Of a stretch of 64,000 nucleotides of DNA, positions 1 through 64,000 are shown one piece after another. The notes beneath the pieces were generated by a model, which was given only the letters and a program-made list of their open reading frames with translations, had not been told where the DNA came from and did no database searches. The DNA lies in the IMG/VR virus record IMGVR_UViG_3300042453_002018, positions 18,199 to 82,198 of that record; one strand, given 5' to 3'. This DNA is from a virus. Its lineage: Duplodnaviria > Caudoviricetes. Made by a program: the position numbers and the translations under genes. Position 1 is the first letter of the stretch; each line of letters begins with the position of its first letter.

Positions 1-12
1 CAAGAACCTAGC

Positions 13-387
13 ATGATGAGAGTCCTACATTCAGTAAATCGCATTTTCAAAATATCCGCAAGAACCGATCTTTTGGAAGATTTTAACGTGTATGAACACG
101 ATAGATGGGGTAAATATGTGTTCAAAAAACGCATTCCGACTTGGATATCAGACAGTAGAAATGAGTTTGCTACCGATCTTTTAATCACAAGAATGTTTTC
201 TTTTTGTCCATCTTTAATAGACGATTATATAAGAACTCTTGGTGCCAACATCAATATCATCACACAAACGGAAATTGATACAGAACACGCTCATTTTTTG
301 AACATAAACAAAGAATTATTGGTGGAATTAGACCAGATTCATTGTCAAGGTACCGTAGCCACCACAAAAACGCTAGAAGTTTACTAA
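13..387 (+). CDS. hypothetical protein (possibly 5'-truncated by window)
   Basis: ORF track; no recognisable motif. Confidence 0.5.
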   Translation: MMRVLHSVNRIFKISARTDLLEDFNVYEHDRWGKYVFKKRIPTWISDSRNEFATDLLITRMFSFCPSLIDDYIRTLGANINIITQTEIDTEHAHFLNINKELLVELDQIHCQGTVATTKTLEVY

Positions 388-398
388 ATACTAAATAA
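383..398 (+). promoter_or_regulatory. T4-like late promoter(s), CTAAATA (tandem)
   Basis: tACTAAATActaaataa upstream of late genes; CTAAATA recurs at 10079, 14606, 20102, 22662, 61905; resembles T4 gp55 TATAAATA. Confidence 0.55.
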
Positions 399-429
399 CA
401 TAAAACAACTGCTGTAGAGGCGGAAACAT

Positions 430-3189
430 ATGAAATTTAGCGATTTTCTGCGTGAGCAGAAAGAAAAACATGCTGTCCTAGCATTTGGACGCATGAATCC
501 GATTACAAACGGTCACGAAAAAGTAGTTAAAACCGTTAAAAAACTTGCCAAACAAGTTGGCGGTTCACATCATATTGTCCTGTCACACTCACAGGATGCA
601 AAGAAAAATCCCCTTACAGTAGAACAAAAGATCAAACATGCTAAACATGCGTTTGCCGACACAAACTTTGTAGCAGCATCCAAAGAATCGCCTACATTCT
701 TTGATTATGCAGAAAAACTATACAAACAAGGCGTAACTCATCTTCACATGGTTGCTGGTTCTGATCGTGCTGTTGAATATGTAAAATTACTTCAAAAATA
801 TAATGGCACACATAAAGGTGCCCGTTTCAATTTCAAATATGTTGGTGTAGAATCCGCTGGTGAACGTGATCCAGATGCAGAAGGTGCAGAAGGAATTTCT
901 GCATCAAAGATGCGTGACGCTGCAAAGAACGGAGACTTTGATACTTTCAAAAAAGGTGCGCCATCAACAATGTCAGTTGCTCAAGTCAAACAAATGTATA
1001 ACGATGTTCGTAAAGGTATGAGACTTCATGAAGAAATACTTCGTGAAGGTGTTCATGACAAAGGTATTTTCAAAGCAGTATTTCTAGGTGGTGGTCCCGG
1101 TTCAGGTAAAGACTATGTGTTAAGCAAAACACTTGATGGTCATGGTCTGACAGAAATCAATTCTGACAAAGCACTTGAGTATTTGATGGACAAAGAAGGT
1201 CTTGATAAGAAGATGCCTGATGATGAAGAAGCACAACGTAATGCAGTTCGCAAGAGAGCAAAAAATGTAACGGAATTACGTCAGCGCCTTGCACTTCATG
1301 GACGTAATGGATTAATTATCAATGGTACAGGTGATGATCCAGAAAAGTATGCAAAACTTAAAGACATGCTTGAAAAGTTAGGCTATGAAACACAGATGAT
1401 CATGGTCAACACAGCAGACGAGGTTTCAAAAGAAAGAAACATCGAACGTGGTCAGCGCGGTGGTCGTACTGTACCAGAAAACATTCGTAAAGAAAAATGG
1501 GATTCTGTGCAAGCAGCACGACCAATGTTTGGTAAAATATTTCGTGACAATTACATTGAGTTTGATAATTCAGAAGATTTGCGTACCGCATCTCCAGATG
1601 TTGTGGAAGCAAAGACCAAAGAATTAGACGGCATTTTTAAGAGCGTACAAAAATTTGTTGCAAAACCACCTAAGAATGATGATGCAAAAGGCTGGATTGC
1701 TACTGAACTCGGCAAGAAAGATACCGCACCGATTCGTACCGACATGAAACCACACGCTGATGCAGGCACACATGATGACATGAACACGATGGGACTTGAA
1801 TACTATGGTTTTGGTCGTTATGGTAAAGATGGTAAAGTAACACACCGTTCTGTACACGGCAGTCTTGTGCCAGTTGAGAAGATTGCAAAAACTGTTGAAA
1901 CACATCAAAAGAAAATGTCAAAAGTAAATGAGGCATTTGATAAACTCATCAATGAAGCAGTTACAGTTTCGATTACTGGCGACACAGTAGAAGAAGTTAC
2001 TAAAACAATTCGTTTGCTGAAAACGGACGAAGAAGAAATGACTGAGGAAGAAGAAGTGAATACAATGTCTGATCCTGGTGCATACAATCTACTGACACTC
2101 GGTACAGGCATGATCAAAGAAGATTTGCGTAATTGGTTTAATCCAAAACATCCAGAGGGTGGTTGGAAACGAATCAATTCTAAAGGTGAAGCAATAGGTC
2201 CTTGTGCAAGAGAAGAGGGTGAACCAAAGCCAAAATGCATGTCAAATGCAAAGAGAGCAATGCTTTCTAAAAAAGAACGCGCATCAGCAGTTGCATCAAA
2301 ACGCCGTCATGATCCAAATCCAGAACGCAAGGGCGAACCAATTAATGTGTCAAGTTTTGGTAAAGGCAAAATTAGTGAAGCCGCATACGAGGGCAACATT
2401 GGCATGATGGAAGTTATGAAGTTCCATCAGAAAGCCACACCAGAACAAAAGAAAAAGTTCAAAGAACATCTTGCAAACAAAAATCACAAAGAAGCATGGA
2501 AAATGATTCAACATGTTTCTGGTACAAAGTTGATCGGTAAACAATTTGAAGAAACCGAAAAGAAGCAAAAACTGTTGACAGATAAAAATGGTAAACCAAG
2601 ATTGTTTTTCATTCGTGGTTCAGCAGCAAAAGAAGCACATCAAAAAAATGGTACAGTAGCAAAAGTTGGTAAAAGATATGTCGTTAAACTAAAAGAGGAC
2701 TTATATGAAGTACATTCACCTAATAATTCTGCGATTGAAGCAGTTTATGGACAGAATAACTCCACCCCGTCAGCCGAGCAACTTGGAAAAGTCAGAGCCA
2801 GTACTGGAAGAAAAGAACGACCAGCCCTCGACAAACCCGTTGCCGAAGGAAGAAGAACAATCAGTCTTGCCAGCATCAAAGAAAACTGGCAGAAAAAAAT
2901 CCAAGAGTCAATAGACAAAGGAATAGAACCAGGCATTTCAATGGCAGGTGCTGGTGAAAGCCCTGCAAGAGATATGGGTGAGAAACCAGATCGTGATGGT
3001 AAAGCAACACAAGTTACATGCAATGGTACAGGCGCAGGTGCAATATGTCCTAAACACGGAATGAAAAATTGCAGGCTTGCAGAATTAACTGGTGATGAAA
3101 CAACAGCAAGTATCGGCGATCAAAAAGAAGATGAATTGAAGAAAAAAGGTATATCACTCACAACATTCAAGAAAAAAAATTACATATGA
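430..3189 (+). CDS. multidomain head-associated protein: HxGH-type (cytidylyltransferase-like) nucleotidyltransferase + zeta-toxin-like P-loop kinase + small C-terminal domains
   Basis: FGRMNPITNGHEK, VAGSDR and ISASKMR motifs; AVFLGGGPGSGKD Walker A; N-terminus MKFSDFLRE resembles T4 capsid-targeting sequence. Confidence 0.75.
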   Translation: MKFSDFLREQKEKHAVLAFGRMNPITNGHEKVVKTVKKLAKQVGGSHHIVLSHSQDAKKNPLTVEQKIKHAKHAFADTNFVAASKESPTFFDYAEKLYKQGVTHLHMVAGSDRAVEYVKLLQKYNGTHKGARFNFKYVGVESAGERDPDAEGAEGISASKMRDAAKNGDFDTFKKGAPSTMSVAQVKQMYNDVRKGMRLHEEILREGVHDKGIFKAVFLGGGPGSGKDYVLSKTLDGHGLTEINSDKALEYLMDKEGLDKKMPDDEEAQRNAVRKRAKNVTELRQRLALHGRNGLIINGTGDDPEKYAKLKDMLEKLGYETQMIMVNTADEVSKERNIERGQRGGRTVPENIRKEKWDSVQAARPMFGKIFRDNYIEFDNSEDLRTASPDVVEAKTKELDGIFKSVQKFVAKPPKNDDAKGWIATELGKKDTAPIRTDMKPHADAGTHDDMNTMGLEYYGFGRYGKDGKVTHRSVHGSLVPVEKIAKTVETHQKKMSKVNEAFDKLINEAVTVSITGDTVEEVTKTIRLLKTDEEEMTEEEEVNTMSDPGAYNLLTLGTGMIKEDLRNWFNPKHPEGGWKRINSKGEAIGPCAREEGEPKPKCMSNAKRAMLSKKERASAVASKRRHDPNPERKGEPINVSSFGKGKISEAAYEGNIGMMEVMKFHQKATPEQKKKFKEHLANKNHKEAWKMIQHVSGTKLIGKQFEETEKKQKLLTDKNGKPRLFFIRGSAAKEAHQKNGTVAKVGKRYVVKLKEDLYEVHSPNNSAIEAVYGQNNSTPSAEQLGKVRASTGRKERPALDKPVAEGRRTISLASIKENWQKKIQESIDKGIEPGISMAGAGESPARDMGEKPDRDGKATQVTCNGTGAGAICPKHGMKNCRLAELTGDETTASIGDQKEDELKKKGISLTTFKKKNYI

Positions 3190-3968
3190 AAACTTTCAAA
3201 CAAATGATAGATGAGAGATGTTGGCCTGGGTACAAGCCTGTGCCAGGTAAAAAACCGTATTCATTAGGTTCTTGTCAAAAAGAAGAGATTGAAGAATTGG
3301 AAGAAAAAGGTCCTGGTTTGTGGGCAAATATTCGTGCAAAGAAAGCACGAGGTGAGCGTATGAGAAAGCCAGGAGAAGAAGGTGCACCAACTGATGCTCA
3401 AATCAAATCAATTAGAGCAAGTGAAGAAGTGGAACTAAGTGAATTGTCTAAATCAACTTTAGGTTCTTATCTGGTTAAAGCAAGTACAAATGCAAGACAA
3501 TTAGAAGGAAGTAGAGTGCGTGGTGGAACACAAAGAGGAAAGTTTCTTGCTTATAAAAAAATAAAAAAAGATATATCAAACAGATACGCTGGCATGGACC
3601 GTGCTATTTCAAAATTCCATTCAAAGTTAAATAAAGAAGAGTATGAACAAGATGATGGCGCATTGACTGAAGATCAACTAGAACAAATGAGAGAAGCAGC
3701 AGCATGGGAACGCGCAGAAGGTAAAAACCCAGAAGGCGGTTTGAATCGAAAAGGTATTGAATCATACCGTCGTGAGAATCCAGGTTCAAAGTTATCAATG
3801 GCAGTAACAACAAAACCTTCTAAGCTTGACCCAGATTCTAAAGCAGCAAAGCGCCGCAAATCATTTTGTGCAAGAATGGGTGGAATGAAAAAAAGATTAA
3901 CATCAGCAAAGACTGCAAAAGATCCAGATTCACGCATTAACAAAGCATTGAGAAAGTGGAACTGCTGA
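3186..3968 (+). CDS. putative internal head polyprotein (C-terminal basic domain conserved in T4-like phages)
   Basis: MKTFKQMIDE start like T4 IP targeting sequence MKTYQEFIAE; EEIEELEE/EEVELSE linkers; AAWERAEGKNPEGGLN...RRKSFCARM...ALRKWNC domain. Confidence 0.65.
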   Translation: MKTFKQMIDERCWPGYKPVPGKKPYSLGSCQKEEIEELEEKGPGLWANIRAKKARGERMRKPGEEGAPTDAQIKSIRASEEVELSELSKSTLGSYLVKASTNARQLEGSRVRGGTQRGKFLAYKKIKKDISNRYAGMDRAISKFHSKLNKEEYEQDDGALTEDQLEQMREAAAWERAEGKNPEGGLNRKGIESYRRENPGSKLSMAVTTKPSKLDPDSKAAKRRKSFCARMGGMKKRLTSAKTAKDPDSRINKALRKWNC

Positions 3969-4195
3969 TGAAAACATTTAAGTCCTTCATAGTTGAAGAA
4001 AAGAAAGCAACAATAACTAAGAAAGAAAGTTATCGTGGCAGAACAACAGCCGATGTTGAATATAATGTACATGATGAAAATGGCCGTCATATTAGAACCA
4101 CAAAAACTAAAAAAGAAGCAAAAATGTGGAAAGATATGCATGAACTATCAAGGGAAGAAATGCATAAAAAATATCCGGAGTTAAAGCCAAAATAA
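3968..4195 (+). CDS. small putative internal head protein
   Basis: MKTFKSFIVEE N-terminus matches T4 internal-protein capsid-targeting sequence. Confidence 0.6.
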   Translation: MKTFKSFIVEEKKATITKKESYRGRTTADVEYNVHDENGRHIRTTKTKKEAKMWKDMHELSREEMHKKYPELKPK

Positions 4196-4212
4196 GAAAA
4201 TGGAACTGCTAA

Positions 4213-5523
4213 GTGGCACAGTTTAGAACAGACCTACACAAGATAGATTCGGGACAAGTATTCACTCGGTATGAAGTGAATATGATGTCTGATCGTCTTA
4301 CACCATCTGGCACAATTACGGATGCGTTTGGTCGTCTTCGTCTATCACAACCATTTACTCTTTTTGATAGCACACATCGCTTTGCTGACAACGGACTGTG
4401 GTCAACATCAAATACAGCAGGAAATAGTTCTTATAATTTTGTAACGAATAAAAGTCTCATTGAAATGACTGTAGGAACTACAGCAAATGCTGAAGTCATT
4501 CGTGAAACAACAAGAGTGTTTTCATATCAACCAGGTAAGTCTTTGTTAATGATGTCGTCATTTGCTATGGAAACACCTAAAGCAAATGTTCGTCAAAGAG
4601 TTGGTTATTATGGTGCTGAGAATGGTATCTATCTTGAGAATGATGGAACGACTAATTATTTCGTGTTGAGAAGCAATACAACAGGTACGATTACAGAAAC
4701 AAAAGTTGCACAAACAGATTGGAGTATAGACAAGTTTGACGGCACGGGTTATTCATCTCAAAGTGGTGGTGCTGAACATACTGATGGCATTGATATAAGT
4801 AAAACAAATATTCTCTGGATGGATGTTGAATGGCTTGGCGTTGGTGATGTTCGTTGTGGATTTGTGGTTGATGGTAAAATGGTTCCTGCCCACATATTTC
4901 ACAATGATAATAAGAATTTGGTTCCTTATATGACAACGGCATCTTTACCGTTGCGTTATGAAATCAAGAACACAGGTATTACAACAAGTAATTCCACACT
5001 CAAACAGATTTGTTCAACCGTTATGTCTGAAGGTGGATATGAATTGCTTGGATCGCAGCAAGCCGTAGGCACACCAGTTACTAGCCCAATTGATTTGGCC
5101 GCTGCTGGAACATATTATAATCTCATTTCTTTGAGATTGAAATCGGATAAATTAGATGCGATTGTCATTATTACTGCACTATCTTTATTAGCCTTAACTA
5201 ACAACTCATATTATAACTGGCAACTCAGGGCAGGTGGCACAACAACAGGTGGAACTTGGGTTAGTGCAGGAGATAATTCGTCTGTTGAATATAAATTAGA
5301 TGCCGCAACAATTTCAGGTGGAAGAATATTAGCATCGGGCTTTACAACTTCTACTACACAAAGCTCTATACCAGTGGATATTCTTAGAGAAGCACTATTC
5401 AAATTTCAATTAGAAAGAAATGGATTGACCAATACACCCTTCGAACTCACATTATGCGTAGCAGCATCAGTTAATGGTTCTGATATCTACGCATCGATGG
5501 ATTGGGAAGAAGTCACAAGATAA
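4213..5523 (+). CDS. virion structural protein (beta-rich)
   Basis: 436 aa Thr/Ser/Gly-rich; DAFGRLR and WLGVG motifs seen in phage structural proteins; late-gene context. Confidence 0.55.
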   Translation: MAQFRTDLHKIDSGQVFTRYEVNMMSDRLTPSGTITDAFGRLRLSQPFTLFDSTHRFADNGLWSTSNTAGNSSYNFVTNKSLIEMTVGTTANAEVIRETTRVFSYQPGKSLLMMSSFAMETPKANVRQRVGYYGAENGIYLENDGTTNYFVLRSNTTGTITETKVAQTDWSIDKFDGTGYSSQSGGAEHTDGIDISKTNILWMDVEWLGVGDVRCGFVVDGKMVPAHIFHNDNKNLVPYMTTASLPLRYEIKNTGITTSNSTLKQICSTVMSEGGYELLGSQQAVGTPVTSPIDLAAAGTYYNLISLRLKSDKLDAIVIITALSLLALTNNSYYNWQLRAGGTTTGGTWVSAGDNSSVEYKLDAATISGGRILASGFTTSTTQSSIPVDILREALFKFQLERNGLTNTPFELTLCVAASVNGSDIYASMDWEEVTR

Positions 5524-5548
5524 CAAAAACTAAATCAGGAGAACAAAA

Positions 5549-7063
5549 ATGTCAATTTTTCATGACAAAAATCTAAAAAGTGTTGCGGAAGCAGCAGCAA
5601 AGATCATGGCTGAAACAAGTCATGAATTAAAGGGCAACCAACATAAAATTGACGCCAATAAAAATGGCAAAATTGATGCTCACGACTTTAAGCTTCTGCG
5701 TGGTAAGAAAGACACAAAGAAAGACATGCAAGAAGGTGTTAAAGGTGCAGCAGTTGGTGGTGCATTAGGTGCTATGGCAGGTGGTCCAGTTGGCGCAGCA
5801 GTTGGTGGTGCATTAGGTCATGCGGCTGGTGAGGTTCTTTCAAGCGCAAAAAATAAAGCAAAAACAATGGGTCGTGTTGCTGTGGGTCCTTCAATGGCCG
5901 ATAGCAAAATGAAGAAAGAAGAGATTGAGCAACTTGATGAAGTTGGTGATACACCATCAGGTAGAAAAACACTAAGCTCATATGTCAACAAAGCAATTGG
6001 TGACAAATCAAAAGATCGCTCAAAAGGTTTGCGTAAAGCAACATCACGCCTCTACAAAGACAACTTCTACGGCAAAAAAACAAATGAAGAAGTTGAACAG
6101 ATTGATGAGATCAGTTTAGATTTAGCAAAAAGAGCCAGAGATAAAGCCGAGCATATGGTTGATGCGGATCATGACGATATGAGAGATAAACCATATGGTT
6201 ATAGTGAAAAGCAAAGAGTCAAGTTTCAAAAATACGTTGACAAAAAAGAGTCAAAGAAAAACGTAAAAGAAGAAGTTGAACTTGATGAAGCATTTCCAAC
6301 TGTAGCAGATGCAAAGAAGCGTATGGATGCAGGTAAAACAGCAACAGGTTCAGTCACAAAAACTGCAACAGGTCTTGTTCATAAGCGTGACTACAAAGAT
6401 GATGATAATGATGAAGCACCAAAAAAATCAACAGGTTATGGCGCGCGTCAAAACTACAAGCGTTCAACCCGTGTCAATGAGGCAGCATCATTTACAGAAA
6501 TGCTTGAACTGTACAATGAGCATGGTCTGAAAGTGTTAGCACCAATTGAAACAGAAGAGATGGACATTGATGGCACGATGATTGAAGTTATTGATGCAGA
6601 TCAAGTGAACGGTTTCGTTCAAACTGAAATTGAGGAAGGCATCATGGACGTTGCAAAAGGTGCGGTAGGTGTAGTAAAAAATGTCATTTCAAAAGAAAAA
6701 GAGTATCAAGCACAAAAGCAGAAAAAAGCAGGCGAAGTTTTGAGAAAACTTCGTAAAGAAGAATCACTATCAGAAGAACCAACAAATGATGAGTTCACAA
6801 AAGAATATGAAGACCAAAAAGCAAGTTTTGAAGGTAAAAAGAAACAACCAAAAGTTGCTGCTGGTAAAACAACTGGTGTAAAAGAAATGCCTGAGAGTTA
6901 TCAGCAAATTGATGAGCGTGAACTATCAACTGGTGAAGCCAAGAAAAAAGAAGAATATGTCAAAGGCATGAAGAAGGGTCTTTCTGGCTTTAAACAGCGT
7001 TATGGTGAACGTGCTAAATCTGTAATGTATGCAACGGCTACAAAAATGGCTAAAAAGGACTAA
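5549..7063 (+). CDS. charged head-associated polyprotein with repeated E-x-x-E-Q-[LI]-D-E linkers
   Basis: EEIEQLDE, EEVEQIDE, EEVELDE, QIDE repeats; EF-hand-like DANKNGKIDAHDF; glycine-zipper segment; RBS AGGAG. Confidence 0.65.
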   Translation: MSIFHDKNLKSVAEAAAKIMAETSHELKGNQHKIDANKNGKIDAHDFKLLRGKKDTKKDMQEGVKGAAVGGALGAMAGGPVGAAVGGALGHAAGEVLSSAKNKAKTMGRVAVGPSMADSKMKKEEIEQLDEVGDTPSGRKTLSSYVNKAIGDKSKDRSKGLRKATSRLYKDNFYGKKTNEEVEQIDEISLDLAKRARDKAEHMVDADHDDMRDKPYGYSEKQRVKFQKYVDKKESKKNVKEEVELDEAFPTVADAKKRMDAGKTATGSVTKTATGLVHKRDYKDDDNDEAPKKSTGYGARQNYKRSTRVNEAASFTEMLELYNEHGLKVLAPIETEEMDIDGTMIEVIDADQVNGFVQTEIEEGIMDVAKGAVGVVKNVISKEKEYQAQKQKKAGEVLRKLRKEESLSEEPTNDEFTKEYEDQKASFEGKKKQPKVAAGKTTGVKEMPESYQQIDERELSTGEAKKKEEYVKGMKKGLSGFKQRYGERAKSVMYATATKMAKKD

Positions 7064-7065
7064 TT

Positions 7066-8322
7066 ATGTCAGTCGCAGATAAATTACATCAACGACAAAT
7101 GGCTCTGCGTAAGAAGTCGGGACTACCACATCCCGACTATTACAAAGAGTTGGGGCATTCATACAATATTTCTGATGATAACGAAAGACTTGCGAAGCAG
7201 GCTGAAATCAAAAAGAAATATAAAGTTGAAGAAGTTGAACAACTTGATGAGATGCCAGAGTCAAGCATGAAGACACGCGATGTTCATGCACATTTAAAAA
7301 AGTCTGGCTGGTCACTCAAACGCACAGGTGGTGGTCATGATGTTTATGCTCACCCCAAATCAGAGAAACATATTGCTGTGCCAAGACATAAACAACTCAA
7401 AGCACCATTAATTCGTGGTATTATGAAAGCATCAAGAGTTTCTGAAGAAACCGAAATTGATGAGCAACTTCACAAGAAAGGAAAGTTTGTGTCAGGTCCA
7501 GTTAAAAAACCATACAAATCACCTACCGTGGTTTCACCAATTAGAGAAGCAAAAGATTCGCGTGAGTATGATTACGAAGGCGATATGGCAATGTCACAAC
7601 TTCGGTCGTTAGTTTTTAATGCAGAAGATTTGATGGAAATGATGGATGAAAACACAAATCTTCCTGAGTGGGTGCAATCAAAAATTACACTTGCTGAAGA
7701 TTATATCTCTACAGCAGCAAACTATCTGCGTGGTGAATTATCGGAGTCGGTTAGTTTGAATGAAGGTCGTCCATCACAGCGTCATCCACTAGAGGGTCAT
7801 GAGTATCACAAAAAATCTAATGCCGAGTTGATTGGTATTGCTAAAGATGCACACGCTGCTGCTGAAGCAATGAAAGGACACAGTCCACGGGCAGAGAACA
7901 AATATCGTGATCAAGCAAACGATTCTGCAACAGTAAGATATTTCCGTCAAAAGAGTGGCATGCCCGACTGGTACAAGAAGAAGTATGGACATGTCAAGGA
8001 AGAAGTTGAACAGTTGGAAGAAAAGAATGTACCAACTTCACCTGAGAAGTGGGCGCAGGCTAAAGCACAAGCAAAGCAAAAGTTTGATGTATATCCTTCA
8101 GCATATGCAAATGGTTGGGCTGCAAAGAAATACAAAGAAATGGGTGGTGGTTGGAAGTCTGTAAACGAAGACACGGATGATCCAAGCGCAGCAGCAAGAA
8201 CTCTGTCACGTAAAGCACAAATCGTGAGAGATGCCGCAAAAGGAAAAAAGCAAGAACAAGAACAGGCATCGGACAAGTTTCAAAAAGACCCCGAATTGTC
8301 TAGCGATATGCAGAAAACATAA
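7066..8322 (+). CDS. head-associated polyprotein containing a HicA-like domain
   Basis: aa 68-124 MKTRDVHAHLKKSGWSLKRTGGGHDVYAHP...IAVPRH...LIRGIMK between EEVEQLDE and EETEIDE linkers. Confidence 0.7.
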   Translation: MSVADKLHQRQMALRKKSGLPHPDYYKELGHSYNISDDNERLAKQAEIKKKYKVEEVEQLDEMPESSMKTRDVHAHLKKSGWSLKRTGGGHDVYAHPKSEKHIAVPRHKQLKAPLIRGIMKASRVSEETEIDEQLHKKGKFVSGPVKKPYKSPTVVSPIREAKDSREYDYEGDMAMSQLRSLVFNAEDLMEMMDENTNLPEWVQSKITLAEDYISTAANYLRGELSESVSLNEGRPSQRHPLEGHEYHKKSNAELIGIAKDAHAAAEAMKGHSPRAENKYRDQANDSATVRYFRQKSGMPDWYKKKYGHVKEEVEQLEEKNVPTSPEKWAQAKAQAKQKFDVYPSAYANGWAAKKYKEMGGGWKSVNEDTDDPSAAARTLSRKAQIVRDAAKGKKQEQEQASDKFQKDPELSSDMQKT

Positions 8323-8353
8323 ATAAACAATCAAAGATTTATAGGAGAAAAAC

Positions 8354-8932
8354 ATGCCACTTTGGGGAAATGTAGACGCATCTAACAATGCTCCAAACTT
8401 TTCGGGTTTAACTGGTTACGACACATCAACTACAGGTGAAAGTCTAGCCAACTCAGAAACATCATCAGTATTTTCAAATACTTACATGAGCGCAACCCGT
8501 ACAAATGTAGAGTTTGGTGTATTTGGTATAGATACAACAGAAGAAGGACTGATTACCGATGGTCAACCAACACACGCTGGTTGGGTAGCCCGCACTAAAG
8601 GTGCTGGTCCTGTCGTATCAGTTTCGGCAAATACCGATGCTGTAGGTCCAGCAGCATCAGCCTGCACATATACACTGGTGCTTTCAGGTGGTGGTACAAA
8701 CAATACCTCTGCACAAGTCAGCGTAACTACCGCTGATACTGGTAGAGTTACAGCAGTCACAGTTACAAATGCTGGATTGTACACGGGCACACCAACAGCA
8801 AACACATTTGGTAATACAGCATTTACCTTCACAATGGGCGGTCGTAATGGACGCACCACATTTGAAACTTTAGTAGCAATGGGTTCAATGACTGGTGATG
8901 CATCCGATGACGCTATCGCACCTGATTCTTAA
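8354..8932 (+). CDS. virion structural protein
   Basis: MPLWG start, HAGWV and ETLVAM motifs typical of T4-like structural proteins; ATAAATA upstream. Confidence 0.6.
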   Translation: MPLWGNVDASNNAPNFSGLTGYDTSTTGESLANSETSSVFSNTYMSATRTNVEFGVFGIDTTEEGLITDGQPTHAGWVARTKGAGPVVSVSANTDAVGPAASACTYTLVLSGGGTNNTSAQVSVTTADTGRVTAVTVTNAGLYTGTPTANTFGNTAFTFTMGGRNGRTTFETLVAMGSMTGDASDDAIAPDS

Positions 8933-8940
8933 TTGAAATG

Positions 8941-8962
8941 GCGGCTGCTTTTGGGCAGCCGC
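8941..8962 (+). terminator. GC-rich hairpin (terminator or processing signal)
   Basis: GCGGCTGC-ttttgg-GCAGCCGC; weak U-tail. Confidence 0.45.
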
Positions 8963-8969
8963 ATTCATT

Positions 8970-9362
8970 ATGTCCTTTGAAAATCTGACTGAAGATAATA
9001 TCATGTTGTATGCTGCAAAAGCGTATGATAAACCTAACTGTATCATGAGTGAATTTACTGAAGATATGAAACGTCTGAATTATCTTAAACGATTGTTCAG
9101 ACGTTATCATAAACATGGTGAGATGCGTGAGCGGTTGATACTCAATCATATCGTCGTTTTATACAACCTTTTTGGACCTGAAGCGGTTGCAAGAATACTC
9201 TTCTACAACACAAGCAAAAGTGATTATAGTGCATTAAAAACTTATCTAACTTTTTTAAATCTAATGCCAGAAAAAATTCGTGGAATTAACGGAAAAGATA
9301 TACTGTCATCGGATATTTTAATTGACATGAAAATTGCAGACGTTTTAAGAAATCTAAAATGA
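8970..9362 (+). CDS. conserved T4-like phage protein
   Basis: FTEDMKRLNYLKRLFRRY...ERLILNHIVVLYNLFG pattern. Confidence 0.6.
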   Translation: MSFENLTEDNIMLYAAKAYDKPNCIMSEFTEDMKRLNYLKRLFRRYHKHGEMRERLILNHIVVLYNLFGPEAVARILFYNTSKSDYSALKTYLTFLNLMPEKIRGINGKDILSSDILIDMKIADVLRNLK

Positions 9363-10078
9363 TTATCGGACAAGGAGTATCAGTTGGTGGAGGAATTTAT
9401 GTTGATGCGAAAAGTGATAATTTTCCACCAGAAGGTGTAAATAAATTGTATTATGGAGATTTAGGCAATCTTTTTGATGCTTCAACATATAGCGGAAGCG
9501 GCAATCAATGGATTGATACTCAGAGTGGTAACATTGCAACGCTGATTAATTCTCCAACGTACAGTACAGATTTTACAGGGTATTTCGAATTTAACGGCAT
9601 CAATCAAAGAGCAACTGTTTCCGGAACGCCTTTAAATCCTGTAAGTTATACTAAGTGTGCTTGGTTTTATCTCAACGGGACTCAGGCAAATCATTTGATC
9701 AGTTTTAATGACGGTACTGGAACTGGTCACTACATGGCGTTTAATAACACAAACAAATTATATTGTGGACATACTTCATGGCCAGGGTTTCCACTTTCGT
9801 TTGAGTCCGTAACAACTTTCGATAATTTTGTTTGGTATTTTGTTGCAGTAACTTTTGACACAATTTCAGGAATGACGCTTTTTGTAAATGGAAGAGAAGA
9901 TAGTAAATTTACCCTATATAAAACTCCTCCTGTTGCAAGTCAAATAGGTATCGCAAGCTATGACAATTTTGGACATTTCAAAGGAAGAATCGGCAGAGTT
10001 TATATCTATAACCGTGCATTGACCGCTGAAGAAGTGCGCTGGACTTTTAATGGAACCAGATATATTTACTCAATTTAA
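9359..10078 (+). CDS. LamG/concanavalin A-like domain protein
   Basis: FDASTYSGSG, WYFVAVTFD, LFVNG, IYNRALTAEEV motifs. Confidence 0.8.
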   Translation: MIIGQGVSVGGGIYVDAKSDNFPPEGVNKLYYGDLGNLFDASTYSGSGNQWIDTQSGNIATLINSPTYSTDFTGYFEFNGINQRATVSGTPLNPVSYTKCAWFYLNGTQANHLISFNDGTGTGHYMAFNNTNKLYCGHTSWPGFPLSFESVTTFDNFVWYFVAVTFDTISGMTLFVNGREDSKFTLYKTPPVASQIGIASYDNFGHFKGRIGRVYIYNRALTAEEVRWTFNGTRYIYSI

Positions 10079-10090
10079 CTAAATAGAACT

Positions 10091-10423
10091 ATGTCTAACG
10101 AATTCAAAAAAGAATGTGGTAAAGGATACTATTGGTGCAGTACAGATAAAGTCTGTAAGCCACTACAAGAATCTATGGAAACTACAAAGTTTTGTCCTGC
10201 ATGTAATAAAACAGAAAAACGCTCTGAGTGTGCATTTGGTCCAGAGTATTTTGATAAAAATGCAAGAAGCATGAAAGAAGATATGGGAGCACCAGCAAAT
10301 GCGGTTGGTGGTGGTGCTATTGCTGGTCTTGGCGTTGGACAGCAAGGTGAACCTGGTGTAAAGAAACGCAAAACTGCAACATTCATTTCATTTATAAAGA
10401 GAAAGTCAAATGTGGCTTCTTAG
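10091..10423 (+). CDS. hypothetical Cys-containing protein
   Basis: ORF track; CxxGYYWC and CxxC motifs. Confidence 0.5.
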   Translation: MSNEFKKECGKGYYWCSTDKVCKPLQESMETTKFCPACNKTEKRSECAFGPEYFDKNARSMKEDMGAPANAVGGGAIAGLGVGQQGEPGVKKRKTATFISFIKRKSNVAS

Positions 10424-10847
10424 TTTTTTGCCCAGTGGATTTCTTTTATTCATTATCAATACAGTTTTAATTTGCGGTGCTGTCGGTGCCGTAATTGGTT
10501 TTTTAGGTAGTAGGCTGCCAGTTGTTGGCAACTATGCAAACGTAATTAAATATGTTTCCATAGTATTACTCTGTATCGGCATATATTGGAAAGGAGGCTA
10601 TAGCGTAGAGCAAGAGTGGCGTCAACGAGTGGCTGAATTAGAGGAGAAAGTGAAAGATGCAGAAGCGAAATCACAGCAGACAAATGTTGTTATTGAAACG
10701 AAAGTCAGAGAGAGAGTTAAGAGAGTCGTTGAAAAACGAGAGGTCGTTGTTGAGAAGATTAAAGAAGTGGAAAAAGTTATCGATGCAAAATGTGAACTTG
10801 ATCCAAGCGTAGTAAACCTTTTGAATGAAGCAGCCAAAAAGCCATGA
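10410..10847 (+). CDS. putative inner-membrane spanin (Rz-like)
   Basis: N-terminal TM segments + coiled coil; followed by lipoprotein and endolysin. Confidence 0.6.
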   Translation: MWLLSFLPSGFLLFIINTVLICGAVGAVIGFLGSRLPVVGNYANVIKYVSIVLLCIGIYWKGGYSVEQEWRQRVAELEEKVKDAEAKSQQTNVVIETKVRERVKRVVEKREVVVEKIKEVEKVIDAKCELDPSVVNLLNEAAKKP

Positions 10848-11104
10848 AAAAATTACTTATAGTTTTATTGCTTACTGGTTGTAGTACAACTGTGCCAGTG
10901 GCGCGTAAATTTCCTGAAATCCCAGATTCATTCAAGAATTCTTGTGCGCCACTGGCACAAATAAAAGAAGGCACAACCAAACTGAGTGAAGTGATTACGG
11001 TTGTTGCCGATAACTATACAGAGTATCACCTGTGTAGTGATAAAGTTGACATGTGGATAGAATGGTATAGATTACAAAAAGAGAATTTTGATTCTGTAAA
11101 ATAA
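10844..11104 (+). CDS. putative outer-membrane spanin lipoprotein (Rz1-like)
   Basis: lipobox LLLTGC followed by Pro-rich segment. Confidence 0.65.
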   Translation: MKKLLIVLLLTGCSTTVPVARKFPEIPDSFKNSCAPLAQIKEGTTKLSEVITVVADNYTEYHLCSDKVDMWIEWYRLQKENFDSVK

Positions 11105-11119
11105 AACCTGAGGATACAC

Positions 11120-11737
11120 ATGGAACTTACAAAAGAACAACTAAAACAATTACTACCAAAGAATCCATATATTGACCAGTGGTACAAAGCATTAAGTCAA
11201 TTGCTTCCTGATTATGAAATCAATACACCACAGCGCATTGCATCGTTTATTGCACAATGCGCTCACGAATCTGGTAATTTTGTTTTTCTTACTGAAAACT
11301 TGAATTACAAAGCGGAAAGTCTGATGAAGACATTTCCAAAATACTTCAAAGATTTAGCTACAGCAAAAGCTTACGAAAAGCAACCACAAAAAATTGCGAA
11401 TAAAATCTATGCAGATCGCATGGGTAACGGTAACGAAGCATCTGGTGACGGATGGAAATATCGTGGTCGTGGATTAATTCAACTGACTGGCAAAACAAAC
11501 TATACTTGGTTTGCAGCATCACTCGAAATCAGCTCAGAAGAAGCAGCGGAATATACACAAACATTTGAAGGTGCTGCACAATCAGCATGTTGGTTCTGGG
11601 AAACAAACAAACTGAATCAATATGCGGACACAGGTGACATTCTTACAATGACGAAGAGAATTAATGGTGGGACCATAGGACTTGAGGATCGCAAGAAACA
11701 TTATGCACATGCTCTTCACGTTCTAGGAGTCCACTAA
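11120..11737 (+). CDS. glycoside hydrolase family 19 endolysin
   Basis: FIAQCAHES, ENLNY, YRGRGLIQLTG, TKRINGG motifs. Confidence 0.9.
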   Translation: MELTKEQLKQLLPKNPYIDQWYKALSQLLPDYEINTPQRIASFIAQCAHESGNFVFLTENLNYKAESLMKTFPKYFKDLATAKAYEKQPQKIANKIYADRMGNGNEASGDGWKYRGRGLIQLTGKTNYTWFAASLEISSEEAAEYTQTFEGAAQSACWFWETNKLNQYADTGDILTMTKRINGGTIGLEDRKKHYAHALHVLGVH

Positions 11738-11961
11738 TGAAATATCTAGCACTTCTATTATTACCATTATTAGTAGCGTGTGAAGAAAACTATCGTTATC
11801 CTTGTCAAGACCCAGAAAACTGGGATACAAAACAATGTAAAAAACCATACTGTAGCGCAAACGGAACTTGTCCTGAAGATTTGACACATTACGAAAAGAA
11901 TAAAGCAGGTCAACCTTCACCACAATTTCAACAGGTTCCAAGTAAAGGAGAATGTAAATGA
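11737..11961 (+). CDS. small Cys-rich lipoprotein
   Basis: lipobox LLVAC; YRYPCQDP. Confidence 0.6.
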   Translation: MKYLALLLLPLLVACEENYRYPCQDPENWDTKQCKKPYCSANGTCPEDLTHYEKNKAGQPSPQFQQVPSKGECK

Positions 11962-12431
11962 TTAAAGATTTATGGTCAGGAGAAAGATATACAACAGAAG
12001 AACTCAATGCACGACTGAAGTTTTTTATCGGCATTGTTTTGGGATTAACACTATTCGGTATTGTCTTTGTTGTTCTTTATAGTTTGATTTTTGTTACTCA
12101 ACCGATGAACGGTATGAGTCCTGTTGACAACAAGTTTTTTGAACTTATCATTCCTATTGCCACATTCTTGACAGGTACATTGTCAGGTATCATGCTTGCA
12201 GGTGACGATAAAGATTTGAGAGCAAAAGCACTTGATGCAGCAAACAAACCATATGTGCCACCGCCACCACCTCCAGTTGTGTCTGCGCCAGTTAGCACAG
12301 GTTTCGGAGCAACACCATCAGCAAGTCCATTTGATACTGTGGTAGATGCATTCTCATCATTTGCACCAACAGTTGCATCAGGTTTTGGTGGCAAAGATGC
12401 ACCCGCACAGCCTCCGCATCCTGAAAAATGA
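11958..12431 (+). CDS. membrane protein, 2 TM (holin/antiholin candidate)
   Basis: two hydrophobic helices, Pro-rich tail, lysis cassette. Confidence 0.5.
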   Translation: MIKDLWSGERYTTEELNARLKFFIGIVLGLTLFGIVFVVLYSLIFVTQPMNGMSPVDNKFFELIIPIATFLTGTLSGIMLAGDDKDLRAKALDAANKPYVPPPPPPVVSAPVSTGFGATPSASPFDTVVDAFSSFAPTVASGFGGKDAPAQPPHPEK

Positions 12432-12655
12432 AAAAGTTTTTGATGCAAATGCTTACCGCTGAAGGTGAGCAACAACCTTCCAGCAAGAGAGTAATTACCT
12501 TTTTGGCTTTTATTCTACTTGCTGTTGGGTTTATTGCCGAATTGTTTTTTGAAAGAAAGTTGAATCCATCGACGTTTGATGTTATGATGTATATTGTGCT
12601 AGGTGGATTAGGATTTACCGCATCTGAAAAGTTTACCTCAAAGGAAGAAAAATGA
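12428..12655 (+). CDS. small 2-TM holin-like protein
   Basis: SSKR motif + two TM helices + charged C-terminus. Confidence 0.55.
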   Translation: MKKFLMQMLTAEGEQQPSSKRVITFLAFILLAVGFIAELFFERKLNPSTFDVMMYIVLGGLGFTASEKFTSKEEK

Positions 12656-12849
12656 AAAAAGAAATTGCATTGATGTCGATGATTTTGGCTCTGCTTTTTG
12701 TACCACTTAGCAAAGGCGCTTTTGCTGCTGAAGAAAAGAAAGTGTGCGTCAAAGAGTATGACAATAAAACTAAAAAAGAAAAAGAAGTGTGCAAGACTAT
12801 CAAAGTCCATAAGAAGTTAGAAGGCACAAAGATTCCAGAGAAGAAGTAA
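12652..12849 (+). CDS. small secreted basic protein
   Basis: signal peptide ending AFA; Lys-rich with two Cys. Confidence 0.5.
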   Translation: MKKEIALMSMILALLFVPLSKGAFAAEEKKVCVKEYDNKTKKEKEVCKTIKVHKKLEGTKIPEKK

Positions 12850-12852
12850 GAA

Positions 12853-13281
12853 ATGGACGGAGAAGTAGCACTTAAAGTAGAGGTTGGCGTTCTCAAAGAG
12901 AAAGTCTATACCCTTGTAGACCTTTGTGAGAAGATGGATCGCGTTATCGAAAAACTTACTGATAACAACACAACAGTAGTCAACCAGATTTATAACGACA
13001 TGGAAAAAAGAAGAGAAGATACCGCAAGTGATATCAAAGAACTTCATTCAAGAATAACTACCGTGGACAGAAATCTTTCAGATAAGATTGAGTTGACTGA
13101 GCGTAGAATTATGGATGAAATAAAATCACTACGCGATCATATTACTGAACATAATCAAAAAGAAGAAGATGATTTACAATCACTCATGAAATGGAAATGG
13201 ATGGTTGCCGGTGGTGTAGTTGTAGTTGCATGGATTGTATCTAACCTTAAATTTGAACATTTGGCAAAGTTTTTTGGATAA
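12853..13281 (+). CDS. coiled-coil protein with C-terminal TM
   Basis: heptad pattern; WKWMVAGG TM end. Confidence 0.55.
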   Translation: MDGEVALKVEVGVLKEKVYTLVDLCEKMDRVIEKLTDNNTTVVNQIYNDMEKRREDTASDIKELHSRITTVDRNLSDKIELTERRIMDEIKSLRDHITEHNQKEEDDLQSLMKWKWMVAGGVVVVAWIVSNLKFEHLAKFFG

Positions 13282-13316
13282 TTGATTTTTGTGAGCAGTA
13301 GTGTTATAATGATTGT

Positions 13317-14363
13317 ATGGCTATATACATTGATTCAAAATATGTGAGATTGGTTTCTTCACGCTTGCGTAACTTCAAGCAGAAAAACACCAATCTTTGG
13401 AACTTCTCATGCCCATATTGCGGAGATTCCCAGACAAACAAACTCAAAGCCCGAGGCTATGTTTATGCTAAGGGCAATGATTTATTCTATCGCTGTCACA
13501 ACTGTGGAGTAGGAACAAATGCAGCCAATTTCATCAAACATGTCGACCCATCACTACATGGAGAATATGTACTTGAGAAATACAAATCAGGTACAGGAAC
13601 AGCGAACACATATCACAGAAAAAGTAGTGATACACCAAGAATCATTACCCAACCACCCAAATTTGGTCACATCAAAAAGCGCAGTATATTTGAACATGGG
13701 GAGTGGCTCAGTAATTTACCAAGTGGACATTTTTGTCTAAATTATGCACAGAATCGTTTGATACCTGAAGAACATTATGATAAGTTGTTGTTCACTTCAA
13801 ATTATAAGATATTCTGTGACACACTAATTCCCAATCACGATAAAAAACTCATTGAAGATGCTAGGCTTGTTATACCCTTCTTCAATTATCAGAATGAATT
13901 AGTTGCAGTAAGTGGTCGTGCATTAGAAACAAGTGATCGCACACTACGTTATGTTACATTGCGTACAAATGATTCGGAGAATAAACTTATCTATGGCATG
14001 GATCGTGTAAATTTAGATGAACGTGTTTATCTTGTTGAAGGTCCGATCGACAGTTTGTTTTTGAAAAATTGTGTAGCATCTGGTGATGCAAATCTTGCGT
14101 TAACGGTGAAAAATATTCAAGCAAAAAAAATTACGCTTGTATTTGACAATGAGCCAAGAAATAAAGAAGTATGTAAGTTGATTGAAAATGCAATCAAATC
14201 GAATCACAATGTCGTAATTTGGCCAGATAACATTGAAGGTAAAGATATTAATGAGATGATTCTCAATGGTTTTTCATCTGGCGAAATTCAAGAGATTATA
14301 GATAGTAATACATTTTATGGACTTGAGGCTATAGCCAAATTTACATTTTGGAAGAAATTATGA
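13317..14363 (+). CDS. gp61: DNA primase (T4 gp61-like)
   Basis: CPYCGDS...CHNC zinc ribbon; VEGPIDSLF and FDNEPRN TOPRIM motifs; KDINE. Confidence 0.95.
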   Translation: MAIYIDSKYVRLVSSRLRNFKQKNTNLWNFSCPYCGDSQTNKLKARGYVYAKGNDLFYRCHNCGVGTNAANFIKHVDPSLHGEYVLEKYKSGTGTANTYHRKSSDTPRIITQPPKFGHIKKRSIFEHGEWLSNLPSGHFCLNYAQNRLIPEEHYDKLLFTSNYKIFCDTLIPNHDKKLIEDARLVIPFFNYQNELVAVSGRALETSDRTLRYVTLRTNDSENKLIYGMDRVNLDERVYLVEGPIDSLFLKNCVASGDANLALTVKNIQAKKITLVFDNEPRNKEVCKLIENAIKSNHNVVIWPDNIEGKDINEMILNGFSSGEIQEIIDSNTFYGLEAIAKFTFWKKL

Positions 14364-14599
14364 ACGAACGAATTAAAGAATGTATGTTCAGCGCTGGTTT
14401 GAATTCTAACTACGTCGAAGGATTCGACAGCATTTATTCGAATCAACTGGAAAAGTTTGCCAATTTGATTGTTAAGGAATGTATGCGTATGTGTGAAGTT
14501 ACAGAGATGAGTTTTGTGACCCATGACTGTGATGTGGAAGCATCTGGTGCAATTACTGTAAAACAGTTTATTGCAGAACATTTTGAAATTGAAGAATAA
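14360..14599 (+). CDS. MNERI-family small protein
   Basis: MNERIKE...EKFANLIVKEC...EHF; paralogous to ORFs at 31258, 32976, 33164, 33433. Confidence 0.6.
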   Translation: MNERIKECMFSAGLNSNYVEGFDSIYSNQLEKFANLIVKECMRMCEVTEMSFVTHDCDVEASGAITVKQFIAEHFEIEE

Positions 14600-14641
14600 A
14601 AAACACTAAATAACATTGTCACTCAAAAGGAGTCCAGTGTT

Positions 14642-15214
14642 ATGTCTAAAAAGTATGTAAAAATATGGGAAGATTATAATGGTCAAAAGTTGCCAGAAAA
14701 CATGGAAATTCATCATATAGATGGCAATCACGACAACAATGATCCAAACAATCTATTGGCAGTAACAATAGAACAACATTTAGAAATACATCAAAAGCAA
14801 AAAGATTATGGAGCAGTACAGGCTATTTTGATGAGAATCAATAGAAGTGAAAGTGACACAAAATTGCTTACCGAATGTGCATCCAAGCATCAAAAGAAAT
14901 TACTCTCTGAGGGTAGGCACAATTTTCAATTGATGACTGAAGAAAGACGCAAAGAAATAAGTTATAAAGTAGGTAATCTTACCAAAGAAAAACAAATAGG
15001 ATTACATAGAATAAATGCTGATCCTATTCTATCAAAACAAAATGCAACAAAAGCAGGTTTGACATCTAAAGAAAAAAAAGCAGGTTGGCACGATCCAGAA
15101 AAAAGTGGTAGTAATTATGTAAAGAATACATTTTGGTGGACTAATAGCATTACAGGTGAAAGAAAAAGAAGTCAGGATTGTCCTGGTAATAATTGGAATA
15201 AAGGAATGAAATAA
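14642..15214 (+). CDS. HNH homing endonuclease
   Basis: EIHHIDGNHDNNDPNNL...EQHLEIH; free-standing between primase and thyX. Confidence 0.85.
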   Translation: MSKKYVKIWEDYNGQKLPENMEIHHIDGNHDNNDPNNLLAVTIEQHLEIHQKQKDYGAVQAILMRINRSESDTKLLTECASKHQKKLLSEGRHNFQLMTEERRKEISYKVGNLTKEKQIGLHRINADPILSKQNATKAGLTSKEKKAGWHDPEKSGSNYVKNTFWWTNSITGERKRSQDCPGNNWNKGMK

Positions 15215-15867
15215 TGAGTGTGAAATTGATTGGTGTAACAGCACCTTTTGCTGGACACAATTCGGCAGAAGATATGATTGTTTATATGGCCAGAGTATCC
15301 AATCCAAAAAATCAAGACATGGTTCGAGGTAATGAGAAATTGATTAGGTATTGTATAAAAAATCAGCATTGGTCAATTTTTGAAATGGTCAACGTTGTTA
15401 TGGAAATAAGTACAACAAGAGACATCGCAAGACAAATCTTGCGACACCGCAGTTTCTCTTTTCAAGAGTTTAGCCAACGATATGCTGACCCGACGAAAGA
15501 TTTGGGATTTGATTTGCGTGAAGCAAGATTACAAGATACAAAGAATCGTCAAAACAGTATTGAAACTGATAATTATGCTCTAAAGACCTTATGGGAAGAG
15601 CAACAGCGTTTTATTATTGATTCTGCAAAGAGTGCATATGATTGGGCAATTGAGAATGGTATTGCAAAAGAACAAGCAAGAGCAGTATTGCCAGAGGGTA
15701 ACACACAATCGCGCATGTACATGAATGGTACCTTGCGTAGTTGGATCCACTATTGCCAGTTGCGTATGTCAAATGGCACACAAAAAGAACACGCAGAGAT
15801 AGCAATAGAATGTTGGAAAATCATTTCAGAAAAATTTCCAAACGTAGCGGTAGCATTAGAACAATAA
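15214..15867 (+). CDS. thyX: FAD-dependent thymidylate synthase
   Basis: RHRSFSFQEFSQRY ThyX signature; HWSIFE; EQARAVLP. Confidence 0.95.
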   Translation: MSVKLIGVTAPFAGHNSAEDMIVYMARVSNPKNQDMVRGNEKLIRYCIKNQHWSIFEMVNVVMEISTTRDIARQILRHRSFSFQEFSQRYADPTKDLGFDLREARLQDTKNRQNSIETDNYALKTLWEEQQRFIIDSAKSAYDWAIENGIAKEQARAVLPEGNTQSRMYMNGTLRSWIHYCQLRMSNGTQKEHAEIAIECWKIISEKFPNVAVALEQ

Positions 15868-15880
15868 CAATGGAGAAGAA

Positions 15881-17674
15881 ATGGTAGATATTAGCAGCAT
15901 TAAAATAGACCTAGAGAGAGATAAATTATTCGATGAACTCGGAACCAAAAGACTTAAAGAATCATACATGCGAGAAACTGAATCAAGTCCTCAAGAAAGA
16001 TTCGCATTCGTATCCGCAGCCTTTGCATCCAATCCTGATCATGCTCAAAGGCTTTACGATTATTCTAGTAAGCACTGGCTTTCTTATTCTACTCCTATTT
16101 TATCTTTTGGCCGTAGTAAGCGTGGTTTGCCTATCAGTTGTTTTTTACCCTATTTGGATGATTCAGCAGAAGGTTTGGTCAATACTTTATCGGAAGTAAA
16201 CTGGTTATCAATGTTAGGAGGTGGTGTTGGAATTGGATTGGGAATTCGTTCTGCTGATGATAAGTCCGTTGGTATCATGCCTCATCTTCGGACTTATGAT
16301 GCATCTTCATTGGCGTATAGGCAAGGTCGTACAAGGCGTGGCTCTTATGCTGCCTATCTTGATATCAGTCATCCTGATATTATTTCTTTCTTAGAGATGC
16401 GTAAGCCTACTGGTGATCCAAATTTACGCACATTAAATCTACACCACGGTATTAACATCACAGATGATTTTATGCAGTTGATTGAAAAATGTATGTTAGA
16501 CCACGATGCAGATGATACATGGGAACTCAAAGATCCGCATAGCGGTGAAGTTAAAGACAGAGTATCGGCGCGTGAATTGTGGCAGCGCATCCTAGAAACA
16601 CGCATGTTGACTGGCGAACCATACATTCACTTTATTGATACAAGTAATCGGTTGATGCCAGAATTTCAAAAACAAAAAGGTCTGAGTATCAAACAATCTA
16701 ATTTGTGTTCTGAAATTATTTTACCTACAGACAAACAACGCACAGCCGTATGTTGCCTGTCGTCTGTAAATTTGGAGTATTATGATGATTGGAAAGATAA
16801 TAAACTTTTTCTGCGGGACGTGGCGGAAATGCTTGATAATGTACTTCAGTATTTTATTGACAATGCTCCTGATGTTATACACAGAGCCAGGTTCTCTGCT
16901 CAACAAGAGCGCAGCATTGGTGTGGGGGCTCTTGGCTATCACGCTCTTCTTCAGAAAAAAAATATTGCGTTCGAATCTGCGGTAGCAAAGTCATTCAATA
17001 ATCAAGTATTCAAACATATCAGAGAGAAACTAGACAATGCAAATCTTGAACTCGGTAAAATTCGTGGTGAGGCTCCTGACGCTGCTGGTACTGGCAAACG
17101 CTTTTCTCATCTCATGGCTATTGCACCCAATGCTTCTTCTTCTATTATTATGGGCAATACTTCTCCTAGCGTGGAGCCGTACCGTGCAAACGCCTACAGA
17201 CAAGACACACTCTCAGGAGCATACCTGAACAAAAATAAATTCTTGGATAAAATCATCAAGGAGAAATGTGATGCAGACAGCAAATTGGACTATCAAGAAA
17301 TCTGGTCATCTATCATTGCAAATGACGGTTCCGTTCAACATTTGGACTTCTTGGATGACTATACCAAAGATGTCTACAAAACTGGAATGGAAATTGACCA
17401 AAGATGGGTTGTGGACCACGCCGCTGACAGACAACATTACGTTGACCAAGCGCAATCCATTAACCTCTTTTTTAGACCTGATGTAAATGTTAAATATCTT
17501 CATGCAGTACATTTTCAAGCATGGAAACAAGGACTGAAAACATTATATTACTGCCGTTCAGAGAAACTAGCAAAGGCCGATAAAGTATCCAAGAAAATTG
17601 AACGTGAGATTATACAAGAGATTGATTTGAAACAATTGGCTACTGAGGAGGTCTGTTTAGCATGTGAGGGCTAA
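15881..17674 (+). CDS. nrdA: ribonucleotide reductase class Ia alpha subunit
   Basis: SNLCSEI, AIAPNASSS, KTLYY and C-terminal CLACEG. Confidence 0.95.
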   Translation: MVDISSIKIDLERDKLFDELGTKRLKESYMRETESSPQERFAFVSAAFASNPDHAQRLYDYSSKHWLSYSTPILSFGRSKRGLPISCFLPYLDDSAEGLVNTLSEVNWLSMLGGGVGIGLGIRSADDKSVGIMPHLRTYDASSLAYRQGRTRRGSYAAYLDISHPDIISFLEMRKPTGDPNLRTLNLHHGINITDDFMQLIEKCMLDHDADDTWELKDPHSGEVKDRVSARELWQRILETRMLTGEPYIHFIDTSNRLMPEFQKQKGLSIKQSNLCSEIILPTDKQRTAVCCLSSVNLEYYDDWKDNKLFLRDVAEMLDNVLQYFIDNAPDVIHRARFSAQQERSIGVGALGYHALLQKKNIAFESAVAKSFNNQVFKHIREKLDNANLELGKIRGEAPDAAGTGKRFSHLMAIAPNASSSIIMGNTSPSVEPYRANAYRQDTLSGAYLNKNKFLDKIIKEKCDADSKLDYQEIWSSIIANDGSVQHLDFLDDYTKDVYKTGMEIDQRWVVDHAADRQHYVDQAQSINLFFRPDVNVKYLHAVHFQAWKQGLKTLYYCRSEKLAKADKVSKKIEREIIQEIDLKQLATEEVCLACEG

Positions 17675-17796
17675 ATGTCATTCGAACTAAATCCAAAGAA
17701 ACCAAAACCACATCCAAAGCGACCGATATACAAAGAAAAAACTCCTGCTCCGTCAAAAGAGCAGGAGAAAAAAGACAATGACAAGAACAAACAAAA

Positions 17797-18435
17797 GTGA
17801 AAACCCTAGCACTATTTTTACATCAGCCGAAATGCTCTATTCAATCTGGTAACGGAATTATAAAAGCATTACACCCATTCTATAAATTTAAAATATTCAC
17901 TAAACATGAAGTTGAAGACGATTTCTTTGATGACGTTGACATGGTTGTATTTCCTGGAGGTGTTGGTGATGCTGATTCTTGGGATTCTCTTCTCAAGTTT
18001 CATAAATCCAGAATACAGAAGTTTGTTGCAAACGGTGGACGCTATCTGGGAATATGCATGGGTGCCTATTGGGCTGATCACACTTATTTTGGGCTATCTT
18101 CAGACTTCAGAGTCGATCAATACATTACAAGACCAAACACCGATACCAAAAGACCCCATGCAAAACAAATGAAAGTTACTTGGGATAATAAACCCGAAGA
18201 ACTTTTCTTTTATGATGGGTGTGCAATTTTTGGTGATGAAACAAAATATGATGTCATAGCACGATATCCTAATGGTGATGCAATGGCAGTTATACAGAAT
18301 AGAATCGGTTTGATCGGCTGTCATCCAGAAGCAGAGCAACATTGGTATGAAGATTATACATGGATGAGAAAACGATGGAACGGCAGCAAAAACTATTTGC
18401 TGCTTGATTTTGTAAACAGATTAATGGAGAAGTAA
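17797..18435 (+). CDS. class I glutamine amidotransferase-like (BPL-N-type) protein
   Basis: FPGG, YLGICMGAY nucleophile elbow, CHPE. Confidence 0.75.
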   Translation: MKTLALFLHQPKCSIQSGNGIIKALHPFYKFKIFTKHEVEDDFFDDVDMVVFPGGVGDADSWDSLLKFHKSRIQKFVANGGRYLGICMGAYWADHTYFGLSSDFRVDQYITRPNTDTKRPHAKQMKVTWDNKPEELFFYDGCAIFGDETKYDVIARYPNGDAMAVIQNRIGLIGCHPEAEQHWYEDYTWMRKRWNGSKNYLLLDFVNRLMEK

Positions 18436-18737
18436 CATGATAGGTGAAATTATTATGTGGGGTTTCTTTTCTGCATGGGGCTGGTTTGGTGCAACATACA
18501 TTAAAGAAAAAATATGGCCAGAAAAACCACCAATAGTACAAGAAGAAAAAAAGGAAACAAAGAATGAACAAAAATAAAGATTACAGCAATTTTGAAACAC
18601 AAAAAGAAATACTGTTAGACTACTTACAAGTAATGATTGCGATTGAAGATTGGCATGGCGTATCAGATGTGGCAAATGATTTGCGCGAATTAGAAGCAAA
18701 GCAAAATTCAAACTACAAAAGCAAATAAGGAGATATT

Positions 18738-18872
18738 ATGGCAAAGCAAACTGGTGTATCTAAACACAAAAAAGTACATAAACTGACTAAGCAAGGTGGA
18801 CATAATAAAACATCTAGCATGAGTAAAACTGAAAAACGCTCATTTAAAAAGTACAGAGGACAAGGAAAATGA
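18738..18872 (+). CDS. small basic protein (ends KKYRGQGK), not in ORF track
   Basis: AAGGAG RBS; 44 aa Lys-rich; stop overlaps thioredoxin start. Confidence 0.6.
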   Translation: MAKQTGVSKHKKVHKLTKQGGHNKTSSMSKTEKRSFKKYRGQGK

Positions 18873-19114
18873 AGAAGATAGTTCGATTTACAGCATCGTG
18901 GTGTGGTCCCTGTAAAATGCTGGCTAAAACACTAGAAGAAGTGGACTCAAAACTACCAATTGAAGTTGTGGATATCGATATACATCCAGAAGTTGCAGCA
19001 GAATTTGGCATTCGTGGTGTACCCACATTGGTGATTGTTGAAGATAATATACCATCAAAAAGATTAGTAGGAAATAAAACAAAACAAGAAATAGAGGCAT
19101 TCATCAATGATTAA
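18869..19114 (+). CDS. trxA: thioredoxin
   Basis: WCGPC active site; GVPT. Confidence 0.92.
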   Translation: MKKIVRFTASWCGPCKMLAKTLEEVDSKLPIEVVDIDIHPEVAAEFGIRGVPTLVIVEDNIPSKRLVGNKTKQEIEAFIND

Positions 19115-20099
19115 AAAGCACGACACAAAACTAACAGACGAAAGAACAGCGTTCAAGCCTTTCGCATATCCATGGGCATATGAAAGTTGGCTCAAACATG
19201 AACAGAGTCATTGGCTTCATACTGAAGTACCTATGCTTGAAGATGTAAAAGATTGGAAGAATAAACTCACACAAGATGAGAAGAATTTTCTCACACACAT
19301 TTTTAGATTTTTCACACAGGGTGATATTGACGTAGCTGGTGGTTATGTAAAGAATTATCTGCCATATTTTCCACAACCAGAAGTTCGTATGATGTTGTTG
19401 GGCTTTGCGGCGCGTGAAGCATTACACATTGCAGCATATTCACATTTGATTGAAACACTTGGTATGCCAGATACCACATATACGGAGTTTTTAGAATATG
19501 AAGAGATGCGTTCAAAACATGATTATGTTCTTGGTATTAGCACACAAAATGGCGATAGGGCTTCTACTGCTGCTCACATTGCAGTATTCTCTGCTTTTAC
19601 CGAAGGAATGCAATTATTCAGTTCCTTTATCATGTTACTTAATTTTCCACGCACAGGCAAAATGAGAGGTATGGGACAAATCATTACGTGGTCAATCGTA
19701 GATGAAACACAACACGCAGAGTCTATGATTAAATTGTTCCGTACATATATCGAAGAGAACAAAGAAATTTGGAACGATGATCTGAAAAGTAAAATTTATA
19801 CCATTGCAGAGAAAATGGTTGAACTTGAGGATAAGTTTATTGATTTGGCTTTTAACATGGGTGAGATGACTGGTCTAACAGCGGCAGATGTGAAGCAATA
19901 CATTCGTTATATTGCAGATCGTAGACTGATTTCACTTGGACTCAAAGGTGTATTCAAAGTTAAAAAGAATCCACTACCATGGGTAGAAGAAATGATTAAT
20001 GCACCAACACACACCAACTTTTTTGAAAATCGCGCAACAGATTATTCAAAGGGTGCATTGACAGGTAATTGGGAAACTGTATGGGGTAAGGCAGCGTAA
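19107..20099 (+). CDS. nrdB: ribonucleotide reductase class Ia beta subunit
   Basis: EALH, DETQH diiron ligands; NFFE...DY C-terminus. Confidence 0.95.
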   Translation: MIKKHDTKLTDERTAFKPFAYPWAYESWLKHEQSHWLHTEVPMLEDVKDWKNKLTQDEKNFLTHIFRFFTQGDIDVAGGYVKNYLPYFPQPEVRMMLLGFAAREALHIAAYSHLIETLGMPDTTYTEFLEYEEMRSKHDYVLGISTQNGDRASTAAHIAVFSAFTEGMQLFSSFIMLLNFPRTGKMRGMGQIITWSIVDETQHAESMIKLFRTYIEENKEIWNDDLKSKIYTIAEKMVELEDKFIDLAFNMGEMTGLTAADVKQYIRYIADRRLISLGLKGVFKVKKNPLPWVEEMINAPTHTNFFENRATDYSKGALTGNWETVWGKAA

Positions 20100-20158
20100 T
20101 ACTAAATATAAAGTCTGATTGTCTTCGGCGATTGGACTATTAAAAAAAATTCCAAATT

Positions 20159-20176
20159 GTGACGGTTCCGTTACAG
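20159..20176 (-). promoter_or_regulatory. candidate Pho box
   Basis: reverse strand reads CTGTAAC-GGAA-CCGTCAC (11-bp period, PhoB consensus CTGTCAT-N4-CTGTCAC) just upstream of pstS. Confidence 0.5.
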
Positions 20177-20213
20177 CAGAATAATTTTAGTAGTCTAACT
20201 CAAAGGAGATAAT

Positions 20214-21236
20214 ATGAAGAAGTTTTTAGTATCATTGTTACTTTTCACAGGAGTCGCATCCGCAGCAGAATTAACTGGCGCTGGTGCGACTTTTCCATTT
20301 CCAATCTATGCTAAATGGGCTGAAGCATACAAGGCAGCAACAGGCATAGGTCTGAATTATCAATCAATTGGTTCCGGTGGCGGCATCAAACAAATCAAAG
20401 CAAAGACAGTTGATTTTGGTGCAAGTGATATGCCATTGAAGCCTGAAGAATTAGACAAAGAAGGTCTAATTCAATTTCCAGCAGTAATTGGCGGTGTAGT
20501 GCCAGTATTCAATCTTGATGGTATATCAGCAGGTCAATTAAAATTAACACCAGAAGTTATTGCAAACATTCATCTTGGTAAAATCACAAAATGGAATGAT
20601 AAATCAATCGTTGATTTGAATCCTGGTGTCAATCTACCATCATTAGCAATCACAGTTGTTCATCGTGCAGACGGTTCAGGTACTACATTTATTTGGACAA
20701 ACTTTTTAGGTAAAGCAAATGCAGAGTTTGCGAAAACTGTTGGTGAAGGCACAGCAGTAAAATGGCCAGTTGGTGTAGGTGGTAAGGGTAATGAAGGTGT
20801 TGCTGTTCAAGTGCAACGTATCAAAGGTGCATTTGGTTATGTTGAATATGCATACGCAAAAAGAAACAAAATTGCACACGCACAATTAAAGAATCGTGAT
20901 GGTGTTTTTGTACAACCAAGCGATGATTCATTCAAAGCCGCAGCAGCAAATGCAGATTGGAATAACGCACCAGGAATGTATTTGTTACTCACATGGCAAA
21001 CAGGTAAAGAAGCGTGGCCAGCAACAGGCGCAAGTTTTATTCTCATGCATAAACAACAAGCAGATAGTTTAACAGGTCGTGCAGTTTTGAAATTCTTTGA
21101 TTGGAGTTGGAAGAATGGCGCCAAGATGAGTGAAGAACTAGAATACGTTCATTTACCACAATCAGTCATCAAATTAAACCAAGACAATTGGAAAAAAGAC
21201 TTAAAAGGTCCTGACAACAACCCAATTTGGAAATAA
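20214..21236 (+). CDS. pstS: phosphate ABC transporter substrate-binding protein
   Basis: signal peptide; GAGATFP, YQSIGSGGG, DFGASD, RADGSGTT. Confidence 0.95.
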   Translation: MKKFLVSLLLFTGVASAAELTGAGATFPFPIYAKWAEAYKAATGIGLNYQSIGSGGGIKQIKAKTVDFGASDMPLKPEELDKEGLIQFPAVIGGVVPVFNLDGISAGQLKLTPEVIANIHLGKITKWNDKSIVDLNPGVNLPSLAITVVHRADGSGTTFIWTNFLGKANAEFAKTVGEGTAVKWPVGVGGKGNEGVAVQVQRIKGAFGYVEYAYAKRNKIAHAQLKNRDGVFVQPSDDSFKAAAANADWNNAPGMYLLLTWQTGKEAWPATGASFILMHKQQADSLTGRAVLKFFDWSWKNGAKMSEELEYVHLPQSVIKLNQDNWKKDLKGPDNNPIWK

Positions 21237-21245
21237 GGATAAATT

Positions 21246-22652
21246 ATGAAACTATTTAAAAAATTATCTATCGTAGTTGCACTTGCAGCAGTAATTCCTG
21301 CATATGCTGATGAGTATAAAGATACATTGAATATTCTAAGAGAGAAGAATATAATCACTCAAAAAGAATATGAATCAAAACTCAATGCATATGAAGAAAA
21401 AGAAGAAAACAAAAAGTTTGCAGAACAAAGAATCGATAAAGATGTTAGTGATTCGGTCAAATATAGACAAGCAAGAGCAAACGACGGTTCAGTCACAGAA
21501 AATGGACTTGGACTCAAATCAAAAGATGGTAACAATACGGCGCAGTTTACAGGTCGAATTCACATGGACTATCGACACTACACACCAGATTACGGTGTCG
21601 GTCAAACCACGGATTCGTATCAGAACTTAGCAGAAGTTCGTCGTGCAAGATTTGGTGTTCGTGGCCAGTTTGCAAAAGACTTCAAATATCAATTACTAGC
21701 AAACTTTGGTGCAAGTGATGGCTTTAGTTCTACATCATCAACAGCAGATGAGATGTGGGTAAACTATGCAGCAAATCCAGAAATGCAATTTCAATTTGGT
21801 TTATTCAAGATGCCATTTAGTCTTGAACAAATGACAAGTTCAAACAATCTAGATTTTATGGAACGTAGTTTGATTGGTCAGAATGATACTGAATTTATTC
21901 CTGCAAAAGAAACTGGTTTCATGTTACATGGTGTGCCAAAAGCTGGTCTTACATATGCTATAGCAGCAAGTAGAGGCAAATCCAATAAGAGCGCAGAGTT
22001 CGATGGACTTGATTATATTGGTCGTGTAACAACTAATATTGCTGAACTAACAGGCAGCAAAGCATATACTGCACACTTGGGTGCAGCATACAGCACAGGT
22101 GAAATTAAGAGTGGTGTTGCACCAGCCAGTGGTAGAACAGAATCTCGTATGCAGTCTGGTTGGTTTACCGGTCCTGCATTGGGTGGTGCTACTACAAGAA
22201 CACGACAGGGACTTGAAGCAGCATTTGCATATAACGGTTTAAAAGTTCAAGGCGAACAGTTCAATTTTAAATATGATGCTGCAACAGGTAGTGACCAAGA
22301 AATCAAAGGGTACTATGTACAAGCAGTTTATAATTTAACTGGTGAATCACATGCATACAAAGATGGTGCGTTTGGTTGGATTAAACCAAATAATCCAATC
22401 GACAAAGGTGGTCGTGGTGCATGGCAAGTTGGTGTGCGTATGAGTGAGTTTGATGCAAGTGATGTATCCGTTGCAACAGGCAAATCAAATCGTGCTACTG
22501 CTATGACATATGGCATCACCTGGTTCTGTACCGACAATCTACGTTTCATGTTAAACTATGTTGATACTAAGTTTGATGCGTTAGTTGGTTCTTCAGGTAG
22601 TCGTGTAACAGGTGATAAAGCAATTATGTTTAGAAGTCAATTAAGCTTCTAA
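21246..22652 (+). CDS. OprO/OprP-family phosphate-selective porin
   Basis: signal peptide; RRARFG, GLFKMPFSLE, FMERS; C-terminal Phe; follows pstS. Confidence 0.85.
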   Translation: MKLFKKLSIVVALAAVIPAYADEYKDTLNILREKNIITQKEYESKLNAYEEKEENKKFAEQRIDKDVSDSVKYRQARANDGSVTENGLGLKSKDGNNTAQFTGRIHMDYRHYTPDYGVGQTTDSYQNLAEVRRARFGVRGQFAKDFKYQLLANFGASDGFSSTSSTADEMWVNYAANPEMQFQFGLFKMPFSLEQMTSSNNLDFMERSLIGQNDTEFIPAKETGFMLHGVPKAGLTYAIAASRGKSNKSAEFDGLDYIGRVTTNIAELTGSKAYTAHLGAAYSTGEIKSGVAPASGRTESRMQSGWFTGPALGGATTRTRQGLEAAFAYNGLKVQGEQFNFKYDAATGSDQEIKGYYVQAVYNLTGESHAYKDGAFGWIKPNNPIDKGGRGAWQVGVRMSEFDASDVSVATGKSNRATAMTYGITWFCTDNLRFMLNYVDTKFDALVGSSGSRVTGDKAIMFRSQLSF

Positions 22653-22687
22653 ATTTTCACTCTAAATAGGTATTTCAAGGAGGTATT

Positions 22688-23140
22688 ATGAAATACCTAT
22701 TTTCCTTTATAATTGCCGCATTTTTGACTATTTCTGCATTTGCGGCAAATCAATTTGAACTCAGATTTGAAGGTAACAAAGTCATTCATCAAGATTCCGA
22801 CTGGGAATTTCTAATGCATGAACATGGCTACAATTTCTCAATGAGTAAAAAAATTGATATGCTAGATAAAGATAGTTTTATCGTGCATTCATTTATTGAG
22901 TTTGATTATCCTTATACATATAGTATGTTTAATGAGCCTACGCATAAAATATATACAATGGGTGTTATAAGTTGCTCAAGAAAAGCGATTATGTTATTAC
23001 GACAGATTTATGTCAAAACGGATAGTGAGATACAAATAATTCAACCAATTCAACCAAACGAGTACGTTTCTGAACTTGAGATGCCAGACACCGCAAGACA
23101 TCAAATGTACCTTAGAGTATGCTCAGGAGAAATAGTATGA
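22688..23140 (+). CDS. secreted hypothetical protein
   Basis: signal peptide ending AFA; RBS AAGGAGG. Confidence 0.55.
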   Translation: MKYLFSFIIAAFLTISAFAANQFELRFEGNKVIHQDSDWEFLMHEHGYNFSMSKKIDMLDKDSFIVHSFIEFDYPYTYSMFNEPTHKIYTMGVISCSRKAIMLLRQIYVKTDSEIQIIQPIQPNEYVSELEMPDTARHQMYLRVCSGEIV

Positions 23141-23580
23141 AAAAACTTTATGCAGCAGTAGGATTTTTATTCCTATGTTTATTTTTACCGACACAAGCAA
23201 AAACACCAGAAGGTGTGATGTATGATGCACAAATTGTCCGTGTCAATGATGGTGACACAGTAGTGATTGCAGCACCATTTTTACCAAAGCCATTAAAGCC
23301 AGAACTGGCAGTTCGTATTTATGGAGTAGACACACCAGAGAAAGGTTTTCGTGCAAAATGTCCACAGGAAGATGAACGGGGTAAGTTGGCTACAAAATTT
23401 ACAACCAATGCAGTCGCAAAATCCTCTAAGCGCCAAGTTGTACTTTACGACTGGGATAAATTTGGTGGTCGTGTATTGGGTGATATCGTTTTAGATGGAC
23501 AAAGTCTTCGTGCTATGCTCATTCAAAATGGTTTTGCGCGTGAATACTTTGGTGAAGCTAAACAATCATGGTGTAATTAA
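23137..23580 (+). CDS. thermonuclease (SNase-like), secreted
   Basis: DGDT, RIYGVDTPE, DKFGGRVLG motifs; signal peptide. Confidence 0.88.
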   Translation: MKKLYAAVGFLFLCLFLPTQAKTPEGVMYDAQIVRVNDGDTVVIAAPFLPKPLKPELAVRIYGVDTPEKGFRAKCPQEDERGKLATKFTTNAVAKSSKRQVVLYDWDKFGGRVLGDIVLDGQSLRAMLIQNGFAREYFGEAKQSWCN

Positions 23581-23582
23581 TC

Positions 23583-23741
23583 ATGAGGATACAACACGAA
23601 TGTACCGCGTGTGGATCGGAGTTTACGATTTCTTATAACGAAATGCAAACCGAAACAGATCCAACCCATTGTCCTTTTTGTGGTGAATATTTGATACTTG
23701 ATGATGAGAGTTTTGATGATGAAGACGACGAGCCTTTATGA
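23583..23741 (+). CDS. small zinc-ribbon protein (not in ORF track)
   Basis: CTAC...CPFCG with acidic tail, 52 aa. Confidence 0.65.
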   Translation: MRIQHECTACGSEFTISYNEMQTETDPTHCPFCGEYLILDDESFDDEDDEPL

Positions 23742-24157
23742 CATGGTACTACGATAGTGCTCCATATCAATATGATGAGGTGCCTTTTGGCTTTGTGTAT
23801 CTGATAGAAAATCTTCTCACAGGAAAAAAATATATTGGACGCAAATACTTTACATGTGCTGGCTACAAGCAAGTCAACGGCAAGAAAAAAAAGATACGAA
23901 AACCTTCAGACTGGCAAACATATTGGGGTTCCAATGAGACACTCAAAAGAGAAATCGCAGAATCTGGAGAAAGTAACTACAGGCGAATAATTCTTCATTT
24001 ATGTAAAAGTAAGTCTGAGTGTGCATATTGGGAAACGTATGAGATACTATCACGACATGCACTATTAAGTGAGAATTATTACAACGACTGGGTTACGGCA
24101 AAAATACGCAAAGACCATCTTAAATCTATTGTGCAGAGCAGCAAAAATACTATATAA
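23738..24157 (+). CDS. GIY-YIG family nuclease
   Basis: GFVYLIEN...KKYIGRK; YWGS. Confidence 0.75.
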   Translation: MTWYYDSAPYQYDEVPFGFVYLIENLLTGKKYIGRKYFTCAGYKQVNGKKKKIRKPSDWQTYWGSNETLKREIAESGESNYRRIILHLCKSKSECAYWETYEILSRHALLSENYYNDWVTAKIRKDHLKSIVQSSKNTI

Positions 24158-24205
24158 TAGTAGAACGGTGCCTAATGGGCCGTTTAACTTTTACAGGAGA
24201 AAATT

Positions 24206-24457
24206 ATGCTTTGGAATACACAACCTCAATTTCCTACATTTTACACATGGAATGACATTCAACGTAAAGCTGAAGAGATGACGATTAAGACTATTGACTT
24301 TAATAAAGTTGTGGTCGATCACACTATTGCCTATTTTGACAGCGTTACAGATAATCATTTTACTACATATACAAAGAAAGTAGTAAACTTGAATAAGAAT
24401 GTAGCAGAGGATGCAAAAAAAATCATTAAGTCTGAAATCAAGGAAGCTAAAGCTTGA
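24206..24457 (+). CDS. hypothetical helical protein
   Basis: AGGAG RBS; ORF track. Confidence 0.5.
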   Translation: MLWNTQPQFPTFYTWNDIQRKAEEMTIKTIDFNKVVVDHTIAYFDSVTDNHFTTYTKKVVNLNKNVAEDAKKIIKSEIKEAKA

Positions 24458-24679
24458 TATAGAGGGCAAGACAAAATTTTTTGATTCGGTAACTAGAGGT
24501 GGGTGGTGGATTAAGTTCTCCACCTACCGTGATCATTATATCTTACTAATGATTATATCAAAATATACAGGTCAAACAATTATTCGATATTACGCAGAAG
24601 AACAAGACGCAGTAGCCTTTATAAATTTTATTACTACATGTAACGCACAAAATACATTTCATTCAGTATAGGAGTTGTT

Positions 24680-25300
24680 ATGAACATTTATGAGTCTTTG
24701 AAGAATACCCGCACTATGATTGATTCTTTACTGATAGACGCACCTCTTGAGTTCAATTCTATTCCCATTCCCAATCCAATAGAGCAAGTCAAACTTGCAG
24801 CCGATGCTTGTGTGAAAGCATTGAATGCAGGTAACAAGATATTCTTTATGGGTAATGGTGGTTCAGCAGCCGAAGCACAGCACCTTGCTGGTGAACTTGT
24901 TTCATTTTTTATGCAGAAAAGTAAACCGTATGCAGCAATCGCATTAAACACGGACACTTCGGTTATGACGGCAATTGCAAATGATTTGGGTTATCAGCAT
25001 GTATTTTCACGCCAAATCGAGGCGTTAGGAAAACCAGGTGATATAGCAATTTATTTGTCCACATCAGGTCTCTCTAAAAATATTTTAGAAGCGATGGGAG
25101 TTGCAAAAAACATGGGCATAATTAATATTGCGTTTACGGGTATGAAGACTAGATACATGAATAATTATTCAGATTATTACATTGCAATACCATCCACATC
25201 AACGCCTTTAATACAAGAAGGTCATTTGATTTTGGGGCATATATTATGTGAAATGATTGAGGAAAGTATAGAATCCAAAACACTTCACGACAATTTCTAA
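24680..25300 (+). CDS. gmhA: D-sedoheptulose-7-phosphate isomerase
   Basis: GNGGSAAEAQH, TAIANDLG, FSRQ, STSG, IQEGH. Confidence 0.9.
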   Translation: MNIYESLKNTRTMIDSLLIDAPLEFNSIPIPNPIEQVKLAADACVKALNAGNKIFFMGNGGSAAEAQHLAGELVSFFMQKSKPYAAIALNTDTSVMTAIANDLGYQHVFSRQIEALGKPGDIAIYLSTSGLSKNILEAMGVAKNMGIINIAFTGMKTRYMNNYSDYYIAIPSTSTPLIQEGHLILGHILCEMIEESIESKTLHDNF

Positions 25301-25303
25301 TGC

Positions 25304-25618
25304 ATGCCTACACAGAAAACTTGTCCTAGATGTGGTGTAACACACAATAAACGTGGACCATATTGTTCCCGCTCATGTGGTAATGTGCGTGAGCATACTG
25401 AAGAAGACAAGGCAATTAGATCCGTTAAACTAACCGAGTATCATTTAACACCAGAAGGTGCAGCAACACGCGAAAAATCATCCCGAATGATATCAGCAAA
25501 AAATAGCGGGAAAGATTGGGAAGAAGTGGGAGTTGAAGACTTTGCAGTAAACATTCCAGATGTTACAGATTATGTGGCTGAGTATGATGAAACATGGAAC
25601 AGAGCAGAGAGGTGGTAA
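25304..25618 (+). CDS. hypothetical zinc-binding protein
   Basis: CPRC...YCSRSC. Confidence 0.55.
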   Translation: MPTQKTCPRCGVTHNKRGPYCSRSCGNVREHTEEDKAIRSVKLTEYHLTPEGAATREKSSRMISAKNSGKDWEEVGVEDFAVNIPDVTDYVAEYDETWNRAERW

Positions 25619-26317
25619 AATGAAAGCATTTATCATAATATTATTTACCGTATTCATGGTAATGGCAATGAATACTGGTGATTGGCTTGCTTATGTACTA
25701 GTAATGATTGGATTTGCGGTCATGATGTACTACATGGATGAGTTAGAGTGAAATCGTTGACAATTACGATATATCGCTATATAATTTGATATATGGCAGA
25801 GATATATACATTTACACCGAAACAAAAACCTAAAGAAGGCAACAACAATGAGTTGAGCCGTCTTAGGGCAAAGTTGCTTGAATTACATGAAGTCCGAGAT
25901 GCACTTAACAAAGAAATAAGATATACAAAAGATGCAATTAACCTGCTCGAAAAAGGCGAAAAATGACAGAAGATCCTGACGATTTTGATGATGAAATTGA
26001 TGAGGTAAGTGTCATTGATAAAATAGACATCTTGATAACACTTATAGAAAATGGTCCAAAAGATAGGTACAAAGCTTTGGCAGTCGTACTACATGAAGCA
26101 AAATTTCAATTACTACATGCGTGGAATGAAGTCCAATACTATATGGAGCTATGTGAAAGTTATGAAAGAGCAATCAAACAAATAGGCGATAAGTTGAAAT
26201 AACAATTCATCGCCTAAGGAGAAAGGCGATGAATATACTTTTCAGATATCTACTAATCTATATCATAGTATTTTTTACTGTGGTGTCAACACCGTACATT
26301 TTTTCGGTTCTAATCAA

Positions 26318-27220
26318 ATGAATAAACACTTCACACTTATAGAGTGGTTTGTTGTTTTTTCCGTTTTGTTTTTTCTTGTAATTCAATCGGCCGATGCAAG
26401 AAACAAACACAAACACAAACCACATCGAAAACAAACAACCAAGTCACAAGCCGTTCGTGAATACGTTCCAGATACTCTGTCCGTAATGGTAACAAATGTG
26501 ACTGATAATGTAATCATTCGTTCACAACACATTGATCAGATACGTCCATTGGCCAGCATGACAAAGTTGATGACCGCAATGGTGGCATTAGATTATGATG
26601 CAGATATGAGTCGTAAGCTTACATTAAGTCGATTAGCAGGCAGCAGAATGCCTAAACGCGAATACACACGCGGTGAGTTGTTTCATATGTTATTAATCAA
26701 GAGTGATAATGCGGCAGCCGAGACATTAGCAAATGATTATCCAGGTGGTCGTGAAAAGTTTATTACCGACATGAACATCCGTGCGATGATGCTAACGATG
26801 TACAGTACAAAGTTTGATGACCCGTCAGGTCTGAGTCCAAACAATGTTAGTACCGCAAGTGATGTAACACAAATGGTTGTAGCAGCCTCAAACTTTGGAG
26901 AGATAAGAGATATATCTACCAAGAAAACGGCTACGATTGAAATCGATGGGCGTAGAAAAAGCAGAGTTACCATACTACATAACACAAATCACGCAATACT
27001 TTCACAGGTAAACGGTGTGCAAGTGAGTAAAACTGGTTATACAAATCCAGCTGGTTTTTGTGTGGCTATATTGGTACACAAACAAAATGGCGACAAAGAA
27101 TATCATGAGGTAATCGTAGTAATGGGCGCAAGAAATCCTTCACAAAGAGTTGACACCGTGAAGAAGGTCGCATATAATAAAATGATAGGAGGCGTTTATG
27201 ACACGACGAGCCGAATTTGA
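26318..27220 (+). CDS. serine D-alanyl-D-alanine peptidase (S11, PBP5/PBP7-like)
   Basis: SxxK (SMTK), SDN and KTG motifs; signal peptide. Confidence 0.9.
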   Translation: MNKHFTLIEWFVVFSVLFFLVIQSADARNKHKHKPHRKQTTKSQAVREYVPDTLSVMVTNVTDNVIIRSQHIDQIRPLASMTKLMTAMVALDYDADMSRKLTLSRLAGSRMPKREYTRGELFHMLLIKSDNAAAETLANDYPGGREKFITDMNIRAMMLTMYSTKFDDPSGLSPNNVSTASDVTQMVVAASNFGEIRDISTKKTATIEIDGRRKSRVTILHNTNHAILSQVNGVQVSKTGYTNPAGFCVAILVHKQNGDKEYHEVIVVMGARNPSQRVDTVKKVAYNKMIGGVYDTTSRI

Positions 27221-27728
27221 AGCAGTAATGAATCGAATTAAAAATTTAACCGAATATGAAGTACAAATAACGGTACCAGAAGATTTTCAATTTGAAGGTC
27301 CCGTACCATATGATATGTCAATATCAGGAGATACCGCATGGGTAAAAGTAGTTGCAGCTTCCTTAGAGGAAGCAACGATAAAAGCGAATGAATACTTTGA
27401 GTGCAAATACAAATAAGCCTTGGATGGCACCAGAGTATGATATACCTGTGATGGAAAATGAAGAAATGTGGTCACAGCGTGTGATTGATGAAACCGCACG
27501 ATATCTATGGTTAGAACTTGACCGAGAAGGGGATAGCAATGTGGGTTCTAATAATTAGTTTATACATGTTACAGTCAAATACGGAGTTGGTACAGAGTAA
27601 AGGCGTAATACAAGCACCACAACGCAGTATTGAACAATGCATAAAAGAGCGCGACCGAGTGAAAGAACAATGGCACATGGATGGATATCGAATAAGTCCG
27701 AGATGTGTTTATATTAAATATTATTAAT

Positions 27729-27815
27729 GCGACTATGGTGAAACAGGTATACACAGCAGACTTAAAATCTGCCGCTCGAAAGGGCATGCCAGTTCGATTC
27801 TGGCTAGTCGCACCA
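27729..27815 (+). tRNA. tRNA-Leu(TAA)
   Basis: cloverleaf, loop CTTAAAA, long variable arm, TTCGATT, CCA. Confidence 0.92.
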
Positions 27816-27820
27816 ATTTC

Positions 27821-27897
27821 GGGCTGTTAGCTTAAATGGTCAAAGCAGCCGACTCATAATCGGTTGAGTGCGGGTTCAAGTCCTGCACAGCCCACCA
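27821..27897 (+). tRNA. tRNA-CAT (Met or lysidine Ile2)
   Basis: loop CTCATAA, TTCAAGT, CCA. Confidence 0.88.
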
Positions 27898-27903
27898 AAC
27901 AAC

Positions 27904-27978
27904 GCGGCTATCGTATAATGGATAATACAGGGGATTTCTACTCCCTAAATGTGGGTTCGATTCCTGCTAGCCGTGCCA
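27904..27978 (+). tRNA. tRNA-Arg(TCT)
   Basis: GGGGA-TTTCTAC-TCCCT anticodon arm; GCCA end. Confidence 0.88.
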
Positions 27979-27997
27979 ATTTTATTGTGGAGACATA

Positions 27998-28423
27998 ATG
28001 GCTATTACAAACAATCCTCATGGATTTGCACCCACTTTTGATGTTGATCCGTATCATGATCCCAGACTAGATTCATCATTAAATTCTGGTACATTTAAAA
28101 TAGATTCAAGGGGTGTGGGTAAAATTTCAGCACATGACATTACAGGTATCAATAACGGTAATTTTACACTTCAACCATTTGATACATATCAAGGACAAAT
28201 GATTACAGCCACACTAGAAATTGATGAATTTCAAATGAGTAGAATGGATGATGTTGACATGAAAAACAAAGTTTTAAACTCATTGGTCAATGAGTTACTC
28301 TCTGCAAAATGCATAGAGTTTACAAAACAGCATGATGTTGCAACAAATACAATGAAAGTTCGTGCAAGAATCTTTGCGACACCAGATAGTCAAATAAGAG
28401 TTATTCGACAGACGGTAAAGTGA
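27998..28423 (+). CDS. hypothetical protein
   Basis: GGAG RBS; ORF track. Confidence 0.55.
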   Translation: MAITNNPHGFAPTFDVDPYHDPRLDSSLNSGTFKIDSRGVGKISAHDITGINNGNFTLQPFDTYQGQMITATLEIDEFQMSRMDDVDMKNKVLNSLVNELLSAKCIEFTKQHDVATNTMKVRARIFATPDSQIRVIRQTVK

Positions 28424-28427
28424 TGTA

Positions 28428-29081
28428 ATGGATTTGGCAAGAATTTTAGCTCAAAATATTCATTCGGGATCAGGTAATCACGGTTTGTCTGAAGAAGAGT
28501 TGTACACTATACTCCAACAATGTACCGACATCGATAAATTTGCGTATTCATTATTTAAATGTGCAGAGATAAGTGGCAAATCTGCATTTACTACACAATT
28601 AATTACTCAAAATAAACCCGACGTAAAAAATTTCACAAGATGGCACCACATCAAAGAGTCGTATAATGAGACATGGGGTTTTGCAAAAAATACTCCAGGT
28701 TGTTACGTTTATGGATTATTTGAAGATGGTCCAAATGATGAATCTGCCGACTTTTTAGACCCTAATGTTTTTTACATAGGCGAAAGCAGAGCGACATCCA
28801 GAGGATGCATGTTAGGCAGACGAGCGGATTTCTATTACGGAGTTATTAATAATTGGGTAAGTCCAATGGGAAACAGTCAGAGATTCGTTGAGAGATTCGG
28901 TGAAGAAAAAATTAAATATGTTTATCAAGCCTACTTGCCGATGCATCCATCATTTTGTAAGTTGACCGAATTAGAGTTATTAAAAGAGTATTATCTAAAA
29001 TATAACGAAATACCTGTTTGTAATCATAAGTCAGATCGTTCCAAAATAAACAAGTTAATCAAAAGTAAATCACAAATATGA
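28428..29081 (+). CDS. possible GIY-YIG-like nuclease domain protein
   Basis: PGCYVY...FYIGES...R; late ELELL and PVCN. Confidence 0.45.
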   Translation: MDLARILAQNIHSGSGNHGLSEEELYTILQQCTDIDKFAYSLFKCAEISGKSAFTTQLITQNKPDVKNFTRWHHIKESYNETWGFAKNTPGCYVYGLFEDGPNDESADFLDPNVFYIGESRATSRGCMLGRRADFYYGVINNWVSPMGNSQRFVERFGEEKIKYVYQAYLPMHPSFCKLTELELLKEYYLKYNEIPVCNHKSDRSKINKLIKSKSQI

Positions 29082-29143
29082 CAGAAAAAGTTATCAAAAA
29101 GAAATCACTCTGGCGAAAAAGGCAGGCACCTAGCAGATAATGC

Positions 29144-29172
29144 TTGACAATCTTACCGCTTTCGGATATACT
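29144..29172 (+). promoter_or_regulatory. sigma70-type early promoter
   Basis: TTGACA-N17-TATACT; same architecture at 25757, 27150, 30167, 32182, 34604, 35204, 35926, 36863, 37523, 41365, 42643, 45722, 48823 (N18), 56064, 56463, 56897. Confidence 0.8.
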
Positions 29173-29200
29173 GTAAATGTGATGAGAAAGTGAGTAAGAA

Positions 29201-29473
29201 ATGGTTAAGAAAGTTGATAAGTTTGATTTGAGTGAAGCGTGTGGATGGATCGGTATGTTGTTGATTCATGCTGCTACTCTTCCTACTAGTTTGGGTGTGA
29301 TTCTTGGATATAGCGATAAGTTACCACCTCTAAGTATGGTGTTGATGGTCTGGAGCGGTTTGTTTCTGTTTCTAGTTCGTGCATTAGGTCGTAATGATAA
29401 GTTATACATAATTAGTAACGCCGTTGGTTTCTTTTTCAATAGTATTCTGTTGGCTCTGATTGTGTTTAAATAA
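29201..29473 (+). CDS. small 3-TM membrane protein (PQ-loop/SemiSWEET-like size)
   Basis: three hydrophobic helices; IISNAVG. Confidence 0.5.
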   Translation: MVKKVDKFDLSEACGWIGMLLIHAATLPTSLGVILGYSDKLPPLSMVLMVWSGLFLFLVRALGRNDKLYIISNAVGFFFNSILLALIVFK

Positions 29474-30872
29474 TGGAGAATGTGATGAATTACGGAATGT
29501 TTACAGAGAATGGCAATCGTGTAATTGACGGGATTGTGATTGTTGCAAAAGAGTTTCATTATTCTTGGAATTGTGTAAGTGATATACTTACTAAAATTTC
29601 AGAGATAGAGGGCTTCGAAGAAGCAAATGATACTGCGGTTCGTGAGAGTGTATATTTGGCAATGGAGGGTGTGTGATGAATAACTTAGTGAATGTAGCGA
29701 CACAAAGAAAATGGGAATATCAGGCTTACGGTGGCTACAAAGATGAAATTGTAGATTCTGTAAGAGATTCACTTACTTTTAAACTTTCAGGTCCAGGTAT
29801 GGTAATAGCAAGTTATCTGTCCGATGCACAAGAGTTGATTGCTGTAAACGATGGTGAGCGGGCTCGTCAATATATCAATATCGCAAAGATGTTGTTGATG
29901 GAATTTGAATTAGGGTTTGAAAGCCGTGCTGCGGCATAAGATGGACCCGCTATTCATCGTAGCGGGTAACCGAGAAGAGTTTGACGATTATGTCATTCGC
30001 AAAAGAATGATGGGACATGATTATGATTTTAGATTTGTCTATAGTCCTGATGTACTGCGTGGCCTCAATACTATTCGTGGGTTCTACGTTGGTAGCTATC
30101 GAGAACGCCCCGACTGGTCTGAGATTGATACCGTTATCAAAGTGATAAAATCCCGCGGTGGATGACTTGACAAAGTTTTCATTTGTTGATATACTATTAT
30201 TTCTTGAGTTGATGTGGAGATTGTGATGATTACCCCGGATGTTGAAGATGTTTTGATTGCTGAACTGGCCCGTGCTATTGCTGAGGCTACCTTGACTGAT
30301 TATACTGAAGAAGAGTGTGAGGCTGCGCTTGATGAGATGTTTGCAGAACATCAAGCCTTGATGTATGCTGCACAATCGTGGGACAATGACGCGGTAGCAT
30401 ATGGTGAGATGTAATGAAATTATGTAAAGATTGTAAATACTTTGCCGAAGCCTCTGATAAAGAGGCTTTTTGCTTACATGAACAAGCGGTAAAGTATGAT
30501 GATCCAGTCTATGGCAATCATAGTAAAAGAACTTGCATTGATATGCGATTAGGCGGTCCTGATCGTACCGCATTATGTGGAAAAGTTGGTAAGTTGTGGA
30601 CTGCAAAGCCAGGCTTTTCAGTAGGATCATACAACCCACTATGAAATATTACACTATAGTTTATCCTGATGTGACTGAATCTGGTCAAGAATATGACCAT
30701 TGGGAAACATTATCAGAAAAGGAAATACTGAATCAATATTGGATATATTGGTTCACGAAAATGATTCAAGCCAAACGCCCTGATTTTGAGTTGACATCCG
30801 AAAATTGTATCAATGACTGGTGTATTGTGCATTGGGCACAACGAAATTGCTGGCGTGAGATGAAAGACAATT

Positions 30873-31265
30873 ATGAGTGATGTTGAAGATAATGTTGCCA
30901 AGAGCAAAGCGGCCATATTTGATTTGATTGAACATAATGAAATGTTGGACGAAGATGGTTATCCAACTGATGCTGCGTTGGATGTTATTCGATTATGGCA
31001 TTACTCTGATGCACGTGGTTGGTTCAAGTTTATTGAGAACTTATGGCACTTTCGTACTTTTGGTTGGAAAGAAACTGACGAGCCGCACGAATACAGAGAT
31101 AAAATCGTACACAAATATTATATCTCAACCTGTGGCTGGTCAGGTAACGAGAGTATTATTCGGGCTATGCAACAAAATGAAAATATGTTGTGGACACTAA
31201 ACTGGGAACAATCACGCCGTGGTGGTCATTATATTTTTGAGTTGAGGGAGTTTAAGAATGAATAA
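30873..31265 (+). CDS. conserved phage hypothetical protein
   Basis: STCGWSGNE...RRGGHY. Confidence 0.55.
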   Translation: MSDVEDNVAKSKAAIFDLIEHNEMLDEDGYPTDAALDVIRLWHYSDARGWFKFIENLWHFRTFGWKETDEPHEYRDKIVHKYYISTCGWSGNESIIRAMQQNENMLWTLNWEQSRRGGHYIFELREFKNE

Positions 31266-31461
31266 ACGAATTGGAGAACTGGCAGAACAAGCTGCACTAC
31301 TAGGTCCCGGTAGTAGAATTGGTAATGCCCATGAAGCCACAGAAAAGTTTGCCCAGTTGATTCTGAAAGAATGTATTACCATTTGTGAAGATGGTAAAGA
31401 CACACAAATGACATCCATAGGTGCTGCTGATAGAATACGAACGACATTCGGTATAAAATAA
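31258..31461 (+). CDS. MNERI-family small protein
   Basis: MNKRIGELAEQA...EKFAQLILKEC. Confidence 0.6.
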   Translation: MNKRIGELAEQAALLGPGSRIGNAHEATEKFAQLILKECITICEDGKDTQMTSIGAADRIRTTFGIK

Positions 31462-32975
31462 ATACTGCTATGATTTGGTGATAATCCAATCAAAGCAGAA
31501 AATGTCCGACGATACAGAAGACCCAAGAGAAAAACTTAAAAAGTTTAAACCCAAAAAGAAAAAACTAGTTGTACCACAAGAATTTCTAGATAGTGCGAAA
31601 TCCTATGATGAAAAGCTTATGTTGGTAAGGCATCTAACGGAAAGAGAAAAAGGTCGTGTTTTATTGATTATCCGTAGTATGTTGTCTGATGCAATTAAGA
31701 ATAAAGGCAAAGTGAAGTGAAACAGTTATTGGAAATATTACCAAGACTATTGAGCGCGATGCCTGAAATAGTCAAGTATATTAAATATATTCCAATACTA
31801 ATGATACTGGCTGGCATAGGTTATGGTGTATATTATGCCACGCTACATTACAAAGATCCCTATATGTGCTATAATAATCAGTTGTATGCACAAAAGTCTA
31901 TGTTTTCAAATGTGTATATTTTTATTGGTGATATCTGTGTAAGTGGAAATGAGAATGAAAATCAGCCTCCTGTTACGGAAAATTAATTGGGAATATGTGG
32001 TTCTGTATGCATTCTATGGGTGCTGTTTTCTCATAGCAGCCACAGCCTATCATACAATCCGTAGTCAGTTTCAAGCCGCAGAAGAAGCTTGTCAAAATCG
32101 CAACGGTGTCCTGTTGCAAGAAAAACAAGGAAATTTCATCTGTATCAAACGCAAGTCCGTAATACCCATCGAAGAAACCTCTTGACAAACCTCAGCACTC
32201 CTGTGATAATGATTCTGTGATGAATTGATTTGGAGATGCAAAATGTACAATAATCTAATGGCTGAAGTTGAGTATATTCGAACCGCACGTGGTTACGGTA
32301 TTCTAGAGGCAATTGCTTTTATTCTAGAATATGAGGCTGAGTTTCCCTCTGAGGTACGCCGTGAGTTGCGCGATTTTATGGACGAGGGTGCGCGGATGTT
32401 TGCGCCGCGTGAAGAGTATGAACTGGTGAGTTCAGACGGTACTGTGATTGACACTTTTACGATGGAGGCTGTATGATCGGCGAATCTTTTCTTGACGGTA
32501 AACGAATCGTCGGTATGTACATGGGTGAATATCCTGTATCAGGTATCGTGCGGTTGAGTCGTATAAAATATGGTGGTGGTATGTCTCATCATGTTACACT
32601 TAATCGACCAATCAGCGTGTATGGTGCGGTACGTGATTCGGTTATTCTTGATGCAAAAGAGATAGCGGGAGTTTTATAATGTATGTTGCAAAAGACTTTG
32701 GCACGGTGCGTATCGTGCATGACGGTAGCCCCTTTGATGTCCTGTATGATATTAAAGTTGAACGGCTAGTCAACGGTGAATGGAAATTCTATGACGGCTA
32801 CAATAGCTTGTCAAATGATTATGCATTCTCTGAAGCAAATAATGCTGCTGCCCGAGCGTTAAAATTGAATTAAACCAGTCAAAAATGCATAAAAAATGAA
32901 ATTTGACCACTTCTGGTACATAGGTTTTGTGCTATGCATTTGTATATGCCTGTACATATTTCACAAGACACCACT

Positions 32976-33167
32976 ATGACCGAACGAATTAAAGAGTTAG
33001 CAATTGAGGCTGGATATCTTCCAGACTCATTCGGTGTAGGGCATTGGGATATGCCAGAGTGTAAGAAGTTTGCTGAGTTAATTGTAAAAGAGGTTGAGTC
33101 GTATATTGAGGAAGCTGAGGGTGATATAGATTTAGTACAATTTCTTATTGACAGGTATTTGAAATGA
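32976..33167 (+). CDS. MNERI-family small protein
   Basis: MTERIKELAIEAG...KKFAELIVKE. Confidence 0.6.
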   Translation: MTERIKELAIEAGYLPDSFGVGHWDMPECKKFAELIVKEVESYIEEAEGDIDLVQFLIDRYLK

Positions 33168-33436
33168 ACGAACGAATTCGAGAACTTTCTGAACAGGCTG
33201 AAAAATATGCTGATGATAACTTTAGAGGCGAGCCTACCTGGTCGGAAGCATTTGAGTTAAAATTTGCCGAGTTGATAATACAAGAATGTGCCGCTTGCTG
33301 TGGTTCACAAGCCGATAAGCGAAACATTCGAAAGCGTTTTGGACTTTCAGTTGAGTCCAATGTACAATACGAAGCACCACCAATTTACGGCTCAGTAACC
33401 AGCCAATACACCCGAGAGTATAATATACCAAAATGA
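33164..33436 (+). CDS. MNERI-family small protein
   Basis: MNERIRELSEQA...KFAELIIQEC. Confidence 0.6.
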   Translation: MNERIRELSEQAEKYADDNFRGEPTWSEAFELKFAELIIQECAACCGSQADKRNIRKRFGLSVESNVQYEAPPIYGSVTSQYTREYNIPK

Positions 33437-33651
33437 ACGAACGAATAAGAGAATTAGGCAGGCAGGTTGGATTCTACATGGAAAATATGCATCCTGGTGG
33501 TTTTCCTAATGAAAATTTATTGGCGATAGAAAAGTTTGCTGAGTTGATTATACAGGAATGTGCTAATCTTTTTCCGTTGACATTTACGGACGAACAGTAC
33601 CAGCGTAGAATTGATAAGACTATACTAAAACATTTCGGAGTTGATCAATGA
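33433..33651 (+). CDS. MNERI-family small protein
   Basis: MNERIRELGRQVG...EKFAELIIQEC...KHFGV. Confidence 0.6.
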   Translation: MNERIRELGRQVGFYMENMHPGGFPNENLLAIEKFAELIIQECANLFPLTFTDEQYQRRIDKTILKHFGVDQ

Positions 33652-34229
33652 ACGAAAATGATATAGTTTACCGATTGCGAAAACGAGCAGAGATTCGCCG
33701 TCAAATACCTGACCGCAAGTCTGTGCAAGAAAACAAGCCCGACAGGATAGCAGACCTGTTAGAAGAGGCTGCGAATGAAATAGACCGTCTGCGTGAATAT
33801 AAGGACCTAACTAAATGATGGATATTTTCGTACCCGTTCTCTGGATTTGTATTAATGCGAACTGTGAATTTATGCAGGCTGAACAACACTATACCAGAGA
33901 GTCCGAGTGTAAACAACAAATTGACAAGCAAAAAGTTAAGATTAAAAAACTAGCCAGAGAAGCCAGAAGTCAAGTTGATACCCTTGAGGGTACCTGTATT
34001 TCCGTATCTATTCGAAAGAGTATGATATGAATACAAAAGATGAAGATAAGTGTATCAAAGCGGTTCGTGATGGAATGAAAGAAGGTATTATACCCATGTC
34101 GCTGACACCCGAGATGGAAAAATTGTTTAGGCTGGTGTATCGGCTAGGGTATAAACAAAGCACGATTGACCGTATGGAAAAAGAACTGAAACCCGACTTA
34201 GGTTATAGCCGCGTGGGATTAGAAAACGC

Positions 34230-34478
34230 ATGAACACAACAACAGAAATTCTGACAATCCTTCAAGAAGAGGCTGCTGAGGTAATCCAGGTAGCATCCAA
34301 GATACACCGCTTTGGACACCGCCCTGACAATATGAAAAAACTAGCAGAGGAACTAGGTGATCTCCAATGTATGATCGACCTGTGTATAGAACACCAGCTA
34401 GTTGATGAAGCGATGCTCCAGATATATGCAAAAGACAAGCGCCATAAACTCAAAACATGGAGTAATATACCTGTATGA
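34230..34478 (+). CDS. MazG-like nucleotide pyrophosphohydrolase
   Basis: QEEAAEV...EELGDL all-alpha NTP-PPase motif. Confidence 0.7.
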   Translation: MNTTTEILTILQEEAAEVIQVASKIHRFGHRPDNMKKLAEELGDLQCMIDLCIEHQLVDEAMLQIYAKDKRHKLKTWSNIPV

Positions 34479-35030
34479 GAGCGATACTTCTACTGCTACT
34501 CCTCACCAGCTGTACACCAAAAACTACAATGATCCGCGTATTGCCAGAAACACAAAATCTCAACCATTGTCTAAAGAACAACAAAATAGTCTGTAATTAA
34601 GGCTTGACAATTCTACCATTTCCAGCTATCATAATCCTGTAATGAATGAATAAGGAGTTAGTTATTATGAAAGTTGTGAATTCTTCGGTGTATCTAGATT
34701 CGGTTCGTGCATATTTGACAATGCCTAAAGATATAGGTTTTGACTATATGGAAACACTAGTCGAAGAAATTTCTGATGCTGAGTGTATAACATGGACTGA
34801 AGCTTATGAGTTTTTCGGTGCTATGTGTGACAAAGTTATAATGGAAAAGTGGTGATCAAAATGACCAAAGTCTTTATTGTTGTTGATATGTCAGAAGGTA
34901 TGTCACCAGGGACAGTCCTGCGTGTATTTGCAAAGTATGATGATGCCCTAGTATATGGCGAAGATTTGCTGTTTGACGGTGTGGTGAACGAGTTTGACAT
35001 ATATGAGCGTGAGGTGTACTAAATGTGTGG

Positions 35031-35066
35031 GTGTGAAAAAGTGTGAAATTGTGTGAAATTGTGTGA
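35031..35066 (+). repeat. tandem 10-bp direct repeats GTGTGAAA(A/T)(A/T), about 4 copies
   Basis: gtgtgaaaaa gtgtgaaatt gtgtgaaatt gtgtga in a non-coding gap. Confidence 0.75.
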
Positions 35067-37581
35067 TGCAAACGCACTAGTGATGGGATACCAAAAATGC
35101 GTGTATTTATGTGTGCCTAAATCCATCACCTAAGCGCCGATGATCCGCAGAGTCGTGCGAAAATAGCAACACACCGCGCCGCACACAAAACGCAAAATAC
35201 CGCTTGACAATTGCCGCAATGCCAGTTACCATTTGTCTGTGATGAGATGAATTGGAGATTGAGATGATTGCGATTTTTGTACTGTTTGCTGTGATTGCTG
35301 TGTGGGGTGTTCTGGCTGCTGCCCCTGGTGCTGTTACTACTCTAGGTTAATAAAATGGAAACGATTGAAATTGTGTTCTGTATAGCCGCTCTGGTGGGTG
35401 GTGTGTATATTGTCATTGATGCAATGATTGATAGAGGTGAACTGTAATGAGAACGAAAACTCTGGTACCTGGAATGAAAAATACTGATAATATCCGCATT
35501 CGGTTCTGTGATGCTGATATCTCTGTGTATATGACGGTAAAGCAAGCGTTGGAAGGGTTCGGTAAAGTGGCGCATAGTATAGCGGTGGAGTCTGCGTTGA
35601 AGGCTCTAGGCGCTGCCAGGCGTGATCCTGGTGCTGCTGGAGTGGCTGCTGTGGGTCTAGCAGGTAACTGGCATGGCGTGGCACTACAAGTTGATTACTA
35701 CGCATAAGGAAAATTGTATGTTTACAGAAAAACAACTAGCCGCTGCTTACAAGAAATTCAAAGGTAAAGTCGTAGTTGCTGAAATGGAAAAACCCAGACC
35801 CTCTGAGAAAACTTTCCGAAATAACAAGTATTCCGTCTTTAACCGTGGACGTATGGCCAGTCAATTCGGAAAAGGTGGTACGTATTCCTTCGTCGAAAAA
35901 ATCTAATGATTACCGCAGAAAAAGCTTGACAGAATTCTGCGGTTTTTGTATAATGCTTTTGTGCTGATGATATGGAGATTGTGATGTATACCTGTGATGG
36001 AAGAAAATTCAAGACGCTGAGAGCCGCTGTTGCGTATGCTACAAAAACATTCGTTAAGACGGGTGTTAAGACTTTTACCATTGAGCCTGTGGTGGTATTG
36101 AACAAGACACCTGGTTATATTGCTTATCTTGCAAATGGGATGAAATTATGATTATCCGACGTGAAACGATTAATGAGATTGCTACTCTGAAGTACCTTGG
36201 CTACCCTGTGTGGCGTATTGCAGAGTTGATGAAAATTCCTGTAGCAGATATTACTGCTGCGATTAAAGCATGGAGACTGTAATGAAATATGCACAAGCAC
36301 TATTTACTGATGCTGATGTAGCCGAAGCGACACATGGTATGGGTGCGACCGTACTGAAACCGCGTAAAGCAAAACGTACCGCAATGCGCGTAAAGTCCAG
36401 TAAGGGCTTTGTAAAAGGTACGAGTGGGTTTGCAATGGGATATCCGCGTAAGACGTTTGTATAAGTGAAAACCGACTTTTGTATAATGGGATATCCGAGC
36501 AAAAAATTTGACTAAAAATGACTAAAAAAACGACCTTTTCAAATACAGATATAGCAAGTGCAGTTGATGCATTTACCGCAAACTGCACCACCGTGACCAG
36601 AGTGATGCCTGGCACAAGCAAGCATGGAGTAATTACTGAGTTGGTGCTACCTGGTACCACTCCACGTGAGTACACACCTAAACTAATACCCGAAAAGGAC
36701 TACAATGGGCCAGATGAAAAATATAGTAATTGATATCCTAGAGATGTATCAGAGAGGGTATAGCATATATGAAATTGCAAACTACCACGAAATGCGGCAA
36801 GAGTCCGTTGTAAGTGTGATTGAGACTTACGGTGGATATGCGGCGGAAGGGCTGTTCTTTGCTTGACAAAGTGGTGCACCCATGATACACTAGAGAGGTG
36901 CTACCGGGCAGTCTAAGTCGATAATTGCGCGTCACGTTACTTGCGCTCTAGTGTGGCAAAAGCTACAATCAAAGGAACATGCTATTCGGAAGCAACCTTA
37001 TCGAACGAAAAGTCGAATTGCTCTATTCGGTCGCACCAAAATTTTTTTTCTGGCCAAAAACTGCACAATACTATGCCTGTCGTATACAACACACCTCTGA
37101 TGGACACCGCGGCTGCACCAGCTGCTTCGGAAGTAAAGCCTGCTGATTCGCTGGATGCAAATGAGGTTATCGTACCAGCTCCCGCACTTATCAGCACGAC
37201 ACCGAAGTTAGAAATCTTCGAAGGCTTTCCAGACATAAAGATTCCATCACTAGAGCATGGAAATGGTGATGCAAGTTTCGGCACAACACTCATTGCAATT
37301 CTGATATGTTTGTGGATTGCAAAGTTGATTTTGGGGCTGATACCGCGGTTTCTGCTGATTGGTATCGGAATTGCAATACTGTACACATTCATGCAATGAT
37401 TCTCATATTCTATATTCTTGTCTTTTTAGCAATCAATCTGTGCATCACGGTACTGCTGCGACACATTGGCGGTAACGATGGATGGATGGAGTGGTATCGG
37501 AGAAAATCGCTTAGGGAACCTCTTGACAAAGGTAATTGATTCGCTTATAATGAAGTCTGTTGAGAGTGAATGGAGAAAGAA

Positions 37582-37902
37582 ATGAAAGCAATTATTCTTA
37601 CGCAAGTTTATGAGAACTATGCGATCCGTGAAGACGGCACGGTTGGTAAGGGTGCAGATGCGTACTTCAAACCCAAGGGTGGCGATGAGTATGTGGTGCG
37701 GAATGTGACCGAAGATCAGGCATTCGAAATTCTCGAAAGAGTCGCTGGTCAAATTGAGAAATCGAATGACTACTATCAAGAGTTTATTGTCGATGTAAAG
37801 ATTGTCGAGGATGACTTTCTGACTGAGTATGAGTTGAATCAGTTGGAATGGGAAGGTAAGATTGTTTATCCACCGAAAGAAATTGAACTGGAGTTTGCAT
37901 GA
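37582..37902 (+). CDS. conserved phage hypothetical protein
   Basis: TQVYENY...YFKPKGG; behind promoter at 37523. Confidence 0.6.
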   Translation: MKAIILTQVYENYAIREDGTVGKGADAYFKPKGGDEYVVRNVTEDQAFEILERVAGQIEKSNDYYQEFIVDVKIVEDDFLTEYELNQLEWEGKIVYPPKEIELEFA

Positions 37903-38110
37903 TGGATGCTGCGGACTTTCTGGATCGCGCTGAAAGATATGCCGCGGCGCGTGGTGATGAGAACTGGTTCAAAGAAGTGTACACTCGGTATCGTGAGTGG
38001 TACAATGTGTCGGACTCGGTATGGTGTGCGCTGACATGGCTGTACGATGAAGATTCAGCTCGGATGCTGAAATACAAATATTGTGATGCAAGAATATAAT
38101 GGAGAAGAAA

Positions 38111-38428
38111 ATGGTAAATGCTGACTTGGCTACTGCGCTGATTGGTTATAAAGATAACATCGTCGCAAATTATGTGAAATGGTGTGAAGATGCTGGCATC
38201 GCTGATATTGGTAAGTTTGGTATTGAGTTTGAGCCAGGGTCGAAGTACGTGAAAGTCGTGAAAGTTTCCTCTGGTGGTTCCCGCTCGGTACACTCTTTTG
38301 TCGAGAAAGAAAATGGTGCGATTTGGAAAGCAGCCAGCTGGAAAGCACCTGCGAAAAACTTCATTCGCGGTAATGTGTATGATGCATCGTCGTATACCAA
38401 TCGCCTTTCATGGACAGGTGTAGCATAA
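38111..38428 (+). CDS. conserved phage early protein
   Basis: KYVKV...SVHSFV...KAASWKAPAK...RGNV. Confidence 0.65.
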   Translation: MVNADLATALIGYKDNIVANYVKWCEDAGIADIGKFGIEFEPGSKYVKVVKVSSGGSRSVHSFVEKENGAIWKAASWKAPAKNFIRGNVYDASSYTNRLSWTGVA

Positions 38429-39050
38429 TGATTGAAACATTCACACGTAAATCAAAGTTTACGGATCTCAAGCCCTATTGCCATTTTACCACAGATGATA
38501 CCGATTTTATGGAACTCTGTGAGTGGAACAATGGTGAAGGGTTTGATTTGATTATGGCTCTTGGTAAACGACTTCAAACATTTTCAATGACTTGGGGACA
38601 GTTTGAAGCACTCCAAGCACTAGCAGCCTATAGGGAATAATATGAACTATTCGTTTGTGGTAAAATGCACCGAGTGTGATGATGAACACTTGACATCCGA
38701 AGTGAAGTTTGATAATATAGAAGAAAACTTTTATGGAGAAGATGTGGCTTATTTTACCTGCCCTGTGACTGAAGCGGCTACACAAAGCCGCGTGTATCGC
38801 CTATGAGAGAATTCAAGTGGGAACGATACGGTGACAAATACTATTACTACGATTCGCTGACTGGTAAGATTGTCGGTGCAGTCAACAAGATAGCACTCCA
38901 AGAAGTTTGGATTGCTTTGGTCTATACGGGTGAATACTCTTTTACGATTCAAGATGAAAAACATCTGGGTCAGTATATCAATATGGATTTCGCAAAACGT
39001 GCAGCCGAGTTCTTTTGGGAACGTGAGAGTCGCACACTATTGGAATAAAT

Positions 39051-39461
39051 ATGAGTCCTAAACTTGATGCCGATCTGTGTGAGCATTATCCACAAATTAT
39101 GATTGAACGACACCTCGGTGCAATGCAGACTGTAATGTGTTGGGGTTTTGAACATTCTGACGGATGGTACAATCTCCTTGATACTGCTATGCGGCTGGTT
39201 CAATCGCACATTGAAATGGAAAAACGCCGTGGTCATGAAATTGAGCAAGTGGTATTTGAACAAGTCAAAGAAAAGTTTGGTATGCTGACCATCTATCATC
39301 GTGGTGGTGATGACTACACAAATGGTGTGCTCCGCATGGCAGAAGAGATGAGCCGTCACACATGTGAAGAATGTGGTAACGTAGGCTATCCAACAAAGAC
39401 TGGTTGGATACGAACTCTGTGTGACAAGCACCACGGAGAACATGAAGAAAGAACCAAATGA
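39051..39461 (+). CDS. conserved phage protein with zinc finger
   Basis: DGW...QVKEKFG.L...CEECG...TLC. Confidence 0.65.
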   Translation: MSPKLDADLCEHYPQIMIERHLGAMQTVMCWGFEHSDGWYNLLDTAMRLVQSHIEMEKRRGHEIEQVVFEQVKEKFGMLTIYHRGGDDYTNGVLRMAEEMSRHTCEECGNVGYPTKTGWIRTLCDKHHGEHEERTK

Positions 39462-39789
39462 TAATGTTTATCATTAATTTATTTTTTATAGTTATATTCT
39501 GGAACATGGCCACTATAGCCGCTGACGAAGGTCGTGTGGGTTGGGCATGGGTATATTTGATTTTGTCTGCACTAAATGGTGCAGCATTGTGTGCATCTAT
39601 TTTTTAGGAGAAACGTATGAAAGAAGGAATTGTAGCGGGAATTGTATTTCTGTTGTTTTTTGCCATGATGTTTTCTGCAATGATCTATAGTGACACCATG
39701 AGAGTTCAATGCAGAGAAGCAGCAATCGCAAAAAATTATAGCGCAGTTGAAATTCAAGCAATCTGTCGCTGGTAAATAAGGAGAACAAA

Positions 39790-40236
39790 ATGGCACAATG
39801 GATTATTCACCCAAGTTGGAAGAAGTCGCTGATTGAACGCCAGTATTATCACAAAGGTGATAATACGTTTATGACAGAAACTGGATGGCGTTGGGGTAGT
39901 TTTGAAGTAGAAACTGAAGACGAAAACGTACCAAACATTACTGCTGGTGATAATCTGTGGGACTGCGGCTATTCTGTTGAATTACTTGAAACGACCGATG
40001 GTTGTTGGGAAAGTCATGATATGGATGATTGTGATGAAGAAACTCAACAAATGCTTGAGGAGTTTTTTGAAGAGGGCAATAGTGCATACGATTTGGAAGA
40101 ACGAGAAGATTGGGTGCAAGGTGATAGTGAGATGATCATTGATTGTGATCCTATCTTTGAACGTGTCGATGGTCCAAACGCTGGCAAACGCTATGATGTT
40201 GATGGTAACGAAATCGTTGAAGGTCAGGAAAATTAA
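39790..40236 (+). CDS. acidic hypothetical protein
   Basis: AGGAG RBS; GWRWG. Confidence 0.55.
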   Translation: MAQWIIHPSWKKSLIERQYYHKGDNTFMTETGWRWGSFEVETEDENVPNITAGDNLWDCGYSVELLETTDGCWESHDMDDCDEETQQMLEEFFEEGNSAYDLEEREDWVQGDSEMIIDCDPIFERVDGPNAGKRYDVDGNEIVEGQEN

Positions 40237-40238
40237 TT

Positions 40239-40787
40239 ATGGTCACTATTGTAAAGCATGAATGGCATCAAGTCGATGAACAGTATGCATTTGATCTGGA
40301 TGAAGAAACACTTAGCAATATCTATCCTGACCTAGATGTCGGTGAAATTGTTTCTTTGATGGTGCGAATAGAAAATGGTGAAGTCTCAATTGAAGAAATT
40401 CTCGATGATGCATACAATAATGACGTAGAGATAGAATGGGATCACCAGTATTCGGACTGTTGGACTGCACGAAAAGGTGGCTATGATGTTACTTATGAGT
40501 TGGGTGATGAAGACAGTTGGGTAGCACCAGAGAAAGAACCAGAGCCTACTCACAAGTGTACAAAATGTAAGTGGACTGGTCAAAGTTATGATGCTGAATG
40601 GTCTTGGGAAGACAAAGAAGGCAATGAACTGGAAGATCCATTAAAGATTTGTCCATACTGTGAAAGTGATGTAGTATTGACTGAACATGGTATGCAAAAA
40701 GAAAAGAAAGAAGAAGAGTTACGTAAAAAATGGGAAGAAGAAAGTCAACGAGAGTTAGAAGAAGAAATAAGGAAACATGATGAGTAA
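40239..40787 (+). CDS. acidic hypothetical protein with zinc ribbon
   Basis: CTKCKWTG...CPYC. Confidence 0.55.
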   Translation: MVTIVKHEWHQVDEQYAFDLDEETLSNIYPDLDVGEIVSLMVRIENGEVSIEEILDDAYNNDVEIEWDHQYSDCWTARKGGYDVTYELGDEDSWVAPEKEPEPTHKCTKCKWTGQSYDAEWSWEDKEGNELEDPLKICPYCESDVVLTEHGMQKEKKEEELRKKWEEESQRELEEEIRKHDE

Positions 40788-41151
40788 TTATGGTATACAT
40801 TCAAATCGATTTCAGGGTGACTACAAACGTGTGTTAACGGTTTGTTCTGCTAACATGTTACGTAGCCCTACAATAGCACATATTCTTTCCGCAGACCCAT
40901 ACAATTTCAATACTCGGTCAGCAGGTACAGAACCATATGCCTTGATTCCTGTTACTGAAGATTTGCTAATGTGGTGTGATGAGGTCGTGTGTGCTGATAC
41001 TGAACACGCAATGTGGGTTCGCAACAAGATGATGGAGTGGATGCTAGACAAGCCTATCATTGATTTGCAGATTGATGATATCTATGAGTATCGCAATCCT
41101 GAATTAATTGAACTTATCAAGGAGCGTTATGGACAACGAACTGCTGGATAA
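40777..41151 (+). CDS. low-molecular-weight protein-tyrosine-phosphatase-like protein
   Basis: VCSANMLRS (CX5R), SAGT. Confidence 0.8.
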   Translation: MMSNYGIHSNRFQGDYKRVLTVCSANMLRSPTIAHILSADPYNFNTRSAGTEPYALIPVTEDLLMWCDEVVCADTEHAMWVRNKMMEWMLDKPIIDLQIDDIYEYRNPELIELIKERYGQRTAG

Positions 41152-41426
41152 ACTAGCCCTGAGAACTGGCGGTAGTCTTTTCCCTGAAGTCTTTCAATAT
41201 TATCAAAAACAATATGTAATGCAACTGTTGTCAGAAATACATCAAGTGTTTCAAAAACAGCAATTTGACGGATATGCAATAGACTTCTGGGATGACATTG
41301 TAAAGCATTTCCAGCTTGACCATTATGAAATTGAAAAGTTGCATAAAAACAACAAAGAATCCGCTTGACAGATTACCACACTTCGGATATAATGATTCAT
41401 GTTGATTGATTACATGGAGATTTGTC

Positions 41427-41816
41427 ATGGCTTATGTTTCTCAAGAATTGAAGTCTAAGTTAGCCCCTAAGATTAAAGCGATTTGCAAAAAGCATGGCGT
41501 GAAGGCTAGCCTTGCGGTTCGCAATCATTCTACGCTGGTGCTGAATGTAAAATCTGGTAAAGTCGATTTTATCAGCGACTATGGTAATAGTCCTGAAACA
41601 CGTGCCGATGCTGAGAAATTTGGAATTCAAGTAAATCCTTATCATTACAAAAGTCATTTTAATGGCGATGCGTATTTCTTTTTGTCCGAAGTGATTCCTG
41701 CGATGAATGACGGTAATTGGGATAAGTCTGATATTCAAGTCGATTACTTTAATGTTGGTTGGTACATTGATGTAAATATCGGTAAGTGGAATAAACCTTA
41801 CGTTTTGGAGGCTTAA
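41427..41816 (+). CDS. conserved phage early protein
   Basis: MAYVSQE...SDIQVDYF.VGWY...GKW.KPY; behind promoter at 41365. Confidence 0.65.
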   Translation: MAYVSQELKSKLAPKIKAICKKHGVKASLAVRNHSTLVLNVKSGKVDFISDYGNSPETRADAEKFGIQVNPYHYKSHFNGDAYFFLSEVIPAMNDGNWDKSDIQVDYFNVGWYIDVNIGKWNKPYVLEA

Positions 41817-41981
41817 TATGGATCAGATAGATAAAATTATGGCTTTTGAATCTGGTGAACTAGATTTTGATGCTACTGTCGAATTGTTTCAAGACTTGAT
41901 TGATTCTGGTCTAGCGTGGCAATTGCAAGGTTCGTATGGTCGTATGGCAAGTGCATTGATTGAGAATGGATATTGTGACCG

Positions 41982-42368
41982 ATGGTAGGCAACGAAAAAA
42001 TTGTAGCCAATCGAATTCGGACACCTGATGGTACGATTCTTGAATCAATGCATCGGCATGATTATGTAACTTATCTTGATGCAAATGGTAAAGAATATAT
42101 GGTCGATGGTGGTCTAGACTATCTGCGCCGCAATGTACATGATGATGCACCGTATCAAGAATTATCGGTGTATGCTGATGACCTTCACATTGAAATCCGC
42201 AATGTATTCAAGTGGGGTACACGTGGTAAAGACGGCAAACAACCTTTGACATATGTACCACTCAAAGACTTGACAACAGAACACATTGAAGCTATACTAG
42301 ATACTCAATCACATATTCAAGAACACATTCGAAAAATATTTTTGAATGAATTGAGTTTTCGGGGTTAA
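41982..42368 (+). CDS. conserved phage hypothetical protein
   Basis: ESMHRHDY...VDGGLDYLRR...WGTRGKDG. Confidence 0.6.
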   Translation: MVGNEKIVANRIRTPDGTILESMHRHDYVTYLDANGKEYMVDGGLDYLRRNVHDDAPYQELSVYADDLHIEIRNVFKWGTRGKDGKQPLTYVPLKDLTTEHIEAILDTQSHIQEHIRKIFLNELSFRG

Positions 42369-42386
42369 AGTTTTATATATAGAGAT

Positions 42387-42482
42387 ATGAACAAAATTGT
42401 ACACATTACGAAGGATTGCCAAGAGTATCGCACATTTAGCGATAATAACTCATGGGCACCCGCATCGGAGGTTTGTGTATAG
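42387..42482 (+). CDS. putative attenuator leader peptide MNKIVHITKDCQEYRTFSDNNSWAPASEVCV (31 aa)
   Basis: short ORF whose stop codon lies in the 5' arm of an antiterminator, upstream of the tRNA array. Confidence 0.65.
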   Translation: MNKIVHITKDCQEYRTFSDNNSWAPASEVCV

Positions 42483-42547
42483 ATTGTAGTTTAGTTCAGA
42501 CTGTATACAAACCCCAAAGCCCACAAAGTTTTGGGGTTTTTTGTTTT
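42470..42547 (+). terminator. attenuator: antiterminator 42470-42482/42501-42513 overlapping intrinsic terminator 42509-42520/42528-42539 + U-tract
   Basis: GGTTTGTGTATAG pairs CTGTATACAAACC (13 bp); AAACCCCAAAGC pairs GTTTTGGGGTTT (12 bp), then T-run. Confidence 0.75.
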
Positions 42548-42551
42548 ATAA

Positions 42552-42630
42552 CTGGGTGTATTGTCAGCCTGGTCAGACGGCTCGCCTTGGAAGTGAGAGG
42601 ACGCAGGTTCAAATCCTGCCACCCAGACCA
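42552..42630 (+). tRNA. tRNA-Pro(TGG)
   Basis: loop CTTGGAA; TTCAAAT; CCA. Confidence 0.88.
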
Positions 42631-42642
42631 AAAAAAAAGTAG

Positions 42643-42701
42643 TTGACAGAGTTTTGGTTGTTGTGTAGAATGATGTTTGTTGATTGATTGTTCTTTAAAA
42701 A
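42643..42701 (+). promoter_or_regulatory. sigma70 promoter followed by boxA-like antitermination site
   Basis: TTGACA-N17-TAGAAT, then TGTTCTTTAAAA (rrn boxA TGCTCTTTAACA) just before tRNA-Glu. Confidence 0.65.
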
Positions 42702-42712
42702 ATTTGTGACAT

Positions 42713-42787
42713 GCACCGTTCGTCTATCGGTTAGGACATTGCCCTTTCACGGCAGTAAGAGGAGTTCGATTCTCCTACGGTGTACCA
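42713..42787 (+). tRNA. tRNA-Glu(TTC)
   Basis: loop CTTTCAC; CCA. Confidence 0.92.
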
Positions 42788-42797
42788 ATTATAGTAT

Positions 42798-42874
42798 GGG
42801 TGTGTAACTCAGTTGGTTAGAGTATCAGACTTTTAATCTGAGAGTCGTGAGTTCGAATCTCACCACACCTACCA
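42798..42874 (+). tRNA. tRNA-Lys(TTT)
   Basis: loop CTTTTAA; CCA. Confidence 0.92.
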
Positions 42875-42937
42875 TATTGAAGCACATTGGCTTGTAAAGC
42901 GGTGAAGTATTCGTAAAGTTAGTGTGTTTCAATATGG
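42872..42937 (+). ncRNA. inter-tRNA stem-closed element 1
   Basis: CCATATTGAAGCACATT...AGTGTGTTTCAATATGG inverted ends. Confidence 0.55.
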
Positions 42938-43012
42938 CACTTTAGTTCAGTTGGTCAGAACGCTGCCCTGTCACGGCAGAGGTCAGGGATTCGAATTCCC
43001 TAAGTGTCGCCA
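42936..43012 (+). tRNA. tRNA-Asp(GTC)
   Basis: loop CTGTCAC; GCCA. Confidence 0.92.
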
Positions 43013-43018
43013 GAATAT

Positions 43019-43094
43019 TGACCGAAACGCACAACGGTGTGCGGCCAGACTGTTAATCTGTGTGAGACAGGTTCGATCCCTGTTCGGTCAGCCA
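43019..43094 (+). tRNA. tRNA-Asn(GTT)
   Basis: loop CTGTTAA; GCCA. Confidence 0.85.
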
Positions 43095-43095
43095 A

Positions 43096-43279
43096 GTTCC
43101 GGTTACTACTTTCCTGAAAGTAGCGTGTAACGACGATAATTGTTCGGTGGCTATGGCACCGTTAGCGCAGTCGAATGCAGACAACATAGCAGCGTGGACA
43201 CTACGTAGCAAAGTGCTTTTAGTGTTCGGACAGGGAAACAACTCCAGCATAGGGGCGACCGTGGAAAGCGTGGCCTAAG
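43096..43279 (+). ncRNA. unidentified structured RNA in tRNA array
   Basis: GC-richer non-coding stretch with several hairpins (CTACTTT/AAAGTAG, CGGTG/CACCG, GGACACTA/TAGTGTTC). Confidence 0.45.
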
Positions 43280-43407
43280 CAATATTAAATTTGCAGTTTG
43301 TAAGCCATGGGCTTGATCATGCCTGAGTAACTATGTACACACACGGTAAGTCCAGCTGGCAATTCCGTTGAGCATAGCAAATAGTGCAGACTGCAATTCT
43401 AATATTG
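43280..43407 (+). ncRNA. unidentified stem-closed RNA in tRNA array
   Basis: CAATATTA..TTGCAGTTTGTA pairs TGCAGACTGCAA..TAATATTG. Confidence 0.5.
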
Positions 43408-43408
43408 T

Positions 43409-43482
43409 TGGGGATTGGTGAAATGGTATCACACTGGATTTTGATTCCAAGGTCGTAAGTTCGATTCTTACATCCCCTGCCA
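43409..43482 (+). tRNA. tRNA-Gln(TTG)
   Basis: loop TTTTGAT; GCCA. Confidence 0.88.
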
Positions 43483-43489
43483 GTATTAT

Positions 43490-43573
43490 GGGTAACGAGC
43501 AGCATTGGTGACTGCACCTGACTGTAAATCAGACGCTTCGGCATACTTGGTTCGACTCCGAGGTTACCCACCA
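43490..43573 (+). tRNA. tRNA-Tyr(GTA)
   Basis: loop CTGTAAA; variable arm; CCA. Confidence 0.9.
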
Positions 43574-43574
43574 A

Positions 43575-43650
43575 CGGTCTTTAGTAAAATGGATTATTAC
43601 GGTGGGCTACGGACCCGCAGGTGGGAGTTCGATTCTCTCAAGACCGTCCA
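43575..43650 (+). tRNA. tRNA-Arg(ACG)
   Basis: loop CTACGGA; CCA. Confidence 0.88.
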
Positions 43651-43724
43651 TATTGAAGTGTACTCTTTGAGGTCTTGGTCGTTACCAGCGTAGCAAAAAC
43701 GGCGACAGAGTACACTTCAATGTG
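43649..43724 (+). ncRNA. inter-tRNA stem-closed element 2
   Basis: CATATTGAAGTGTACTCT...AGAGTACACTTCAATGTG, 18-bp stem. Confidence 0.55.
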
Positions 43725-43729
43725 AGAGT

Positions 43730-43826
43730 CCATATTGAAGTGTTGTTTAGGGTGGCATGTAAAAGTTTAACAAGACTTTGAGGGCTGGAATTCCCGATCT
43801 GTGAACAGCAGAACACTTCAATATGG
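43730..43826 (+). ncRNA. inter-tRNA stem-closed element 3
   Basis: CCATATTGAAGTGTT...AACACTTCAATATGG. Confidence 0.55.
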
Positions 43827-43900
43827 GGGATTGGTGCTAATTGGGAACACATGTGCTTTGCAAGCATGAGTAAGCAGTTCGAATCTGCTATCCTCCACCA
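43825..43900 (+). tRNA. tRNA-Ala(TGC)
   Basis: loop TTTGCAA; G3:U70; CCA. Confidence 0.92.
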
Positions 43901-43910
43901 AAGTTTTATT

Positions 43911-43986
43911 GCCGATTTAGCTCATCTGGTAGAGCAGGCGCCTTGTAAGCGTCAGGTGGTGGGTTCAAGTCCTGCAATCGGCACCA
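43911..43986 (+). tRNA. tRNA-Thr(TGT)
   Basis: loop CTTGTAA; CCA. Confidence 0.92.
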
Positions 43987-43992
43987 GACTAT

Positions 43993-44068
43993 CGCAGAGT
44001 ATGGAAGTGGTCATCCGCTTGGTCTCATAAGCCGAGAATCGCAGGTTCGAATCCTGCCTCTGCAACCA
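43993..44068 (+). tRNA. initiator-like tRNA-fMet(CAT)
   Basis: C1:A72 mismatch; loop CTCATAA; CCA. Confidence 0.85.
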
Positions 44069-44081
44069 TTATAGGTGAATC

Positions 44082-44549
44082 ATGAAAAAAGAAATTGATG
44101 TGAACGAAGTGGCTGCATTTCTTGATACGTGTGGTCCTGATACGAAAGTTTATATTGGTGCTGATTCTGAGCGTTTTCAAGTAAACGGTGAATGGTATGC
44201 TGATTACATTCTTGCTGTTGTTGTTCATATCGATGGTCGTCATGGTTGCAAGATATTTGGTGCAGTCCAGCGTGAGCGTGATTTTGAACAAAAGAAAAAT
44301 CGTCCACGTTTTCGTTTGATGAATGAAGTATACAAAGTAGCTGATTTATATTTGAAATTGTATGAAGCAATACCACATGATATTCAAGTGCATTTAGATA
44401 TTAATCCAAGTGAGATGCATGGTAGTTCGTGCGTAGTAAACGAAGCAATTGGTTATATCAAAGGTACTTGTAATGTCGTACCATTGATCAAGCCAAAAGC
44501 TTTTGCTGCAAGTTATGCAGCCGATAGATTTAAAAGTTTAGTAGCGTAA
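44082..44549 (+). CDS. RNase H-like YkuK-family protein
   Basis: VYIGADS, RLMNEV, VHLDIN, AASYAAD; inside tRNA array. Confidence 0.75.
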   Translation: MKKEIDVNEVAAFLDTCGPDTKVYIGADSERFQVNGEWYADYILAVVVHIDGRHGCKIFGAVQRERDFEQKKNRPRFRLMNEVYKVADLYLKLYEAIPHDIQVHLDINPSEMHGSSCVVNEAIGYIKGTCNVVPLIKPKAFAASYAADRFKSLVA

Positions 44550-44550
44550 T

Positions 44551-44624
44551 CTCGGTGTAGTTTAATGGCAGAACCACGGTCTCCAAAACCGTATGTGGGA
44601 GTTCGATTCTCTCCACCGAGGCCA
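44551..44624 (+). tRNA. tRNA-Trp(CCA)
   Basis: loop CTCCAAA; GCCA. Confidence 0.9.
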
Positions 44625-44626
44625 AT

Positions 44627-44701
44627 GGTGTCTATGGTGTAGTGGTAGCATTACTCTCTGTGAAAGAGTAGGTACGGGGTCGGTACCCGTTAGACACCCC
44701 A
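44627..44701 (+). tRNA. tRNA-His(GTG), atypical T-loop
   Basis: G-1:C73; loop CTGTGAA; T-loop GTCGGTA. Confidence 0.8.
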
Positions 44702-44705
44702 ATTT

Positions 44706-44779
44706 TGTCCTGTAGTTAAATGGTATAACTGTCGATTGATAATCGACCATTACAAGTTCAATTCTTGTCGGGACAACCA
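44706..44779 (+). tRNA. tRNA-Ile(GAT)
   Basis: loop TTGATAA; CCA. Confidence 0.88.
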
Positions 44780-44781
44780 AT

Positions 44782-44856
44782 GGTAGTGTAGCATAACGGT
44801 AGTGCGCCACCTTCATACGGTGTCAGGTGTAAGTTCGAATCTTACCACTACTACCA
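44782..44856 (+). tRNA. tRNA-Met(CAT)
   Basis: loop TTCATAC; CCA. Confidence 0.85.
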
Positions 44857-44857
44857 T

Positions 44858-44933
44858 GCGCTGGTGACGGAACGGTATACGTGTTGGTCTTAGAAACCAA
44901 ATTTTGAGAGTTCGAATCTCTCCTAGCGCACCA
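44858..44933 (+). tRNA. tRNA-Leu(TAG), short variable arm
   Basis: loop CTTAGAA; 76 nt; CCA. Confidence 0.85.
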
Positions 44934-44957
44934 TATAAGTATCGCGTGTGAGGCTGT

Positions 44958-45032
44958 GCATCGTTAGTTCAGCGGTAGAATCCCTGCCTTACAAGCAGGT
45001 TGTCGGTGGTTCGAATCCATCACGATGCACCA
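44958..45032 (+). tRNA. tRNA-Val(TAC)
   Basis: loop CTTACAA; CCA. Confidence 0.92.
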
Positions 45033-45037
45033 ATTAT

Positions 45038-45115
45038 GCAACGGTGGCAGAGTGGCCCAATGCAAGAGTCTGCAAAACTCTAAAACCGTCGGTTCAAATC
45101 CGACCCGTTGCTCCA
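45038..45115 (+). tRNA. tRNA-Cys(GCA)
   Basis: loop CTGCAAA; U73 discriminator; CCA. Confidence 0.9.
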
Positions 45116-45120
45116 GTTAG

Positions 45121-45208
45121 GGAAGTGTGGATGAGTGGTTTAAATCAGCAGTCTTGAAAACTGCCGATCAGAAATGATCCGTGAGTTCGAATCTCACCGC
45201 TTCCGCCA
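45121..45208 (+). tRNA. tRNA-Ser(TGA)
   Basis: loop CTTGAAA; long variable arm; GCCA. Confidence 0.92.
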
Positions 45209-45223
45209 TTTAAAGGAAAAATT

Positions 45224-45628
45224 ATGTTAGAATGTTTAATTGTTGGTGATAGCATCGGTGTTGGTGTGAGTCAAGTTCGTAGGGAGTGTGTTGCATATGT
45301 GAAGAGTGGTATCAATTCACATAATTGGAATAAAATCTATATGAATAAACTACAACCGACAAAAACTTTGATTATCAGTCTTGGTGCAAATGATTTAGGT
45401 ATCAACACAGAAGGAAATATTCGGTCATTACGAACAAATGCACAAGCACAAAAAGTTTTTTGGCTTTTACCGAGTCAAAAATTGAAGCCAAAACAAGTAG
45501 AAGCAGTAAAACAAGTCGCAGCAGAGTTTGGAGATGTAGTAATTTCTCGACCAGAGAGTGATATTAGTGCGGATGGTGTACATCCTACTGGAAAAGGTTA
45601 CAAAAAACTTGCGGATCAGACACGGTAA
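45224..45628 (+). CDS. SGNH/GDSL hydrolase-like protein
   Basis: GDSI, SLGAND, DGVHPT..GY blocks. Confidence 0.8.
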   Translation: MLECLIVGDSIGVGVSQVRRECVAYVKSGINSHNWNKIYMNKLQPTKTLIISLGANDLGINTEGNIRSLRTNAQAQKVFWLLPSQKLKPKQVEAVKQVAAEFGDVVISRPESDISADGVHPTGKGYKKLADQTR

Positions 45629-45715
45629 GTTGGATGAGAGGCTTAAATCAGCGGTTTGCTAAACCGTCGAGCGTAGAAATACGTTCCGTGGGTTCAAATC
45701 CCACACTTACCGCCA
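45624..45715 (+). tRNA. tRNA-Ser(GCT)
   Basis: loop TTGCTAA; long variable arm; 5' end overlaps stop codon of upstream CDS. Confidence 0.9.
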
Positions 45716-45760
45716 TTATAATTGACAAAATTTGAGTTTTCTGACATAATAGAGTCTATC

Positions 45761-45922
45761 ATGAGTACGAAAAACACGAAAAAATTGCAAAAGCCGCGAA
45801 ATTTTGTCGCAAAAGACTTATTCACACCGAAATATCGGATGAAAATTGAACATTCTGCGATAAATTTTTACAGTCGAGCAGCCGAAAAACAAAATTTACG
45901 GAAAAACTATGCCTTCTTCTGA
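45761..45922 (+). CDS. small basic protein, weakly ArfA-like
   Basis: RNFVAKDLFTPKYRMKIE...YSR; behind promoter at 45722. Confidence 0.5.
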   Translation: MSTKNTKKLQKPRNFVAKDLFTPKYRMKIEHSAINFYSRAAEKQNLRKNYAFF

Positions 45923-46343
45923 TGAAAAGTTGCAAAAAGCTGAAGCCGAAAGTGTAAACGGCGATGAAATGAGTAAATTTGATGGTTTTTACTTTGTTCC
46001 TGACTATGATGACTTTGAGGAAAACTATAAATTAGCGTTTTTTAACTTTAAAGAAGAATGGACACAAGCGGAACCGATTGAAAAGTCTGAAATGGGCTAC
46101 AAATATCATATGGCATTTTTTAAAGAGAACGAAGAAGGTATGCCTGAGTTTGAAGATGCGTTTGAAGCCATTTTAGTTGATCCTTTAGTGTATATAAAAA
46201 ATCTAGTGGGTTCAGGAATATCAGGTTGTATCGTCAAAAAGACTGAGCAGTCAGATAATTGGTGGACTGAGTATCTTGATTTCATTACAAATGGTACATT
46301 CAAGAAAAAAGTCAATGAAGCGTTAAAATCTTTAGCGGAGTAA
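45909..46343 (+). CDS. hypothetical protein
   Basis: ORF track. Confidence 0.5.
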   Translation: MPSSDEKLQKAEAESVNGDEMSKFDGFYFVPDYDDFEENYKLAFFNFKEEWTQAEPIEKSEMGYKYHMAFFKENEEGMPEFEDAFEAILVDPLVYIKNLVGSGISGCIVKKTEQSDNWWTEYLDFITNGTFKKKVNEALKSLAE

Positions 46344-46346
46344 ATT

Positions 46347-46640
46347 ATGAATCCAAATGTTTTTTCAGGTAATACAGAAGATGCAAGAATTGGTCGTGAA
46401 TGGCTGATTGGTCTTTTAGAACAGTCTCCAGTTGAAGTGATTTTCACAAAAAAAGACGGAACTGAACGTACAATGAAATGTACATTGATGGAAAAATTTC
46501 TTCCTGAAACTGTAGGCTCAGATAGACCGAAAAATGATGAAACTCTTGCAGTTTATGATTTAGAAAAAGAAGGTTGGCGTTCTTTTCGTTGGGATTCAAT
46601 TAAAGAAGTTCATTTTTCATTGGGGAGTGAAAATGCCTAA
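46347..46640 (+). CDS. SH3/WYL-like beta-barrel protein
   Basis: FTKKDGTERTMKCT...VYDLEKEGWRSFR. Confidence 0.7.
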   Translation: MNPNVFSGNTEDARIGREWLIGLLEQSPVEVIFTKKDGTERTMKCTLMEKFLPETVGSDRPKNDETLAVYDLEKEGWRSFRWDSIKEVHFSLGSENA

Positions 46641-46930
46641 GTATATTGTTGAACAATTGTCCGTTTTTCGAAATGTTTATGTCATTGAAGCCGATTCTGA
46701 AGAAGAAGCAGTAAAAATTTCTGAGTATGCTGATGACAATTGGCAAGAATGGCTCGGATGCATGAAAGTTGATATCAATGAATACACCGATGAACGAATT
46801 GCATACTTCAAAGACAAAGATTATTTTTGGGCTGGCGTAACATACAAAGACAAAGATGGATATATTGCATATCATCATCCATCAGGTGAAGATGTAGAAC
46901 GCAAAGAAATCCTTATCAAGTAAATCAAAC

Positions 46931-47004
46931 GCGGGATTAGTTTAATGGTAAAACGTGAGCCTTCCAAGCTCCTGTTATCAGTTCGATTCTGATATCCCGC
47001 TCCA
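46931..47004 (+). tRNA. tRNA-Gly(TCC)
   Basis: GCGGG start; loop CTTCCAA; TCCA. Confidence 0.92.
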
Positions 47005-47017
47005 CATTTTTTTTATT

Positions 47018-47209
47018 ATGTCAAAAACTTGGACCTTAGAAGTACAACAACACGAAGACGGCGAATACTTTATTGAATTTCCTGATGAAGTATTACAAGA
47101 AGCTGGCTGGAAAGAAGGTGATGTTATTGATTGGTCAGATAATGGTGATGGTTCATGGACGCTGAAAAAATTAGATAAAAATCAAGAAAATACTGAGAAA
47201 AAAGAGTAG
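47018..47209 (+). CDS. AbrB/MazE-like small protein
   Basis: IEFPDEVLQEAGWKEGDVIDW. Confidence 0.6.
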   Translation: MSKTWTLEVQQHEDGEYFIEFPDEVLQEAGWKEGDVIDWSDNGDGSWTLKKLDKNQENTEKKE

Positions 47210-47252
47210 TGGCTTTGTGTAAATAAGAAGTTATCATTTTATAGGAGATGTT

Positions 47253-47687
47253 ATGAGTTTGAAGGGTACAAAAACCGCAGAATGCTTGAAAGAAGCTTTT
47301 GCTGGAGAATCTATGGCAAACCGTCGTTATCTGTATTTCGCAAATCAATGTGATATCGCAGGTGAAAACGATCTTGCTGCATTATTCCGTTCTACTGCTG
47401 AAGGCGAAACAGGACATGCACACGGTCACATGGAATATCTCATTGAAGGCGGTGCGGGTGAGCCAGGCACAAATATGCCAGCAAAGTCTGCTAGAGAAAT
47501 GTTAGAAGCAGCAATTCATGGTGAAACACACGAATATTCTGACATGTATCCTGGTATGGCAAAAATTGCCCGCGATGAAGGTTTTGATGAAGTAGCAGAT
47601 TGGTTTGAGACACTTGCGAAAGCAGAACGGTCACATGCTAATCGTTATCAAAAAGCGTTGGACAAACATTTAGCAGAAAATAACTAA
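47253..47687 (+). CDS. rubrerythrin (short, no rubredoxin domain)
   Basis: [36 protein letters not shown]. Confidence 0.92.
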
Positions 47688-47701
47688 CTAAGGAGAAAAA
47701 A

Positions 47702-47776
47702 ATGAAGTGGACTACACCATCAGCACAAGATATGCGTTTCGGTTTTGAAATCACAATGTATATTGCAAATCGTTAA
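47702..47776 (+). CDS. pqqA: PQQ precursor peptide MKWTTPSAQDMRFGFEITMYIANR (not in ORF track)
   Basis: 24 aa with W-x-x-P, R-x-G-F-E-x-x-x-Y and NR end, the PqqA pattern; AAGGAG RBS. Confidence 0.92.
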   Translation: MKWTTPSAQDMRFGFEITMYIANR

Positions 47777-47787
47777 TTAGTAAAAAT

Positions 47788-47814
47788 AAAAGCGGCTACC
47801 AAGCCGCTTTTTTT
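47788..47814. terminator. bidirectional intrinsic terminator
   Basis: AAAAGCGGCT-acca-AGCCGCTTTTTTT between convergent genes. Confidence 0.8.
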
Positions 47815-47970
47815 CTATCACGCACCGCATTGATTCTAAAGTAAGAATCATCTTTTTTGTTTTTTAATGCAGCATTGGTTTGAGTTGCTAGCCTACTATC
47901 TCTTGTCATGAGAATTAGATTATTACCTTTGTTCGTAAAAACAAAGTAAAATAGTTCACCATCAATAAAC

Positions 47971-48765
47971 TCAAGTTTCAGCATCATCGTAAGGTTTTCG
48001 TATTTCACAGTCAACCCATTTCAAATTGCTATAATGTTCGTAAGGCCATGTGCCTTTTGGTATGAGACAGTCTCCTAATTCAGGATGATTTTCAATTCTT
48101 ATTTGTACAACTGCCCATATTAGCCATACCATGTAAACGGTAAATATAAAAGTCAGCCCATATTTCCATGCGTTGCATTTTATGTGGTTTATTCTTTTTC
48201 TTTTTTTAATTGCGGAAATTCTATCATCTTCTTTTTTTCTAGACCATGCAGACGCTTGTTGCTTTTTCATTTTTTCCATCATAGCGTATACGCGGGTATA
48301 CAGATCACCTAATTCTGGAGGGCAGTTGTAAACCATAAGTTCACGAAGTTCTGCTTCCATGGCAGCCAATCTGCTTTCCATAAGAACACGCTGCAATGCT
48401 CTTTTGCCTAAACTAGTTTCTCCTGTGTAGACTTCGTTATCATGTTTTGCTTCCTCTTCAAAAATAGCAGAACATTTTGCATAGTTTTCAAAGTAAACGC
48501 CCAGTTCCTCACCTATCTGAGTGTAGATATCATTGGGTTGTTTTTTGCTTAGTTCAATTACGCGGTTTTTTTCTGCTATGTACTGATTTTTCTCAGCAAC
48601 AGTAGGAGGCTTGTCTTTATGACGAGAATTGAATTGTTCTTCTAAATCAGATAAAACACCTTTTACATCACCAGCGGCACTTGCAATTTCTTTGTATAAC
48701 TCACAGCCTTTTTTTACCGCTTGGACTGCACCATTTGCCAAGGCAAAAAGTGTAAACGGATCCAT
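47971..48765 (-). CDS. coiled-coil membrane protein (rare minus-strand gene)
   Basis: MDPFTLFALA start, helical body, C-terminal TM. Confidence 0.6.
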   Translation of the reverse strand: MDPFTLFALANGAVQAVKKGCELYKEIASAAGDVKGVLSDLEEQFNSRHKDKPPTVAEKNQYIAEKNRVIELSKKQPNDIYTQIGEELGVYFENYAKCSAIFEEEAKHDNEVYTGETSLGKRALQRVLMESRLAAMEAELRELMVYNCPPELGDLYTRVYAMMEKMKKQQASAWSRKKEDDRISAIKKRKRINHIKCNAWKYGLTFIFTVYMVWLIWAVVQIRIENHPELGDCLIPKGTWPYEHYSNLKWVDCEIRKPYDDAET

Positions 48766-48886
48766 TTGTCTTTTTCGTAACCTTTCATGGAAGAAACATA
48801 CTTTGATTCAAAAAAGACAATCTTGACAATCACGGTATATTTATGCTATACTGCAATTTAGTGAATAAATACATGGTGGAGACATT

Positions 48887-49960
48887 ATGAGTAAATCAAT
48901 TGACATTAAAGCAATCTTATCAAACAACAAAGAACCTAAGTTTTCAGGTGAGTTGTCACAAACGCAACTAACTCAAGCGTTGAGTTGGTATGCTCAAAAC
49001 CGCGATAATAAAGATGCAACAAAATATGCGGTAGAATACTTTAAAAAGAAACTCAAAATCCAAGCTCCAGACGCATTAAAATCCCAAGTCAGTACATTTG
49101 GGTTCATCTGCCGAATTGTAAGCTTAGGCGGCATTCTGAACGATTCTAACGCTAAATGGTTCAATGAAACAATCGACAAACTCAAGCAATCAACAAGTGT
49201 TGTCAAACAGACAACCACGACCTCTAGTGTCGTATCAATTCAAGATCACATTAAAAGAAAAGCAAGTGAGTGTATCGGGGAACTGGAAGGTCAGATTGAT
49301 GACTTGATAATATCGGAATTTAAAGCAAATGTTTCACCTTATGCAACGATGACTGGAATGGATGTCAAAAATGCACATACTAAGTTCATAATTGAACATT
49401 TCAAAACACGCCGAGTTGAGTACGATAATGTTTTGACAACGGATGATTCTGATATCAAAGAAGCATATTCCAACTTTACAAAATCACAACTTAAAAAATT
49501 GATATCATACTGTGATCAAGTTATTGTTGACGGAATGAAACTTGCTGGTGAAGCAATTAAAACGCGCAAGCCACGCAAACGCAAAACGAAGTCGGCAGAT
49601 CAATTGATTGCCAAATTGAACTACGCAAAAGACTTTGCTGATTTGAAAATTACCTCAGTTGATCCAAAAACGATTATCGGCGCAACATCATTGTGGGTGT
49701 ACAATATCAAAACACGCAAACTTGGTGTATATCATGCACTTGATGCATCGGGATTGAATATCAAAGGTTCTACGATACAAAACTATGCCGAAAGTAAATC
49801 GGTAAGTAAAACATTACGAAAACCTGAGGTAACGGTGCATGAGGTATTGAAAGCAGGTAAAGTTGCATTACGAAATGTATTGAACGACATTCGTGCCGCA
49901 GAAAAACCGTTGACAGGTCGAATCAATACTGATACAATACTATTGAGAGTTTCTAAATGA
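48887..49960 (+). CDS. conserved T4-like hypothetical protein
   Basis: LWVYNIKTRKLGVY...SKTLRKP...GRIN; behind promoter at 48823. Confidence 0.65.
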   Translation: MSKSIDIKAILSNNKEPKFSGELSQTQLTQALSWYAQNRDNKDATKYAVEYFKKKLKIQAPDALKSQVSTFGFICRIVSLGGILNDSNAKWFNETIDKLKQSTSVVKQTTTTSSVVSIQDHIKRKASECIGELEGQIDDLIISEFKANVSPYATMTGMDVKNAHTKFIIEHFKTRRVEYDNVLTTDDSDIKEAYSNFTKSQLKKLISYCDQVIVDGMKLAGEAIKTRKPRKRKTKSADQLIAKLNYAKDFADLKITSVDPKTIIGATSLWVYNIKTRKLGVYHALDASGLNIKGSTIQNYAESKSVSKTLRKPEVTVHEVLKAGKVALRNVLNDIRAAEKPLTGRINTDTILLRVSK

Positions 49961-50054
49961 CGATACGCGGTTACTACTATCGCAAGTTTAAATTTCACTT
50001 ACGAGTTGCATTCTTGTTTCTATTCAAGGGTGCAATTCTAGGACAACATGTAAA

Positions 50055-50903
50055 ATGATAATCTTTGATTACAATCAAGTAGCCATCTCTACGCTGATGG
50101 AACAGATCGGTTCATCTAAAAAATCTGTTGAAGAAGCATTGGTACGACATATGATATTGAATGTCATTCGCACCTATGTTAAAAAGTTCAAAGCATCACA
50201 TGGACCAGAAGTTGTCATTGCATGTGACAATCGTAATTACTGGCGCCGTGAGTTGTTTCCACAATACAAAGCTGGTCGTAAAAAGACACGCGATGCATCT
50301 GGGCATGACTGGAATTCTATCTTTGAGTGTTTACACAAAATCAAAGAAGAATTGAAAGAACATTCACCATATAAGGTCATTGATGTTGATACCGCTGAGG
50401 CTGATGATATCATTGCCACATTGACCATTCGATATTCTGCACATCAGAAGGTAATGATATTGTCTTCCGATAAAGACTTTGCACAATTGCAGAAATTTGA
50501 CAATGTTGAACAGTATTCACCTATACTCAAGAAGTTCATCAAAGAACCTTTGCCAGCGGTGCAGTTGAAGCAGATGATTATTCGTGGTGATAAGGGTGAT
50601 GGCATACCCAACATTCTGTCTGCTGATGATAGCATTGTGAATGGTGTGCGCCAGCGACCTATTACTGAAGCTAAGATAATCAATTGGCTCAATCAAGCAC
50701 CAGAAGAATTTTGTGAGGGTGAAATGCTGCGTAATTACAAACGCAACGAAATGATGATTGACTTGACAAAAATACCTGAACAATTGCAGAAAAATATCAT
50801 AGATACATATGAGAGTGCGACTGGTCACACCAAACAGCACTTTATGAATTATATGATTGCAAACAAACTAAAAAATCTTTTGGAAGTTATTGATGAGTTC
50901 TGA
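50055..50903 (+). CDS. rnh: T4-like RNase H (5'-3' exonuclease)
   Basis: YWRR..FP.YKA.R, EADD, SSDKDF.QL, GDKGDGIPN. Confidence 0.93.
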   Translation: MIIFDYNQVAISTLMEQIGSSKKSVEEALVRHMILNVIRTYVKKFKASHGPEVVIACDNRNYWRRELFPQYKAGRKKTRDASGHDWNSIFECLHKIKEELKEHSPYKVIDVDTAEADDIIATLTIRYSAHQKVMILSSDKDFAQLQKFDNVEQYSPILKKFIKEPLPAVQLKQMIIRGDKGDGIPNILSADDSIVNGVRQRPITEAKIINWLNQAPEEFCEGEMLRNYKRNEMMIDLTKIPEQLQKNIIDTYESATGHTKQHFMNYMIANKLKNLLEVIDEF

Positions 50904-52065
50904 TTCCGTAATACTTATTGCACCACCTTTCATTACTGCTGGTGTAAACAATTGGGTTATCTTTCCACCGAATCCAATTGAATCTGATATGGTATATCAC
51001 CTACGAACATCTTTTCAACAATATCACAAAATACCTCTTTTTGAACCCAAATGGAGTCTTGCGGATTTTGTTGTGACGGCTTATTTTCACAAAGATGTTG
51101 CATCATGTATTGCACCATATGATCCTAAGCAGCAAGAAAAATTTGAACTCAGAGAATTAACTCCACTCGATGTTGATTTCGATTCTATTGATGAATGCTT
51201 TGATCAAGCAAGTAAGATATCCGAAACTATTAATTTTCTATTTTTGTGGAACATTGAACCATATCTTTCTCCTAACATGATTCATATCTTCAACAAGATT
51301 AAATCATATAGAAAAAAAGGAAAAGAAGTTAGAGTCATTTCAATTATACCAGATGCTTGGCCAAGAGGTGGAGATTTGTTTAATCTAATTTCTTCACACA
51401 TTGTGGTGTCTGATAAAACAGTGGTCTTATATGAAGAGATGATTCCGTACCTGCTTGCAAATAAGAGAAAAGATTTAGCGGATGAACTAAGCTATTTTCC
51501 TTGCTCATCAATGGCACTAAACAAAACGACGATGGAAGATAAAACTACCGACTTTTGTTTCATAGGTCCTATTGGACTAGGTCGTGAGCATAGAGGCGTT
51601 GCTTTAGAACTGATGCAAACTAGTCTACCCGATAAAAGTTTCTTCGTTTATACCGAAGGCAAAACTACAAAGCCAGATAATTATCTTAGCGCAACTAAAG
51701 ATTATTTGGATAAAGTTGCAGAATCGCGTTTTTCAATTTTGACTGCAACTATGCCAGCAAGTTTTTTGAATGATGCTGAAAAAAGTTATAAACAATGGAA
51801 GAGTGTGCTTCCCGCAAGATTCGCTGAAAGTATTATCAATATGACTGTACCAGTTTACGTTCAGTTTTCAAAAAATGATAGATTGCCAAAAGTTATCGAT
51901 GACTATGAGGCATGCGTTTACATTCAAGCAAATGATAGTCCAGATACTATAAGACAAAAAATCGAGTCTGTATCATTTGAAAAAATGAAAGACAACATGA
52001 TGAATTTATATAATGATCATATATCACCTAATGTGTTAATACCCAAACTTTTAGAGAGAACATAA
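50890..52065 (+). CDS. hypothetical protein, possibly glycosyltransferase-like
   Basis: DFCFIG...R and RF.E motifs; next to sugar genes. Confidence 0.4.
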   Translation: MMSSDSVILIAPPFITAGVNNWVIFPPNPIESDMVYHLRTSFQQYHKIPLFEPKWSLADFVVTAYFHKDVASCIAPYDPKQQEKFELRELTPLDVDFDSIDECFDQASKISETINFLFLWNIEPYLSPNMIHIFNKIKSYRKKGKEVRVISIIPDAWPRGGDLFNLISSHIVVSDKTVVLYEEMIPYLLANKRKDLADELSYFPCSSMALNKTTMEDKTTDFCFIGPIGLGREHRGVALELMQTSLPDKSFFVYTEGKTTKPDNYLSATKDYLDKVAESRFSILTATMPASFLNDAEKSYKQWKSVLPARFAESIINMTVPVYVQFSKNDRLPKVIDDYEACVYIQANDSPDTIRQKIESVSFEKMKDNMMNLYNDHISPNVLIPKLLERT

Positions 52066-52496
52066 TGAGTTCCGAAAAACTGTATTCTGAAATATTTGAT
52101 GAGTTTGAAAACGCATCAACTAAACAAGAACGAATTAATCTTTTACGCCGTGAAGGCGATGAACGATTTCGTTTCTTTCTTCAACTAGCGTTTAATCCAG
52201 CAATTGAGTTTGATATTGCATTGCCAGATAGATACCGTCCAGCAAAAGAACCTGCTGGCTTAAACTATGCATATCTTGACACACAAATGCCCAAGATGTA
52301 TAGATTTATTAAAAATCATCCAATGCGACCACCAGGATTTACCACAGAAAAAACCACGCAACAAATTTTAGTTATGGTAGAATCACTTCATCGTGATGAA
52401 GCTGCTATCATTCTTGATGTTTTTCAAAAAAAGTTCAAGGTAAAAAATCTTACCGCTAATCTAGTCAAAGAAGCATTTCCTGATTTAGTCATATGA
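52065..52496 (+). CDS. conserved T4-like hypothetical protein
   Basis: ESLHRDEA...LVKEAFP. Confidence 0.6.
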   Translation: MSSEKLYSEIFDEFENASTKQERINLLRREGDERFRFFLQLAFNPAIEFDIALPDRYRPAKEPAGLNYAYLDTQMPKMYRFIKNHPMRPPGFTTEKTTQQILVMVESLHRDEAAIILDVFQKKFKVKNLTANLVKEAFPDLVI

Positions 52497-52933
52497 AAAT
52501 AGTCGTTGTCTCTGGTGGATTTGATCCCATTCATTCTGGACACCTTGCATTGCTGCGTGAAGCATCGGGCATGGGTGATAAACTTATCGTTGGCGTAAAC
52601 TCTGATGCTTGGCTCACACGCAAGAAAGGTAAGCCATTCATGAACATTCACGAACGCAAAGCAGTATTGGAATCAATTCGTTGGGTTGATGAAGTATGGG
52701 AGTTTGACGATTCTGATGGCACCGCGTGTGATTTACTTGAACGTGTGAGAGATCACTATTGTAATGTTTTACCTACACTTTCAAATTATTCAATCTGGTT
52801 TGCAAATGGTGGTGATCGTAATGAAACAAATAATGCAGAAGCAAGTGTACCAAATATTAACTTTGTATATGGTGTGGGTGGCAGCAACAAGAAAAATTCT
52901 TCATCTTGGTTATTAAGGAATTGGAATGAGTAA
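52493..52933 (+). CDS. cytidylyltransferase/adenylyltransferase (HldE/TagD-like)
   Basis: SGGFDPIHSGH, VGVNSD, ANGGDR, SSS. Confidence 0.85.
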   Translation: MKIVVVSGGFDPIHSGHLALLREASGMGDKLIVGVNSDAWLTRKKGKPFMNIHERKAVLESIRWVDEVWEFDDSDGTACDLLERVRDHYCNVLPTLSNYSIWFANGGDRNETNNAEASVPNINFVYGVGGSNKKNSSSWLLRNWNE

Positions 52934-53016
52934 GGGATCGAAACCTAGACCTATTGAAATACCTCGTGAAAAATTTAATGATAACTGGGACAAAATCTTT
53001 AAGAAAAAGGTGAAAG

Positions 53017-53772
53017 ATGAAAGTAGCAGTCGTAACTCCGACAATCGGAGCAAAAACTTTAAGTAAATGTCTTCAATCTGTTGATGAGCAAACATACGAA
53101 AATTTGACACATTACATTGTTCTTGATGGAGAGGACGAGCATGGCGACAAAATCTGGAATCAACTTCAAGGCGCAACAAGAACCAAAACAATCCGTTTGC
53201 AAGAAAACATTGGTAAAGGTTGGTACGGGCATCGTATATACGCTGCATGTGGCTTCTTGGTTAACGCTGATGCTATATGTTATCTTGATGAGGATAATTG
53301 GTTTGAGCCTAATCATGTTGAGAAACTTGTGGAAAAACTTAAAAAAGGTGTTGACTGGTCATACTCACTAAGAAAGATTTTTGACAAACAAGGTAATTTT
53401 ATTTGTGAAGATAACTGTGAGTCGTTAGGTCAATGGCCAATTTACTTCAATAAAGATGCGTTTCACATTGATACATCGTCATTCATGGTTAAAGCTGACA
53501 TTGCACGAAGATTAGGTCAAGCTTGGTATGGGCAATGGGGTGCAGATAGACAATTTTTCAATGCACTAAAACAATACTATCCTAATTTTTCCTGCTCAAG
53601 AGAATATTCGTTGTGTTATCGATTAGATGGTAATCCTAATTCAGTAAACGCCGAGTTCTTTGAAAAAGGTAATAAAGAAAATGAAAAGAACTATGTCGAT
53701 GGATTTCCATGGAAAAAAGAAATTAAAGAAGAGTATGTTGTTGGACCTGGTATAACTATAGTGAGTGGATAA
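53017..53772 (+). CDS. glycosyltransferase family 2
   Basis: VAVVTPT, SVDEQTY, LDED DxD motif. Confidence 0.8.
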   Translation: MKVAVVTPTIGAKTLSKCLQSVDEQTYENLTHYIVLDGEDEHGDKIWNQLQGATRTKTIRLQENIGKGWYGHRIYAACGFLVNADAICYLDEDNWFEPNHVEKLVEKLKKGVDWSYSLRKIFDKQGNFICEDNCESLGQWPIYFNKDAFHIDTSSFMVKADIARRLGQAWYGQWGADRQFFNALKQYYPNFSCSREYSLCYRLDGNPNSVNAEFFEKGNKENEKNYVDGFPWKKEIKEEYVVGPGITIVSG

Positions 53773-54263
53773 TGATAATCGAAGATACAAGCCTCAAAGG
53801 CGTTAAACTAATCAAACCTACCGTACACGAAGACTATCGTGGCACGAACATCGAAACGTGGCACAAAGAGAATTATGCACAGTTAGGAGTGAATTTTATT
53901 TTAGATAGTGTTTCAACTTCACGTAGACATACATTGCGTGGTATTCATGGTGATGACTGCACAACAAAACTTGTTTCATGTTTACACGGCACAATCTATC
54001 AAATTGTAATTAACCTTGATGAAGATTCGGATCAATATGGACAATGGCAAGAATTCACTTTATCTGATAGAAACGGATATCAAGTATTGTTACCACCAAA
54101 ACATGGCAATGCACACTTGGTAATGTCTGAACATTGTGTATTCAGTTATAAACTTGACCAATACTATGACCGCAAATCACAGTATACGGTAAAGTGGAAC
54201 GATGATCGATTTAATATTTACTGGCCAATTAAAAATCCTATTTTATCGGAACGAGATAGATGA
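53772..54263 (+). CDS. rmlC: dTDP-4-dehydrorhamnose 3,5-epimerase
   Basis: D.RG, LRGIH, KLVSC, WND...WP...LSERD. Confidence 0.88.
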   Translation: MIIEDTSLKGVKLIKPTVHEDYRGTNIETWHKENYAQLGVNFILDSVSTSRRHTLRGIHGDDCTTKLVSCLHGTIYQIVINLDEDSDQYGQWQEFTLSDRNGYQVLLPPKHGNAHLVMSEHCVFSYKLDQYYDRKSQYTVKWNDDRFNIYWPIKNPILSERDR

Positions 54264-55213
54264 GAACCGCATTAGTGACTGGTGGATCAGGGTATCTTGG
54301 TTCACATCTTGGCAAGGCACTAAAAAAAGTAGGTTACTATACAGTTTGTTTTGATATAAAAACTCCTCGAAACGATTTGTACTGGGACGTATATCATCCA
54401 GGTGACATACGTTCTTATCAAGATTTATCAAGAGTTTTTACGAACTGGAAGCCAGATGTTGTTTTTCATTTAGCTGGTCGTATTGAAGTTGGTGAGTCAG
54501 TTGAACATCCTGAAGAGTTTTGGGATGTCAATGTTGGTGGCACTTGCAATCTATTGAATACAATGAGAAGATTTGGTGTTACAAATATTGTTTATTCATC
54601 TACCGCTGGTGTTTATCGGTCGCAGTTTACCTCTCTTTCTGAGAAAGCTGAGATAGACAATAATAATCCGTATGCAAACAGCAAGTATGCTGCTGAGTGT
54701 GCGATTCGTGATGCGAAAGTTAATCATATTATTTTTCGCTTCTTTAATCTTGCTGGTGCTGATCCAGATGGAGAAATGGGTGAAGATCATGAACCAGAGA
54801 CACATTTGATTCCGCTAATGTTCAGGAGTCTAAATAATGAAAAGTTCGTGATAAACGGAAACGATTATCAAACAATAGACGGTACATGTATTCGTGATTA
54901 TGTGCATGTATCCGACGTTGCTGATGCACACATATTAGCAGACGAATATTTGCAAACTAGAGGTAACAATCAACCTACGCTATTCAATCTTGGAGTAGCA
55001 AGAGGATATACTATATTAGAAGTAATTGATGCTGCACAAAAAGAACTTAATGTTTCTATTCAATATACTGTTGGTCCAAGAAGAGAAGGCGATCCAAGAA
55101 GACTTGTCGCAAACTCAGATTCGGCTAGACACCATCTTAATTTCAAACCCAAACACAATTTACAATCTATTTTGAGAACCGCATATAATTGGTATGAACG
55201 ACAAAGACAATGA
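54260..55213 (+). CDS. galE: UDP-glucose 4-epimerase
   Basis: GGSGYLG, YxxxK, GEDHEPETHLIP, DGTCIRDYVHV. Confidence 0.9.
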   Translation: MRTALVTGGSGYLGSHLGKALKKVGYYTVCFDIKTPRNDLYWDVYHPGDIRSYQDLSRVFTNWKPDVVFHLAGRIEVGESVEHPEEFWDVNVGGTCNLLNTMRRFGVTNIVYSSTAGVYRSQFTSLSEKAEIDNNNPYANSKYAAECAIRDAKVNHIIFRFFNLAGADPDGEMGEDHEPETHLIPLMFRSLNNEKFVINGNDYQTIDGTCIRDYVHVSDVADAHILADEYLQTRGNNQPTLFNLGVARGYTILEVIDAAQKELNVSIQYTVGPRREGDPRRLVANSDSARHHLNFKPKHNLQSILRTAYNWYERQRQ

Positions 55214-55727
55214 AATATCTTTTGAATCGTATGCACATTTTTTGTCAGGTAATATTGATCCGACAATTATTGAAGCTGCGTCACGTTGGATATTATACGC
55301 AAAATTTAACAAGATTGAAAAGCCCTTAACATTGCACATTAACTCAGAAGGTGGAAACTTAGGTGATGCAATAGGACTTGCAGATTTAATGTTAGGTGTG
55401 GGTGTGCCTGTTCGCACACTTGCATATGGTAATTTAATGAGTGCTGCATTCGTAATATTTGCTGCTGGTGAAAAAGGTTATCGTGCAGTCGGTAAAAACA
55501 CGACAATTATGATTCACCAATTTAATGATGAAATGGGTGGCAAATATCATGATATGCGGGCTTATGCCAAAGAGTGTGATAGGTATCATCACAAAATGGC
55601 AAAGATTCTTTCTGATTGTTCTAAACTTTCAGTTAAAGATGTAAAGGCTAAGTTTCTGCGACCAACTGATGTTTGGTTGTCAGCAGAAGAACTGGTCGAG
55701 TATGGTATTGCAGATATTATCTTTTAG
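55194..55727 (+). CDS. clpP: ClpP-like protease subunit
   Basis: INSEGG, MSAA (Ser), MIHQ (His), D.WLSAEE..EYG.AD. Confidence 0.8.
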   Translation: MNDKDNEISFESYAHFLSGNIDPTIIEAASRWILYAKFNKIEKPLTLHINSEGGNLGDAIGLADLMLGVGVPVRTLAYGNLMSAAFVIFAAGEKGYRAVGKNTTIMIHQFNDEMGGKYHDMRAYAKECDRYHHKMAKILSDCSKLSVKDVKAKFLRPTDVWLSAEELVEYGIADIIF

Positions 55728-56101
55728 GAGTAATAAGTATGTTGTCTGGCGGTAAGAAATTTCAAAAACCCAAAAAAACTAAATTTCACAAAAACCGTGA
55801 GCAGTATGAAAATCAACAAGCGAAGAATCAAAAACATCATGATAAATCTTTGTATCGTTTACTGAAACAGGAAAAAGATTATGTCTTATAGAGAACAAAT
55901 TAAAAAACGCATAGCGGAACTGGAAGCAAAAATTGCCGAATCTAATTTGGATAAAATCCAGTTAGACAGTCTGCGTGTCGAACTTGCTAAATTGAATATG
56001 CAAGATTTTGAGGAAGATATGCGTGAAGAGAGTGGACAGCAGTTGCTAAAAGGTTAATACCGCTTGACAATTGGTGGATGTCGTAGTATACTGGTTGTAC
56101 T

Positions 56102-56458
56102 ATGAAAAATCTGCCATCTGTCGGCTCGACAATTGCCGTAAATTGTCAATATATTACTAAATCTATCACTCTTACTGGAGTGGTTGTCAATCCATATCGT
56201 TGGCTAAGTGCTGACGAATTTTGTTTACAAACAGGCAATTCTGAGTTTCCTGTGTCAGTTATTAATCTTGTAAATGTTGTTGATTTGAAAATACTTAAAG
56301 GTTCAACAACAAATATTCGTAAGTTTAAAGTTGCTGGTTCAAAAGGTGAATACATCGTAACATTATCAGGACAGCATTTTTCCTGTTCATGCATAGGTTT
56401 CAAATATCACAACAAATGTAAGCACATTACAAAAGTGAAACAAAACATTACCAACTAA
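56102..56458 (+). CDS. SWIM zinc-finger protein
   Basis: CSC.GF.Y..KCKH. Confidence 0.75.
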   Translation: MKNLPSVGSTIAVNCQYITKSITLTGVVVNPYRWLSADEFCLQTGNSEFPVSVINLVNVVDLKILKGSTTNIRKFKVAGSKGEYIVTLSGQHFSCSCIGFKYHNKCKHITKVKQNITN

Positions 56459-56500
56459 TGTCTTGACACTTTCCATAAATTTTGATATAATGGTAACATT

Positions 56501-56893
56501 ATGATGATACAAATCTACAGCAAGTCGAAGAAACGCAAGTTGACAAAAAAGCAATTGCAAGAGCAGCAAGATTTCATTGCTTCAATCAACAAAATACCGT
56601 TGCCATCTGGCGGTCGTTTCCCGGCTACAGCATCGAAACAAGTCAAAAGCAAGCCTATAGTGGCATATCGTGTGCCACGCGATATAAAACGCGCACCAAG
56701 CTTGCCAGACACTCATAAGGGTGCTTTGACAAAGACGGGTATCATGAAAGACTATCACAAACTCACCGCATCCGACCGTGAGATTGTGAATGATGTTGCA
56801 TCTTGTACGGCTCCCATACACAAGAGTAGTTATACTTACGTTACTCCTGGTATGAATCCTGCAAGTCTTGGTCGGAAAAACGAGGTATTGTGA
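56501..56893 (+). CDS. basic hypothetical protein
   Basis: behind promoter at 56463; APIHKSSY. Confidence 0.55.
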   Translation: MMIQIYSKSKKRKLTKKQLQEQQDFIASINKIPLPSGGRFPATASKQVKSKPIVAYRVPRDIKRAPSLPDTHKGALTKTGIMKDYHKLTASDREIVNDVASCTAPIHKSSYTYVTPGMNPASLGRKNEVL

Positions 56894-56959
56894 TGCTTGA
56901 CATTTCGGTCAAGCTTTGCTATACTATAATTTCTACTGTTGAAAATGGAGTTTTTTATT

Positions 56960-57349
56960 ATGGCAAATAAATCTGTGAAACCTGTTCGTTCAGAACGCCT
57001 TTTAATGATTCTGTGTAACGGTGGTAAAGTTACACTTAAAGAAATCGAAGATACGATGGACTATCACAACATGTATCGAATCAGTTGTGAAGTTTACTGC
57101 ATCAAGATTCACGGCGGTGTCGTTAAGACACACAAAAATGGTCGTAAAGTTGAAGGTTATGAACTTGTCAATGTACAAGAAATGATCGATAAGATGTTGA
57201 CACCTAAAGGTCTTTCTGTGACACCTATTGTCGGTCGCGACGGTGGTGTAAATACATTGGCTGATCTAAAAGCTAAACCTGCAAAATCTTCTAAATCTTC
57301 TAAATCTGTTGAGAAAGAAATTCTTGAAGTAGAAGAAATCACCGAATAA
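56960..57349 (+). CDS. hypothetical protein, possible winged-helix DNA binder
   Basis: behind promoter at 56897; GRKVEGYELVN. Confidence 0.5.
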   Translation: MANKSVKPVRSERLLMILCNGGKVTLKEIEDTMDYHNMYRISCEVYCIKIHGGVVKTHKNGRKVEGYELVNVQEMIDKMLTPKGLSVTPIVGRDGGVNTLADLKAKPAKSSKSSKSVEKEILEVEEITE

Positions 57350-57689
57350 TCAGTTTCGGGGTGGTAGCCGTCAGCGGGACATAGGCTTATCATTAAACAA
57401 CAATGAATGTCGGGATGACATCCACGTGCCCCTTCTTTTATGAGGTAAAAATGTCGAAACTTAAAGCATGGCTTGTTGACAAGTATTTAAAACTTGAAGA
57501 ACAAGCCATCGAAGCTATTGGTACTGCAAATTTTTATGGCAATTTATTCACACCGCGACAAAAATTTCATATCGCGGTTTTTTTCATGGGCCTACTAGCA
57601 CTCGGTGGTGCTTATGGCGCAGTTCAGTTTATAGCGTTTGTTTACATTATGAGTAAAATGACTCCAGATGATCCAGACAATAAACAAGA

Positions 57690-58232
57690 ATGAATATATT
57701 TTATCTCTCACATGATCCAAAACTTTGTGCTGAATACCATTGCGATAAGCATGTGGTAAAAATGATTATTGAGTACGCACAACTTTTGTCCACGGCACAT
57801 AGAATTTGTGACGGTCAAGAATATACCGATCTAACAGCAAATAATCGAAAGATCAAGCGTTGGCGTTTGTCTGATGAACGTGAACAGCGTTTAATGAAAG
57901 CATCACATATTAATCATCCATCAAATGTGTGGGCCCGAGCGAATCATTTGAACTACAAATGGTTGTATGAAATGTGGTGTCATTTACTTGATGAGTACAC
58001 ACATCGATATGGTAAAGTTCATGCGTGTGCGCGACTGAGAGATATTCTTGCACAGCCACCAGAAAAAATTTCTGTTGGTCTGCGTGAAACTGAACCAACG
58101 CCTGCAATGCCCGATGACTGCAAGATAGCCAATGATTCGCTTGCATCATATCATAAATATTACAATGAGAGAAAAACTCACTTTGCACGATGGACAAAAC
58201 GTCCTGTGCCTGAGTGGTATTTGACTATATAA
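57690..58232 (+). CDS. pyrimidine-dimer DNA glycosylase (DenV)-like protein
   Basis: MNIFYL...HCDKHVVKM..E.AQLLST...H.NHP. Confidence 0.7.
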   Translation: MNIFYLSHDPKLCAEYHCDKHVVKMIIEYAQLLSTAHRICDGQEYTDLTANNRKIKRWRLSDEREQRLMKASHINHPSNVWARANHLNYKWLYEMWCHLLDEYTHRYGKVHACARLRDILAQPPEKISVGLRETEPTPAMPDDCKIANDSLASYHKYYNERKTHFARWTKRPVPEWYLTI

Positions 58233-58237
58233 GATTG

Positions 58238-58540
58238 ATGCCTACATACGATTTTTATAATACACAAACTGGTGAAGAGTTTGAGCAATTCATGAGCATT
58301 GCAGCGCGTGAAGAATTTCTCAAAGCGAATCCACACATCCAACAAGTTCTTGGCGCCACTTCTACTGTAAGTGGTGTATCAATTACTGGTAAAATACCAG
58401 ACGGTTTTAAAGAAGTTCTAGCAAAAGTTTCCGAGAATCACAAACAATCTACTGTGGCTAATCGTCACGGTAAAAAATCAATTAGTGAATCACAAACACA
58501 AAGAATTGTTGATAAACATTTAGGAAAATTTGGGCAGTAA
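58238..58540 (+). CDS. FmdB-like small protein
   Basis: MPTYDF...GF.EVL.K. Confidence 0.6.
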   Translation: MPTYDFYNTQTGEEFEQFMSIAAREEFLKANPHIQQVLGATSTVSGVSITGKIPDGFKEVLAKVSENHKQSTVANRHGKKSISESQTQRIVDKHLGKFGQ

Positions 58541-58757
58541 CTACATTATGCGAACTTTGCACAAGGAGCGTATATGTCTAAAAAATCTTTGCAGAAAAAA
58601 GTAGCATTGTTAAACGATTACATTACCAAAGAAATCGAAAAAGAGATGATAACAGAAATTGATGAAATAGAAAAAAATACTACTGCAAAGATTGAAAAGA
58701 AGTATATTAGACAAAATTATCCATATCACAGTCGAAGTCATTACGTTACATAAAATT

Positions 58758-59321
58758 ATGAGTTATGTTAAAACATATGATAATGTTCTATCACAGGATT
58801 TGTGTGATAGAATAATCAAAAAATTTGAAGCGCATCCCGAACAACATGTAGTAACATATCTTGAGAATCATCGTTCGTTTACTGAGATTAATTTAAATCG
58901 AAATCCAGATGATTGGAACGAAGAACTTCAGATTTTGATTGGCACAATGCAGGCATATCTGAAACGATACAAACAAGATGTTGGTGTTGATGATCGTTCA
59001 TGGCCAAAACAAAATGGCTACGAAGAACTGAGAATGAAAAGATATTTGCCTAATTCGAAAGATTACTTCAAATTTCACGTTGACGTAAATGATTATTCAT
59101 CAGCACGAAGATTCTTAGTCTATTTTTGGTATTTAAATGATGTAGAAGAAGGCGGTGAAACTGGATTTCAATTGAATAGAAATACTCAACCAAAATTAAA
59201 GATTCAACCAAAAGCAGGAAAGTTGTTGATGTTTCCACCTTTATGGACACATCCACACGTTGCATATCCACCGATTAGCAGCGCAAAATATATTATCGGT
59301 GGTTATTTACACTATATCTAA
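58758..59321 (+). CDS. 2OG-Fe(II) oxygenase
   Basis: HVD...YLNDVEEGGET...FPP.WTHPH...KY. Confidence 0.88.
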   Translation: MSYVKTYDNVLSQDLCDRIIKKFEAHPEQHVVTYLENHRSFTEINLNRNPDDWNEELQILIGTMQAYLKRYKQDVGVDDRSWPKQNGYEELRMKRYLPNSKDYFKFHVDVNDYSSARRFLVYFWYLNDVEEGGETGFQLNRNTQPKLKIQPKAGKLLMFPPLWTHPHVAYPPISSAKYIIGGYLHYI

Positions 59322-59323
59322 CA

Positions 59324-59989
59324 ATGCGAATATTTGAACATGTAAGCTTACCGCAATTACAATTTGACTTAAAAGCAGAAACTACTGATAGTGGTAGACT
59401 GTATACTACACCAGAAGGTAATAGATACAAGTCTATCACTACTGTTCTTTCAAACTACGGCAAACAAGCTATTTACGAATGGCGTCAAGCTGTGGGTGAG
59501 GAACGTGCGAATGAAATCTCACGCAAAGCATCGAATCGTGGTACCAAAGTACATAAAATTTGTGAGGATTACATTAACAATGAAATACCAGAACTAAAGA
59601 TGCAAATGATGATGCCTGATCTGAAAGAACTGTTTTTCAAGATTAAGCCAATCATAGATGAGAATGTAGGTAAAGTTTATTCACAAGAGCAGGCATTATA
59701 TTCAGACAAGTTACGAATTGCTGGTCGAGTGGACTTGATTGCAGAATGGAATGGTAAGTTAGCCGTCATCGATTTTAAAACATCGACGAAGCAGAAATTG
59801 GAAGAGAATATTCAGAATTACTTTATGCAATGTACAGCATATGCTCTGATGTTTTCTGAACGAACTGGTATGTGGATTGACGATATTGTGGTGCTGATTG
59901 CGACTGAAGAAGGTCCAGCGCAAGTGTTTGAGCGTCAGATTCATGATTATAGACAGCCTCTAATTGAGATGATTGATAAATATGCTTGA
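59324..59989 (+). CDS. PD-(D/E)XK exonuclease (T4-like)
   Basis: SITTVL, RGT.VH, AGRVD, IDFKTS, Q..AY. Confidence 0.85.
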   Translation: MRIFEHVSLPQLQFDLKAETTDSGRLYTTPEGNRYKSITTVLSNYGKQAIYEWRQAVGEERANEISRKASNRGTKVHKICEDYINNEIPELKMQMMMPDLKELFFKIKPIIDENVGKVYSQEQALYSDKLRIAGRVDLIAEWNGKLAVIDFKTSTKQKLEENIQNYFMQCTAYALMFSERTGMWIDDIVVLIATEEGPAQVFERQIHDYRQPLIEMIDKYA

Positions 59990-60004
59990 CACGTCGGAGG
60001 CACT

Positions 60005-60535
60005 ATGCTATCATTCAAACAACATACACAACTAGATGAAGGCAATCCATTAGCAAGATTGGCTAAACATGCGGAAGAAGGTCGTCATTATGCAATTCTT
60101 TCTTCACAGCGACCACATGATGAAGTGTCGCCAGAACAAAATAAAAAGCATCACGAAGAACTAAAAAAGAAACTGACCTCACAAGGTTATACACATAAAG
60201 AAGTAGAAGGACATTGGGAAGGTGGAAAAGAAAAATCAATACTTGTACATGCCAAAGGCAAAGGTGAAGAACACGGAAAACAACTCCTCCATGATGTTAA
60301 AAAACATGGAGAACATTATAATCAAGACTCAATCTTACATCATGATGGAAAAACGGCGACCCTGCACGGAACAAACAAAACGGGATTCCCAGGACATGGC
60401 AAGACGGAGAATGTAGGTAAAATGGCTTTCAATAAGTCACATGTACCATTTCAAACAGAAACAAAACCGAAGTCTGACAAGCCGTTGAAGCCCGGTAGAA
60501 CGAGCAAAGGTTCTGCAAGATTTACGACAGAGTAA
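60005..60535 (+). CDS. putative internal head protein
   Basis: MLSFKQHTQLDE capsid-targeting-like start; His/Lys-rich; YNQDSIL. Confidence 0.55.
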   Translation: MLSFKQHTQLDEGNPLARLAKHAEEGRHYAILSSQRPHDEVSPEQNKKHHEELKKKLTSQGYTHKEVEGHWEGGKEKSILVHAKGKGEEHGKQLLHDVKKHGEHYNQDSILHHDGKTATLHGTNKTGFPGHGKTENVGKMAFNKSHVPFQTETKPKSDKPLKPGRTSKGSARFTTE

Positions 60536-60685
60536 TTATGCAAATTAGTGAACAAGATTATTACGAAAGATTTGAAGCATACTTGAAAGAATGTGGTTCT
60601 AATCCAGGCACAACATTCTTTGGTGCATGGGGTTGGTATGCAGCAAGAAAAAATGAATTTGATGCAATAATGCAAGAAGACGGAA

Positions 60686-60934
60686 TTGTTGTAACTCCTT
60701 CAAAGTGAAGGCATTCTGGACCCGGGTTCGATCCCCGGCATCTCCACCAAAAGTATTCTTGTCCATGGAGTTGGGAACGGAAAGATAAACCGTGAGAATA
60801 CTTTTGATGGGGATGACATGGCTTCGACAGGGTGAGATAGCGGAGAAGGCAACACAGTAGGCGATGACTGTAAATCAAGCAAATCTACAAATGCAAACGA
60901 TGCATTTTACGGAGAAGAACGCCTAGCAGCGTAA
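60686..60934 (+). ncRNA. ssrA: permuted two-piece tmRNA; tag (A)NDAFYGEERLAA*
   Basis: T-arm + CATCTCCACCA (ends 60749) precedes GGGGATG (60809) with G3:U pair; resume codon GCA at 60893, TAA at 60932-60934; 5' boundary approximate. Confidence 0.88.
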
Positions 60935-61002
60935 CTCTCATGGGGTTTAAGTGGGGTGTACCTTATTACCAAAACACCCTACACCAAATTCAGAGATACA
61001 TT

Positions 61003-61725
61003 ATGAAAGTAAACATTGGTCCTTATACAAACTGGTTCGGTCCCTATCAATTAGCAGACTTACTTTGCTTCTGGGCAAAGAAAGTACCCGATGAGTGTGG
61101 CTTTTCACGAAAGCCTGATTGGGTTCACGACTTTGGTACATGGCTTGCAGAAGATCGAAACGGTAACGACTCTTGGTTGACTAAAGTTTGCCAAAAGATT
61201 GAAGAGTACAAGAAGCGCAAAATCAAAATACGCATTGACAAGTATGACACATGGTCAATGGATCACACATTAGGTATGATCGTTTTGCCGATGTTGAAAC
61301 AGTTGCGTGATACTAAACACGGTTCACCACTAGTTGATACAGAAGATGTGCCAGAAGAACTACGTATTAGTGGTTATGACGATTGTTCTTCCCAACTTGA
61401 ATTGAAGTTTGAAGATGATGAAGAATTTCAAAAAAAATCTTGGGACATCACACATCGTCGTTGGGAATGGGTGTTGAATGAAATGATTTTTGCATTTGAA
61501 CACCTCATTGACGATTCGTGGGAAGAAGCATATCGTTCGGGTAATATTGATACACATTCTGTGCCGTGTGAATGGGATGCAGATGGTAAACCAATACTCT
61601 ACACATTTGAACACGGACCAAATCACACATACGAATGTGATTACGATGGCATGAAAAAAGTTTATGATCGTATGGATAACGGTTTTCGTTTATTTGGTAA
61701 ATACTACAGAGGACTTTGGGATTGA
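61003..61725 (+). CDS. conserved phage hypothetical protein
   Basis: IDKYDTWSMDHTL..I.LPML.QL...GFRLFGKYY..LWD. Confidence 0.7.
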   Translation: MKVNIGPYTNWFGPYQLADLLCFWAKKVPDECGFSRKPDWVHDFGTWLAEDRNGNDSWLTKVCQKIEEYKKRKIKIRIDKYDTWSMDHTLGMIVLPMLKQLRDTKHGSPLVDTEDVPEELRISGYDDCSSQLELKFEDDEEFQKKSWDITHRRWEWVLNEMIFAFEHLIDDSWEEAYRSGNIDTHSVPCEWDADGKPILYTFEHGPNHTYECDYDGMKKVYDRMDNGFRLFGKYYRGLWD

Positions 61726-61967
61726 TATGAACAAATCATTTTTGTTGATTGGTGGAGCCGTTCTTCTATTCATGTTCTTGATTGTATTTGTACCACAACC
61801 AAAAGGTACATACATCAATTGTGGATTGTCTGAGATATCTCCAGACTTTACGCCAGAGATGAGGAAATTATGTCGTGAAACGCGGGCTACAAAGTTATAA
61901 ATGACTAAATAAGATTACTGGCACCACACACACTCGCCAGTAAACACACACAACACAGGAGAAACAC

Positions 61968-62240
61968 ATGAGTAATCTGACACCGTTCGAGATTCGTCTT
62001 GAACTTCTAAAAATGGCGAAAGAACTTTTATTGGAAGAGTATTCTTCCAGCAAAGATCGCCTATCAAATGAATGGCACGTAAAGGTAGAGTCTGCTAAAC
62101 TAAACGGACAAGTAATACCTGAACATCCAGCCTTTCCAACTTATCCCACAGAAAACGATATCATCACTAAGGCAGCTGCCTTAAACGGATTCGTTTCCAA
62201 TATCACAGCAGAAAAAACACAAAGCAAAAAAACTGCCTGA
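61968..62240 (+). CDS. conserved small phage protein with CA-rich leader
   Basis: PFEIRLELLKMAK...A..LN.FVS; AGGAG RBS; CTAAATA at 61905. Confidence 0.7.
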   Translation: MSNLTPFEIRLELLKMAKELLLEEYSSSKDRLSNEWHVKVESAKLNGQVIPEHPAFPTYPTENDIITKAAALNGFVSNITAEKTQSKKTA

Positions 62241-62286
62241 CGGGAACAGAGATGCTTCGGCATCTCTCTAACTAACAAGGAGAAAT

Positions 62287-62838
62287 ATGCGTTACATCAC
62301 ACTATTACTTTGTAGTATCTTTGCAGCATTTATAGTTTATATAAGCCATGCGGCAGCACAAGTAAACATACCAATTGTGCCACATGTTCAACTGGAAGAT
62401 TTAGCTCCAATGGCTAGGGCTGAAGTTGAATGTCTTGCACAAAACATGTATTTTGAAGCAGGAGGTGAACCTGAAAAGGGTCAACTAGCAGTAGCATTTG
62501 TCACACACAATAGAGCATTGTCTGGTTCATTTCCAGGAAGCTATTGTGGTGTAGTCAAACAAAGAGAAGGTTATGTTTGTCAATTCTCATGGTATTGTGA
62601 GAGTAGAGCGAAGGCAATGATTGATAGAGGATTGTTGACAATTGAGAACAATGCAGTATATAATAAGATAACTGAGATGGCTTTGAGATTTTATTTGTAT
62701 CCAGAATCTTTCAGAGATCCAACAAAAGGAGCATTGTTCTTTCATGCAAATTATGTGAAGCCTGGTTGGAATAATATGCGTTATACTGCACAAATAGGCA
62801 GACATTTATTTTACAATAAGGTAAGAAGAAATTCATGA
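62287..62838 (+). CDS. cell wall hydrolase (SleB/Hydrolase_2-like)
   Basis: CLAQNMYFEA.GE, CQFSW, DPTKGALFFHA, IGRHLFY. Confidence 0.88.
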   Translation: MRYITLLLCSIFAAFIVYISHAAAQVNIPIVPHVQLEDLAPMARAEVECLAQNMYFEAGGEPEKGQLAVAFVTHNRALSGSFPGSYCGVVKQREGYVCQFSWYCESRAKAMIDRGLLTIENNAVYNKITEMALRFYLYPESFRDPTKGALFFHANYVKPGWNNMRYTAQIGRHLFYNKVRRNS

Positions 62839-63412
62839 GTATTTTATCAAGCAAAAAGGAGAAGATGATGGAAAAAGGATTGAGTAGTGTGACCACAGTT
62901 TCTGTAACTTTGGTTCTACTTTCAATCGTTGCTGCGACATGTTTATATGGTTTGAATGACCGTAAATTAATGGCAGCGAATATTGAAAACGCAATCGCAA
63001 AAGGCATTGATCCACTTGCAGTACGGTGTTCTTATGCCAAGAGTGATGATATCGTTTGTATTGCACACGCAGCAAATCGTAAATAAACGGAGAACTATAT
63101 TATGCACTTTGAAGAAGATAAACACAATTTTACATTTCGATTTGATTCAAATGATGGCGAACGAACTTTAGAGATGGGTTGCAATGAAGTGTTTCTTGGA
63201 GATATTTTAGATCGATTTAAAGAATTTCTACAAGGTTGTGGATACATTGTTGATGGACAACTTGAAGTTACACCACCATGGGATGAGTTTGAAAGACCTA
63301 CAGTCGATACCAAGTTTGACTTTTCGAATATACCAAATAACAACTGGCCATTTTCTGAAAGAAAAACTGGAGATGCTGTGTACTCACCTGTAGTTCATCC
63401 GTCTGAAAAATA

Positions 63413-63637
63413 ATGCCTACTAAAGACGAAATGCTCCAGTTTTCTCTGCAAATAGAGCAGTTGGTGGCTAATACTGATTACACATATCTTGAAGCTATTA
63501 CTGAACATTGCAAAGAAACTGGACTTGAATTAGAAGTTGCTGCTTCACTCATTACACCAAATCTTAAATCGAAGATTCATGAGCAAGCAGAAAGATTAAA
63601 TATGTTAAAAGTGAAAGGCAATCGTTTACCGATATGA
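63413..63637 (+). CDS. gp33: late promoter transcription coactivator (T4 gp33-like)
   Basis: FS..IE......YLEAI..C...LK.KI..A..LN.L; precedes gp59. Confidence 0.8.
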   Translation: MPTKDEMLQFSLQIEQLVANTDYTYLEAITEHCKETGLELEVAASLITPNLKSKIHEQAERLNMLKVKGNRLPI

Positions 63638-64000
63638 CCGGGTATGAGGCATTTTGTTTATATACTTCTCTCAAGCTCCACTTTAATTCAGATTCTTACG
63701 ATTACTTTAAGTATCATGGTAAAGTAAGTACCAGTATTGATGCGTTTGAGAATCGAAAAGATAAATGGCACTTCTACAAACTAAGCAGGAGATTCACAAA
63801 TGATGATCAAGGGCGCGATTATATTGTTGCTAATTTGGTTCATGATTCAGATGTTTGGATAGGACACCTACTCACAAACGATGCTGATATTGAGTATCGT
63901 AAACGACAAAAAGTGATTCAATCATTGACGTATACTTTTACCAACGAAATTGCATCATTAATAAGTCATAAAGACGCTAATGCAGCATTTATGATACATG
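63634..64000 (+). CDS. gp59: helicase loader (T4 gp59-like), 3'-truncated by window
   Basis: MTGYEAFCLYTSLKLHF...YDYFKYHGK...F..RKDK..F.KLSR. Confidence 0.85.
   Translation, partial: MTGYEAFCLYTSLKLHFNSDSYDYFKYHGKVSTSIDAFENRKDKWHFYKLSRRFTNDDQGRDYIVANLVHDSDVWIGHLLTNDADIEYRKRQKVIQSLTYTFTNEIASLISHKDANAAFMIH

Follow-up and report, generated by a model that had tools for sequence, protein, structure and literature searches.

The role and use of phage tRNA arrays have been debated for decades, and the locus described here raises the question of what stands at the head of such an array and how it might govern the genes behind it. The window, by which we mean the whole analysed stretch of 64,000 nucleotides, is part of the 82-kb IMG/VR virus record IMGVR_UViG_3300042453_002018, of lake water origin; an attempt to infer the host through a porin gene gave no genome that is closely related. 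The window has 24 tRNA genes and one tmRNA gene, with the main array at 42552–45715. Directly before this array lies a short element that is probably a ribosome-mediated leader-peptide transcription attenuator, a reading proposed in an earlier note on this DNA and strengthened here, through comparison with uncultured lake phages related to it, by the occurrence of the same architecture at array heads in about 11 lineages, by the coding-type evolution of its short open reading frame (ORF) and by leaders in which the set of 20 amino acids is mostly complete. The other tRNAs of the window, at 27729 and 46931, are not preceded by anything similar, and the 82-kb record holds no second copy.

The element lies directly downstream of a DUF7695 gene (41982–42368; plus strand, like the leader elements and the tRNA genes of the array), whose 3′ part contains a sigma-70-like promoter site (42270–42298; 11 of 12 consensus matches), from which leader transcripts of the window's lineage probably originate. 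A conserved A/T box (42374–42382) lies just 5′ of the leader ATG and forms the −10 region of a degenerate promoter (42351–42382; 8 of 12 matches). The upstream ORF reported by the earlier note is present as described, running for 31 codons from ATG to TAG (42387–42482) and encoding 18 different amino acids; codons 14–20 overlap a 6-bp internal hairpin (42426–42444) of the RNAalifold consensus. The hairpin that had been placed at 42470–42482/42501–42513, with the stop codon inside it, is likewise there and extends slightly further, as positions 42467 and 42468 also pair with 42515 and 42514. As an antiterminator, its 5′ arm (42467–42482) spans the last four sense codons and the stop codon, while the 3′ arm (42501–42515) ends in a segment, 42509–42515, that doubles as the start of the 5′ arm of an intrinsic terminator (42509–42547). 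The latter consists of a 12-pair stem-loop (42509–42539) and a U tract reaching to about 42547. The two structures are mutually exclusive, as had been claimed, because both use 42509–42515.

Downstream of the terminator, tRNA-Pro(UGG) (42552–42630) is the sole tRNA before the next promoter, a strong sigma-70-like site at 42643–42671 (11 of 12 matches) that is kept in aligned relatives. It is followed by the array's 20 remaining tRNA genes (42713–45715), beginning with tRNA-Glu and ending with tRNA-Ser(GCU), with two ORFs interspersed; an RNase H-like gene (44082–44549) lies inside the array. This second promoter had been put forward as able to drive the tRNAs after Pro independently, a view with which the layout agrees, only tRNA-Pro preceding it. 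No promoter-like site is listed on the plus strand between 42298 and 42643, and tRNA-Pro(UGG), being the only tRNA between the terminator and the 42643 promoter, would therefore depend on read-through.

The antiterminator hairpin of the window has a predicted free energy of −20.0 kcal/mol (z = −5.0), with none of 200 dinucleotide shuffles folding as well, and the terminator one of −15.5 kcal/mol (z = −3.2), equalled by a single shuffle in 200. The two are present in all 39 sequences that were folded, 38 of the window's family together with a divergent copy, G001. In each of them the antiterminator (−12.4 to −23.6 kcal/mol) reaches the C-run of the terminator stem and absorbs approximately the first seven bases of that stem. 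In the 38-sequence alignment (A5), 88% of antiterminator cells are paired, against 21–50% when the partner strand is slid, and four pairs show changes on both sides; the unpaired cells come mostly from two subgroups in which the 3′ arm is shifted by one base, and both of these still fold. For the terminator, 97.7% of cells are paired and three pairs show changes on both sides. These compensatory changes support both predicted helices. In transcripts ending before the 3′ arm of the terminator, the antiterminator is within the minimum-energy fold in 30 of 39 cases, and in full-length naked RNA at equilibrium the terminator state is preferred in 39 of 39. Since the terminator state wins at equilibrium, the outcome for a ribosome-free transcript would rest on kinetics beyond the reach of folding programs.

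The likeness to trp/his-type attenuation drawn in the earlier note is borne out by the terminator, the overlapping antiterminator and the stop codon within its 5′ arm. A codon run is missing, and a 1:2 helix finds no support: the 1:2 hairpin suggested by RNAalifold, which would be a trp-like anti-antiterminator, has a z-score of −0.35 and is equalled by 67 of 200 shuffles. The antiterminator arm contains the stop codon in the window's family, in G001 and in three loci of the other lineages described below (L278, L284 and L300), a predicted geometry that would fit masking of the arm by a ribosome; at L249, L257 and L277 it falls in the loop, at most some 21 nt beyond the arm. About 65 nt separate the stop codon from the last base of the U tract, a spacing similar to that of trpL. 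The internal hairpin occupies RNAalifold columns 56–74 of A5, its six pairs being kept in 37–38 of the 38 sequences, and synonymous sites barely vary across it. In other lineages the single Trp codon coincides with, or closely follows, a hairpin whose sequence differs. The internal hairpin is a candidate RNA polymerase pause or synchronising hairpin.

The ORF itself is well retained. Peptide alignment located the element in 12 IMG/VR loci and 35 metagenome loci, two of them cut by contig ends, and the ORF is kept in 46 complete related loci, corresponding to 38 distinct DNA sequences. Complete copies preserve the ATG and an open frame that is 29, 30 or 31 codons long and closes with TAG or, in three loci of the window's family, TAA; length variants are in frame, and the single exception to an intact frame is L128, with a single-base deletion near the end of the ORF. 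Counted over 25 distinct gap-free ORFs, synonymous changes make up 817 of 1697 single-base codon differences in the ORF frame (48%), against 150 of 1927 (8%) and 595 of 2377 (25%) in the other frames and a random expectation of 53 of 279 (19%). Of the 25 sequences, 23 have stops in one of the other two plus-strand frames and all 25 have them in the remaining one. At codon positions 1, 2 and 3 there are 12, 14 and 19 variable columns, and the coding signal is therefore moderate; parts of the ORF are frozen at synonymous sites too. On these comparisons the leader ORF is evolving as a coding sequence, and we infer that it is translated. No Shine-Dalgarno sequence precedes the ATG in any copy, and gene callers almost never call the ORF. 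A profile search of 1.84 billion protein representatives returned one single-member cluster of 31 amino acids and one spurious match of 500 amino acids. DNA similarity searches against 50,697 phage records gave matches to tRNA genes only, and tblastn with two leader peptides against the same 50,697 records (E up to 10) gave chance matches only.

Among close relatives, the element occurs where an array is present. The upstream DUF7695 gene led to 80 IMG/VR loci, and the six closest loci in which a tRNA array directly follows that gene all carry the ORF, the hairpin and the terminator. At L004, L007 and L009, which are equally close and have no array at this place, the element is absent and the next protein gene follows directly; where the upstream gene is more distantly related, tRNAs are few or absent. 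Scanning IMG/VR with a typed structural pattern gave 83 matching stretches, of which 80 were screened as loci and seven are true members, each either found previously or G001; the remaining stretches are chance matches.

G001, a complete relative whose record has 169,777 bp and terminal repeats, carries a divergent copy of the element. The upstream gene shows 75% identity between G001 and the window, and the G001 array of 24 tRNAs lies about 8 kb beyond that gene. Directly before the first tRNA stand an A/T box, a 32-codon ORF and an overlapping terminator; the TAG lies inside a perfect 12-bp arm, and the hairpin (−23.6 kcal/mol, z = −5.9) is followed by tRNA-Ser 8 nt past the U tract. The peptide contains all 20 amino acids and is 26–33% identical to that of the window, depending on the alignment. 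BLAST of the 180-nt element against G001, G002 and G003 gave no match; this copy having gone undetected by BLAST, DNA similarity must miss distant members. The gene upstream of the G001 element has a single other relative, which is without the element.

More distant phages were reached through the array-embedded RNase H-like gene, by taking the best 80 of its 258 IMG/VR relatives. A script selected tRNAs without another tRNA in the 230 nt upstream, with a hairpin and T-run at most 170 nt upstream of that tRNA and an ATG-started ORF of 15–60 codons ending 5–55 nt before the hairpin; this pipeline of position and structure applied no composition filter. Its output comprised 16 distinct ORFs of at least 29 codons, namely eight of the window's family, that of G001 and seven new ones of 37–43 codons, together with five short ORFs of 17–19 codons in other frames or places, with 9–13 kinds of amino acid. 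Inspection added four heads missed by the script: L266 (38 residues, 20 kinds), L299 (41 residues, 20 kinds), L279 (TTG start, 19 kinds) and L300 (34 residues, 18 kinds). The same design is thus found in about 11 lineages; these are homologous, and lineage counts are not fully independent. In the new lineages the sequence that opens the terminator stem pairs with a G-rich segment located where the ORF ends or close by, with antiterminator z-scores of −5.2, −3.4, −4.6, −6.6, −3.6 and −1.55. The expectation of the earlier note that an overlap of ORF stop and antiterminator would be conserved in related phages is therefore borne out, in 39 of 39 sequences and in the approximately 11 divergent lineages. 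At 29 of 53 evaluable first tRNAs, that is, those with at least 400 nt available upstream, no leader was found; some of these may not be true array heads, the flanks spanning 4.5 kb. Cultured distant relatives (phages of Alishewanella, Paraglaciecola and Vibrio and two Aeromonas phages) have no such element at six tRNA heads.

The composition of the leaders is their most distinctive property. The peptide of the window has the composition first described for it, 18 of 20 amino acids with Gly and Leu missing and no run of a single residue. Taken alone, 18 kinds are not unusual: 5 of 197 small ORFs of the window (25–40 codons) reach 18, and a random model gives P = 0.05 for at least 18. The two missing residues had been linked to the position of tRNA-Gly and tRNA-Leu(UAA) outside the array. 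Both do lie outside, tRNA-Gly(UCC) at 46931 and tRNA-Leu(UAA) at 27729, but tRNA-Leu(UAG) lies inside at 44858; the link fails as an explanation, as relatives carry both residues and the array includes this tRNA-Leu(UAG). The amino acids that a leader lacks could not be matched to the tRNAs that an array lacks.

Across the lineages, by contrast with this single peptide, diversity exceeds what had been expected, and most leaders have all 20 amino acids. All 16 pipeline ORFs of at least 29 codons contain the complete set. Among 17 representative leaders, the number of kinds is 20 in 14, 19 in one and 18 in two; with one representative for each of the approximately 11 lineages, nine have 20 kinds (in 29–43 residues), one 19 and one 18. 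Under a random model that uses the amino-acid frequencies of the window's long ORFs and a peptide beginning with Met, the probability of all 20 kinds is 1.5e-4 for 29 residues, 4.1e-4 for 31, 6.5e-4 for 32, 4.6e-3 for 38 and 1.4e-2 for 43. For completeness in at least 9 of 11 lineages this would give P near 1e-15 if they were independent (with p at most 0.014 for each), a value that is overstated since the lineages are homologous. Among the real proteins of the window, 1 of 11,472 windows of 31 residues reaches 20 kinds. The 80 loci contain, on both strands of their 665 kb, 1920 distinct ORFs of 25–45 codons; 22 of these have all 20, and 17 of the 22 are leaders; most of the remaining five run through tRNA genes.

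Within the window's family, the 33 distinct peptides include 17 with 20 kinds, nine with 19, six with 18 and one with 17; with the G001 peptide added, 18 of 34 have all 20 and 16 of 34 have fewer. Completeness of the amino-acid set is thus favoured, not absolute. In one clade, 9 of 31 positions differ from the family consensus, including the only Leu and the only Gln, and the full set is kept nonetheless, with Leu, Pro, Gln and Glu relocated; random replacement at the same nine positions retains the full set in 0.7% of trials (P = 0.007). Of the 17 listed leaders, 15 contain serine codons from both boxes. A regulatory codon cluster is absent: there is no residue run, and the commonest residue occurs 2–6 times per leader. 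A proline-specific sensor for tRNA-Pro was also considered and rejected, as the late Pro codon is not conserved and the G001 element precedes tRNA-Ser.

The same observations bear on an alternative in which the ORF is an ordinary tiny gene. It would encode a functional micro-protein of 29–43 residues from its own promoter and terminator, the hairpin at the stop codon would be a 3′-end or stability element, and the tRNAs would be transcribed through leakiness. Functional very small phage peptides exist, the ORF is under purifying selection with a core of about 10 residues nearly invariant in the window's family, and the units of several lineages consist of a consensus promoter and a terminator, followed by another promoter. 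However, the peptides of different lineages are mostly 10–50% identical, and yet the length class, the position of the stop codon, the overlap between antiterminator and terminator and the full amino-acid set persist. The peptide positions that are conserved coincide with RNA helices, namely the internal hairpin, the Trp-codon hairpins elsewhere and the antiterminator arm, and synonymous sites there are frozen too. A folded or binding peptide gives no reason for containing all 20 amino acids within 29–43 residues in 9 of 11 lineages, and the restriction of the element to array heads, where it is found at 24 of the 53 evaluable first tRNAs against 0 of 220 internal gaps of at least 230 nt in the 80 loci, goes unexplained. 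We therefore consider a micro-protein gene unlikely. The attenuator is favoured because the features that an attenuator requires are conserved between lineages and the peptide sequence is not.

The promoters of the element give some indication of how a leader without a Shine-Dalgarno sequence could be read. At L247, L249, L257, L278, L284 and L300, the equivalent of the A/T box is the −10 hexamer of a promoter with 11–12 of 12 consensus matches that ends 6–7 nt before the ATG; L266 has the same geometry by hand count, and at L299 the gap is 10 nt. With the usual promoter-to-start spacing, transcription from a promoter ending 6–7 nt before the ATG would begin on the A of that codon or beside it, and this spacing implies a leaderless mRNA in at least seven loci. 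In the window and in G001 the −35 part has decayed, leaving a weak promoter of their own (8 of 12 matches). The 8-nt A/T box was also considered as a general phage promoter motif, which its single occurrence in the window rules out. The intragenic promoter approximately 116 nt upstream recurs, with both hexamers identical and their distance unchanged, in 29 of 39 elements and is absent from 10. These hexamers may be conserved partly for coding reasons; they are also found in L024, a relative without tRNAs downstream.

The genes that an attenuator could affect differ from locus to locus. Promoterless tRNAs directly follow the terminator in many cases: Pro in most of the window's family; Ser, Ser and Cys in G001, where they lie between the terminator and two promoters with 12 of 12 matches; and Gln and several more at L278, L284, L266 and L277. 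A strong promoter comes straight after the terminator in other cases, including L001, L090, L092, L105 and others in the window's family and L247, L249, L257, L262, L279, L299 and L300 in other lineages. Where a promoter follows the terminator at once, tRNA expression needs no read-through; with a promoter directly after the terminator, or after tRNA-Pro, read-through therefore adds to the transcription of the tRNAs and is not its sole source.

Leaderless geometry leads to a further possibility, which keeps the attenuator and changes its signal: the element could sense ribosome availability, the capacity for leaderless initiation or how fast translation terminates (through release factor 1 at TAG, or amber-suppressor tRNAs), and amino-acid diversity would be secondary. 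Leaderless initiation depends on the state of ribosomes and initiation factors, which would suit the promoter geometry of the at least seven loci; moreover, 13 of the 17 listed leaders end in TAG, and ARAGORN calls tRNAs with amber-reading anticodons in the related arrays L237 and L259. Such signals leave the selection for a complete amino-acid set unexplained, and the stop codon varies, some leaders ending in TAA or TGA; we judge this explanation improbable, to about the same degree as a micro-protein. Least probable is an RNA-only switch, with an untranslated ORF and hairpins set by a protein or tRNA bound to the leader RNA in a T-box-like manner: T-box and protein-mediated attenuators, too, are built around a terminator helix that competes with an antiterminator helix, and parts of the leader are conserved in nucleotides beyond coding need, but in-frame indels, the kept start and stop codons, the synonymous excess and the composition all require translation, and an Rfam scan with E up to 10 gave no T-box or riboswitch match and nothing above noise (best leader-type score, Phe_leader, 17.1 bits against a cut-off of 55, E = 3.4).

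For a leader-peptide attenuator sensing translation, the following course of events can be inferred from the arrangement of the parts. The short ORF would be translated, in older lineages from a leaderless mRNA made off its own consensus promoter. A ribosome promptly at the last codons would cover the 5′ arm of the antiterminator, the terminator would form and transcription would stop before the tRNA genes. If the ribosome were late or never loaded, the antiterminator would form first, sequestering the start of the terminator stem, and polymerase would read through into the tRNA genes. The direction of the switch would thus be set by a kinetic race. On a leaderless transcript, polymerase and the first ribosome would start together, perhaps synchronised by the internal hairpin, and the ribosome would have to cover the antiterminator arm before the 3′ arm emerges some 20–35 nt later; a slow codon would favour the antiterminator. 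As for the physiological signal, there is no codon run and every, or nearly every, amino acid occurs once or a few times, which would mean that overall decoding capacity is sensed. This capacity, that is, the supply of any charged tRNA, is most likely the sensed quantity. The result would be a feedback in which shortage of any tRNA, through starvation, host shut-off or host tRNA nucleases, raises the output of phage tRNAs.

More tentatively, in a reading that we place just short of probable, these elements may form a viral ‘pan-amino-acid' leader family: leaderless mini-ORFs selected to contain every amino acid, whose transit time reports on all charged tRNAs and gates the phage's own tRNA array. 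If so, the tRNA genes themselves would be under a supply-and-demand feedback, and the array would be switched on when defences or host shut-off destroy any tRNA. Counter-defence is one possible use of such a sensor. Recent reports link phage tRNAs to escape from tRNA-cleaving defences (for example PMC10264068, PMC11464382, PMC11555353); in a term search of the first (PMC10264068), promoter, terminator, leader and attenuation are not mentioned. A sensor placed before the arrays would mean that tRNA-array expression is regulated by the state of translation itself, and this leader would be the first found whose informative feature is a complete amino-acid set and not a codon run. The element is short and relies on sigma-70-type promoters and an intrinsic terminator, and should therefore be testable in Escherichia coli or in a reconstituted system; it might also serve as a compact reporter of global decoding capacity.

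Ribosome-mediated attenuation and translation-stress upstream ORFs are well known. A full-text search of a literature collection with few subscription journals found no leader-peptide attenuator before phage tRNA genes and no leader defined by a complete amino-acid set. Among known systems, T-box riboswitches resemble the phage element in that tRNA charging is sensed through a terminator/antiterminator switch, whereas they are untranslated and specific for one tRNA, and the phage element has coding constraints and no T-box match. By analogy with the attenuator-derived small RNA rnTrpL and peptide peTrpL (PMC6614838, PMC7298713), the terminated phage leader transcript, of about 160–240 nt, could hypothetically act in trans. 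In the translation-stress upstream ORFs toiL of topAI-yjhQ (PMC12121999) and bmrB of bmrCD (PMC4191407), a short ORF reportedly signals a general slowing of ribosomes and not one metabolite, and downstream genes are turned on. These ORFs are reported to respond to ribosome-targeting antibiotics and to control bacterial toxin-antitoxin or efflux genes, unlike the phage element, and neither is reported to have a complete amino-acid set or to stand before tRNA genes.

Also among the closest systems are the leader-peptide attenuators of amino-acid operons (trpL, hisL, pheL, thrL and ilvL type), which, in the general model (PMC1183508), likewise have a short translated upstream ORF and a terminator in competition with an antiterminator, the 5′ arm of the latter being located where the ORF ends and the position of the ribosome deciding between them. 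The phage leader differs in having no regulatory codon run and maximal amino-acid diversity instead, and the genes under its putative control are viral tRNAs and not biosynthetic enzymes. Furthermore, it has no supported anti-antiterminator, many of its members are apparently leaderless, and there is no relationship in sequence or in Rfam. Among these attenuators, thrL senses Thr and Ile, and ilvL senses Ile, Leu and Val; in such multi-signal leaders, as would be the case here, more than one amino acid is reported by one leader. However, thrL and ilvL contain clusters of two or three kinds of codon, whereas the phage leader draws on up to all 20 kinds of amino acid, with any one residue occurring at most 2–6 times.

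The tRNA array of the window contains protein-coding genes in addition to its tRNA genes. An ORF encoding an RNase H-like protein (PF04308; 44082-44549) is embedded within it and has 258 relatives in IMG/VR. Among the loci of the best 80 of these 258 relatives, tRNA genes are called on the + strand around the RNase H-like gene in 79, the sole exception being the related phage locus L280. This near-constant association suggests that the RNase H-like gene moves together with the arrays. A second ORF of the array, encoding a small GDSL-like hydrolase (45224-45628), is flanked by two tRNA-Ser genes.

In four related loci (L247, 488-525; L278, 956-993; L300, about 2670-2710; L266, about 880-915), a promoter matching the sigma-70 consensus precedes the ATG of the leader, the short ORF of the proposed attenuator ahead of the tRNAs. 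The end of the promoter lies 6-7 nt from the leader ATG in all four, a spacing which implies, from sequence, that their leader transcripts would be leaderless mRNAs. Two ATG codons stand in tandem at the leader start in three lineages. Most leaders end in TAG. In related arrays ARAGORN predicts tRNAs with an amber-reading anticodon, which it labels Pyl, as well as one labelled Stop (the calls so labelled lie at L237 3869, near L259 270 and near L252 1700). Because TAG is the prevalent leader stop codon, such suppressor tRNAs could interplay with the putative leader switch.

The interval between the promoter, or terminator, and the next tRNA carries a short A/T-rich motif that recurs across distant lineages. 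It is found at about 42681-42700 of the window and directly 5′ of the first tRNA in L247, L249, L257, L262, L278 and L279, and may represent a processing or leader signal of the tRNA precursor. Downstream of the leader and terminator of L299, about 330 nt (about 700-1050) are strongly structured, with a consensus promoter on one side and tRNA-Glu on the other.

Elsewhere in the window, a 468-residue homologue of phosphate-selective porin O/P (21246-22652; Pfam E = 2.6e-48) is a possible auxiliary metabolic gene; a single-sequence scan of bacterial genomes found no close relative. A 919-residue protein (430-3189) carries both a cytidylyltransferase-like and a P-loop kinase domain; its possible roles include nucleotide metabolism, NAD metabolism and RNA repair. 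ARAGORN also predicts a gene for a permuted (two-piece) tmRNA at 60657-61025, an unusual phage cargo that may offer a clue to the host group.

What the first reader, a model, noticed from the sequence alone, without database searches (positions are those of the whole stretch)
42872..43826. Family of stem-closed CATATTGAAG...CTTCAATATG elements interleaved between tRNAs
Seen: three spacers (42872-42937, 43649-43724, 43730-43826) share the terminal inverted repeat CATATTGAAG/(C/T)TTCAAT(A/G)TG, each extending to a 15-19 bp stem with compensating changes (GCACATT/AGTGTGT, GTGTACTCT/AGAGTACAC, GTGTT/AACAC) around different 30-65 nt interiors. Elements 2 and 3 share CTTTGAGG(T/G)CT. The stems begin at an upstream tRNA CCA and/or end at the next tRNA 5' G, so tRNA processing would release them. 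A diverged fourth (43280-43407) and the tmRNA intervening segment have the same closed-stem design. Inference: a constant-scaffold, variable-cargo small RNA family (guides, antisense RNAs or decoys for host RNA-binding defence proteins), or a dedicated processing signal.
Basis: partly seen in the sequence, partly recalled or inferred. Interest (0 to 1): 0.75.

Follow-up and report, generated by a model that had tools for sequence, protein, structure and literature searches.

The report
Constant-stem RNA hairpin cassettes among phage tRNAs
Between the tRNA genes of this uncultured T4-like freshwater phage sit hairpins that share one nearly invariant closing stem but enclose different small folded RNAs; they belong to a large, phage-only family absent from the RNA family database, and what they do is unknown.

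Summary
Three hairpins (42872-42937, 43648-43725, 43730-43826) share the closing stem CCAUAUUGAAG.../...CUUCAAUAUGG. They start on an upstream tRNA's CCA or end in the next tRNA's first G.

They are not chance. Two pattern scans of viral contigs gave 44 and 99 stretches. A scan of 185,579 cellular genomes gave one family-like hit, on a 744-bp contig.

The stem is selected as a folded single strand in tRNA orientation:
- G.U outnumbers A.C 229 to 30 on the tRNA-sense strand.
- A U.G wobble at pair 16 is conserved.
- Compensatory changes occur even in the "constant" part.

Cargos are very diverse (148 elements, 110 unrelated types). Element 2's cargo is almost invariant in five phages whose stems differ. 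A syntenic relative carries unrelated cargo at the same site.

Rfam has no match. No TROVE (own contig only), RNase III or integrase gene was found in the phage records searched. The DUF458 gene is neither necessary nor sufficient.

Best reading: small RNAs co-transcribed with the tRNAs, carrying a shared processing or stability handle and interchangeable functional cargo. Transcription, release and function are not shown.

This scan noted the same kind of element before on other DNA.

The parts
42872..42937 (+). Cassette e1. The stem is CCAUAUUGAAGCACAUUGGCUU / AAGUUAGUGUGUUUCAAUAUGG, with a short interior. It shares its CCA with tRNA-Lys and its last GG with tRNA-Asp.
   Evidence: R1 gives 59.9 bits. 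No cargo homolog was found among the fetched loci.
43648..43725 (+). Cassette e2. It starts on the CCA of tRNA-Arg. The cargo is CUCUUUGAGGUCUUGGUCGUUACCAGCGUAGCAAAAACGGCGACAGAG.
   Evidence: R1 gives 44.1 bits. The cargo is nearly invariant in L065, L067, L131 and L026, while 7 stem pairs show compensatory changes.
43730..43826 (+). Cassette e3, placed 4 nt after e2. It ends 2 nt into tRNA-Ala and has a 67-nt interior with two or three small hairpins.
   Evidence: R1 gives 36.8 bits. Copies 99-100% identical occur in L090, L092, L100 and L105.
43280..43407 (+). Diverged fourth cassette. The outer stem CAAUAUUAAA..UCUAAUAUUG encloses a conserved three-hairpin RNA (GUAAGCCAUGGGC.., GCCUGAGUAACUA.., AGCAAAUAGUGCAG). 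It ends 1 nt before tRNA-Gln.
   Evidence: 7 pairs with compensatory changes across 6 sequences. It is not hit by R1.
42798..42874 (+). tRNA-Lys(UUU), whose 3' CCA forms the first three pairs of e1.
42936..43012 (+). tRNA-Asp, whose first two G are the last two stem bases of e1.
43575..43650 (+). tRNA-Arg(ACG), whose CCA opens e2.
43825..43900 (+). tRNA-Ala, whose first two bases close e3.
42643..42671 (+). Best sigma-70-like promoter match (TTGACA, 17-nt spacer, TAGAAT; 11 of 12) upstream of tRNA-Glu. It is the likely start of the transcript that carries the cassettes. A terminator-like hairpin lies just upstream at 42509-42539.
   Evidence: consensus match only.

Best explanation
The three elements, plus a diverged fourth, belong to a large, phage-only family of RNA cassettes carried in the tRNA arrays of T4-like aquatic phages.

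Each cassette is one hairpin:
- The lower stem is 17 bp with the consensus R-CCAUAUUGAAG-CACAUU / AGUGUG-CUUCAAUAUGG-U.
- Its first 11 pairs are almost invariant, and a U.G wobble is conserved at pair 16.
- The stem encloses a cargo of about 20-110 nt that differs from copy to copy.

Shown:
- The helix is selected on the strand that is sense for the tRNAs.
- Cargos are independent modules. Some are conserved more tightly than their stems, some are tRNA-like with a T-loop, and they are exchanged between related phages.

Inferred:
- The cassettes are transcribed within the tRNA operon from the promoter-like site at 42643.
- They are cut out at or in the constant helix, giving end-sealed, exonuclease-resistant small RNAs whose working part is the cargo.
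- My most likely single route for the cut is RNase P at the next tRNA's 5' end plus a host double-strand nuclease of the RNase III type. The alternative is a cut just after CCA.
- The constant helix is therefore a shared processing, stability or protein-binding handle.

The cargo's job is unknown. Mimics or decoys of tRNA-like RNAs are the most concrete guess.
For: Family size and specificity:
- 44 and 99 viral-contig stretches hold the exact pattern.
- Regex over the fetched viral loci gives 165 non-redundant elements with a stem of at least 14 bp.
- Model R1 finds 80 places in the first 47 sources and 334 strand matches at E<=0.01 in 89 further loci.
- In 596 Gb of cellular genomes, 57 of 67 matches have only the imposed 10-11 bp. 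One, on a 744-bp contig with 3 tRNAs, looks like the family.

Single-strand (RNA-type) selection in tRNA orientation:
- G.U against A.C in stems on the tRNA-sense strand is 229 to 30, and 117 to 30 without pair 16.
- Pair 16 is U.G in 112, Watson-Crick in 25 and other in 4.
- The best R1 strand equals the tRNA strand at 62 of 64 places.
- On the 26 seed sequences, 97.4% of cells pair against 90.6% in shuffles. Seven pairs have double changes. The covariation score is 0.251 against 0.113, reached by 0 of 500 shuffles.
- Compensated variants occur in the 'constant' part: AUUAAAG/CUUUAAU, GAAAC/GUUUC, UUUGAG/CUCAAA.

Cargo matters:
- 148 elements fall into 110 unrelated cargo clusters.
- The e2 cargo has about 5 variable columns of 46 across five phages, while 7 stem pairs changed on both sides.
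- The fourth element's cargo shows covariation.
- GGTTCGA (T-loop) is the only enriched 7-mer, in 11 of 109 clusters against a maximum of 6 in shuffles.

Not merely tRNA punctuation:
- 65 of 148 elements start on a tRNA's CCA, but 78 are not next to a detected tRNA, and 56 of those still begin with CCA.
- Most tRNA junctions in the window's array are 1-10 nt with no hairpin.

Context:
- All 6 of 6 complete element-bearing records and phage BUCT-ZZ01 encode a T4-type capsid protein.
- A promoter-like site lies upstream, and no terminator-like site lies at the hairpins.
Against: - There is no direct evidence of transcription or processing of the hairpins. In four freshwater metatranscriptome runs (contigs only), cover over the hairpins is near zero to 9 while neighbouring RNAs reach 60-185. 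Contigs cannot show ends, and short tight hairpins are poorly recovered.
- G.T pairs are also tolerated in folded single-stranded DNA, so strand asymmetry alone does not exclude a DNA-level hairpin.
- A perfect A-form helix gives proteins little sequence to read, so the near-invariance of the lower 11 bp is not well explained by a sequence-blind nuclease such as RNase III.
- No phage-encoded partner was found. No neighbour protein is shared by more than 6 of 33 loci. No RNase III gene was found in 0 of 15 records.
- Cargo replacement between close relatives is also what neutral shuffling would give.
Confidence: 0.55

Rival explanations
1. DNA-level element. The conserved inverted repeats are recombination or mobility sites, either short homology arms or hairpins in single-stranded DNA. 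They let T4-like phages exchange cassettes in their tRNA arrays, perhaps triggered by the homing endonucleases encoded there. Any RNA product is a by-product.
For: - A syntenic relative (L011) has a tRNA-Arg with 4 differences in 76 nt, yet carries an unrelated cargo plus an HNH endonuclease ORF at the same site.
- The same cargo sits in different contexts: e2 in L065 is not adjacent to a detected tRNA, and the E59 cargo follows Lys in L014 but precedes Asp in L011.
- A GIY-YIG-like ORF lies in the L041 array.
- The lower stem is near-identical in contigs that share almost no neighbouring proteins, as recent spread would give.
Against: - No tyrosine recombinase gene in 0 of 8 records, 6 of them complete.
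- No target-site duplication: the flanks are complementary (R at -1, U at +1) rather than direct repeats.
- Interiors are not conserved between copies, as they would be in a MITE.
- Orientation is fixed relative to the tRNAs at 62 of 64 places, and G.U exceeds A.C 229 to 30 on the transcribed-sense strand.
- With the same cargo, the upper stem differs by compensatory point changes. That indicates selection for pairing rather than copying of a fixed end.
Confidence: 0.17
2. Pure processing punctuation. The hairpin exists only to mature the flanking tRNAs by defining the cut after CCA and presenting the next tRNA's 5' end. The interior is filler.
For: - 65 of 148 elements start exactly on a tRNA's CCA, and 30 end 1-2 nt into the next tRNA.
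- In BUCT-ZZ01 a copy directly precedes the permuted tmRNA.
- The two-piece tmRNA spacer in the window uses the same closed-stem design.
Against: - 78 of 148 elements are not next to a detected tRNA.
- Tandem cassettes occur, for example e2-e3 in the window and up to five within about 1 kb in L123.
- Most tRNA-tRNA junctions need no hairpin.
- The e2 cargo is more conserved than its stem, and cargo helices covary.
Confidence: 0.13
3. Y-RNA-like RNAs. The constant stem is a Ro60/Rsr binding helix and the cargo is the effector module, as in bacterial and phage YrlA.
For: - The architecture resembles a Y RNA: a long stem formed by the two ends plus a variable module.
- About 10% of cargos carry a T-loop.
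- A separate sub-threshold YrlA match (40.6 bits; gathering score 69) lies in the array of L041, outside the hairpins.
Against: - No Rfam YrlA or Y_RNA match to any window element, even at E<=10.
- No TROVE (Ro60) or RtcB gene in the 82-kb contig, though this is half a genome.
- In the T-loop cargos, the T-loop sits next to the 3' strand as in a normal tRNA. In the YrlA model the order is permuted.
Confidence: 0.04

Closest known systems
T4 small stable RNAs rnaC (species 1) and rnaD (species 2), encoded in the T4 tRNA cluster
   Same: - Non-tRNA small RNAs encoded inside a T4-type phage's tRNA gene cluster, co-oriented with the tRNAs, next to a homing endonuclease gene (segB) (annotation).
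- Their biological roles are unknown (PMC3014915; passage read).
- rnaC carries a tRNA-like T-arm, like about 10% of the cargos here.
   Different: - No CCAUAUUGAAG stem. R1 finds nothing in the T4 region (best 5.5 bits, E 3.2).
- They are two single RNAs, not a multi-copy family with one scaffold and interchangeable interiors.
- That RNase III cleaves T4 species 1 RNA in vitro is recalled from old literature and was not checked here.
RNase III processing stalks (helices flanking 16S/23S rRNA; phage T7 early-RNA sites)
   Same: Long helices, here 15-23 bp and commonly 17-20, formed by sequences flanking an RNA that is to be released from a polycistronic transcript. The one cultured host has RNase III (Synechococcus elongatus rings in the control).
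   Different: - The stem sequence is conserved far beyond what RNase III is known to require (recalled).
- A U.G wobble is fixed at pair 16.
- Cleavage was not tested.
- No phage-encoded RNase III (0 of 15 records).
YrlA / Y RNAs (Rfam RF02553, RF00019)
   Same: A terminal stem plus a variable module, some of them tRNA-like. They are found in phages.
   Different: No model match, no Ro60 gene found, and a different stem sequence and module order.
Integron attC sites
   Same: Imperfect inverted repeats of 57-141 bp with conserved ends and a variable centre. They alternate with short gene cassettes and are folded as a single strand with strand asymmetry (attC features recalled).
   Different: No integrase (0 of 8 records). 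The phages are lytic T4-like. The ends are much longer and more conserved. The centres are themselves conserved structured modules.
Intervening segment of circularly permuted two-piece tmRNA genes
   Same: It starts right after a CCA, is closed by a stem and is removed during maturation. The window's own tmRNA shows this design, and in BUCT-ZZ01 a family member abuts the tmRNA gene.
   Different: The window's intervening-segment stem (AAAGUAUUCU) has no sequence likeness to the family and no R1 hit.

Membership tests
   R1 scores for e1, e2 and e3 are 59.9, 44.1 and 36.8 bits. e1 and e2 were among the 26 seeds, so they match by construction. e3 was not a seed. The fourth element (43280-43407) is not hit.
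   for the window. Across the family, 62 of 64 places are co-oriented.
   Contigs from four metatranscriptome runs give almost no cover over the hairpins, and contigs cannot show ends.
YrlA / Y RNA | Match to Rfam RF02553 or RF00019 at the gathering score | tested here: not met
   No match at the gathering score or at E<=10 over 42600-43900.
YrlA / Y RNA | Ro60 (TROVE) gene in the genome | tested here: not met
   0 matches in the 82-kb contig, which is estimated to be about 50% of the genome. RtcB also gave 0 matches.
RNase III processing stalk | About two turns of double-stranded RNA flanking a released RNA | tested here: met
   Stems of 15-22 bp in the window. Across the family, stems of 17-20 bp are commonest.
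RNase III processing stalk | Cleavage by RNase III | not testable with these tools
   Needs an in vitro cleavage assay or an rnc mutant host. No phage-encoded RNase III was found (0 of 15 records).
Integron attC | Associated tyrosine-recombinase integrase | tested here: not met
   PF00589 matched 0 of 8 records, 6 of them at least 95% complete.
MITE / transposon ends | Target-site duplication and an interior conserved between copies | tested here: not met
   The flanks are complementary, not direct repeats. 148 elements fall into 110 cargo clusters.
Intrinsic terminator | G+C-rich hairpin followed by a run of T | tested here: not met
   No terminator-like site at any of the elements. The stems are followed by a tRNA or another cassette.
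T4 rnaC / rnaD | Sequence and structure likeness | tested here: not met
   R1 with filters off over the T4 tRNA region gave a best hit of 5.5 bits, E 3.2.

The most novel reading that the evidence does not exclude
The constant helix is a universal adaptor of an RNA-level cassette system. T4-like phages keep a shared 'socket', recognised by one processing or binding factor, into which they swap a large repertoire of small RNA effectors by recombination. The repertoire exceeds 100 cargo types, including sealed tRNA look-alikes. These effectors act as decoys or inhibitors of host RNA-targeting defences such as tRNA nucleases and tRNA-modifying toxins. The hairpin cassettes would thus be the non-coding counterpart of the tRNA array's own proposed counter-defence role.
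Probability: 0.15. Interest if true: 0.85.

Novelty: new variant of a known kind. Interest (0 to 1): 0.68.

Why it matters
Phage tRNA clusters have been known for fifty years to encode extra small RNAs of unknown role, such as T4 rnaC and rnaD.

This family shows that, in a broad group of aquatic T4-like phages, such RNAs are built on one modular plan: one conserved helix and more than 100 interchangeable cargos, turning over even between close relatives. That pattern is typical of arms-race loci.

The family offers many natural variants and one cultured phage-host pair (BUCT-ZZ01 on Synechococcus elongatus PCC 7942), so the question of what these RNAs do becomes testable. The constant stem could also serve as a generic handle for expressing stable small RNAs.

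Tried and rejected
Known RNA families: the Rfam gathering scan of the whole window and an E<=10 scan of 42600-43900 gave only tRNAs, tmRNA and noise-level microRNA matches.

Named phages:
- Megablast of the array gave only tRNA-sized matches.
- blastn of a 59-nt canonical element at E<=10 gave no match. An 18-nt stem is at the edge of what this can detect, so this is weak.
- Pattern and R1 searches of five named phages chosen by DUF458 similarity found copies only in BUCT-ZZ01. The pattern matches in BUCT-ZZ01 and BUDD fall outside the R1 hits and look like chance. DLP6, BUDD, DSS3P8 and RHph_I1_18 had no R1 hit.

Antisense or guide idea:
- The longest exact matches of each cargo to the rest of the 82-kb contig are 10-13 nt, no better than shuffles.
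- e2+e3 against E. coli genomes gave no match.
- The 314-nt spacer against named phages gave no match.

Partner protein:
- Clustering of 872 ORFs from 33 loci gave no family in more than 6 loci.
- TROVE and RtcB are absent from the own contig.
- RNase III is absent from 15 records and integrase from 8.
- DUF458 is present in 6 of 8 records.

Shared cargo motif: only the T-loop word is enriched. CTTTGAGG is confined to the e2 and e3 types. A 10-nt sarcin-ricin-loop-like word occurs in 1 cargo only and I treat it as chance.

Expression: four metatranscriptome runs laid as contigs give almost no cover of the hairpins. A part without cover is not evidence of absence.

Literature: searches listed no paper describing this stem or family. 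I read passages of PMC3014915 and PMC10690425. For PMC4201824 I saw only the search listing and the start of its abstract. PMC10690425 reports 8,495 candidate structured RNAs from IMG/VR. A phylogenetic profile of proteins across complete T4-like genomes with and without the element was considered. I dropped it because too many calls were needed and the result would be confounded by clade.
Full report
WHAT IS THERE

The window is 64 kb of an 82-kb IMG/VR viral contig, estimated to be half a genome. A tRNA array of 21 genes runs on the + strand from 42552 to 47004. A further three tRNAs lie at 27729-27978 and a permuted tmRNA at 60657-61025.

Three spacers carry the inverted repeat CATATTGAAG / (C/T)TTCAAT(A/G)TG at their ends:
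- e1: 42872-42937
- e2: 43648-43725
- e3: 43730-43826

Each folds into one hairpin closed by its termini, far more stable than shuffled versions (z -7.9, -5.7 and -4.1).

Their junctions with the tRNAs are as follows:
- e1 uses the CCA of tRNA-Lys as its first three stem bases and the first two G of tRNA-Asp as its last two.
- e2 starts on the CCA of tRNA-Arg.
- e3 ends in tRNA-Ala.

IT IS A LARGE, PHAGE-ONLY FAMILY

Exact-pattern scans of 2.9 million viral contigs returned 44 stretches with a 25-55 nt interior and 99 with a 56-86 nt interior.

About six of the first 44 are chance matches: L004/L046, L024/L027, L044 and L045. They have no stem beyond the imposed bases and no tRNAs. In the rest the helix continues with the same bases, although the pattern did not ask for them.

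The consensus over 148 oriented copies is R-CCAUAUUGAAG-CACAUU ... AGUGUG-CUUCAAUAUGG-U. The unrequired positions 1-2 and 12-17 are 68-93% conserved.

A covariance model built from 26 copies (A1, R1) gave these results:
- 80 places in the window plus 46 loci.
- 334 strand matches at E<=0.01 in 89 further loci, often several per array.

The same pattern in one genome for each of 185,579 bacterial and archaeal species gave 67 matches:
- 57 have only the imposed 10-11 pairs.
- 4 reach 14 or more pairs.
- Only one looks like the family, on a 744-bp contig with three tRNAs binned into a Polynucleobacter MAG. It is most likely phage DNA.

All 6 of 6 element-bearing records that are at least 95% complete, and the one named carrier, encode a T4-type major capsid protein. 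The named carrier is Synechococcus phage BUCT-ZZ01, with three R1 hits. One of them directly abuts its permuted tmRNA gene.

THE HELIX IS SELECTED ON THE tRNA-SENSE STRAND

- In stems of 148 non-redundant elements with known tRNA orientation, there are 229 G.U pairs against 30 A.C mismatches. Leaving out pair 16, the count is 117 against 30.
- Pair 16 is U.G in 112 elements, Watson-Crick in 25 and other in 4.
- A smaller first count gave 52 against 6.
- R1's better-scoring strand is the tRNA strand at 62 of 64 places. The model was built from sense-oriented seeds. This therefore shows a constant orientation of the asymmetric features, not an independent proof.
- On the seed alignment, 97.4% of cells pair against 90.6% in shuffles. 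Seven of 18 pairs show changes on both sides. The covariation score exceeds all 500 shuffles and all slid controls.
- Positions 2-11 were fixed by the search pattern, so their invariance in that set means nothing. Among R1 hits they do vary, and they vary with compensation: AUUAAAG/CUUUAAU, GAAAC/GUUUC, AUAAAAAC/GUUUCUAU, UUUGAG/CUCAAA.

THE CARGO IS MODULAR AND AT LEAST SOMETIMES FUNCTIONAL

The 148 elements fall into 110 cargo clusters, of which 83 are singletons. The only word enriched across unrelated cargos is the tRNA T-loop, GGTTCGA, in 11 of 109 clusters against at most 6 in shuffles. Fourteen cargos carry GGTTCRANTCC.

The window's own cargos behave differently from one another:
- e2 recurs in four other contigs (L065, L067, L131, L026). 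There the cargo is almost invariant, with about 5 variable columns of 46, while seven stem pairs have changed on both sides. In this type, the interior is under tighter sequence constraint than the scaffold.
- e3 recurs at 99-100% identity in four contigs.
- e1 has no homolog among the fetched loci.

The 'fourth' element (43280-43407) is a conserved three-hairpin RNA with covariation. It is closed by a diverged version of the family stem.

Contig L011 is syntenic with the window, with the order Pro-Glu-Lys-[E]-Asp-Asn-Gln-Tyr-Arg-[E]-Ala-Thr-Met. Its tRNA-Arg differs at 4 of 76 positions. Directly after the shared stem start, however, the cargo is unrelated and is followed by an HNH endonuclease ORF. 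Cassettes are therefore exchanged as units between close relatives.

RELATION TO THE tRNAs

- 65 of 148 elements start exactly on the CCA of an upstream tRNA.
- 30 end 1-2 nt into the next tRNA.
- 78 are not next to any detected tRNA, and 56 of these still begin with CCA.

The CCA/UGG pairs thus belong to the element itself. Most tRNA-tRNA junctions in the window's array are 1-10 nt with no hairpin. A dedicated tRNA-processing role is therefore unlikely to be the whole story.

WHAT IT IS NOT

- Rfam has no match.
- The contig has no Ro60/TROVE or RtcB gene.
- No RNase III gene in 15 records.
- No tyrosine recombinase in 8 records.
- No neighbour protein is shared by more than 6 of 33 loci.
- The DUF458/YkuK RNase-H-like gene inside the window's array (44082-44549) is in 6 of 8 element-bearing records but missing from two complete ones. 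It also occurs in four named phages without the element. It is therefore not a dedicated partner.
- No intrinsic-terminator signature lies at the hairpins.
- T4's rnaC and rnaD share the genomic setting but not the stem.
- The cargos show no complementarity to the phage's own 82 kb beyond chance.

HOW IT MOST LIKELY WORKS

Shown: a strand-specific, structurally selected helix with interchangeable, partly conserved interiors, inside co-oriented tRNA operons of T4-like phages.

Inferred:
- The cassettes are transcribed with the tRNAs. A TTGACA-17-TAGAAT site lies at 42643-42671.
- They are released by cuts at or in the constant helix, and they persist because both ends are sealed in 17-22 bp of duplex.

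The most economical enzymes for the release are these:
- RNase P at the downstream tRNA.
- A host double-strand nuclease of the RNase III type. The cultured host has one (control list).

An alternative is a single-strand cut just after CCA before the helix closes. The AUAUU that follows CCA resembles the RNase E preference as I recall it; I did not test this.

Neither route explains why the lower 11 bp and the U.G wobble are so constant. This suggests either an unidentified sequence-reading factor or a second, DNA-level role of the arms in cassette exchange. I give that rival 0.17.

What the cargos do is open. The T-loop-bearing subset and the turnover between relatives fit decoys or mimics aimed at host factors that act on tRNA-like RNAs.

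EXPRESSION DATA

Twenty public runs hold part of the stretch; fourteen of them are DNA runs of lake, fresh, drinking or other water or unspecified metagenomes and six are RNA runs. In four metatranscriptome runs, laid as contigs, the hairpins are almost uncovered. This is not evidence of absence.

One 210-nt RNA-library contig carries an e3-like cargo (43751-43819, 4 differences) in other flanks.

PRIOR NOTES OF THIS SCAN

Look-alike stretches were noted in 15 windows of 12 genomes. Four follow-up reports describe constant-stem cassettes in phage tRNA arrays with RNase III stalks, T5/BF23 stable RNAs or the tmRNA intervening segment as nearest relatives. I used these as leads only. My counts are my own.

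VERDICT

This is a real, widespread and apparently undescribed family. The architecture is established, while expression, processing and function are not.

Noticed in passing
window 43095-43285 (RNA about 43109-43234): The first two thirds of the 314-nt Asn-Gln spacer is a separate, highly conserved structured RNA found in at least 7 phage contigs, with 7 pairs showing compensatory changes. It is the best-covered non-tRNA part of the array in three freshwater metatranscriptome runs (depth 53-185). In one run, sequencing adaptors flank 43109 and 43234, suggesting a discrete RNA of about 126 nt. No Rfam match at E<=10 and no match in named phages. The syntenic relative L011 lacks it, with 8 nt between Asn and Gln.
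   Followed up: partly
L012, L026, L029, L037, L040 (inter-tRNA spacers listed): A second recurrent spacer family in the same kind of arrays. After CCA comes (A)GTTTTAGGAT, then a variable stretch, then CAGCAA. The spacer ends with ATCCTGTTG shortly before the next tRNA. It is not present in the window.
   Followed up: no
L041 5493-5606: Two tandem tRNA-like halves give a sub-threshold full-length match to Rfam YrlA (40.6 bits against a gathering score of 69, E 1.6e-7). They lie in an array that also holds at least five constant-stem cassettes.
   Followed up: partly
L041 5851-5944: One T-loop-bearing cargo contains GUACGAGAGG, a 10-nt word that I recall from the 23S rRNA sarcin-ricin loop. 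It occurs in 1 of the 165 elements searched, so it may be chance.
   Followed up: partly
window 60747-60810: The permuted tmRNA's intervening segment starts right after CCA and is closed by AAAGTATTCT / AGAATACTTT. The tag peptide is ANDAFYGEERLAA.
   Followed up: partly
window 21246-22652 and 430-3189: The phage encodes a phosphate-selective porin O/P homolog (E 2.6e-48), likely an auxiliary metabolic gene. It also encodes a 919-aa protein combining a cytidylyltransferase-like domain with a zeta-toxin/AAA_33 kinase-like domain.
   Followed up: no
L011 about 7480-7990; L041 3068-3758: Homing-endonuclease-type ORFs sit inside the tRNA arrays next to cassettes. L011 has an HNH motif and L041 a GIY-YIG-like N-terminus. 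Both were read from the sequence and not scanned against Pfam.
   Followed up: no
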